Source: a virus (taxonomy: Duplodnaviria > Caudoviricetes). Taken from it: a stretch of 34,310 nucleotides of DNA. The position numbers were made by a program, and so were the translations under genes. Within the stretch, counting starts at the first letter, position 1. Every line of letters begins with the position of its first letter. Below are positions 1 to 34,310 of this stretch, piece by piece. Location: the IMG/VR virus record IMGVR_UViG_3300022916_000053, positions 1-34,310 of that record. The stretch is one strand, 5' to 3'. A model generated the notes under the pieces. It saw nothing but the letters and a program-made list of their open reading frames with translations, was not told where the DNA came from and did not search any database.

Positions 1-150
1 GAAGACGCTGAGGCTAGTGCGGAACTCAAACACGTTGACGCGGTATGCCCTATGTGCAAGAATCCTAACGGTAACATGCTGCTAGGTGAGCTAGCGGGTG
101 TAGTGCAAATCAGGTGCCGTGCATGCGGTGCCACATTCAGAACGGAGTAG
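1..150 (+). CDS. Zinc-ribbon protein, 5'-truncated by window edge
   Basis: Frame 1 is open from base 1 to TAG at 148-150: ...AVCPMCKNPNGNMLLGELAGVVQIRCRACGATFRTE*, with two CxxC pairs. Confidence 0.65.
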   Translation, partial: EDAEASAELKHVDAVCPMCKNPNGNMLLGELAGVVQIRCRACGATFRTE

Positions 151-153
151 ACT

Positions 154-735
154 ATGCGCGGATCATGGCGGAATATCGTAGCGGTGTACGAGGCCGCGAG
201 TGAGGAGGAGAAGCGGGAGGGTGCCGAGTGGTATGGGAAAGCTAACAAGGTGGCGTACAAGATCGGCCATGAAGTTGACCCGTATTGCAACGGCCTAGTG
301 CCTGACGCTATCGACAAGATTAGGTGCGGGGCCGGGATACTCGCAGCACTAAGTCCTAGAATGCCATGGCCTAGGAATGTAGAGCTTGGAATGGCAGTGT
401 CCGAGGGTAAGGACATTAAAGCCCTTGGGATGTCAATACGCAAGGTCAAGAGAATCGTGGACGGCGAGGACCCTGGCGAGGTGGTCAAGGGGCCTAAAGA
501 GTTCGCATTCTTCCTGAATATAGCTTATGCAGGCCAGTGTGACGCGGTAACAATCGACACCCATGCCCTAGCCATATACATGGGGCGGAAGGTAAATAGT
601 AAAATGTATGGGAGGTTATCACGGAAGGGTGAATATGCTAGGATCGAGAGAGCTTACCAGCGAGCGGCTAAAGAGGTCGGGGTGCCGGTTAGCACAATGC
701 AGGCCACCACATGGGTGGCATGGAGGAACAAGTGA
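154..735 (+). CDS. Phage protein with helix-hairpin-helix DNA-glycosylase-like motifs (DUF7178-like)
   Basis: 193 aa, GGAG RBS. GAEWY, AALSPR, KGPK..AF and VTIDTH resemble the HhH hairpin (G.K) and catalytic vDtH of EndoIII-family glycosylases; ends MQATTW. Confidence 0.6.
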   Translation: MRGSWRNIVAVYEAASEEEKREGAEWYGKANKVAYKIGHEVDPYCNGLVPDAIDKIRCGAGILAALSPRMPWPRNVELGMAVSEGKDIKALGMSIRKVKRIVDGEDPGEVVKGPKEFAFFLNIAYAGQCDAVTIDTHALAIYMGRKVNSKMYGRLSRKGEYARIERAYQRAAKEVGVPVSTMQATTWVAWRNK

Positions 736-1076
736 CCAAGTACAAACCGATTTTCCTGAAGACACACGGCATGGGCGAGGCTCTGAAGGAGTATTTTGAA
801 TGCAGGGGCTACCATTTTCGCGGTGGGAATACCCCGGAGGACCACAAATTCCTTATCCTCGGGGCGTTTGATGAGAACCCCACCACGGAAATGGGTGCGT
901 CAGACGACCCCAGCCTGTGGAATGATGATGGGGGCAGGGTTGTAGGATTTGAGGAATTCTGCAAGGGTGTCCAGACGAAAGAGCCCGAGAAAATGATCAC
1001 CGTGAAGGGCAAGGAGTACAGCGAAGACAGCGTGGACATGATGATCCGGGCCTACGTTAACGGGAAGGGCGAATGA
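732..1076 (+). CDS. Hypothetical protein
   Basis: GTG at 732 overlaps the upstream TGA (GTGA); GGAGG RBS at 722-726. Confidence 0.7.
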   Translation: MTKYKPIFLKTHGMGEALKEYFECRGYHFRGGNTPEDHKFLILGAFDENPTTEMGASDDPSLWNDDGGRVVGFEEFCKGVQTKEPEKMITVKGKEYSEDSVDMMIRAYVNGKGE

Positions 1077-1387
1077 TGCCCCATATCCGCCGAGCATACA
1101 AGCTGTTCAGACAGCGCAAGGATGGCACACTAGGCCCGCTGTTTATAGGGGCGAGGCAGCGCGTACCTTTAGGGGAGTGGCTTGAGGCGGAGGACATACC
1201 TACTAAGGGCTACGCTCACCGGCCAGGGTGGCACAGTGGGCGTAGGCCTGAAGCCCCGCACCTGACGGAGAAAGGTAGGGTATGGTGCGAGGTCTGGATC
1301 AGAGACTACGAGAGTTACCGCCGGCCCGAGAGCCAGGGTGGTGAGTGGTTGATCTCTAAGTGGCTCAAGGTGGTGAGGGTTCTGTGA
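1073..1387 (+). CDS. Small phage protein resembling a domain of large polyvalent proteins (possible ART-like fold)
   Basis: AYKLFR...LGPLFI...VPLGEWLEAE...GYAHRPGWH...P.APHL...RVWCEV pattern recalled from phage proteins; ATGA-coupled to upstream gene. Fold assignment is inference. Confidence 0.55.
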   Translation: MMPHIRRAYKLFRQRKDGTLGPLFIGARQRVPLGEWLEAEDIPTKGYAHRPGWHSGRRPEAPHLTEKGRVWCEVWIRDYESYRRPESQGGEWLISKWLKVVRVL

Positions 1388-1974
1388 AGTATCTGCTAAG
1401 CAGGTATCAGTACCTACTGCTGAGGATGGCGCATGAGGGCAGGATCTTGGGCCTAGTGGTAGGCCCACGCCCTGCCGCTGAGATTTACGACATACCGGAA
1501 GGAGACATACCTGAGTGGTTGCCGGCAGTGTGTGCCAAGATGCCGGGGCCGCAGACTAACGAGACCCTGAGGCGTAGGCTGGAGCACATCGTCAAGGTGC
1601 TCGAACACAAGAATCTGCTCAAGCGCAAGTGGCTGGCGAGTAAGCCCACACGGACGCTCTCGTGGACGATAACCAACAAGGGGGTACGGTGGCTAGGGAA
1701 GGCCAAGAACTTTGCGTTAGGGAGGCGTGCGGCCCCCCTAAAGGGCACTATAACGCTACGCTGGAGGGCCTCCACGGTAGGTGGGAGGCAGAGATGGTAC
1801 TGTCCCGCACTGCTGGACTATGACTGGCAGGGGATCATTGAGAAGAAGACAGGGAGGTATCGCTGGCAGCTAACCAACCCTGAGGGAGTGTGTTCAGGGT
1901 GGATTGAGGCAGAAATACCTGGAATAGTGGGGGCCAAGGCGGAGGTCGAGGCCACATTTAGGAAGTACCTGTGA
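1384..1974 (+). CDS. Basic hypothetical protein, possible winged-helix N-terminal domain
   Basis: GTG at 1384 overlaps the upstream stop; 'LEHIVKVLEHKNLL...WTITNKG' resembles a wHTH wing; Arg/Lys-rich. Confidence 0.6.
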   Translation: MKYLLSRYQYLLLRMAHEGRILGLVVGPRPAAEIYDIPEGDIPEWLPAVCAKMPGPQTNETLRRRLEHIVKVLEHKNLLKRKWLASKPTRTLSWTITNKGVRWLGKAKNFALGRRAAPLKGTITLRWRASTVGGRQRWYCPALLDYDWQGIIEKKTGRYRWQLTNPEGVCSGWIEAEIPGIVGAKAEVEATFRKYL

Positions 1975-1983
1975 AGAAAATCC

Positions 1984-2013
1984 TTGACACCTCACAGAAA
2001 ATCTGTGTAACCT
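1984..2013 (+). promoter_or_regulatory. Sigma70-type promoter with a palindromic operator in its spacer
   Basis: TTGACA (1984-1989), 18-bp spacer, TAACCT (2008-2013) in an intergenic gap; spacer holds CACAGA-AAA-TCTGTG (1993-2007). Confidence 0.65.
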
Positions 2014-2069
2014 AGCGGGTGGTGGCAGGGAAAGAGAAGATAAGAACTAAGAAAGAAAGGTATTAGAGC

Positions 2070-2480
2070 ATGAGACACTGGCTGGGTGATCTAGCAATCT
2101 CATTGGCTGCAGTAGGCGTAGGGTTCCTGATCGGGTACGGTGTGGGCCAGCCCAAGACTGTCACTGAGATCAGGGTAGTGGATCGCATTGTATGTGAGCC
2201 CCACTACCTGTACAACGAGTACATACTTCATGGTGTGAAGCAGGGCGAGAGCCTGAGTAGCATTGCGGGCCACTACTATGGCGAGGCGGGTATGTGGCGT
2301 ATCATTGCCGGCGCTAATGAAGACGTAGTCACGGGTATCAATATGGTGTACCCTTACGAGGTGCTGCGCATCCCGGTGTGGGGCGCATGGCAGGAGGTAG
2401 AGGGGCCCGGCAGCGGTGTAATGGCCGACTCCCTGGCAACGGATGCCCACTTCGAGCAATACGATTGGGGGACACCATGA
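2070..2480 (+). CDS. Membrane-anchored LysM-domain protein
   Basis: N-terminal hydrophobic helix (LAISLAAVGVGFLIGYGVG) and LysM motif HGVKQGESLSSIAGHYYG...WRIIAGAN...VYPYEVLRIP. Confidence 0.8.
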   Translation: MRHWLGDLAISLAAVGVGFLIGYGVGQPKTVTEIRVVDRIVCEPHYLYNEYILHGVKQGESLSSIAGHYYGEAGMWRIIAGANEDVVTGINMVYPYEVLRIPVWGAWQEVEGPGSGVMADSLATDAHFEQYDWGTP

Positions 2481-3193
2481 CCGCCAACAAACTAGCCACC
2501 CTTCTTGTGCGTAAGCATGAGCTAGGCGGCAACGAACACTTAGCCGGGACACTGATCTGCGACAAGTGTGGGAAGCCGTGGAAGGAATGTAGCGGTGTGC
2601 GCGAAGCGTGGTTGTGTGACGAAATCATGCGACAAGCGGCTTGCCCGGCGGGAACAATCACTGGGCGCGACATCATAGCAGGAATGAAGATGGGCATAGT
2701 ATGCCCCGGCGGCTCCCCCACTATCGCTGTCGGCCTGAACCTCTACGCCCGAAAGCTGTGTGACGCGGCGATCAACGCACAACTCGTCCACGATCTAGCC
2801 GAGAACGAGAAGCAAGTGCGGGAGTGGTTGGGATACGAGAAGCTGACCGAGCAAGAAGCGGGTGCAGGGTTTGAGGTCAGAGACTACTTCGACCTGCTTT
2901 CTAGCAACCGTCAAGCAGCCCTGCTGGATCTAGCACATTGGGGGAATATCCAGAGCGGGAAGAAGCTGCGTCGATATATCCTTGACGCCATTCAATGCGA
3001 GATCCCCATCTCTAAGTCCGGAGCATACGAGTTGGCCGCGCAAGAGATCTTGTTTAAGGACGGGCTTAACGAAAGCAAGGGCCGCTCCGGCTGGTATGAC
3101 ATCAGCCCCACACGGGCCGAGGAACTAGCCAAGATCATAGAGACTGACGAACTGCCCGCAGGGGCAACACAAGGAGAGAGCAATGAACTGTGA
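2477..3193 (+). CDS. GH24/T4-type lysozyme-like protein with a Cys-rich insertion
   Basis: ATG 2477 (ATGA overlap). RKHE, CPGGSPTIAVGLNL, RQAALLDLA, AAQEIL, SGWY...TRAEELAKIIET follow the phage lysozyme order (HEG, C.AG..TIG.G.NL, RQ.AL.DM, AA.EML.S.W, RA..LA). Confidence 0.65.
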   Translation: MTANKLATLLVRKHELGGNEHLAGTLICDKCGKPWKECSGVREAWLCDEIMRQAACPAGTITGRDIIAGMKMGIVCPGGSPTIAVGLNLYARKLCDAAINAQLVHDLAENEKQVREWLGYEKLTEQEAGAGFEVRDYFDLLSSNRQAALLDLAHWGNIQSGKKLRRYILDAIQCEIPISKSGAYELAAQEILFKDGLNESKGRSGWYDISPTRAEELAKIIETDELPAGATQGESNEL

Positions 3194-3488
3194 ATCTAAA
3201 TTGAGCAAGATCAAGGACATCGTGTCCGACGAGGCAACTGGCGATCTCAGCATCGTTGTATTGCATCGTGGGTGGGTATTTGTCGGAGAACTATCAGATA
3301 GCAAGAGCGGAGGCTTGCGGCTAGGCAATGTCCGCAATGTCCGCAAATGGGATTCAGGGGGATTCGGTAGACTGACCCGTGGTGCCAAGTCTAGCGGTGC
3401 CGTTTTGGACGCCGCGCAGCCGATGGAGTTTTATGCGGACGCAATGATCTTCAGCGCTGCGTTGCCGGAGGGATGGGATAATGCCTAA
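3183..3488 (+). CDS. Small beta-rich phage protein (DUF6948-like, putative Sm/SH3-like barrel)
   Basis: IVVLHRGWVFVG...LRLGNVRNVRKW...GFGRL..G...VLD motif, recalled from phage proteins that precede Gly-X repeat ORFs; AGGAG RBS. Confidence 0.7.
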   Translation: MNCESKLSKIKDIVSDEATGDLSIVVLHRGWVFVGELSDSKSGGLRLGNVRNVRKWDSGGFGRLTRGAKSSGAVLDAAQPMEFYADAMIFSAALPEGWDNA

Positions 3489-3711
3489 CAATTATGGCTC
3501 TGGCGATGGCTATGGCTATGGCTTTGGCTATGGCTATGGCTATGGCTCTGGCGATGGCTTTGGCTATGGCTCTGGCTTTGGCTCTGGCTCTGGCTATGGC
3601 TATGGCTATAGCGATGGCTCTGGCTCTGGCTCTGGCTATGGCTTTGGCTTTGGCTCTGGCTATAGCGATGGCTATGGCTCTGGTGAACCGACACTTGCCA
3701 GGAACGATTAA
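3481..3711 (+). CDS. Gly-X (X = Y/S/F/D) low-complexity repeat protein
   Basis: 76 aa; ATG overlaps the upstream gene by 8 nt, GGAGG/GGGA upstream; residues ~5-68 alternate G with Y/S/F/D. Confidence 0.65.
   Translation: MPNNYGSGDGYGYGFGYGYGYGSGDGFGYGSGFGSGSGYGYGYSDGSGSGSGYGFGFGSGYSDGYGSGEPTLARND
3493..3684. repeat. Degenerate 6-bp tandem repeat (GGCTAT/GGCTCT/GGCTTT/GGCGAT), about 32 units
   Basis: Read directly; two units have AGC in place of GGC. Confidence 0.95.
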
Positions 3712-3735
3712 CCGCCCTCATGGGCAAAGGGGGAG

Positions 3736-3921
3736 GTGATGAGTGAGCCAAATGATGTTTGCCAAGACCGCGACCCGAACTTCAGGGGCCAGCGCGGGAA
3801 ATTATATCTCGTGCGGTGCTTTGCTTGCGAACCAAAGCGTGGGCGGGAGAATTACGGCCCATCTGTGGCATTAGGGGTATGTGTGTTCTGTGGCTGGAGC
3901 GAGGAGACCCAAGATGACTGA
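3736..3921 (+). CDS. Small zinc-finger protein
   Basis: CFAC...CVFCG; GGGGAGG upstream (start is GTG 3736 or a following ATG). Confidence 0.65.
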   Translation: MMSEPNDVCQDRDPNFRGQRGKLYLVRCFACEPKRGRENYGPSVALGVCVFCGWSEETQDD

Positions 3922-4141
3922 CACCGCAGGTGATTACCCGAAGCGCGAAGCGCAAGCTGATGGCGTTAGCCAGCAAGCCGTAAGTAGGGAAGAAGTGATT
4001 GCGTGGCTCAAGGGTGCAAACTGGGACGGCAAAGTCATGCCGATTATCCAAGCCACCCTAGACTTGCTTCAAGGTGAGCGGAGCGAACACATCTCCTGCC
4101 ATGACCCGAAGCAACTAGAAGGGGGAGCCGATGCTAAGTGA
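3914..4141 (+). CDS. Hypothetical protein
   Basis: ATG at 3914 (MTDTAG...) with GAGGAG RBS, overlapping the upstream gene end. Confidence 0.6.
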   Translation: MTDTAGDYPKREAQADGVSQQAVSREEVIAWLKGANWDGKVMPIIQATLDLLQGERSEHISCHDPKQLEGGADAK

Positions 4142-4550
4142 AGAACTGAAGGCCCTAGAGACCGAAACAAGAGAAGCAGAAAAGCTCACTCGGGAAGATG
4201 CCTTTGAGTGGCTGGATCAATCTGGGCCGAATGTTGGGATGCCGCCATACAGCCATCGCCACGTGCTAGCAATCATTCGGCTGATGCGTGACGGTGAGGC
4301 CGCAACCGCCGAACTAGACCGCCTAGCTGACCGCATCACCAAGCTAGAGGGAGCGATGCGCGCATGGTGGCTGTCTAAGCGGCCTGTCGCCTGGGGCGAA
4401 AAAGAACACCGCGATTCTCCGAATGTGAATCTAGTCACGGACACGGAAAAAGGCCTTGCCGCCGCACTAGAAGGGGACTGTGAGCCTACTGCTAATCTAG
4501 GCAAGGTTAGCAATAGCCTAGTAGTTGAACCCAAAGTTGAGGGGGAGTGA
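4131..4550 (+). CDS. Hypothetical helical protein
   Basis: 139 aa, GGGGGAG RBS, coupled to neighbours. Confidence 0.65.
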   Translation: MLSEELKALETETREAEKLTREDAFEWLDQSGPNVGMPPYSHRHVLAIIRLMRDGEAATAELDRLADRITKLEGAMRAWWLSKRPVAWGEKEHRDSPNVNLVTDTEKGLAAALEGDCEPTANLGKVSNSLVVEPKVEGE

Positions 4551-4723
4551 TGCGAGTAATCGAAGTCGAGAGGTGTGGAATAGACCATTGCCCACACTGC
4601 TTCCCGCACGAAACAGCACAGGGCGTGAACTACTGCCATGCTTATGAGACACCACCTGAGATCCATGCGGGAGTTAAAACATTCCCGCGAGTGTGCCCAC
4701 TACTCGCCAAAGACAGCGACTAA
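4550..4723 (+). CDS. Small Cys-rich protein (not in the ORF track)
   Basis: TGATG overlap; MRVIEVERCGIDHCPHCFPHETAQGVNYCHAYETPPEIHAGVKTFPRVCPLLAKDSD* (57 aa), C..CP..C...P..CPL pattern common in phage small proteins. Confidence 0.65.
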   Translation: MRVIEVERCGIDHCPHCFPHETAQGVNYCHAYETPPEIHAGVKTFPRVCPLLAKDSD

Positions 4724-4762
4724 ACCCTAACCCCGGCGACTAATCGCCAGAAGGGACGAAAC

Positions 4763-4945
4763 ATGAAACTAATCCTTATCACAATGGCCCTAGCCCTGCT
4801 AATGCCATGTGAAGCGCCGGAAGAACCTACCGCAAGCGATAGGGGGGACTCGATACTCCCTGAATTGATCGAGCCTTACATCTACTGCGGTGAGGGATAC
4901 TTAGAGCAGGGGCAGTCCTTTGGCTTTGCGTGGGGTGTGGAATGA
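4763..4945 (+). CDS. Small protein with signal-peptide-like N-terminus
   Basis: MKLILITMALALLMPC hydrophobic leader; AAGGGA RBS. Confidence 0.55.
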   Translation: MKLILITMALALLMPCEAPEEPTASDRGDSILPELIEPYIYCGEGYLEQGQSFGFAWGVE

Positions 4946-5031
4946 AACACTTCATTCGCACAGTAACATTTGCTCTGTGATTGTGCACAAATACCGAGGA
5001 AACACTTCAGCCTTAAAGAGAGGTATACAGT

Positions 5032-5241
5032 ATGTACGGTCCGAAGAATCACAAGTTTAGGTGGGATAGCGGATACGCCGAAGTCCCTGAGTGCGACCTG
5101 ATCCGCTCAGTTGAAATCGAACTAGCCCCGGATCTCCATGACCATGATGCCGAAGAGGTGCTGAGAGCCGTGATGCTGCTGATGGGCTTCAATGTCACGG
5201 ACAAGAACGGTGAGGAATGTCAGATGAGAAAGGAACCCTAA
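5032..5241 (+). CDS. Hypothetical protein
   Basis: 69 aa, GAGG RBS. Confidence 0.6.
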   Translation: MYGPKNHKFRWDSGYAEVPECDLIRSVEIELAPDLHDHDAEEVLRAVMLLMGFNVTDKNGEECQMRKEP

Positions 5242-5245
5242 GGGT

Positions 5246-5926
5246 ATGAAAAAAGACATAAATTTTCTGAAGGGCTTTGACGGGTCACACTTTTTAGAGA
5301 AGCGTGACTACCTTGGCTCGAGTGGCATAGGCCTGTGCATGCGCAAGGCCTGGTACAACGTGGCGTGGGCCAGGGGGTATGATGGGGTCATGGATCCCGA
5401 GGGCCCTGACCTCGAGTCCGTGTACAAGATGGGTGCCGGCAACGCCCTTGAGGGGTTGATCGTCAAGATGCTCGAGGCCTCTGGCTACAAGCTAGCCTTC
5501 ACAGGCGAGGGGCAGAACGTTGTCACCACTGATTGGGGGACTGAGGGCCACCCCGATGGCCTGATCATTGAAGACCCTGATGATGGGTGCGAGGGGTTCA
5601 TCCTCGAGGTGAAAACAACGGGGAGCCTCAAGTACGTCAGGGCTACGGGGCCGCCGGACTACCACCTGCACCAGACGGCTGACTACGTCTTCGGCAGTGG
5701 CGCTCCGGGCACCAAGTTCGTCTACCTGGAGCGGGGGTGGGGCAAGACCTCAACGATCATTGCCCACCGGCAGTTCCTCGAGCCGTACCGCGCGGAGAAT
5801 GAGAGGCGTGCCGGCGTGATCAACAAAGCCCTTGACACGGGTGATGTGAATGCGGTACCGTGCACACCACAGAGTTGGGAATGTAAAAGCTGCGGGTTTA
5901 GACATCAGTGCAGCGGGAAGGACTAA
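5246..5926 (+). CDS. Cas4-like PD-(D/E)XK exonuclease
   Basis: LGSSGIGLCMRKAWY, GHPDGLI, ILEVKT, HQTADY and C-terminal ECKSCGFRHQC (split 4-Cys Fe-S arrangement). Confidence 0.85.
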   Translation: MKKDINFLKGFDGSHFLEKRDYLGSSGIGLCMRKAWYNVAWARGYDGVMDPEGPDLESVYKMGAGNALEGLIVKMLEASGYKLAFTGEGQNVVTTDWGTEGHPDGLIIEDPDDGCEGFILEVKTTGSLKYVRATGPPDYHLHQTADYVFGSGAPGTKFVYLERGWGKTSTIIAHRQFLEPYRAENERRAGVINKALDTGDVNAVPCTPQSWECKSCGFRHQCSGKD

Positions 5927-5929
5927 CTC

Positions 5930-6136
5930 ATGGGACGAGTCAAGACCTGGGGCACATGCGATAAGTGCAGCGCAATGACGGTGCCACTAGGCAGACTGGG
6001 GCAGACGGGGCCTATCATAAAGGTAGTCTGCACGACATGTGGGACGGTTAACACTAGGAGGATCAGTGAAGAAGTACAAGACAGTAGGAGACCTCGAGCG
6101 CACGCTACGCGCACCACTCGAGTGCGGAGATATTAA
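5930..6136 (+). CDS. Small zinc-ribbon protein with basic tail
   Basis: CDKC...CTTCG; AAGGA RBS; the tail overlaps the next gene by 71 nt. Confidence 0.55.
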   Translation: MGRVKTWGTCDKCSAMTVPLGRLGQTGPIIKVVCTTCGTVNTRRISEEVQDSRRPRAHATRTTRVRRY

Positions 6137-6452
6137 GTGTGTGGTTCGGCGGCTCGATGAGGTGTTCGGCGCGGATGGGTGGAGTAGCAAGTATAGCGCT
6201 TGGCTCGATGAGAAGGACGGCCCAGGCCAGTCCATTATCTGTGAGCTTGAGTGCTATGTGTTCCTTCCCGAGGGGCCCGACTGGGGCAAGCACGGCCTGC
6301 ACAAGGTCACCAAAAGGGATGGGGCCGCGATGACAGGTGAGAAATATGCGTATGGTATCGAGGAAGCGTTCGACAAATCTTTGGCGCGTGCAGCAATGCA
6401 GCTTGGGATCAATAGCCAGGATGCTGCTCGGTGTAGAAAGACCGATGCATGA
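6066..6452 (+). CDS. Rad52/Rad22-family (Sak-like) single-strand annealing protein
   Basis: VVRRLDEVFGADGWS..Y, IICEL, VTKRDG, SLARAAMQLGI; GTG 6066 with AGGAGG RBS. Confidence 0.7.
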   Translation: MKKYKTVGDLERTLRAPLECGDIKCVVRRLDEVFGADGWSSKYSAWLDEKDGPGQSIICELECYVFLPEGPDWGKHGLHKVTKRDGAAMTGEKYAYGIEEAFDKSLARAAMQLGINSQDAARCRKTDA

Positions 6453-6984
6453 ACACGATGAACTGGACGAGCAACTCCTTGATGCGGACCTGTGGGAGAT
6501 GACTAGGATGCTGCAGCTAGGCAAGGTCAAGGTGGAGGTGCGCCCAACACCACTGCCTCGGGGCCCTCTTGAGGATGCCGGTAAGGTGTTCGGGGTGGGG
6601 GTGGAGTACCGCCCGTCCCCGTGCCCTATTTGCAATATGCGCCACTGGAATGATGAGGAAGCCGAGGCATGCTGTAACCCTGGGATACCTCTGCCGGCCA
6701 CAGTTATTGAACGTGTGGTGGAACTCATATGGCAGGGTGGGGGGCTGTACATGATCTGCAGTGGGCTAGGGTTTTGCGAGGAGAGGATCAAGCCCATCAC
6801 GGACATGGTAGATACCATCTATGCCAGAGAGCACGGGTTGTATGGTGCAGTCGGGAAACAGCGGGCCGTTAACGCCAGGGAGTCTAAGACCGTGACGATG
6901 TCCGGCAATCTGGGCAAGACATGGCCGCCTACCCGAGTACCACGCCATGAGGTAGAGAGGAGAGCGAGGATGATGTGCCTATGA
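6445..6984 (+). CDS. Hypothetical protein with CxxC/CC motif
   Basis: ATG 6445; CPICNMRHWNDEEAEACC motif. Confidence 0.6.
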   Translation: MHEHDELDEQLLDADLWEMTRMLQLGKVKVEVRPTPLPRGPLEDAGKVFGVGVEYRPSPCPICNMRHWNDEEAEACCNPGIPLPATVIERVVELIWQGGGLYMICSGLGFCEERIKPITDMVDTIYAREHGLYGAVGKQRAVNARESKTVTMSGNLGKTWPPTRVPRHEVERRARMMCL

Positions 6985-7514
6985 ATGTGCCCATAAGCAG
7001 AACCATCTACGTGGCGTGCGACCCAGGCAAGAATGTCTGTGCGTTCGCCTGTCACGACAGCGGGAAGCGGGGTAAGAACAAGTGGAGTATGTGGAAGATC
7101 GATATGCCCGAGAACTTTGGGGCACGGGCGGGAGCCGTCAGGGCATCACTCGAGGACCGCCTCAAGGCCGGTGCCCACGGTGTGTTTGTGGTGGAGGGCC
7201 AGTACGGTGGGCCGAACCAAGCCACTACCATCAGGCTGTCCAAAGTAGCCACCCTCGTCCAGTGTCAGGCCCTAGACGCTGGCTACACGCTGTTTAACAA
7301 TGGGCGAGTGAGCAAGAAGGGCCTCCCCGCCGAAGATGGTGAGGTTGCTGCCTCCACATGGCAGAGTTGGATGCGTGCCGGCGGTCAGACCGAGCGTGAT
7401 GACCGCAAGGCTATGGCTATGGGATATGCCCGTAAGCTGGTAGGCGTAGACCTCAACGACCAGGACATGGCTGACGCTGTGTGCATGGTAGATTGGATGA
7501 TGAAGAATGGATAG
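6975..7514 (+). CDS. RuvC-like Holliday junction resolvase
   Basis: YVACDPG (catalytic Asp), VFVVEGQY (Glu), W...K, DMADAVCM (C-terminal Asps). Confidence 0.8.
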   Translation: MPMNVPISRTIYVACDPGKNVCAFACHDSGKRGKNKWSMWKIDMPENFGARAGAVRASLEDRLKAGAHGVFVVEGQYGGPNQATTIRLSKVATLVQCQALDAGYTLFNNGRVSKKGLPAEDGEVAASTWQSWMRAGGQTERDDRKAMAMGYARKLVGVDLNDQDMADAVCMVDWMMKNG

Positions 7515-7677
7515 TCTGGATATAGATGCGGTGCGTGCCAAATTCCAGCCGGGAAGTATGATCTCCATAGACGAAGACACAGTATTCCTCATGGCTGGCT
7601 TGATCCTCAAGCTGTGCGACCAAATAGATAACCTCGAAGCAGAGGTTATTCACTACATGGAGTATGACAATGGCTAG
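7507..7677 (+). CDS. Small hypothetical protein (not in the ORF track)
   Basis: MDSLDIDAVRAKFQPGSMISIDEDTVFLMAGLILKLCDQIDNLEAEVIHYMEYDNG* fills the gap and overlaps both neighbours. Confidence 0.6.
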   Translation: MDSLDIDAVRAKFQPGSMISIDEDTVFLMAGLILKLCDQIDNLEAEVIHYMEYDNG

Positions 7678-8116
7678 CCTATGCCCTCACTGTCATCAAG
7701 TAATGCCCACTGATCCTAAGGTCGGTGACCAGAGCACGATCATCGAGGCTGTGAGCAAGGCGAGTGGCCGGAAGTACCGGGTAGGCGGGGCCAATGCCCG
7801 CAGTATCAATGCCAGGTTCCAAGAGGGTTATTACCTCAAGGATTTCCTCACCGTGATCGAGTACATGAGACAGAAGTGGAGCGGAGACCCTACTATGCAG
7901 AAGTATATCCGCCCCTCTACCCTCTTCAGGGCTTCTCACTTCGGTGAGTACCTGGCAGAGGCCGAGCAGTACGATGAAGAATGTAAAGGCCGTGCAAGGG
8001 TCAGGGTGCCGGCCAGTGCAGACGCACACAAAAAGCCCTTGACCGACGAAGAGAACTTGGATAGACTCCAGGCACTCAAACAATCGATTGGAGATAGCAA
8101 TGGCTACACTAAATGA
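7664..8116 (+). CDS. Replication initiator-like protein with conserved phage C-terminal domain (Phg_2220_C-like)
   Basis: INARFQEGY..KDF..VI....KW..DP.M.KYIRPSTLF...F..YL signature; N-terminal CPHC; start may be 7670. Confidence 0.75.
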   Translation: MTMASLCPHCHQVMPTDPKVGDQSTIIEAVSKASGRKYRVGGANARSINARFQEGYYLKDFLTVIEYMRQKWSGDPTMQKYIRPSTLFRASHFGEYLAEAEQYDEECKGRARVRVPASADAHKKPLTDEENLDRLQALKQSIGDSNGYTK

Positions 8117-8420
8117 CTTCTTCCCCTCACCCTGGATGAAGGGGGACGACTTTGCTGAGCCCGTGGTGGCCACCCTGAAGTCGGTATCCCCGGAGCAGTT
8201 CGAGGGGGATGGCGGCGAAATGGAGACCAAGGCCGTGGCCCGGTTTGAAGAGACCGCCAAGGCACTGATTCTCAACAAGACCAACTTCCAGATGTTGGCC
8301 TCCATCACAGGGGAGCAAGACACCGACAACTGGACGGGTATCCAGGTCACCTTGCGTGCCGAGAAGGTTGCAGCCTTTGGTAAGGTGCATAATGCAGTCC
8401 GGGTGTACCCGGTAAGCTAG
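8100..8420 (+). CDS. Putative OB-fold ssDNA-binding protein
   Basis: FPSPWMK..D, LILNKTN, DTDNWTG..VTL, AFGK...AVRV; GGAG RBS before ATG 8100; sits in the recombination/replication module. Confidence 0.6.
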   Translation: MATLNDFFPSPWMKGDDFAEPVVATLKSVSPEQFEGDGGEMETKAVARFEETAKALILNKTNFQMLASITGEQDTDNWTGIQVTLRAEKVAAFGKVHNAVRVYPVS

Positions 8421-8421
8421 T

Positions 8422-8493
8422 GGTGTGGGGTGCAGGGGGTACTGCAACACCTTTGGAGCCGGTTGCCCGATACCGGTCCTGCATAATCGGGCG
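8422..8493 (+). ncRNA. Structured RNA: bulged hairpin plus candidate H-type pseudoknot
   Basis: GGTGT 8422-26/ACACC 8447-51 and TGCAG 8431-35/CTGCA 8442-46; stem CCGGT 8459-63/ACCGG 8472-76 whose loop GCCCGAT complements ATCGGGC 8486-92. Confidence 0.5.
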
Positions 8494-8496
8494 CAT

Positions 8497-8585
8497 GCGC
8501 GGGTATCTCAATTGGCAGAGTCCTGAGCCAGGGACTGGTCACTGGTTATATCGGGAGGTTGGCGGTTCGAGTCCGTCCCCGCGCT
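8497..8585 (+). tRNA. tRNA-like RNA with non-canonical, extended anticodon arm (no assignable anticodon)
   Basis: Acceptor GCGCGGG/CCCGCGC; T8A9; D arm CTC-AATTGGCA-GAG; stem CCTGA/TCGGG enclosing 24 nt; variable loop AGGTT; T arm GGCGG-TTCGAGT-CCGTC; discriminator T followed by CCG rather than CCA. Confidence 0.8.
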
Positions 8586-8587
8586 CC

Positions 8588-8653
8588 GCAGCATAGTGCT
8601 GCATGAAACAGGGGTGTATTCCCTGCGGTCCATGCAGATTGTACACCCTTCAT
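8588..8653 (+). ncRNA. Structured RNA 3' of the tRNA-like element (candidate pseudoknot or alternative hairpins)
   Basis: CTGCATG 8599-8605/CATGCAG 8631-37; GGGTGTA 8612-18/TACACCC 8642-48; also GCAGCA/TGCTGC and CAGGG/CCCTG stems. Confidence 0.5.
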
Positions 8654-8716
8654 AGCCTACGTTGAGGGCTTAGTCACCCGGAGTAGGCAAGGGATAGTAG
8701 GCCAGTTATAGAAGTC

Positions 8717-8763
8717 ATCCGGGGTAGGGGGGTAACCCTGGCAACCTGCCCCGGATCTTTCTT
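8717..8763 (+). terminator. Probable intrinsic terminator or attenuator hairpin
   Basis: 12-bp stem ATCCGGGGTAGG/CCTGCCCCGGAT (one G-U) followed by a weak U tract CTTTCTT. Confidence 0.5.
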
Positions 8764-8777
8764 CCACAGGAGGGCGT

Positions 8778-9026
8778 ATGGATTTTGACATCAAAGAGTT
8801 TGAGATCAAGATGGTGCCCAGGCACGGGCCGCCTATGGTGACCAAGAAGAAGGTGATGCCACTGTACCCACTACGCCAGGAGGATCTCCGAACTTATCTC
8901 ACCAAGGAGGCGGAGAAAATCAAGGAGCACCTGCACAACATGGGAAAGGACATCGACCTGCAGCAGAGACAGGGCGAGATCTTCGACCAGACGGCGCGAT
9001 GCGACCAGGAGGTACGGGATGGCTAA
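8778..9026 (+). CDS. Hypothetical protein
   Basis: 82 aa, AGGAGG RBS. Confidence 0.7.
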   Translation: MDFDIKEFEIKMVPRHGPPMVTKKKVMPLYPLRQEDLRTYLTKEAEKIKEHLHNMGKDIDLQQRQGEIFDQTARCDQEVRDG

Positions 9027-9270
9027 CCGACTCCGCAAAACACGCCTAAGGCTAATCGGGTGGCTTGCTGGTGATATGTATGTTGGGATCAACCTGGGGA
9101 TAGCGGGACCAGTGGATGAAGGCGGGCTGTTCATTGCGAATGGCAGCGACAACGGACTGCTGAGAAGCTGCTTGTTCGCCAACCATCCAAGGTTTAAGAT
9201 AGGCACTGTGCCGGAGATACTGGAGTTTGCACGTGAGGAGGCACGGGATGAGCCTGGACAAGATAGTTGA
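9019..9270 (+). CDS. Hypothetical protein
   Basis: 83 aa, GGAGG RBS, overlaps upstream stop. Confidence 0.6.
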   Translation: MANRLRKTRLRLIGWLAGDMYVGINLGIAGPVDEGGLFIANGSDNGLLRSCLFANHPRFKIGTVPEILEFAREEARDEPGQDS

Positions 9271-9451
9271 GGGGCAGGAGCGTAACATGGAACGTGCGAT
9301 GGTGCGCTACCGTGCAAAACGCACACGTAGACTCGCTATAAGGGCCTTTTGTGTACACTGCATGGGTGGAGACCTGCCTGGGGTCAAAACATGCCCCTCA
9401 AAAGGGTGTGCTTTGTGGCGTTATCGCATGGGTGCGGAGGTAAAGGTATGA
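9248..9451 (+). CDS. Small Cys4 zinc-binding protein
   Basis: AIRAFCVHCMGG....VKTCPSKGCALWRYRMG, a recurrent phage motif; GAGGAGG RBS before ATG 9248. Confidence 0.7.
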   Translation: MSLDKIVEGQERNMERAMVRYRAKRTRRLAIRAFCVHCMGGDLPGVKTCPSKGCALWRYRMGAEVKV

Positions 9452-9678
9452 GTATGGACCCTTTAGCATATAAGGTGATACCAGGGCTTGCCGACCCCCT
9501 AAGCCAGAGGTCGGTCTGCACGTTATATGCGCGGGTAGACATTGCTGGGGCCGAAACTAAAATAGAGCTTGAAAGTGTGACCATTACAGATCTTGTCACA
9601 TCCATAAGCGACCCGGCACTCCTGGAGGCACTGCGTGTAATGGCAGAGTCTGTGCTGGGGAGGTTTGGCAGTGACTGA
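9448..9678 (+). CDS. Hypothetical protein
   Basis: ATGA overlap with the upstream stop (MSMDPLAYK...), GGAGG RBS. Confidence 0.6.
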   Translation: MSMDPLAYKVIPGLADPLSQRSVCTLYARVDIAGAETKIELESVTITDLVTSISDPALLEALRVMAESVLGRFGSD

Positions 9679-10987
9679 CAACACCCACTACAGCCAGGAA
9701 GCCGAAGAGGCGGTGATCTACTCAGCCATGAGTGATGCTGCCCAGGCGGCTGACCTCACCCGGCAACTGTCTCGTAGGGATCTGTTTGTCCATGAGCACG
9801 TCATTATCTGGGGTGCCATTGAGGACATGGTCCGGCGGGGTACACCCGTGGATGTGGTCACGCTCACCAATGAGCTGCAGCTAGCAGGCCTACTGGTCAA
9901 GGCCGGCGGTGCCTCACGCATTGGCAGCCTGTACGACAGACCGGTGCTCACCAAGAATGCGTCAGAATATGCTGACATTGTGGTCAATGCCGCTCAGCGC
10001 AGGCGCCTCAGGAAGGCATGCGAGGGCATCCTCACCGCCTGCTCAGGGCCCGAAAAGATATCCAAGGTACTGGGGGATGCCGAAGAGGCTATTATGGCCG
10101 TAGGGAGGACGGGAGAGGCTACCAGCAAGCCTGAGATACTGGGTCGGACCATCACCGCCAGCTTCGATGTCATCCAGAAGAGGATGGAGGCCGGCACATC
10201 CTTCACCGGACTGCAGACAGGGTACGGATTGCTGGACCATATAACGGGTGGGTTCCAGCCCGGCAACCTGATCCTGCTAGCGGCCCGCCCATCCATGGGC
10301 AAGACCGCACTGGCTCTGAATATAGCAAGCAATGCGTGCCTAAACTCAGATGCGCGAATAGCTTTCTTCAGCCTGGAGATGAGTAGAGATGAAGTCACCC
10401 ACCGTATCTTGTCTTCCGAGGCCCTGGTTGATAGCTCCAAGCTGAGGTCGGGGCTCCTGAATACCACCGATTGGGAACTTCTTGGCGAGGCCACATCGTC
10501 CCTGGCCGGAGCCGATCTCTTCATTGACGAGACAGGGGGCCTCAGCCATGGGGAACTGCGCTCACGGTGTCACGGTCTTACTATTGACAAGCCACTGGAC
10601 CTCGTTATCGTGGACTACATCCAGCTAATGCGTATGCCGTCAGGTCACCAGAACAGGAACATCGAGGTGGGTGTGATCAGTGCCGCTCTCAAAGGGCTGG
10701 CCAAGGAACTCAAGTGCCCCATCCTGGCACTCAGCCAGCTATCCAGGGCCGCCGCATCCACCGATACAACAGCGCGTCCTGCCCTCCACCACCTGAGAGA
10801 CTCAGGCAGCTTAGAGCAGGACGCAGATATAGTCATGTTCATGCACAGGCCCGAGATGATGGGCGCTCAGGACCGTGAAGGTATGGCCGAACTGATCATA
10901 GCCAAGCATCGTAATGGTGCGCTAGATACTATCGACCTCAGGTTCATGCACCAGTACACCAAGTTCGTTGACCCACCATCATTCTAG
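9671..10987 (+). CDS. dnaB: Replicative DNA helicase DnaB
   Basis: EAEEAVI N-domain, Walker A LAARPSMGKTA, FSLEM, Walker B VIVDYIQL, LKGLAKEL, LSQLSR, LRDSGSLEQDADIV, IIAKHRNG; GTG 9671 with GGGGAGG RBS. Confidence 0.97.
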   Translation: MTDNTHYSQEAEEAVIYSAMSDAAQAADLTRQLSRRDLFVHEHVIIWGAIEDMVRRGTPVDVVTLTNELQLAGLLVKAGGASRIGSLYDRPVLTKNASEYADIVVNAAQRRRLRKACEGILTACSGPEKISKVLGDAEEAIMAVGRTGEATSKPEILGRTITASFDVIQKRMEAGTSFTGLQTGYGLLDHITGGFQPGNLILLAARPSMGKTALALNIASNACLNSDARIAFFSLEMSRDEVTHRILSSEALVDSSKLRSGLLNTTDWELLGEATSSLAGADLFIDETGGLSHGELRSRCHGLTIDKPLDLVIVDYIQLMRMPSGHQNRNIEVGVISAALKGLAKELKCPILALSQLSRAAASTDTTARPALHHLRDSGSLEQDADIVMFMHRPEMMGAQDREGMAELIIAKHRNGALDTIDLRFMHQYTKFVDPPSF

Positions 10988-12552
10988 GTCACCACGGTAA
11001 CGCTAGTGTCGCCATCAGCCTCCCAGAAGTAGCCCTTGGCAGTGTCAGGGTGGGCCTGAACCTCCGCTAGTGAGCAGGACACACCTTCTACCGTGAAGGC
11101 TAAGTTGCTGGCCGCGCCGGCTACATAGTAGGTATTGTTGTAGAACCAGATGTTCAGCACCGTCTTGTCTTTGTAGTGACCAGACTTGTAGGTGTCGAAC
11201 AGCGGTGTCATGGGGGCTGGGTTCGTGATGATGTAGTCCTGGTCAATGAGGTCTCCCGCATCAACCTGGACCGCTACCGCGCTGTCCTCAACGTACACTG
11301 TGTTATTGTACCAGTAGGAGTCCACCACATCCTCGTCCGCATCTCCCTCAACCACGCGCATGGCAGCATTCCCCGTGCCCGTGGCGAACATTGTGTTGTT
11401 GTACACCCTGGCCCTTGTACATGCTTTGTCAACAAAGCACTGCCTGGCAGGCTCGCTGAAGGTGTTACCGTACACCAGCGGATCAGACGTTAGCTTGACA
11501 CTGCCGTTATACCCGCCGCCAGTGCTCACGTTGTTCCTTATGGTGGCCCCAATCGCTCCACAGATAAAGACACCATGGTGGGAGCTATCGCCAGACTCGT
11601 TCGGGACATCCACACGGCAGTTTTCGATCAGCGCATCGGTGGAAAGTGTACTAGCATCCTCCGCGCCGTTGGTGATGCCAATCGAAAGAGCGTCAGCAAT
11701 CTCCCCAACCCACAGCACTGAACAATTCTTAATTGTCGGAGACACTAGGTTTACCGTGGCCGGGTCAATCCAAAAGACCGTGTCAGCATCCTCAGCAACA
11801 GCATGGCAGTTGTCGATGGTCACATTCACACAGTCGCTGACCCAGCACAGGTCTGAGGCACCGGCAGCCCCCGAGGTGCCAACATCAAAGGGTGTTTCAG
11901 AATCCCCCCATGAGCTGCCTGTCAGGGACACGGTGGTGCAGTCTACAACATTCAGCTTGCACGGGTCAGTGAAGGTACACCCGTCGATCTTAACCTCATC
12001 CGCGTCCTTCACTCTGACAGAAGCCCCTGCAAAGTCACAGCCATAGGCCCGGAAGTCGTAAGCTGAATTACCATCAGCCTCACGCATGTACAGGCATGGC
12101 GCGGTCGTGGCCGCGTCCTTGAACTTACAACCAGCCAGGGTCAAAGATCCCCCCTTGAACTCTACAGCATAGGTGAGGGCCTGGCTCTCACAGTCGAAAG
12201 TAACACCATGGATGCCGACCCTGTTCTCCTTGCCGGCGTAAATGATTCGGTTACTTCCCGTGCGGAAGATGACACCGGGCTCATGGGCCACGATCTCAAA
12301 CGACCCGTCGTCAGCCCCGCCAAAGAAGTCGAAGTTGAGGATGTCAACATCATCATAAGTGCCCGCAGCAACCGCTATCCTTTCACCGTCGCCCGCAGCA
12401 TTTACGGCAGCCTGCATAGTGGTAAAGGCATCAGTCCAACTAGTGCCATCCGCCGCTCCAGCCGCATCTATATCTACATACACAATGTCTGCGGGGCCTG
12501 GGTCATGCCTGCCTGTGTCGGCATTAAATACCGGGGTAAATACGCTAGCCAT
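10984..12552 (-). CDS. Right-handed parallel beta-helix (pectin-lyase-fold) protein, possible depolymerase
   Basis: VYVD....GAADGTSWTDAFTTMQAAV....I.VAAGTY cap followed by PbH1-like repeats (IDNC, IKNC, IENC, IRNN, VYNNT); AGGAGG RBS. Confidence 0.8.
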   Translation of the reverse strand: MASVFTPVFNADTGRHDPGPADIVYVDIDAAGAADGTSWTDAFTTMQAAVNAAGDGERIAVAAGTYDDVDILNFDFFGGADDGSFEIVAHEPGVIFRTGSNRIIYAGKENRVGIHGVTFDCESQALTYAVEFKGGSLTLAGCKFKDAATTAPCLYMREADGNSAYDFRAYGCDFAGASVRVKDADEVKIDGCTFTDPCKLNVVDCTTVSLTGSSWGDSETPFDVGTSGAAGASDLCWVSDCVNVTIDNCHAVAEDADTVFWIDPATVNLVSPTIKNCSVLWVGEIADALSIGITNGAEDASTLSTDALIENCRVDVPNESGDSSHHGVFICGAIGATIRNNVSTGGGYNGSVKLTSDPLVYGNTFSEPARQCFVDKACTRARVYNNTMFATGTGNAAMRVVEGDADEDVVDSYWYNNTVYVEDSAVAVQVDAGDLIDQDYIITNPAPMTPLFDTYKSGHYKDKTVLNIWFYNNTYYVAGAASNLAFTVEGVSCSLAEVQAHPDTAKGYFWEADGDTSVTVVT

Positions 12553-12561
12553 GATGGCCTC

Positions 12562-12900
12562 CTAAAGCCTAAAAGCTCCTGGGCCACCACTCTGTGGTCC
12601 CTGGGGAAGGCCTGCACTAGGAGGCCCCTGGGTTTTCTGATCCATGTACTGAATAAAGGCTTGGTCAAGCTCCGCCATAGGTGACGGAGGCCCCGAGATG
12701 AGCGCCTGCCGTACCGCAGCGTAGCCATGGGCCTGAACAGCACCCATTAACTCCGCCACCCTGGCCTCAGCCGGGTCTTGGGGCGGCCCACCCGGGGGCT
12801 GCATTGGAGGCTGACCACCTTGTACCAGTGGCCCCCTTTGCATAGGGGACGGCCCTGGTCGAGCAACCTGGGCTAGGGGGTTCGGGGGGAGGTTAGGCAT
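12562..12900 (-). CDS. Pro/Gly/Gln-rich small protein
   Basis: ATG at 12900 (MPNLPPNP...) with GGAG RBS, overlapping the holin stop; central helical segment. Confidence 0.65.
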   Translation of the reverse strand: MPNLPPNPLAQVARPGPSPMQRGPLVQGGQPPMQPPGGPPQDPAEARVAELMGAVQAHGYAAVRQALISGPPSPMAELDQAFIQYMDQKTQGPPSAGLPQGPQSGGPGAFRL

Positions 12901-13294
12901 TACGCTTCTCCATGACTTGAGGAACAATCTTCTCGAGGGTACGCCCGCCCACATAGCCAGTAAGTCCCAGCTTGACCAGCTTCCAGGCCTCAATGAGTTC
13001 GGCCTCCGTCATGCCCTCATAGCTGTAGCCGAACCACCTTGCCGTGATCAGGAACACAAAGATCATCATGGTCATGGGCCGCCAGTTGCGCTGAAGCCAG
13101 CTATGCCCCTGAGCCTCTGCCTTGATGATCTCAGCCGTGGCCTGGGTCATTACAACCTCACGCTGGGCTATCAGTTTCTCGATCTCGAGCCGGGCCGCCG
13201 CCTTCTCCTCATCAGAGGTATGAAGGCTGTCGATCACTCCACCGATCTTCTCTACGGTCTCACCGCCCAGCCACTTGACTACCTTACCTAGCAT
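12893..13294 (-). CDS. Holin (3TM, GTA-holin-like family)
   Basis: IDSLHTSDEEKAAA, IKAEAQGHSWLQRNWRP, TM helix, LGLTGYVGGRTLEK signature. Confidence 0.85.
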   Translation of the reverse strand: MLGKVVKWLGGETVEKIGGVIDSLHTSDEEKAAARLEIEKLIAQREVVMTQATAEIIKAEAQGHSWLQRNWRPMTMMIFVFLITARWFGYSYEGMTEAELIEAWKLVKLGLTGYVGGRTLEKIVPQVMEKRNA

Positions 13295-13583
13295 GGAGCA
13301 CTTCCTTCACATCGAGTTTGACCTCATTGAGGGTCACGTGAATAGCCGTTAACTCTGCCCGTACCGCGCCAGACTGCTCAGCGGCCTCAATCATATGGTT
13401 GTTGAGCGACTGGTTTAGCAGGGCGTTCTGTTGGGTGAGCACTGTGATCTGTTGAGTGTTAGTGTCCACCTGCTTCTTGGTCATGCCCATGCTCACCAGC
13501 AACGTGGCAACCGCAAACCCAGTCACAAGCCATTGTCTTAATTCACTTCGATGCATAGCACTCCTACAGTCTTCGGCAGCCAT
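13284..13583 (-). CDS. Single-TM coiled-coil protein in the lysis region
   Basis: WLVTGFAVATLLVSMG TM segment then heptad-like sequence. Confidence 0.65.
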   Translation of the reverse strand: MAAEDCRSAMHRSELRQWLVTGFAVATLLVSMGMTKKQVDTNTQQITVLTQQNALLNQSLNNHMIEAAEQSGAVRAELTAIHVTLNEVKLDVKEVLHAR

Positions 13584-13612
13584 ACTGCCCCCCAAAGGTT
13601 ATGCGGTTAGAT

Positions 13613-14608
13613 TTACAGACCGTCCGTGTAGCCACGGCAGAACAATGTCCACGCACCTGATGTCAAGGTGCCTGTAGTAGTCGGCTCTTGAGTTGACACG
13701 TACACCTCTCGGGCCGTGATATCCTCAAAAGCAAAGCTAAAGTCGTTTACAACCACACATTCATTTGGGGCCGGAGTGCCTCCGGTGTGGGCATACCCTG
13801 ACAATCTAAGAGCAGTCCAGTATGACGTCGCCACGGCATCATGCGAAACACGAAGCTCGATCTTGTAAGTGCCGTCCACTGCAGTGCCCATGATCAGTGT
13901 CCCGTAAAACTGGCACGCCCCTGAGGCGCTAGTCGGCGGGACCATGTCCGAAAAATCACCAGCGGTATAGGCCGTAGTCCATGCGCCGTCGGCGTGCGTA
14001 AGCACCTCAATGGCCGTGTCATACTCAATATCATGAGTACCTTTGGGCTGGAAGAACCTAAGGAAATCGCTGCCTGTATTATTATAAACTGCACCAACGC
14101 GCCGGATATAAGAAACATCAGGCGGAACTTCTCCTGAAACCGTGGCATAGTCATGGTTTAGGGAGTAGTAGAGCGTGGGTGATGCCCCCGCTGAATCGCA
14201 CGTTGCCCAGACATAGTACCAAGTGCTCGCCGCCTCCGCCGCTATCGTGTTCACAGGCAACAAGTTGTCCAGTGTGCCGTCCGTAGCATCTGTGATGTCG
14301 ATGTCGGCAAATGTCGGGCTGCTGATCAGGATACCATCATCTGCATCGTTCACATTCTGCAGGCTCAAGAACTCAACAGCGAACCCCAGGGTGTCGGCGT
14401 CCACCCAGGTCAACACATTCTTAGTCATTGTGGCTAGGCGGGCGCTACCGAGCGAAGCCTCGAGCGTATTGATACTCGTCTGCTGTGTGTTATGTTCATC
14501 CGCAAGAGTGTTGTACGCATCAACGATAGTGTCGAACTCGTTGTTCATGTCGGCACTTCTGGCCGGAGTGTTGGATACAATCTGGTTACGGCTAATAGGC
14601 GCTGCCAT
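13613..14608 (-). CDS. Tail fibre / tail-associated structural protein
   Basis: N-terminal PARSADMNNEFDTIVDAYN anchor-like motif, coiled coil, EAASTWYYVWA and RRVGAVYNN motifs typical of podovirus fibres; GGGAGG RBS. Confidence 0.7.
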   Translation of the reverse strand: MAAPISRNQIVSNTPARSADMNNEFDTIVDAYNTLADEHNTQQTSINTLEASLGSARLATMTKNVLTWVDADTLGFAVEFLSLQNVNDADDGILISSPTFADIDITDATDGTLDNLLPVNTIAAEAASTWYYVWATCDSAGASPTLYYSLNHDYATVSGEVPPDVSYIRRVGAVYNNTGSDFLRFFQPKGTHDIEYDTAIEVLTHADGAWTTAYTAGDFSDMVPPTSASGACQFYGTLIMGTAVDGTYKIELRVSHDAVATSYWTALRLSGYAHTGGTPAPNECVVVNDFSFAFEDITAREVYVSTQEPTTTGTLTSGAWTLFCRGYTDGL

Positions 14609-14609
14609 G

Positions 14610-17600
14610 CTATTCCTCCCAGCGGGCTTCGAGCATTCTCAAGTATGCCCGCTCAGCCGTGCGGTTTATCTTCTCGTAGACTTCATCGTAGGCCTCGTTC
14701 TTGGCCTTGCCACCCATGAGGTTGTTCTCATCGATGCGCTGTATCTTCTTCTGGAACTTGTTCATGCGGTTACGGGTAGCTGAGTAGATAGCATCCACCC
14801 TACGCGCCCACCGTTCAGGCCTCTGGCCCGACTCTTCCGCACTGGCCAGTGCCGATCTGGCCTCATAGCCAAGGTCGTAGAAGTCACTCACGAACTGCCC
14901 GCCCTGTGAGGGATGGCGCACATCAAAGTCCCGCATCACCGGCAGGTCCTTGTGCCATACCTTGGCCCCTAGCTGGATGTCCGGGGGGCTTGCCATGTCC
15001 CAGGCAACGTCAATTGCCTGCATGGCCAGCTTGCCCAGGCCACCCGTGTAGCCCTTCCACAAGTGCTCCATGTACCGAGGGCTGTAGCCATGCTCTTCGC
15101 CCCATATACGAGCCATGCCCTTGGTGAACTCCTTGCTAGTCCGTCCGGTATACCGTCCGAATTGCAGGTGAGGCCACAGATCTTCCTGGCTACGAGGGAC
15201 GATAGGCCTGTCCTTGAAGAAGGACTTGTTCGCTAAAATCTCAGCGATCGGGGTCACGATAGTGAGGTCCATCGGGTTAAGGGATGGGGTCACAGACGAG
15301 ATCATATCCCACAGGTCGCTTGCCGCGTCAGGGTTCCTGTCCAGCGTAGACTCAACAAACAGTTCAGGAACGCTGCCGTACAGCATGCCGTAGTCGAACG
15401 GCTTGGTCATCTTCCAGATCTTATCCACACCGGGCATCATAAAGATCCAGTTGGCCCGCTTCTCGTAGTCAGGGATGTCCTTCCACCGAGGGTCTTGCCG
15501 GTTCCACAGCACCAGCGCCATCGAACTAATAGCAATGGGTGCCGTCCTGGCCATGAAAGACTCGGGACGCTCCTGGGCCACACGGCGCATCTTGTCAGCA
15601 CCCTGCACCTGAGCGTTCCAGAAGGCCACCACACTGTTTATATGCTTGCCCCAGGTGCCAGCCCTCGAGAAGTCTAGCGTCACCTCACGGGCCTCCAGGG
15701 CCGCCTCATAGCGCCCTGTGTACTTCCTCGCCTTACGGTAGGTGCCCACCCTGTTGAAAGCCTCACTGAACTCCGTGAACATGCGGCCAAACTCAATGGG
15801 GTGTTTCAGGTAGTACAGCGCCTTGCCGGCACCACCCTTGCCCGTGTTGGCGATGCTCTTGTTCACGGCCTTGTGTAGCCCTGCATGGTCCATAGCGACC
15901 GCCGAACTCATAGCGCCACCAGACTCCATGAACTCAGTGTACCACTTGTCCTTACGCATCACGCTAGTCACGCCCTTGATCAGGTCGAAAGGCGTGAAGC
16001 CATAAGTAGACTGGATAGAATTCACCCACCAGTCACGCAGCGCATTGCGTATGCCAAAGGACAGCGTGCTCGTAGCACCAATACGCAGCGTTCGAGCAGG
16101 AGCACCCAGGACCTTGGAAAGGATACTCATCTGGGCACGATCCAGGTTGATGAACGCCTCATAGATGTCCGGGTCCACCTCGTAATACTTCTTCTCCAGG
16201 CCTTCCCAATGCTCGAGCACACGGTTGTGCTGACTCGGCGCGGCCTTGGTCGGCTTGATCATACCCGTACCGCCGGCCAGGCGATCAAGTTCGATCACGG
16301 CCTCAACAGTATGGCGGTGGGCACGGTAACGCTCAGACATATAGATGTTCTTGATCGTAGCCTCGAGCGGGTCCATGTACAGATCGCCCTTGCCCTCGAT
16401 AGGCTTGATGATGTCGGGGCTACTGTATGCCTTGGGATCACCCGTGTTCTTGCCATACATCGCCGCTTCCATCTCAGCGAACAGCGGTGTGTAGAACCCG
16501 TTCTTCTCAAGGATCACATCGGCACGCTCTTTGCCCACCGAGTCATAGAGCATGTCCGTCATCATCTTCTTGTAGGCTTCAAGCTGCGTAGCGTACTTGG
16601 GCCCAAGAGTCTCACGGTGGCGCAATAGCACACCATGGGTAAGCCCCTTGCTCCTGAGGCTCTCATTGTTCTTGAACTCCCCCCAACGATCAAGGAACCG
16701 CTCCGCGCGGAGCAGTGACTTGAACTCCTCCCGCATCCCGTCATCCATACCCTTGAGGATGGGGTCTAGGTTGAGGCGAATGCGCTCAGCCGCACGGCCC
16801 GTGTAGGATCTGGCCAGTCTGCCCATCAGGTAGGGCCTCATCTCTGCCGGCAGGGCATAACCTGTTTCTTTTTGAACAGCCTCCTCAAACCTGCGAAGAG
16901 CGTGGATGTCGTCCATGAACCGGACATAAGCCTTCTCGGCCTTGGCACGGATCTTACCACCCTGGCGGGCCAGCAAGCCCGTATCTTTCTCACCGGTCTT
17001 AGTGGTCATACTACTGAGCCGCTCCACCACGCTCAGCGCACCACGGGTAGTGTTACCAATCGTACCCTCAAAGCTCTCATCCATGAGCCTGATGGCTTCA
17101 TCGATGAGGTCAGGGTCGGTACGGTGCTTGTCGGCCCATTTGCGCCACGCATCTGATTCTCCACGCCGGGCCGCTCGATCCATCAACTCGTTCATTTGCT
17201 CAGCAGTGCGCGTGCGCTTGGGTGTTCCCGGCTCGAACCCGCCAGTGGAGATGGGCTGCCACTTGCCTGAGGGGGCAACTCGACCAGATACGCTCTGTCC
17301 TGTGAACTCAACAATCTTCGGGTCAAGCACCAGATAAGACAGCGACCCAGGCCCTTCAATCGCGTTGATGTATGGAACCACATCATAGCCTTGGTCTGTC
17401 AAGGCCTTGCGTGCCTTGGGATCATTCTGTAGAAGGAAAAGCTCTGTTCTCTCGCCTCCGTCACGCTCGTCAAGGACCCTATAGGGCTTCTTCGGCCTAA
17501 TGCCAATTTCTTGGATAGTGCTGCCACCACCCGCTACCTCAGGCCGTGTGATTCTGTCAATAGCAGCTTGCTCAGTGCCAAGGTGGAACGGCTTACCGTC

Positions 17601-19325
17601 TTTGAGGTTTAGATCAGCACTGCCACCATGGTATCCCAACAATGCACCATCAGCCCCGCGCACAACCTGCCCATGCTCGGGGTTGACGGGCGTAGCTTCG
17701 CCCAGCCACTCGCCTCTGCGGTGGCCTATGGATTTCTTCGCGGGCCTTATAGGCTTATCGATTACAGGGAGACCCTCATAGAACGAATCAAGGATCAGGT
17801 CATTGTCTGCCCGTGTCTCACCCTTGGTAAGCTCCAACCGCTGGTCATACCTGTTCGGCAGGATCTTGTCAGGCAGGGGGAGCTCACCCTCGAGGTGGCC
17901 GGCACCCTTCTGAAGCTCATCGGGACGCAGCCTGTTATCCAACAAGAACTGCCTCCACCGCTGGATACCAAACACATCCACAAGCTGAGACTTCACAGTG
18001 CTGGCATCGCTCTCAGACAGCCACTTCATCCCCGCCGCATCATTGGCCACCTTATCGAGGAACCGCACCTGATCAGGACGCAGCCTGCCAGTACGCTCAC
18101 CCCATACCTGGAACTCCGTCACAATATTCTGCAACTCACCCGCGAACTCCGCCGGCTTCTCGAGCACCGACCTGTCCATGGGCCACTGACTGGACCCACG
18201 AGGGGGAGGAACCGGGTTGCCGCGGTCTGCTAGTTCAGTCTTAGGAGGTAGCCTACGCCGTGCCTGGGGGTCCAGTACCTGTGCAGCCTCGCCCGCAGGT
18301 TCACGGGCCAGCAAAGCATCAAGCTCAGCACTCTTGACCCGCTCGCGCAACACCTTCTTGCCCTCTGTGTGGTCACGCAGCAGGCTTAGAGCCTTACCGT
18401 GCGTACCCTTCATGCGCCCACCGAGCGCACCCAGGCCCGTCAACGCCAGCATGGTGCCCACACCCGTACCAATGTCTTCGCCCGTAGGGCTCTGGCCCTC
18501 CATTAGTGGGCCACCTACACCGAAGATAGCACCCTCAGTGCCACCTTGTAGCCCGCGCCGGGCCGCATTGGCGACTCGAGAGCCGGCAGTCTCAGAAAGC
18601 CTCGAGGCCACACCCACTCCGGGTCTTGCCATCAATGAGAACTTAGGCTCAAGAGCAGCCGAGGCCTCTGTTAGGGCAGTCGACGCGCCTTTTCTTGAGC
18701 CTTTCGCTGCCGCCTGGAGCGTCCTGCCCGCAGGCCCAAGAGCCGCAGCAGGGCCAGTTGCCAAGCCAAGCCCAGCACCTTTAAGGCCCTCAGTGAGCAC
18801 CTGATTAACATCGATCTCACCTGTCTTTATCTTCTGCTCAATAGCGTCACGGCCCATACGCTCCAGGCCCACAGCACCGGCCTGTCTTGCGCCATGCTCT
18901 ATAACCTTCTTGACCACAAGGCGTTTGACACCATCGACACCCAGCTTCTTGGCCACACCGCCGCCAAGCCCACCACCGGCAATGAACAGAAGAATGCTAG
19001 TTGGGCTCACGAAGCTGCCTAAGCCACGGGCCACCTGCTCAGCAATGTTGTAGTCATCCTCGTCAGGCTCCAGGGCCATACCCTTACCGTAACGATAGAT
19101 CAACGCCTCAGGGGTATCGTACTGAATACCATGGAGGAACGCACGCCCCAGGCCGGGGCCGACATCGTCGCCATCGCCACTATGAGTGGCTTGTGGCCCC
19201 TGCGTCTGCGGAACGCCAGAAGTCTTTTGCAGGTATAGATCGACATGCTCAGAGGTCCACTCCTCCGGCAAGCCGAGTCTCTGCTTGGCCGCACTGTAAT
19301 GTTCGTCAGTCCAACCCTGTGGCAT
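14610..19325 (-). CDS. Large internal-virion/ejection protein with an ART-like domain and C-terminal LPD38-like domain
   Basis: 1571 aa; Gly/Ala-rich N-terminal helices; GYHGG..FHLGT..AA..R..GYD...Y.N..E..GS.SY.V..P (ART-PolyVal-like); INSVVAFWNAQVQG, IPDYEK..NW, KPFDYG, NKSFF..PIVP, SP.YMEHL..GYTGGLG (LPD38-like). Confidence 0.8.
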   Translation of the reverse strand: MPQGWTDEHYSAAKQRLGLPEEWTSEHVDLYLQKTSGVPQTQGPQATHSGDGDDVGPGLGRAFLHGIQYDTPEALIYRYGKGMALEPDEDDYNIAEQVARGLGSFVSPTSILLFIAGGGLGGGVAKKLGVDGVKRLVVKKVIEHGARQAGAVGLERMGRDAIEQKIKTGEIDVNQVLTEGLKGAGLGLATGPAAALGPAGRTLQAAAKGSRKGASTALTEASAALEPKFSLMARPGVGVASRLSETAGSRVANAARRGLQGGTEGAIFGVGGPLMEGQSPTGEDIGTGVGTMLALTGLGALGGRMKGTHGKALSLLRDHTEGKKVLRERVKSAELDALLAREPAGEAAQVLDPQARRRLPPKTELADRGNPVPPPRGSSQWPMDRSVLEKPAEFAGELQNIVTEFQVWGERTGRLRPDQVRFLDKVANDAAGMKWLSESDASTVKSQLVDVFGIQRWRQFLLDNRLRPDELQKGAGHLEGELPLPDKILPNRYDQRLELTKGETRADNDLILDSFYEGLPVIDKPIRPAKKSIGHRRGEWLGEATPVNPEHGQVVRGADGALLGYHGGSADLNLKDGKPFHLGTEQAAIDRITRPEVAGGGSTIQEIGIRPKKPYRVLDERDGGERTELFLLQNDPKARKALTDQGYDVVPYINAIEGPGSLSYLVLDPKIVEFTGQSVSGRVAPSGKWQPISTGGFEPGTPKRTRTAEQMNELMDRAARRGESDAWRKWADKHRTDPDLIDEAIRLMDESFEGTIGNTTRGALSVVERLSSMTTKTGEKDTGLLARQGGKIRAKAEKAYVRFMDDIHALRRFEEAVQKETGYALPAEMRPYLMGRLARSYTGRAAERIRLNLDPILKGMDDGMREEFKSLLRAERFLDRWGEFKNNESLRSKGLTHGVLLRHRETLGPKYATQLEAYKKMMTDMLYDSVGKERADVILEKNGFYTPLFAEMEAAMYGKNTGDPKAYSSPDIIKPIEGKGDLYMDPLEATIKNIYMSERYRAHRHTVEAVIELDRLAGGTGMIKPTKAAPSQHNRVLEHWEGLEKKYYEVDPDIYEAFINLDRAQMSILSKVLGAPARTLRIGATSTLSFGIRNALRDWWVNSIQSTYGFTPFDLIKGVTSVMRKDKWYTEFMESGGAMSSAVAMDHAGLHKAVNKSIANTGKGGAGKALYYLKHPIEFGRMFTEFSEAFNRVGTYRKARKYTGRYEAALEAREVTLDFSRAGTWGKHINSVVAFWNAQVQGADKMRRVAQERPESFMARTAPIAISSMALVLWNRQDPRWKDIPDYEKRANWIFMMPGVDKIWKMTKPFDYGMLYGSVPELFVESTLDRNPDAASDLWDMISSVTPSLNPMDLTIVTPIAEILANKSFFKDRPIVPRSQEDLWPHLQFGRYTGRTSKEFTKGMARIWGEEHGYSPRYMEHLWKGYTGGLGKLAMQAIDVAWDMASPPDIQLGAKVWHKDLPVMRDFDVRHPSQGGQFVSDFYDLGYEARSALASAEESGQRPERWARRVDAIYSATRNRMNKFQKKIQRIDENNLMGGKAKNEAYDEVYEKINRTAERAYLRMLEARWEE

Positions 19326-19333
19326 CTATACTC

Positions 19334-20155
19334 CTAGAGTCCGTACAAGTCCTCTTCGAGATTCCTCTTGATCCGCTCTCGTCGTAACCTGACTGGATTA
19401 TTTGGTGCTTGGCCACGCGCCCCTGGAGTGGGCTCAGCGAGCCCCGGCCCTTCAAATCCCTGGAACAGGTTGGGTGAATTCCCCGGGTCCATCCTCTGCA
19501 AGTATGCCTCCACCTCAGCTTCTGCGTCTCTATCCACCTGGTACAACTCAGGGTGAAGAGCCTCATGCTGCGCCTGCGCTTCCGGTCCCCAATCGCCGAA
19601 GACATCCAGTAGGGTGAGGCGAGTCTCTTGAGGGGTCTTGCCACGGGCATCAAAGGCTACCGTTTCCGTGCCATCGGCGTTGGTCCTGATCAGTACCTTG
19701 CCGACCACCTTGTACCCAGGCGCAGGGCCTGAGCCGATCTGTGCCGCGAACTCGTCTAGCCCGCTAGACACATCCGCCGGGAGGTACTGGGAGAACAAAG
19801 GCTCGCTCTGATACAGTTGCATGGTCTCGGCAAGGTACAACTCAGGGTTCTCTGCCGGGTCGATCATAGAGCGAATACGCCCATGAGCGTCAGACCATGC
19901 GGCCATGACCTGCTTCTGGGTCTCTAATTCAGCCTGCTGGTTAGCGTATTGCTCCTTCTCCAGGCCGAACTGATCTTGTTGAAGTCCGAACTGATCGCGC
20001 TGTAGGCCCAGGAGGCTGTCCTGCTGACCCAGTCTGCGGTCAGCCTGAGCAAGCTGCCGTTGCTGAGCCTGGAGAGCGTAGCCCTGGTCCTTGCCCGCAG
20101 ACGTACCGCCTAGGTAGCCTGTGCCCAGAGCAAGAAGATTATTTACTATCGGCAT
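19334..20155 (-). CDS. Putative internal virion/ejection protein
   Basis: Gln-rich with QxDQFGL heptad repeats; lies between nozzle and large ejection protein; GGAG RBS. Confidence 0.65.
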   Translation of the reverse strand: MPIVNNLLALGTGYLGGTSAGKDQGYALQAQQRQLAQADRRLGQQDSLLGLQRDQFGLQQDQFGLEKEQYANQQAELETQKQVMAAWSDAHGRIRSMIDPAENPELYLAETMQLYQSEPLFSQYLPADVSSGLDEFAAQIGSGPAPGYKVVGKVLIRTNADGTETVAFDARGKTPQETRLTLLDVFGDWGPEAQAQHEALHPELYQVDRDAEAEVEAYLQRMDPGNSPNLFQGFEGPGLAEPTPGARGQAPNNPVRLRRERIKRNLEEDLYGL

Positions 20156-20164
20156 CTCAGACTC

Positions 20165-21265
20165 CTATCTGTAGGGAACGCCATGGGTCTCATAGGTTGG
20201 TGCTGCTGAATACCTGTTGAACAGGTCATCCCACTGCTTCTGCTGCTGGTAGTAACCAGCCGTCTGGCCTAACTGGCCCAGAAGGTTCTGCGTACCCTGG
20301 TTCATATACTGCTGGTTCTGGTAGTTTAGCTGATCCTGGGCCTGCTGCAGTACAGCATTCTGATAGCCCATGCCAGCGACCTGCCCCATCTGGGCAAGAC
20401 CCATAGAGGCCGACTGGTTAGCGTGGCCCTCCAGCATCTGGATCAACGACATCTTGTACGACTTGTCAAGCTGCTTGATGTTAGATACAAACCCCTGGAC
20501 CATGTTCTCGGCCTCAGTCGATGACTCAGCTAAGTTCTGAGTGATCTCATTCTGGACCGTGCCGCCCGTACCCACACCACGCCGTGCCGCATCAGCCTGT
20601 GCGTAGTTGTACTGGTTCTGAGCGGCCTGGGTAAGCGTATTGCGATAGGCCTGCTCACTCTCCTGGTAGTCCGTTGGGTTATACAGGGAGTTGATCCCGC
20701 CAGCATCGATCTCAGCCTGAAGCTCCCGAAGGCCAGCTAGCTGAGCCTCAAGGTCACGGCGCTGCTCGACATCCAACTGCTCATGGTTAGAGATGGAGCC
20801 ACCGTAAGGGTCGTATGTGCCACCAGGGCCAGAATACACCCCACCAGCTTCATTGTAGGCCTGTAACGCCTCCCATCGTGCTTGTTCTTCAGGGGTTTCG
20901 GCCTTTGGCGAAGCATACCCAGGGCCTTGCACTTCAGCCAGAGGATCATATCCCAAGGTGTCAAGGATGTCTTGGATTTCATTGCCTCGCCCCGTGGGAG
21001 CGCGGCCGTACAAGGTATCTAGCTGAGCCTCGTTCCAGTAGTCCCGGTAGTAATCGGACTGGGACGTATTAGGAACAAACACTGTCGAGTTCGACAGGGG
21101 GTTGAAGATGCTAGACCCTTGAGGGGTGTAGGTGCTAGGCTGCTGAAAAGTCGGTGCCTGCTGAGGCTTGAACGCATCAAACAGCCCCAGCCCCAAGCCA
21201 CCAATTTGTGCGGCTGCTGCGGGGTTTGATCCAATCCAGCTAGCTACCGGAGCCGCGAATCCCAT
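20165..21265 (-). CDS. Putative internal virion/DNA pilot protein
   Basis: Gly/Ala hydrophobic N-terminus, AARRG motif, Gln/Asn-rich C-terminus; AAGGAGG RBS. Confidence 0.65.
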   Translation of the reverse strand: MGFAAPVASWIGSNPAAAAQIGGLGLGLFDAFKPQQAPTFQQPSTYTPQGSSIFNPLSNSTVFVPNTSQSDYYRDYWNEAQLDTLYGRAPTGRGNEIQDILDTLGYDPLAEVQGPGYASPKAETPEEQARWEALQAYNEAGGVYSGPGGTYDPYGGSISNHEQLDVEQRRDLEAQLAGLRELQAEIDAGGINSLYNPTDYQESEQAYRNTLTQAAQNQYNYAQADAARRGVGTGGTVQNEITQNLAESSTEAENMVQGFVSNIKQLDKSYKMSLIQMLEGHANQSASMGLAQMGQVAGMGYQNAVLQQAQDQLNYQNQQYMNQGTQNLLGQLGQTAGYYQQQKQWDDLFNRYSAAPTYETHGVPYR

Positions 21266-21770
21266 GGTAATCCTCCTTGGTCAAACCAAACAGCCAGACA
21301 TCTTCTGGCCTACCACAAAAGGATGCGCCTGACCGAACACAGCCTTCACGCTGGAATCCCAGCCGCCTTACCAACCTCACCGCCGCCTTCCTACTCTTAG
21401 GGATCGGGGCGGTAATACGCCGGACACCCAAGGACTCAAAGCAATACTCCGCCAAGTCCCCCCACACAGCCATCTTGCCTGCCGTGTTGATGTCCCTCAC
21501 CGGGGTCTTACTAAGACTTTCTGGCCTCATAAACCGCCTGAACGGCTTAGACAGCATGATGTGGATACTGGCCGTTGCCCCAGGAACAATGTCACTGAGC
21601 CAAACCAACCCCACATTTCGCCTACCTGCATGTAGCCAGAAGAACTGACTCGCACCGGCTATCATGTCCCACACAGCCCCATGGCCTGCCAACTCATCAG
21701 GCAGCAGACCGTAAGAATCAAGTACCCCCGACAACTGCTCCCCGCTTAGCTCTGCCCGTGCCAAACGCAT
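21240..21770 (-). CDS. GNAT-family (RimJ/RimL-like) acetyltransferase
   Basis: YCFESLGVRRITA.IP....AAVRLVRRLGFQREG.VR...DVWLFGL; occupies the usual podovirus position after the nozzle gene. Confidence 0.8.
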   Translation of the reverse strand: MRLARAELSGEQLSGVLDSYGLLPDELAGHGAVWDMIAGASQFFWLHAGRRNVGLVWLSDIVPGATASIHIMLSKPFRRFMRPESLSKTPVRDINTAGKMAVWGDLAEYCFESLGVRRITAPIPKSRKAAVRLVRRLGFQREGCVRSGASFCGRPEDVWLFGLTKEDYHGIRGSGS

Positions 21771-21791
21771 AACAACTCCTCTTCTCCACGA

Positions 21792-23702
21792 TCACCGCTC
21801 CCCGTGATGGGTAGTCAGCAGTGACCAACCTAACAATTCAAACGCATCGCCCAGGTCATCATTCGAGAACCTAAGCTGAATCATCCTGAACGAGCCCTCC
21901 AGGTGTAGCATCACCATGTTGGTGATCCCTTCATCCCAGTTGAACTCGTCCCAATACACATTGTCCCACAGGGCTAAATCCCCCGAGATCTTATTGATCA
22001 GGCTGCCTACATCTGTCCAGCCACCCTCGAGGTCGAGCCGGTACTCAACATTCACATCTAGGCCCGAGGCACCCAACGCTACTAGCAACTGGGCCGTCCT
22101 CTTCCGTATAGCCGTGTCCCCTAGATTGTACCAAGGAGTCGTGTAGTAAGCCCTGTACGCCGCGCCGGCATCCGTGTAGCCATCGTTGTATTTGACCACC
22201 CGGCCATCGCTGGTGCCGAGCAGGTGAACTTCGCCCAGGCCGCTCGAGAAATAACTCACCGCCGACTCGATGCCTAGACCCTCGTAGTAGTCCCACCCGC
22301 CCGTGTCGTAGTGGTAGACCAGGGCGCTGGTACTAGCCGTCTGGCCGCTAGGGGTGTAGTACCACACAATGCGATTGTTGTTATTATCGTGTATCGCCAC
22401 AATGTTTACGTTGTCGGCCTCGCGGATCTGATTGACCCTGGCCTTGACCTTGGTAGAAATAGGCATGGGTTCAATGTCACCGTACTCCTGAATGCCACTG
22501 GCCCTAGCAGGCCCGTGCTGACTCCAGAAGTAGATGTCATTGCCCACGCGCACTAATGACCGAGGGGCTGAGCAGCCCACCGGGTAGATACCAAAGCCCT
22601 GGACGTTATCAGGAGAGTCGCCAGCATACACACGGGACCGGGTCTTCTTGAAGACGATCCAGTAACCCGCCAGATCCACCACCATGGTCACCGGCTCACC
22701 ATCATCAGGGAGGACATCGATGTACCACGGATCTACCGCCGACACGCCCGTTGTCTTGTAGGCGAAGTTGGTAGGCACCTGAAGCTCACTGAACCACAAC
22801 CTACTGGTGGCCGTAGAACAGCCCCATGCCGCTACGCTCTCAGCCTTGCCCTGGTTGACCGTGGTGAAGTGGGTTGGGTATGCCCCAAGCTCCCACTCAA
22901 CGGGGAGCAGATCGCCTGTATAGGCCACTGTAGAGACCGTGAAGGTGTCGCCATCAGTCACATCACCGGCCGTCAGGGTAACATAGAACCCACCCGTTAC
23001 ATGGACGGGACCGCCGGCAGTATACTCCTCAGAGATAATCACCGTTCCGCCTGGGCCGAGATCACTAACCCAATTAAGCCTGATCTCATCAGTAGCAATC
23101 GTAGCCACCGGGGGTGCCGCACCCTTGTCGGCCTCAATCGTGAAGGTGAACACCTCAAGCCGGCTACCCTGGTAGGTTCCCTCAGAACGGATTGTGGTGG
23201 TCGTAGTACCCGTCCATGTACCCGTTACCACAGGCCCCATACGGTTGTAGAAAACCTCTGTGGTGGGCATGTCAGAAAGCGTGGTACCATCCCACTGCTT
23301 GGGGGTGTTGTACCCATTGGTCAGGAACAGCTTGCCGCTTGCGACATTGCCATCCCAGTTGTAGTTCTCGTTATAGCCCGAGCCAATCACCGTGGAGAAG
23401 TCACCGTCACCGTTCAGTTCAGCATACAGCTTGCGCCATGCGGCGACTACCAGGCTGACGTTGCCGTCAGGATTCTTCAGGCGGAATAGCCCATGGACAG
23501 GCCAGCCACTAGCGTTCAGGGCCGTAGAGTACACACTGCAACCCTTGCGCTTGGCCAAAGAACCCGTGATACCGTGATCCATGTTCATGCTGTCAGGGGT
23601 GTCACCCTGAGGCATGGTGAGCGGCGAACTCTTGAGGTTAAGCCCCCCAGAGTTGTCAAAGAAGTCAACGCTTCTCTTCTGTGCGTAGCTCTCGTACATC
23701 AC
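21792..23702 (-). CDS. Tail nozzle / tail tubular protein B (P22 gp10 or T7 gp12-like)
   Basis: 636 aa; SGGLN, N...G.L.KRKG, RLWFS...P..F, GCSAPRS, IYFWSQHG, ALVY, FRMIQLRF motifs of beta-propeller nozzles. Confidence 0.8.
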   Translation of the reverse strand: MMYESYAQKRSVDFFDNSGGLNLKSSPLTMPQGDTPDSMNMDHGITGSLAKRKGCSVYSTALNASGWPVHGLFRLKNPDGNVSLVVAAWRKLYAELNGDGDFSTVIGSGYNENYNWDGNVASGKLFLTNGYNTPKQWDGTTLSDMPTTEVFYNRMGPVVTGTWTGTTTTTIRSEGTYQGSRLEVFTFTIEADKGAAPPVATIATDEIRLNWVSDLGPGGTVIISEEYTAGGPVHVTGGFYVTLTAGDVTDGDTFTVSTVAYTGDLLPVEWELGAYPTHFTTVNQGKAESVAAWGCSTATSRLWFSELQVPTNFAYKTTGVSAVDPWYIDVLPDDGEPVTMVVDLAGYWIVFKKTRSRVYAGDSPDNVQGFGIYPVGCSAPRSLVRVGNDIYFWSQHGPARASGIQEYGDIEPMPISTKVKARVNQIREADNVNIVAIHDNNNNRIVWYYTPSGQTASTSALVYHYDTGGWDYYEGLGIESAVSYFSSGLGEVHLLGTSDGRVVKYNDGYTDAGAAYRAYYTTPWYNLGDTAIRKRTAQLLVALGASGLDVNVEYRLDLEGGWTDVGSLINKISGDLALWDNVYWDEFNWDEGITNMVMLHLEGSFRMIQLRFSNDDLGDAFELLGWSLLTTHHGER

Positions 23703-24566
23703 TTACCGTCCATAGCTAAGGCCACGGCCAAGCCTGAACCCGCGAGGCATTGGAACCTGCTCTGAGTTAGACTGGTGGAGGTTAAGCCTCTGCTCGTAGT
23801 CACGCTTGTCCTGCTCAGCGTCAGGGAACATCAACCGCTTCTTCAGCTTGTAAGTAGCGCCCAGCTTGAGGGTCTCAGTGAACCTGTCCGGCAAGTCAGG
23901 GACATCACTGTCATTCACCATATCAACAGGCCGGCGGTAGTAGAGCATCCTGACCGTACCGTCTTCGTAGTCCGTAGCATCAGCCCAATCGTCAGCAACC
24001 TGGTCTCCGCCGTCATCCCACAATAAGACTTCCCAGTAGTCAGGGTAGTTGGCCGGGGACAAGCCCGTAACGTCTGCCGGGGAAGTATGCGCCTTGATGC
24101 ACACGAAGTATTCACCGTTGTGGTAGATGACCTTGTTCTCGATGTAGTCTTCACTAGCCGCCGGGTAGACCTTGATCTGGTTTTCCCACAGCGTCCAGTA
24201 ACGAGGGTTGCCGGTCTCCGTCTTCTTGCTGAACTGGCTGTGCCACGAGGACGGGTCCATGTAGGTCAGTGTCCGGGGAGTCAGGTCATCAATGGGCGGG
24301 CTCTTAGAGTCATCGAAGTCATCCGGTAGAGGTATTGAGGTGATCCCCTCGCCAAACCCAAAGACATAGGTGTCCTGGGCAGGGATCATATCCACCTGCT
24401 CAAAGATGTCACGCTGGACTAGGTTCAGATACTCAGCCGCGAGGTGAGGGATACCCGTCTGGCCATTGGTAGTTGTAATACGGCGCTCACCGCACTCCTC
24501 GAGTACGTTGTTCGTCAACTCCAAGAGGTTGACAGCAACAGGCCCAGATCCTAATACGATTGGCAT
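23703..24566 (-). CDS. Head-tail adaptor (tail tubular protein A-like) with an inserted CBM-like module
   Basis: LLELTNNVLEECGE, YLN...RDI, LPDDF, GNPRYW, IKVYP, YYRRP..M..DSDVPDLP..F...L..GA adaptor motifs. Confidence 0.75.
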   Translation of the reverse strand: MPIVLGSGPVAVNLLELTNNVLEECGERRITTTNGQTGIPHLAAEYLNLVQRDIFEQVDMIPAQDTYVFGFGEGITSIPLPDDFDDSKSPPIDDLTPRTLTYMDPSSWHSQFSKKTETGNPRYWTLWENQIKVYPAASEDYIENKVIYHNGEYFVCIKAHTSPADVTGLSPANYPDYWEVLLWDDGGDQVADDWADATDYEDGTVRMLYYRRPVDMVNDSDVPDLPDRFTETLKLGATYKLKKRLMFPDAEQDKRDYEQRLNLHQSNSEQVPMPRGFRLGRGLSYGR

Positions 24567-24575
24567 GCTATTCTC

Positions 24576-26432
24576 CTACGCGATAACATCTAAGCTGCTC
24601 CAGGCGCTGTCCCCGGACGTTGCGATCCATCCCCAAGGCTCACCAACAGAGGGCTCTGCATTCAGGGCTAGCATGAACATTGTGCCTGGGTGCGAAAAAT
24701 TAAAGCCGCCCAAAGCCCCCGAAGGGGGTGTGCTGTAGGATGCCGAGGAGCCTATTGGATGCCATGCCCCAGCTATACCAAGAACCCCAAGGGCTGTCGC
24801 AGGGGAGGCCGCGTTCAGAACTGGCAACAGTGGCCCTCTAGCAACCCTGAGGGAGCTAACGCCACATGTCAGGTCGACACTCCCCCCCGCGGGGTCTGGG
24901 TAAAAGGTTTCCCCAGTAATCCAAAATTCAACACGGATTTTGTCGATTGACGGATCTGTGATAGGTGTTCTTAGTACACAGAATCGCCGGGTGGTTGCAA
25001 CTGGGCTGATAAAATATATCGGAGGCTCTGGGTATGGGCTATGAGATCCAAGACCAGAGCGGTCCCCTGCCCCGTCTACTAAAGCCAGTGTATTGCCAGA
25101 GGCATCCATGGTCCTGATCCTCATTCCATAAACATCCGACCTGAGCGGGTAGTAATCACTTTTCCACTGTGGAGCAGTCAGCACCGAGGAGACTTCCGCC
25201 ACATACCCATCCAGAGCGTCAAACACATCGTCCCCTCTGTCAAAATCTACATAAGCGTATCGGTTTTCGAGTGGAGGCTGGTCCCAAGCATTTGAGTATA
25301 TCGGCAATTCTAACCCATAAGTCCCTGTAGACCTATACTTGGCAGAGCCGATCCCATAGTGTGGGAGAACCCCGAGAGTCGGTGTGTCAACCCAAGAGTC
25401 ACCGACAGTGCTGCAGGCAAGCCTTGCACTCAGGCCGATCAGGGGCTCAGTGACTGACGGGCCATGATCAACTAATCCATTCTGAGAAGTCACTACAAAA
25501 TCGCTCCACACCCGCAAATCGACAGATGTGGCGTATGATCCGAAGTGAATCCTTCTAGCCGAAATATCCACACCGGCCGTAGGCAAGACGGGCTCGACTA
25601 CCGACACTGAGGATATGCACGGGGCAATTCCTATGTCCAAGACCGAATTAGCGGTCGGGTTAGTATTCATTAGCGACCCGCCAATTACAGAGCATCCATC
25701 TGCCCGTATCGCAACGGCATGAATTTCACCAACAGTGACACTGCATCTCCACACGCTAGAACCTTCCGCCCCAAGCCAAACGCCAACCCCCGTGCCTGTT
25801 GTGATGCTTGCTTCGCGTATGGTCCCACGAAAGAATGGATTCAGCCCAATAGCTGACGGCACCTCAATCCCGACACCAGGAGAAGACCCACTGTAGGTAT
25901 TGGTATACACCCCACGGGTCACAGAAATTCCCTTGCCCCGGACCAGGGCTATCAGATAAGATCCGGTGACTGAACAATCCTTAATAGCCACACGCGATCC
26001 GTCAACCTTAATTCCTATTTTTGAAGAATCTGCGCCTGTGATATTTATCCGAGACAGATTCACAGACCTGCCAGCATAATTCTCCCAGTCATACCCATTG
26101 GATAAAACCCGGATACAAGACTCGGCAGATGCAGGTTGCAAAATATCTACATCACTAAGTCCACCATAAGACCCTACCGGGAACTGAAAACAATCCCCAG
26201 ACACCCCGGAGAAGTTGATCTGAGAACGCTCCACACCCTCTGTTGAACCTTGAACCGTGCAAGTGACATAGAGAGTACCGGAAACTGCATAAATCCCTGG
26301 CTGGAGGTACAGGGTAGTGCCGCCAACAGTCGCGGCATTAATCGCAGCCTGCAGGGACAACGTATCGTCCGACTGATGAGGAGGGTCGATGGGCTCTACC
26401 ATACCCCAGTGAAATGTTGGACTCTCTGGCAT
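24576..26432 (-). CDS. Tailspike-like beta-helix protein lacking the N-terminal anchor domain
   Basis: ATG at 26432 overlaps the upstream TAA (TAATG); DDTLSLQAAINAA...TLYLQPGIY pectate-lyase-3-like cap; C-terminal EP..G..WGW. Confidence 0.75.
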   Translation of the reverse strand: MPESPTFHWGMVEPIDPPHQSDDTLSLQAAINAATVGGTTLYLQPGIYAVSGTLYVTCTVQGSTEGVERSQINFSGVSGDCFQFPVGSYGGLSDVDILQPASAESCIRVLSNGYDWENYAGRSVNLSRINITGADSSKIGIKVDGSRVAIKDCSVTGSYLIALVRGKGISVTRGVYTNTYSGSSPGVGIEVPSAIGLNPFFRGTIREASITTGTGVGVWLGAEGSSVWRCSVTVGEIHAVAIRADGCSVIGGSLMNTNPTANSVLDIGIAPCISSVSVVEPVLPTAGVDISARRIHFGSYATSVDLRVWSDFVVTSQNGLVDHGPSVTEPLIGLSARLACSTVGDSWVDTPTLGVLPHYGIGSAKYRSTGTYGLELPIYSNAWDQPPLENRYAYVDFDRGDDVFDALDGYVAEVSSVLTAPQWKSDYYPLRSDVYGMRIRTMDASGNTLALVDGAGDRSGLGSHSPYPEPPIYFISPVATTRRFCVLRTPITDPSIDKIRVEFWITGETFYPDPAGGSVDLTCGVSSLRVARGPLLPVLNAASPATALGVLGIAGAWHPIGSSASYSTPPSGALGGFNFSHPGTMFMLALNAEPSVGEPWGWIATSGDSAWSSLDVIA

Positions 26433-28489
26433 TATGTGATCGCCCCGAAGGTGCCCCAGGTTGCAGTCCCGCCAGCCCCACCAGAAAGGCAAACGTGCCC
26501 CAGGCTAGAGGATGGGGAGGCGAGATACAAAACATCCCCTATCTCGTAGCTGTTCAACGAACTCAACCCTCCTGGCCCAGCCGAACCATACTCAGCCCAT
26601 TTAGACCCATGGGGAGCCCCAAGCCCATGAGCCTGCACCATCGAATCCAGCGCACCTGGATGGGTGGCACTAGTCACTCGCAAGGCCTTGTTCCCGACAT
26701 ACACTGCATCGAGGAGAATGTAATCCCCGAAAGCCACGGGGCTCCCGGCCCCAGAACACAGACGGAAGTAGAGCTTTAGGCCCGTTATCGCATCAGCGAG
26801 AGGTGACTCTAGGGCCAACATCACCCATGTGTCTTCATAGATTTCCAACGGGTTGGTCCACTCCACGACTCCAGGGCCGCTGGAATAGATTGGCTGTAAC
26901 CCAAAGACAGTCCCAAGCCCCGTAATCCCGTGGGCATAGTAAAGAATACTCGCATAGGCAGTTGGTGAAGACCCATTATTCAACATACTCAGACTAACAC
27001 TGTCCCCTATTTGGCAAGTCAACGTAGTGTCAATCGCCCCTTCGGACGCTGGTGTTATTTTGACAGCATTTAACCCGGTTTGGTTATTTGTTTTGTCTCT
27101 CGCCAAACTGACATTAGTAGATATAGGGGATGGAAGGTGGAGCCAGTGATTGAATGTTCCGTCAGGGAAGATGTTCACATCTGGCATGTTTGAATCAAAG
27201 CGAGAGGCCCCGGTCCACCCAACACCGCTGGAGCCTCCAACGATAGTATCTGCACCTAAGAGATAATTCAGGGAGCCAGAAGACCCAGGCGTGATCCTGG
27301 TAGAGGAGGATATGGAGATTTCGTCTACGTCCTGTGCAACAGAGGCACAGCCAATGTCTGTGTAAGTGCCTCCGTCAATCTGGACCCGCCCCATATCCCT
27401 AAACCTCAAGGCGTGCTGAGGGGCATAGGCTCTGTTCTCATCACTACCTATCCAGGTCGCATTGCAAGACACAATCGAGGCAGATTCTCCATAGCCAATA
27501 TAAACCGGAGGCGCTTCAGTGGACTCGTCAGTATAATAGTCACTCACTCGGAAGTCACAATGCGACACCTCAACGGAATAGTCCCCCCTGGATGTGAAAT
27601 CAACAGGACTGACAAGTATCGAGCTATTGGTATAGTTGCCGCCCTGTCCTCGCCCCATATTTTCAAACATGCAGTCGTGGAAGACACCCCTGGCAGACCC
27701 CGCGTTAGGTAGCTGCATTACCAGACCTTCACCGATAGTATCATGGAAGTAGCAAGACTCGAACCTGAACTGGTAGGTGCCTGATGGGTACGGAACCCAA
27801 ACCAACTTTCTATCGTCATGGACCGTGGATGGGTCATCAGTCCACATCTCACACCCAGACATCTCAAAGTGCTCTAGCGGAAAATAGTTGGGGTTTCCTA
27901 CAAAAATGTTGCCATTCTGGAATTTCAAGTTTTTGAACTTAACATGCTTTGTATGCCCCTTGTCAAAGTCCACGCCGAAGTAGAGGGGGTCGCCTTCGGG
28001 CCTCATATCCCACTTGATAGTTGCCCCTGGGCCAGAAGTGGACCCGACTAAGGCGATCTCCCTGCAGGCTGGAGATGTGTTGAGGACCGCAAGGCCCATG
28101 TAATAAACACCACTAGGGAAAAACACCGTGCCACTAATCCCAGAGTCTGTGATGCACTCCTGAACCGCATCAGAGTCATCTGTCACCCCATCGCCCATCG
28201 CGCCGTAGTCCCTGACGTTATACACCCCGTCCTGGGGGAGGCTGAGGACAATAGGGATCGGCTGACTTGACCAGTTGTCTTTGGACGCACTAATACTGTA
28301 ACCGCCCGGAGCGGCTTTGAACTCATACCAGCCATCCTTGCCGGTGCGCAAAGGCTGGGTCAGTGCGTTCTCGCCGTGGTCAGAATAGACCGTTGCAAGA
28401 GAACTGGTCCCAGCACGATACACCTCAACCTGAGCGCCAGGGACAGGCCGACCCTTAGCATCGAGGACTTGATTGCGATATACCTGCAT
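26432..28489 (-). CDS. Tailspike protein (anchor + pectate-lyase-3-like beta-helix + CBM-like region)
   Basis: VLDAKGRPVPGAQVEVY...LATVYSD anchor; YNVRDYGAMGDGVTDDSDAVQ...VFFPSGVY; AGGAG RBS. Confidence 0.85.
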   Translation of the reverse strand: MQVYRNQVLDAKGRPVPGAQVEVYRAGTSSLATVYSDHGENALTQPLRTGKDGWYEFKAAPGGYSISASKDNWSSQPIPIVLSLPQDGVYNVRDYGAMGDGVTDDSDAVQECITDSGISGTVFFPSGVYYMGLAVLNTSPACREIALVGSTSGPGATIKWDMRPEGDPLYFGVDFDKGHTKHVKFKNLKFQNGNIFVGNPNYFPLEHFEMSGCEMWTDDPSTVHDDRKLVWVPYPSGTYQFRFESCYFHDTIGEGLVMQLPNAGSARGVFHDCMFENMGRGQGGNYTNSSILVSPVDFTSRGDYSVEVSHCDFRVSDYYTDESTEAPPVYIGYGESASIVSCNATWIGSDENRAYAPQHALRFRDMGRVQIDGGTYTDIGCASVAQDVDEISISSSTRITPGSSGSLNYLLGADTIVGGSSGVGWTGASRFDSNMPDVNIFPDGTFNHWLHLPSPISTNVSLARDKTNNQTGLNAVKITPASEGAIDTTLTCQIGDSVSLSMLNNGSSPTAYASILYYAHGITGLGTVFGLQPIYSSGPGVVEWTNPLEIYEDTWVMLALESPLADAITGLKLYFRLCSGAGSPVAFGDYILLDAVYVGNKALRVTSATHPGALDSMVQAHGLGAPHGSKWAEYGSAGPGGLSSLNSYEIGDVLYLASPSSSLGHVCLSGGAGGTATWGTFGAIT

Positions 28490-28496
28490 ACTGCTC

Positions 28497-29966
28497 CTAA
28501 GCTACATTATCGACCAGGATAACCCAGTCTGTCCCATTGAACACAAGTTTGATAAATTCCCCAGCAACATTCATCACTTGGTCTCCCCCAAGATCCAAGT
28601 TCCCAGTACCGTCCTTGAGGGTAATCGCATCAGTCTTGTAGGCCAGCGTGACTTCACGCCCAACCCACGCAGGGGTCAAGGTGTCCAGGTCATCGGCACC
28701 GCTCTCGCCGTCAACAGTATGGTACTGACCGGGGGCATACAACACGCCACTAGCGATTGCCCTGGACTTAGTACTAACTACTTGGATATTCTGCGGATAC
28801 CCCGCTGCCGTGCTGTCCACAGTGATTACACCATCAATGGAACCTATCACCGTTGTATATGTACCGCGACTGCCCAACGTGAAAAGAAGATCGGTGCCCG
28901 CGTCCGAATCCATAGCAAGGCCGACAAACTTGTTGCTGCCCGAGTCCACCAATACCGCGTCATCCCAATCCGAGGCCTGCAGCAAACAGCTACTGAATGT
29001 GTTAAAATTAGCCCCGTCTGTGTGAATGAGATGCCCGCCGTTGACCTCAGACGATGTCCAAATGTTGCAGCTCTCGAACACGTTATCATTATTGTAAGAA
29101 GTCCCAGTGTTCTGGAGCCACACCCCATGGCCATAGCCGTTGCCAGTCGCATTGTAACGGGCTGCTACAATCTCAAAGCTGCGAAACGTATTGAACACGC
29201 TCGCACTGGCGGCAGAAGCATCTACAGACAAGGCCACAGCGCCGTCAGTCTTGCACTTATTGTGATACAGGGACACATTCTCACCCAGGAAGTTCCTGCA
29301 GGAGTCCACCTCGAGCAACGTATCCACTGATCCGTCCGTAGACGTCAAGCAAATATCCCGAAGGCCACAATGATTCAACGAAACCGTGGCGGGATCGCCA
29401 AAAGTCAGGCCAAGCGCATGCAACGGATTGGAGATAGTGAACCGAATACGCGTTCCATGCTGCGCCAAGTGCGACCCAGTATACCAGCCCGACCCGGGCC
29501 CGTCACCACGGATACTCACACCATGGCTGTCCACGCGCAGAAACATAGTGCTGACATAGTCCCCAGCCGGTAGGTACACAACGCCGCCACCAGCCGACGC
29601 ACAAGCATTGATCGCAGACTGAATGGCTGCGTGGTCATCCGTAGACCCATCACCCACAGCCCCGAATTGCGGCTCAGTCACATCAAACCACGACGGATTG
29701 GCGTCCTGAAGCTGGACATCATACCAGACCAGGGACTCCACACCAGGCCCACTGAAGTGGATGTCGTAGGTGCCGTCGCCCGCGCAGAAAGTGAATTCAC
29801 CGCGACTGTCTGTAGTGAAGTTGGTCTGGTTGATCTGGTTGGTGCCGTCAGTATTCTCGTAAATAGTAGACAGCGAGGCCGTAGACCCCGCTGGATACAC
29901 AGAAATGTCCACGCCTGGAACCGGGTTACCCTTGCGGTCCAGAACTGTGTTGGTATACCTACGCAT
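28497..29966 (-). CDS. Tailspike protein (anchor + pectate-lyase-3-like beta-helix + C-terminal module)
   Basis: VLDRKGNPVPGVDISVY...LSTIYEN anchor; FGAVGDGSTDDHAAIQSAINA...GGGVVYLPAGDY; AGGAG RBS. Confidence 0.85.
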   Translation of the reverse strand: MRRYTNTVLDRKGNPVPGVDISVYPAGSTASLSTIYENTDGTNQINQTNFTTDSRGEFTFCAGDGTYDIHFSGPGVESLVWYDVQLQDANPSWFDVTEPQFGAVGDGSTDDHAAIQSAINACASAGGGVVYLPAGDYVSTMFLRVDSHGVSIRGDGPGSGWYTGSHLAQHGTRIRFTISNPLHALGLTFGDPATVSLNHCGLRDICLTSTDGSVDTLLEVDSCRNFLGENVSLYHNKCKTDGAVALSVDASAASASVFNTFRSFEIVAARYNATGNGYGHGVWLQNTGTSYNNDNVFESCNIWTSSEVNGGHLIHTDGANFNTFSSCLLQASDWDDAVLVDSGSNKFVGLAMDSDAGTDLLFTLGSRGTYTTVIGSIDGVITVDSTAAGYPQNIQVVSTKSRAIASGVLYAPGQYHTVDGESGADDLDTLTPAWVGREVTLAYKTDAITLKDGTGNLDLGGDQVMNVAGEFIKLVFNGTDWVILVDNVA

Positions 29967-29975
29967 TACGCACTC

Positions 29976-30689
29976 CTAAGTGCTAGTGTCTGGCGGGGCA
30001 TACCCACCTTTGTCCACGACATTTGCATCTGCAGTACCGCCACCGAATGCCAGTACGGGCTGGACAATATGGCTATAAGCTATCACTTGGTTACCCATTA
30101 CCTCGCACAATCCGCTAGGGCGCATGAAGAACGAATCGAAATACACTGCGTCAGGGGGTGTCCCGGTGCCGGGGCCAACACGAATCTCAATGATGTTGTT
30201 GTCTGTGCCGTCGAATGGCCAGCTACCCGAGAACGTCCGCCACACCCCGTCTGTTCCGGTGTCAACGATCGTATAGGCGGGGTTCGCGCCACTATCATTC
30301 TTCATCGTTATCGTCATGGTCTGAGCATTCACATCAATGGCGAACTTCAAGTGGATCCAATACTGGCCAACGGGTAGGTGGGGGTTTGCGTTTGCCCCGA
30401 CATAGTGCCCGAGATAGATCTTGTCCTGCACCCCATTAACCGTGTTGCAAGTGAAAGACTTGTCGCCAGACGCAGCCCGAGTGTCAGACATGATCCAATC
30501 GACTTCCTCAGCACCCACGGACATATACATCCACTTCTTGATGTGCGGCCCCCAGAACGGTTCTTTCGCCGCAGTGCCCTTCACATCGCAGTCCATCCAA
30601 TCCACCATGCCACCGTCACACCCACCATTGGTGATGTAACTCCTCACAGCATTGGCTTCAGCCGCAAAGGCCATGGTGATGGCTGACAT
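29976..30689 (-). CDS. Structural protein with carbohydrate-binding (CBM4/9-like jelly-roll) domain
   Basis: YITNGGCD, RAASGDKS, GVWRTFSG, VYFDSF pattern of galactose-binding-like domains. Confidence 0.6.
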   Translation of the reverse strand: MSAITMAFAAEANAVRSYITNGGCDGGMVDWMDCDVKGTAAKEPFWGPHIKKWMYMSVGAEEVDWIMSDTRAASGDKSFTCNTVNGVQDKIYLGHYVGANANPHLPVGQYWIHLKFAIDVNAQTMTITMKNDSGANPAYTIVDTGTDGVWRTFSGSWPFDGTDNNIIEIRVGPGTGTPPDAVYFDSFFMRPSGLCEVMGNQVIAYSHIVQPVLAFGGGTADANVVDKGGYAPPDTST

Positions 30690-31019
30690 CTAGTCCACCC
30701 ACTCAACTACGCTAACGATGATAGTCCCAGCACTGCCCGTGGCTCCGTCACCCTGCACCTTGATATGCGGGATGGGGGAAGTGATTTGGAACACACCCGG
30801 CTGAGTCACAGATGCATTGATCACAGCGTAGTTAGTACCATCGTGCGATCCTAAGATCTGGGCCACACCGTTATAGGTGCCGGCCGTGTCGTAGAACAAC
30901 ACAGAGGCCATTGGCCCCGACAAGTTCCAGGTGTAGTTCTCAGTCTTGGTTGCACCAGTAATCGTCAGCTTCTTGATGCCAGAAACGCTACCGTCTGACA
31001 TCTTTACCATGCGCCCCAT
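30690..31019 (-). CDS. Small beta-sandwich structural protein
   Basis: 109 aa; GTYNG..QILGSHDGTNY; AGGAGG RBS. Confidence 0.65.
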   Translation of the reverse strand: MGRMVKMSDGSVSGIKKLTITGATKTENYTWNLSGPMASVLFYDTAGTYNGVAQILGSHDGTNYAVINASVTQPGVFQITSPIPHIKVQGDGATGSAGTIIVSVVEWVD

Positions 31020-31027
31020 AGCGCCTC

Positions 31028-31546
31028 CTATTTCTCGTCTTCTTCAGGCTCGTAAGGCCCAACGATTTTGTAAGGGAACAGTGCCGTGATAACCTGCTTG
31101 GGGTCGCCCACTGGGTTGCCACGCTGGTCTGTGTCCTGCTCCCACGCGATATGCTTCCCAAAGTCCATGTGCCGCAGCGCCCGCTTCAGAATCGGCTGGT
31201 TCACATTACGTTTGCAGATAAAGTACTTACCACCTACAGGGTGATCAGGGTGAGGGACAATAATGTCCGTCTTGTCCCCGTCAGGGCCAGTGAAGAAGAC
31301 CACGACAACCATCTCATCAGGGTCTTCGCCCCACATGCACTGGCCAAACAACCGGTCAGCATCGGGCTGTTTCACGCCCTTGTGGCCCAAGTACTTCTCG
31401 TAATACTCTTTACTCACACCGCCAGGATACTCAGAGTCCTTGGGCGGAGGGGCCGCAGCCCCCCCACCTTCGGATTTTTCAAGCACAGTAACCTGAGCGG
31501 CTGTTTCCACGACTCCAATATCGGCCTTAGCCTTTTTCGTAGCCAT
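31028..31546 (-). CDS. Hypothetical head-region protein
   Basis: 172 aa; AGGAGG RBS within the repeated leader motif. Confidence 0.75.
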   Translation of the reverse strand: MATKKAKADIGVVETAAQVTVLEKSEGGGAAAPPPKDSEYPGGVSKEYYEKYLGHKGVKQPDADRLFGQCMWGEDPDEMVVVVFFTGPDGDKTDIIVPHPDHPVGGKYFICKRNVNQPILKRALRHMDFGKHIAWEQDTDQRGNPVGDPKQVITALFPYKIVGPYEPEEDEK

Positions 31547-31550
31547 TATC

Positions 31551-31577
31551 CCTCCTGGGTTTTACGCCCCCCGGCGA
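31551..31577 (-). promoter_or_regulatory. Repeated late-gene leader motif, copy B
   Basis: TCGCCGGGGGGCGTAAAACCCAGGAGG; 23/27 identical to 33836-33862. Confidence 0.7.
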
Positions 31578-31588
31578 GGTTTAGGGGC

Positions 31589-32092
31589 TTAGCCCCAGGC
31601 CGCAATGTACAGAACGTCTGACGTAGTACCGCAAACATCACTGCCGAGCAGGATGCCGTTAATAGCATCCTCAGGCTGCGAGCCACCAGTATCCGACCCA
31701 CCATCAGCCACCGAGGTGCCCTTGGAGGCCGTCACCGTATCAGTACCAGCAACATCAGATCTGCGGACGATGAACTTGTCCACCGTGACATAATTCGCAG
31801 CAGCGCCGTTAGTCGCCAACTGAACCGTCATGCCGTTGGAAGCGATCCATGAAGTCGTGCCCGCAGCAGTCGTGACCTTCAAACCGTCACCAGCACCGAA
31901 CCCATAAAACCATTCATGAGTCTCGATAGTGGTGGCATTGATCACTTTCACATACTTCGGTACAAAGCCTGTCTCAATGTAGAGAGAAGTCTCAACTTCC
32001 GCAGCATCCTGGGTGACCTTCACAAACGCGAAGCCGCCATTGCTAGCATCATGCCCGCGCACATCATTCGCATCTAGAGTTGGAGTAGCCAT
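31589..32092 (-). CDS. Capsid-associated/decoration protein
   Basis: Directly after the major capsid gene; IETGFVPKYVKVIN...EWF.G...VLYIAAWG; GGAGG RBS. Confidence 0.7.
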   Translation of the reverse strand: MATPTLDANDVRGHDASNGGFAFVKVTQDAAEVETSLYIETGFVPKYVKVINATTIETHEWFYGFGAGDGLKVTTAAGTTSWIASNGMTVQLATNGAAANYVTVDKFIVRRSDVAGTDTVTASKGTSVADGGSDTGGSQPEDAINGILLGSDVCGTTSDVLYIAAWG

Positions 32093-32103
32093 TAGTTCAC
32101 CTC

Positions 32104-33081
32104 CTAGTTGTTAGTGGCGGTATGCACGAGACATGCAATGTTCGCCTGGTTAGTGACAGCGAGGCCAAGGGCCATCTTCCAGCCAGCGTATGCACGCTGC
32201 TCGAGATGGTCATCGCCCGCGCCGAAGGGAGTGTGATACGTTCCAGTACTCTGCCCATCCAAGCCAACCACGGACCAGCCGTCTTTGGCGAAGAAGAACG
32301 TAGAGAACGCATCCACAGTTTCATCGGTCGCGTCATCTTGGAAGTGACCGTGCGTGCTCTCGAGGAAGCGAATGTTGCGATACTTGCCAACTTCGTTTTC
32401 CATCCGAGCACCCGGCTCCGCGTAATCCTCGACATCCTTCCAATTATCGAGACTCACAAGGTCGGCCACAACATTGGTGTGCGCGATAGCAACGTAAGAC
32501 GCACCGATGGAAGTCGAGTTATAGCCAGTTCCCGGGTTGACAATCTCAGTCAAGTACTTGGCCTTGCCATTCTTCAGCAACAGGATCATCGAGTCCAGAG
32601 CCGCCGTAGTGATGATCTGGTCGCAGGCGGCCACATTAGCAGCCAGGATTCCACCGGCAGCCGACAAGAACCGCTTGTTGGTCGTAACCAGCGAGAATAG
32701 CTGATCACGGATATACTCCTCACGGGTCTCTTTCATCTGGATGGACTGCTCATCGGTGATCTCGTTCAGGACGGGATCAGTCGAAGTGCCGTCTACCCAA
32801 TCCGTAATACCGGCCACATCACCGAACTGATAGACCGACGCGGTCTGCTCAGTAATAACCATGCCACGAGCCGGAGGCGTAACGCCTTCAGCCATCGGAG
32901 TGGTCACGGTCGGGAACGGAGTCCTCTTACGGAAGTTGATGGTCTTGCCGTTCCGCTTGGGAATGGACTTCTGGTTAGCAAACTGCTCGAGCATGAGAAC
33001 GTGTCGGTTCTCTTCAATCAACATCATGTCGTAATACTCACGGTCTGTGGGTTCGACATGAGTTGTTTTGGTAATAGCCAT
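32104..33081 (-). CDS. Major capsid protein, N4-gp56 family
   Basis: QFANQKSIPKRNGKTINFR, PMAEGVTP, QFGD...ITD...TSTDPVL, YVAIAH, ENEVGK..NIRFLES, DDHLEQRAYAGWK. Confidence 0.92.
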   Translation of the reverse strand: MAITKTTHVEPTDREYYDMMLIEENRHVLMLEQFANQKSIPKRNGKTINFRKRTPFPTVTTPMAEGVTPPARGMVITEQTASVYQFGDVAGITDWVDGTSTDPVLNEITDEQSIQMKETREEYIRDQLFSLVTTNKRFLSAAGGILAANVAACDQIITTAALDSMILLLKNGKAKYLTEIVNPGTGYNSTSIGASYVAIAHTNVVADLVSLDNWKDVEDYAEPGARMENEVGKYRNIRFLESTHGHFQDDATDETVDAFSTFFFAKDGWSVVGLDGQSTGTYHTPFGAGDDHLEQRAYAGWKMALGLAVTNQANIACLVHTATNN

Positions 33082-33110
33082 CTAATTCACCTCACTTAAC
33101 TGCCGTGGCA

Positions 33111-33830
33111 CTAGCCTCGCTGTCTTTGGCGATTCTTGGCACGTGCCGCATCTCTTTCGGAAAGGGTCATCTCAACCCAAGATTTATCCTTGGCTGGGCC
33201 TGTGTCTCCACTAGCACCCGTGGTGTTAACACCCCTCGCCTTATCTTCGTTTAGACGATTCGCTTGAGCGGCCGCCTCTTGACCAACCTCGCCGGTGTCT
33301 ACCCGCGTTGCCTGGAGGAGAACCCTACCGAGTTCGAGGAAATCGATCTCTCCCGTCTTCTCGTTGATGATCTCCGTAGACTTACGAATGACATCCTCAG
33401 CGTGCTTGTCCCAACCATCGAGTTTGCGAAGGTCATCGTTCAGGCGCTCTAACTTCATGCGCTGGAACTCTGACTCGAGAGCCTGTACCTGGGGACTGAC
33501 GTTCTCGCCAACAAATTGACGTAGAGCCTTGTCAGTCTCATCATCGAAGAACCTCTCAGCGCCGGCCTTCTGCTCACGCGCAGCATAGCCACCTCCGCCC
33601 TGGGTTGCTTCATTGTACTTACGCTCCCACTCCTTACGCTGCTCAATCACTTGGTTGAGGCGCTCAATCGGGACTCTCTGGCCCCCTGCTCCTGTGTCGG
33701 CAGTTTGTGCCCCGACACTGGCCGTGGACGATTCGGCAGTTGCGTCCTGGGTTCCGGTGTTTTCCGTGTTACCGGACACGACAGCTTGTTCGCTGGACCC
33801 CGCCGTTTCCTGGCTAATAGTCTCTTCCAT
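33111..33830 (-). CDS. Capsid scaffolding protein
   Basis: Acidic disordered N-terminus, RVPIERLNQVIEQRK motif, C-terminal WVEMTLSERDA helix; immediately upstream of the capsid gene. Confidence 0.8.
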   Translation of the reverse strand: MEETISQETAGSSEQAVVSGNTENTGTQDATAESSTASVGAQTADTGAGGQRVPIERLNQVIEQRKEWERKYNEATQGGGGYAAREQKAGAERFFDDETDKALRQFVGENVSPQVQALESEFQRMKLERLNDDLRKLDGWDKHAEDVIRKSTEIINEKTGEIDFLELGRVLLQATRVDTGEVGQEAAAQANRLNEDKARGVNTTGASGDTGPAKDKSWVEMTLSERDAARAKNRQRQRG

Positions 33831-33835
33831 GGTAT

Positions 33836-33862
33836 CCTCCTGAGGTTAACGCCCTCCGGCGA
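33836..33862 (-). promoter_or_regulatory. Repeated late-gene leader motif, copy A
   Basis: TCGCCGGAGGGCGTTAACCTCAGGAGG directly upstream of the scaffold ATG. Confidence 0.7.
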
Positions 33863-33870
33863 ATGATGCT

Positions 33871-34164
33871 TTACTTAGTCTCCTGTTTAACAGCCTCTGC
33901 AGCGGCCTTCTCCAGTTGGTTGATAAACCCTTTGACCTTCTCTGGCATGTTATCCAATGCATATTCCATATTCTCGTAGCCGTCCAGCTTGCCCGTCTGG
34001 TAGGCCGCCTTCAGGCCCCAATCCGCACCATCTGGCTCACCTCTAACCCTGCGGTCCTCTGTTCGGAGGAGAGCCTTGAGATGGGGGTACGCCGGGTGCG
34101 CCACTAGGTCCAGCACCAGCCTGAGGTCCGCCACCCGGAGGGGCGAGTTCACTGAATCGTTCAC
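33871..34164 (-). CDS. Small helical protein between portal and scaffold
   Basis: LVAHPAY..LK..L...YQTG..DG pattern typical of this podovirus position; GTG start with AAGGA RBS. Confidence 0.65.
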   Translation of the reverse strand: MNDSVNSPLRVADLRLVLDLVAHPAYPHLKALLRTEDRRVRGEPDGADWGLKAAYQTGKLDGYENMEYALDNMPEKVKGFINQLEKAAAEAVKQETK

Positions 34165-34309
34165 CGCTCTGTCCTTTCTTCATCATCTCCGGGAATCCCG
34201 GGATGAGCCTCTCAACGTCACGCTTATTCATTCCCTGCAGGAAGTCCTTGCCCGCAAATTCCCAGTCAATGGCAAATCTAAGCGCCGGGATCTGGGCCGC
34301 CTGCTGCAG
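34043..34309 (-). CDS. Portal protein C-terminus (truncated by window edge)
   Basis: Open frame from the edge: LQQAAQIPALRFAIDWEFAGKDFLQGMNKRDVERLIP...GPQG*; synteny and Pro/Gly-rich tail fit a podovirus portal. Confidence 0.6.
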   Translation of the reverse strand: MQQAAQIPALRFAIDWEFAGKDFLQGMNKRDVERLIPGFPEMMKKGQSGERFSELAPPGGGPQAGAGPSGAPGVPPSQGSPPNRGPQG

Positions 34310-34310
34310 G

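What the first reader, a model, noticed from the sequence alone, without database searches (positions are those of the whole stretch)
8497..8587. tRNA-like RNA with glycine acceptor identity but a hairpin in place of the anticodon loop
Seen: perfect 7-bp acceptor stem, canonical D loop (GG) and T loop (TTCGAGT), AGGTT variable loop and a 5-bp anticodon stem (CCTGA/TCGGG). That stem encloses 24 nt (GCCAGGGACTGGTCACTGGTTATA) that fold into a further stem (GCCAG/CTGGT, GAC/GTC) with a TATA bulge; there is no U33 or 7-nt loop, and the D-arm junction is one base short. Established: G1:C72, C2:G71, G3:C70 and U73 are the bacterial tRNA-Gly acceptor identity elements, and all are present. Inference: elbow and acceptor are intact while the decoding end is rebuilt into paired structure, which suggests a non-decoding tRNA mimic (decoy for anticodon nucleases, synthetase/EF-Tu/T-box ligand, non-ribosomal glycine carrier or RNase P/Z processing signal) rather than random decay.
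Basis: partly seen in the sequence, partly recalled or inferred. Interest (0 to 1): 0.8.

Follow-up and report, generated by a model that had tools for sequence, protein, structure and literature searches.

The report
Anticodon-less tRNA look-alike in marine phage
A 44-kb seawater phage carries one small gene with the intact upper body of a tRNA, likely descended from a glycine tRNA, but a 34-base hairpin where the codon-reading loop should be, so it cannot read codons in the normal way and most likely marks a site where the host's tRNA-trimming enzymes would cut the phage's replication message, though a decaying relic is not excluded.

Summary
Mostly confirmed. 8497-8585 is a tRNA body (Rfam tRNA 35.1 bits, cut-off 29) with 7/7 acceptor, T arm, D-loop GG and U73, the only tRNA-like gene of a complete 43,851-bp phage. 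Corrections: GAC/GTC cannot form (2-nt loop), U10·U25 is a mismatch, and the extra pairing is no better than shuffles (512 of 2000). No single excision gives a U33 loop, whereas 87 of 110 prokaryotic controls pass, so it is not a spliced tRNA. Glycine ancestry is plausible, but C35/C36 are absent from any anticodon loop. Pattern scans found 62 such look-alikes (54 clusters); their acceptor identity varies while helices and the A-2/U-1 leader persist. No homolog of this arm was found, so covariation is untested; its Rfam score is below 19 of 20 look-alikes. Best reading (0.40): an RNase P cut signal inside the replication operon. Rivals: relic 0.28, free decoy 0.22. The scan found this class before on other DNA; T4 RNA C and plant t-elements are printed precedents.

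The parts
8497..8585 (+). tRNA-shaped RNA gene, position 1 to discriminator U73 (89 nt)
8495..8496 (+). A-2 U-1 leader in front of G+1, the commonest bacterial RNase P context; predicted cut between 8496 and 8497
   Evidence: sequence; PMC11143913 passages; enrichment in look-alikes. Cut itself untested
8497..8503 (+). acceptor stem 5' strand, G1 C2 G3
8506..8521 (+). D arm: 3-bp stem plus U10·U25 mismatch, loop with A14, A15, G18, G19, A21; no base 26 follows
   Evidence: L210/L217 has G10 and A26 in the same body
8522..8555 (+). 34-nt arm in place of the 17-nt anticodon arm: 5-bp stem, 5-bp GCCAG/CTGGT extension, 10-nt apical loop, 4-nt TATA bulge; includes a 7-nt near-tandem duplication 8534-8547
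8556..8577 (+). variable loop AGGTT and canonical T arm
8578..8588 (+). acceptor 3' strand, U73, then CC-G (CCA not encoded)
8421..8777 (+). 357-nt gap, the largest in the co-directional gene run 154-10987, that holds the element
   Evidence: fold z -2.53
8586..8777 (+). run of four predicted hairpins between the element and the next ribosome-binding site; role unknown, link to the element inferred only from position
   Evidence: z -3.31, 1 of 200 shuffles; sub-hairpins chosen after the fact; no Rfam family
7664..8420 (+). upstream genes: replication-initiator-like protein (Phg_2220_C) and a 106-aa protein of unknown function (phrog_21613)
8778..10987 (+). downstream block: four short ORFs without family and a DnaB helicase

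Best explanation
This is a tRNA-shaped gene, likely descended from a glycine tRNA, that has no anticodon loop and is likely kept for its shape: it would be transcribed as part of the phage's replication message, where host RNase P and a 3'-trimming nuclease are predicted to cut it out and so split that message between the initiator block and the DnaB block. Shown: the intact acceptor/T helix, T loop, D-loop GG and A-2 U-1 G+1; the lack of any excision that restores a U33 loop; the solitary position inside a co-directional gene run with no promoter-like site of its own. Inferred: transcription, folding into the L shape, cleavage, CCA addition, and any benefit to the phage. The 34-nt arm would then only need to stay closed at its base.
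For: RNase P reads the T stem-loop, the 12-bp acceptor/T helix and N-1/N-2, and cuts a model substrate made of acceptor stem, T stem and T loop alone, as well as mRNAs and phage RNAs such as C4 and M3 (PMC11143913, passages); all these parts are intact here. Plant t-elements with the same GGTTCRANYCC motif mark mapped mRNA ends (PMC1920247, abstract and section 35). The element is the only tRNA-like gene in the complete genome and lies in the largest gap of a same-strand run; the nearest + strand promoter-like site is a weak 9/12 match at 8039-8067, before the upstream gene, and no + strand terminator-like site was found in 7400-9700. Class level: 62 look-alikes in 54 clusters keep U-1 (29 of 54) and A-2 (27 of 54) against about 22-23% background, like ordinary tRNAs (126 and 130 of 237); only 9 of 54 encode CCA; discriminators vary (A22 U16 C11 G5). 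In a 9-member family all 63 acceptor pairs hold while four positions switch pair type and the discriminator is A, U or G. 32 of 48 with context have no other tRNA in their locus and no shared partner gene appears among 124 neighbours.
Against: No RNA data and no homolog of this element, so nothing shows selection on it. RNase P does not need the D arm or a closed anticodon-type stem, yet both are kept, which fits a free mimic or a young relic as well. The A-2/U-1 leader may simply be inherited from the parent tRNA gene. Acceptor pairing in the families is partly circular, because elements were kept only with at least 6 of 7 pairs. CCA is not encoded and U73 is not the purine of the RCCA contact. 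Two look-alike families keep conserved motifs inside the arm, which a mere cut signal would not need. Only 1 of 105 distant DnaB loci holds a similar body, so this is no general feature of replication modules.
Confidence: 0.4

Rival explanations
1. A decaying tRNA-Gly gene: an insertion and a 7-nt slippage duplication destroyed the anticodon loop, and the rest has not yet eroded. Any RNase P cutting would be a side effect.
For: Arm pairing at chance level (512 of 2000); near-tandem ACTGGT repeat; U10·U25 and loss of base 26 where the nearest look-alike has G10 and A26; Rfam 35.1 bits is below 19 of 20 look-alikes tested (40.6-56.5; the twentieth, L084, fell under the cut-off of 29, a set biased by the search patterns); no homolog of the arm in six pattern scans.
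Against: Acceptor 7 of 7, T stem 5 of 5, 27-31 stem 5 of 5 and every invariant elbow base are intact although the arm has changed beyond recognition; no letter differs in the contigs of 8 runs laid (only one bridges the whole element, and the runs may be one population); the same split between kept body and replaced arm recurs in 54 clusters, and 48 of 62 arms fold better than their shuffles on average (11 of 62 at p<0.05).
Confidence: 0.28
2. The excised RNA is the working product: a stable, uncharged or poorly charged tRNA mimic that binds host proteins reading the elbow and acceptor (tRNA-targeting defence nucleases or toxins, stringent-response or T-box sensors, processing enzymes) and cannot be cut in an anticodon loop.
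For: The whole L-shaped body is kept, more than RNase P needs. T4 makes the stable RNAs C and D from its tRNA region, function unknown (PMC3014915 and PMC9697503, passages); RNA C has a canonical T arm and hairpins in place of the lower half. Two look-alike families keep conserved arm motifs.
Against: Anticodon nucleases such as PrrC read the anticodon stem-loop (PMC3014915, passage), which is the part that is gone. No own promoter-like site, no encoded CCA, no RtcB in the complete genome, no PADLOC match among 13 proteins tested.
Confidence: 0.22
3. A dedicated non-ribosomal glycine carrier charged by host GlyRS.
For: G1-C72, C2-G71, G3-C70 and U73 are the listed bacterial acceptor determinants (PMC9976931, Table 1 passage); the set is Gly-specific in my sample, 3 of 3 among 314.
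Against: C35 and C36 belong to the same identity set and no anticodon loop presents them. An irregular U73 tRNA tested by Mukai et al. was not charged by E. coli GlyRS (PMC5389517, passage). Only 3 of 54 clusters carry the set; the nearest look-alike has U1-A72 G2-C71 C3-G70. No glycyl-transferase gene was recognised in the genome.
Confidence: 0.05
4. A pre-tRNA whose 17 extra bases are spliced out to give a working tRNA.
For: The first four loop bases pair with the 3' side (GCCA/TGGT) next to a bulge, loosely like a bulge-helix-bulge; 43 of 138 intact viral elements in my scans do look like spliced tRNAs (10 with a full helix motif, 33 excisable at 37/38); Lak phages have tRNA introns (10.1101/356790, passages).
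Against: 0 of all single excisions of 15-18 nt give U33, against 87 of 110 intact prokaryotic controls. The closest product has C33, anticodon CAG and no long variable arm. The 3' bulge has 4 nt, not 3, and no second helix forms. The host is bacterial (DnaB, holin) and the genome has no RtcB.
Confidence: 0.04

Closest known systems
t-elements of plant mitochondria (Forner et al. 2007, PMC1920247; abstract and section 35 read)
   Same: tRNA-like fold with the GGTTCRANYCC T-arm motif, no decoding, placed between genes of a longer transcript where RNase P and RNase Z can cut.
   Different: Organelle elements with mapped ends; this one is in a bacteriophage, keeps a near-complete D arm and a lengthened anticodon-type arm, and has no mapped ends.
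Phage T4 RNA C and RNA D (rnaC, rnaD; NC_000866 70908-71171; PMC3014915, PMC9697503, passages)
   Same: Phage small RNA gene; RNA C has a canonical T arm next to an acceptor-like stem and hairpins instead of an anticodon loop; function unknown.
   Different: RNA C is 139 nt, lies in a tRNA cluster and is a proven stable late RNA; no sequence match to T4; this element is 89 nt, solitary, with a recognisable D arm.
Bacterial tRNA-Gly
   Same: G1-C72, C2-G71, G3-C70, U73; best body match among 314 ordinary tRNAs is a phage tRNA-Gly(TCC) with the same D loop.
   Different: No 7-nt loop, U33, C35 or C36; U10·U25; no base 26.
Irregular tRNAs, E-loop tRNAs and allo-tRNAs (Mukai et al. 2017, PMC5389517, passages)
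   Same: Natural tRNA-shaped RNAs with extra elements, some not used in translation.
   Different: Those keep an anticodon loop and often have 8/4 or 9/3 helices; this one is 7/5 with no anticodon loop.
'Enigmatic' tRNA introns of Lak megaphages (Devoto et al., bioRxiv 10.1101/356790, passages)
   Same: Phage tRNA genes longer than normal because of an insert.
   Different: Lak genes give a recognisable anticodon once the insert is removed and have insert-free relatives; here no excision works.

Membership tests
Decoding tRNA-Gly | Acceptor determinants G1-C72, C2-G71, G3-C70, U73 | tested here: met
Decoding tRNA-Gly | 7-nt anticodon loop with U33, C35, C36 | tested here: not met
Decoding tRNA-Gly | Glycylation by GlyRS | not testable with these tools
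   needs an assay
Intron-containing tRNA (archaeal/eukaryal type) | One excision restores a 5-bp stem and 7-nt loop with U33 and purine 37 | tested here: not met
   none; 87 of 110 intact prokaryotic controls pass
Intron-containing tRNA (archaeal/eukaryal type) | Bulge-helix-bulge (3-4-3) at the junctions | tested here: not met
   4-nt 3' bulge and no second helix, read from the fold
Self-splicing intron in tRNA | Insert long enough for a group I/II core, or Rfam match | tested here: not met
   17 extra nt; no such Rfam hit
t-element (works-like comparison; the family is organellar) | T-arm motif GGTTCRANYCC within an acceptor-like stem | tested here: met
   against PMC1920247 section 35
t-element (works-like comparison; the family is organellar) | Lies inside a longer transcript between genes | tested here: inconclusive
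   same-strand run, no own promoter-like site or terminator-like site; transcript not observed
t-element (works-like comparison; the family is organellar) | mRNA ends map to its ends by RNase P / RNase Z cleavage | not testable with these tools
   needs RNA end mapping
T4 RNA C-type RNAs | T arm and acceptor-like stem with hairpins in place of the anticodon loop | tested here: met
T4 RNA C-type RNAs | Sequence homology to rnaC and place in a tRNA cluster | tested here: not met
   no T4 hit; only tRNA-like gene in the genome
T4 RNA C-type RNAs | Accumulates as a stable small RNA in infection | not testable with these tools
   needs RNA from infected cells
tmRNA tRNA-like domain | G3·U70 acceptor and a tag-coding domain | tested here: not met
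   G3-C70; no tmRNA call; features recalled
allo-tRNA (8/4, 9/3) | Acceptor/T helix of 8/4 or 9/3 | tested here: not met
   7/5; definition from PMC5389517 abstract
Y RNA / YrlA | Match to the Rfam model | tested here: not met
   no such hit listed up to E 10 (one overlapping same-clan match was left out by the tool)

The most novel reading that the evidence does not exclude
It belongs to a widespread, undescribed class of phage RNAs that use the tRNA elbow and acceptor as a self-excising scaffold for a swappable arm; this member is released by RNase P, given CCA and glycine, and serves as an uncleavable decoy for glycine-tRNA-specific host toxins, which read U73 and G71 (both present; determinants from PMC9976931).
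Probability: 0.1. Interest if true: 0.75.

Novelty: new variant of a known kind. Interest (0 to 1): 0.42.

Why it matters
Phage tRNA genes are usually explained as supplying decoding capacity or replacing tRNAs cut by host defences. Genes that keep the body and drop the anticodon cannot do that. Partial scans gave 54 distinct clusters, often alone in small phages, so they are common and mostly mis-annotated or missed. If host RNase P cuts them out of early messages, phages use tRNA punctuation as organelles do; if the released RNA is a decoy, it is a new counter-defence class, and the old question of what T4 RNA C does gets simple test cases. This single element is a weak representative: no homolog, no covariation, some wear. 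The multi-member families seen on the way are better substrates.

Tried and rejected
Long flanking stem 8423-8446 with 8609-8638 as an RNase III-type processing stem: seen in one fold, gone in another; flank duplex -46.4 against -45.5 +/- 5.1, 397 of 1000 shuffles as good; rejected. H-type pseudoknot 8458-8492: 43 of 2000 shuffles with limits set after the fact, and 22 such sites in the window; unsupported. A family defined by CTGGTCA in the arm (shared with L003): 54 stretches, mostly ordinary D loops, no family. Antisense target of the arm, as for P1 C4 or P4 CI (recalled): longest exact match elsewhere 10 nt, no outstanding duplex (the duplex scan covered the window only). attP/integration relic: no second copy and no integrase recognised (one weak recombinase zinc-ribbon hit below cut-off). 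Partner gene: none shared among 124 neighbours, RNA ligase 2 times; RtcB absent. Close relatives: upstream protein 1 of 1 locus is the phage itself; DnaB at most 39-41% (the latter stopped at 45 of 64 parts); capsid at most 30%; no DNA match in plasmids, only T-arm matches in phages. A 70%-identical DnaB exists on a 44,209-bp contig but its DNA could not be read. Expression: no RNA holder listed. Population variants: none in contigs of 8 runs, cover patchy. One search had an indexing error in my script; its class counts were discarded and redone. L003 and six metagenome or viral hits outside the script's pattern are not in the counts. Literature: 8 searches (listings and abstract starts) showed no paper that describes full-bodied anticodon-less phage tRNA look-alikes as a class; passages of PMC4810235, PMC7609411 and PMC10690425 did not either. 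Supplements were not read; the 10,006-RNA table of PMC10690425 and Figure S6 of PMC5389517 may hold members.

Full report
Context. The window is 34,310 bp of a virus record, part of a complete 43,851-bp genome with direct terminal repeats (G001). It encodes a capsid protein, SU10-type adaptor, holin, tail spikes, Cas4-like exonuclease, RuvC-like resolvase, replication initiator and DnaB; the missing part adds terminase and connector. It is a phage of a bacterial host. Twelve seawater or marine DNA runs hold it, seven with half the words or more (possibly one campaign). The element lies in a 357-nt gap, the largest in a same-strand run from 154 to 10987, and is the only tRNA-like gene.

Observation. 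The body is as described: 7/7 acceptor, U8 A9, G18 G19, A15-U48, 5/5 T stem, TTCGAGT, U73. Rfam gives 35.1 bits (cut-off 29); 0 of 200 shuffled windows hold such a body. It is identical in the second record and bridged unchanged by one contig. Corrections: GAC/GTC would need a 2-nt loop; U10·U25 is a mismatch; the end reads U-C-C-G; the insert holds a 7-nt near-duplication. The extension is not more paired than chance (512 of 2000).

Is it spliced? I removed every contiguous stretch that leaves a 17- or 18-nt arm and asked for a stem of at least 4 pairs, U33 and purine 37. No product passes. Of 115 distinct elements from the prokaryote-genome scan (118 stretches, mostly archaeal), 5 had broken bodies; of the 110 left, 87 pass, 13 have a normal loop plus a long arm, and 10 fail. 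The test therefore works, and the element fails it. The genome has no RtcB (0 of 1; control 10 of 14).

Is it glycine-specific? Among 314 ARAGORN-called tRNAs in the fetched loci (a few are mis-called look-alikes), all 3 with G1C2G3/C70G71C72 and U73 are Gly, though only 3 of 14 Gly tRNAs have the full set; the best body match is a tRNA-Gly(TCC). Glycine ancestry is thus likely. C35 and C36 are also determinants (PMC9976931, passages), and an irregular U73 tRNA was not charged by E. coli GlyRS (PMC5389517, passage).

Relatives. No homolog of the arm was found. Six pattern scans gave 5, 120 (about 580 estimated; 14 of 64 parts read), 54 and 40 viral stretches, 10 metagenome and 118 genome stretches. 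Of 145 distinct viral elements 138 have intact bodies: 27 have a normal loop plus long arm, 52 are excisable, 59 (this one included) are not; 3 of 5 metagenome elements are not. 'Not excisable' is a mechanical class and may mix origins. These 62 form 54 clusters. The nearest body, L210/L217, is 72% alike over 94 nt (inflated by the search pattern); it has G10 and A26, a shifted acceptor without the Gly set, U73, and an unrelated 39-nt arm. In two families (9 and 4 members) all 63 and 28 acceptor pairs hold while pair types and discriminator change, and short arm motifs are conserved (partly circular). Across clusters U-1 is 29 of 54 and A-2 27 of 54, like ordinary tRNAs (126 and 130 of 237). 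32 of 48 with context are solitary. No partner gene recurs. Against this element: it scores below 19 of 20 look-alikes on the Rfam model. A phage with 70%-identical DnaB exists but could not be read, so the decisive comparison is open.

Mechanism. What is kept is what RNase P reads: T stem-loop, 12-bp helix, U-1/A-2, G+1 (PMC11143913, passages). With no own promoter-like site and no + strand terminator-like site nearby (sigma-70 consensus only), the element would be part of the replication message, and processing would sever the initiator block from the DnaB block, as t-elements do in plant mitochondria (PMC1920247, section 35). I commit to this at 0.40; all steps after the sequence are inferred. 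A relic (0.28) is the main rival, given chance-level pairing, the duplication and the worn D stem. A free decoy (0.22) fits the full L shape and T4 RNA C. Glycine carrier 0.05, spliced tRNA 0.04.

Novelty. It works like a t-element or T4 RNA C but is a member of neither. Eight literature searches showed no description of this class; supplements were not read. The scan has met the class before on other DNA and has no note like this sequence. Verdict: new variant of a known kind, interest 0.42; the class is worth pursuing, this member is not its best example.

Noticed in passing
window 8586-8777 (+): Four consecutive predicted hairpins (z -3.31); the last, 8717-8756, is followed by CTTTCTT just before the ribosome-binding site of ORF 8778 and could be an attenuator or weak terminator for the DnaB block. 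No Rfam family.
   Followed up: partly
window 8458-8492 (+): Possible H-type pseudoknot (6 bp + 7 bp) four bases upstream of the element; not significant after the fact.
   Followed up: partly
window 3481-3711 (+): 76-aa ORF made of Gly-Tyr/Ser/Phe repeats on a hexamer repeat array.
   Followed up: no
L035, L037, L048, L060, L063, L084, L089, L114, L122 (around 1192 or 292): Family of anticodon-less look-alikes with conserved GATA and TGAAT motifs in a 36-37-nt arm, possibly pseudoknotted, and a freely varying acceptor; a better test case than the window's element.
   Followed up: partly
L006, L007, L047, L218: Second family: arm with conserved ACCCGGG followed by a GNRA-capped hairpin.
   Followed up: partly
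L012, L014, L015, L041, L054, L056, L066, L121 and bacterial L269, L286, L342, L353, L377: tRNAs with a TAT anticodon loop and a long variable arm capped by a GAT(T/A)A-type loop, in phages, Melainabacteria/Obscuribacter and Dehalococcoidia; may relate to the UAU allo-tRNAs of PMC5389517, not tested.
   Followed up: no
L242, L246 (around 2491): Phage tRNA-Thr(TGT) genes with a 26-28-nt hairpin insert in the anticodon loop that is excisable and has a helix-bulge motif.
   Followed up: no
L144 816-892, L150 1481-1558 (L157, L173 called alike): tRNA genes with an 11-nt loop or 7-bp anticodon stem showing TCA, called SeC by ARAGORN but with a short variable loop.
   Followed up: no
L008, L018, L023, L043, L098, L118 and others: Many viral tRNA-Tyr(GTA) and Lys(TTT) genes with eukaryote-type introns at 37/38, several from giant-virus records.
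   Followed up: no
L212/L214 1486-1582: Look-alike with encoded CCA, a TTGACA box upstream and a terminator-like hairpin downstream, on a 309-kb metagenome contig; looks like a stand-alone cellular gene.
   Followed up: no
L003 1485-1577; L450 6231-6331: Further solitary look-alikes in small phages; L003 shares the D loop and an ACTGGTCA octamer in the arm with the window's element, probably chance.
   Followed up: partly
window 9665-10987 (P0004, P0123): A related phage with 70%-identical DnaB is on record on a 44,209-bp contig; its DNA is the missing comparison.
   Followed up: partly
window 21240-21770 (-): GNAT acetyltransferase-like gene inside the virion module; no link to the element seen.
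   Followed up: no
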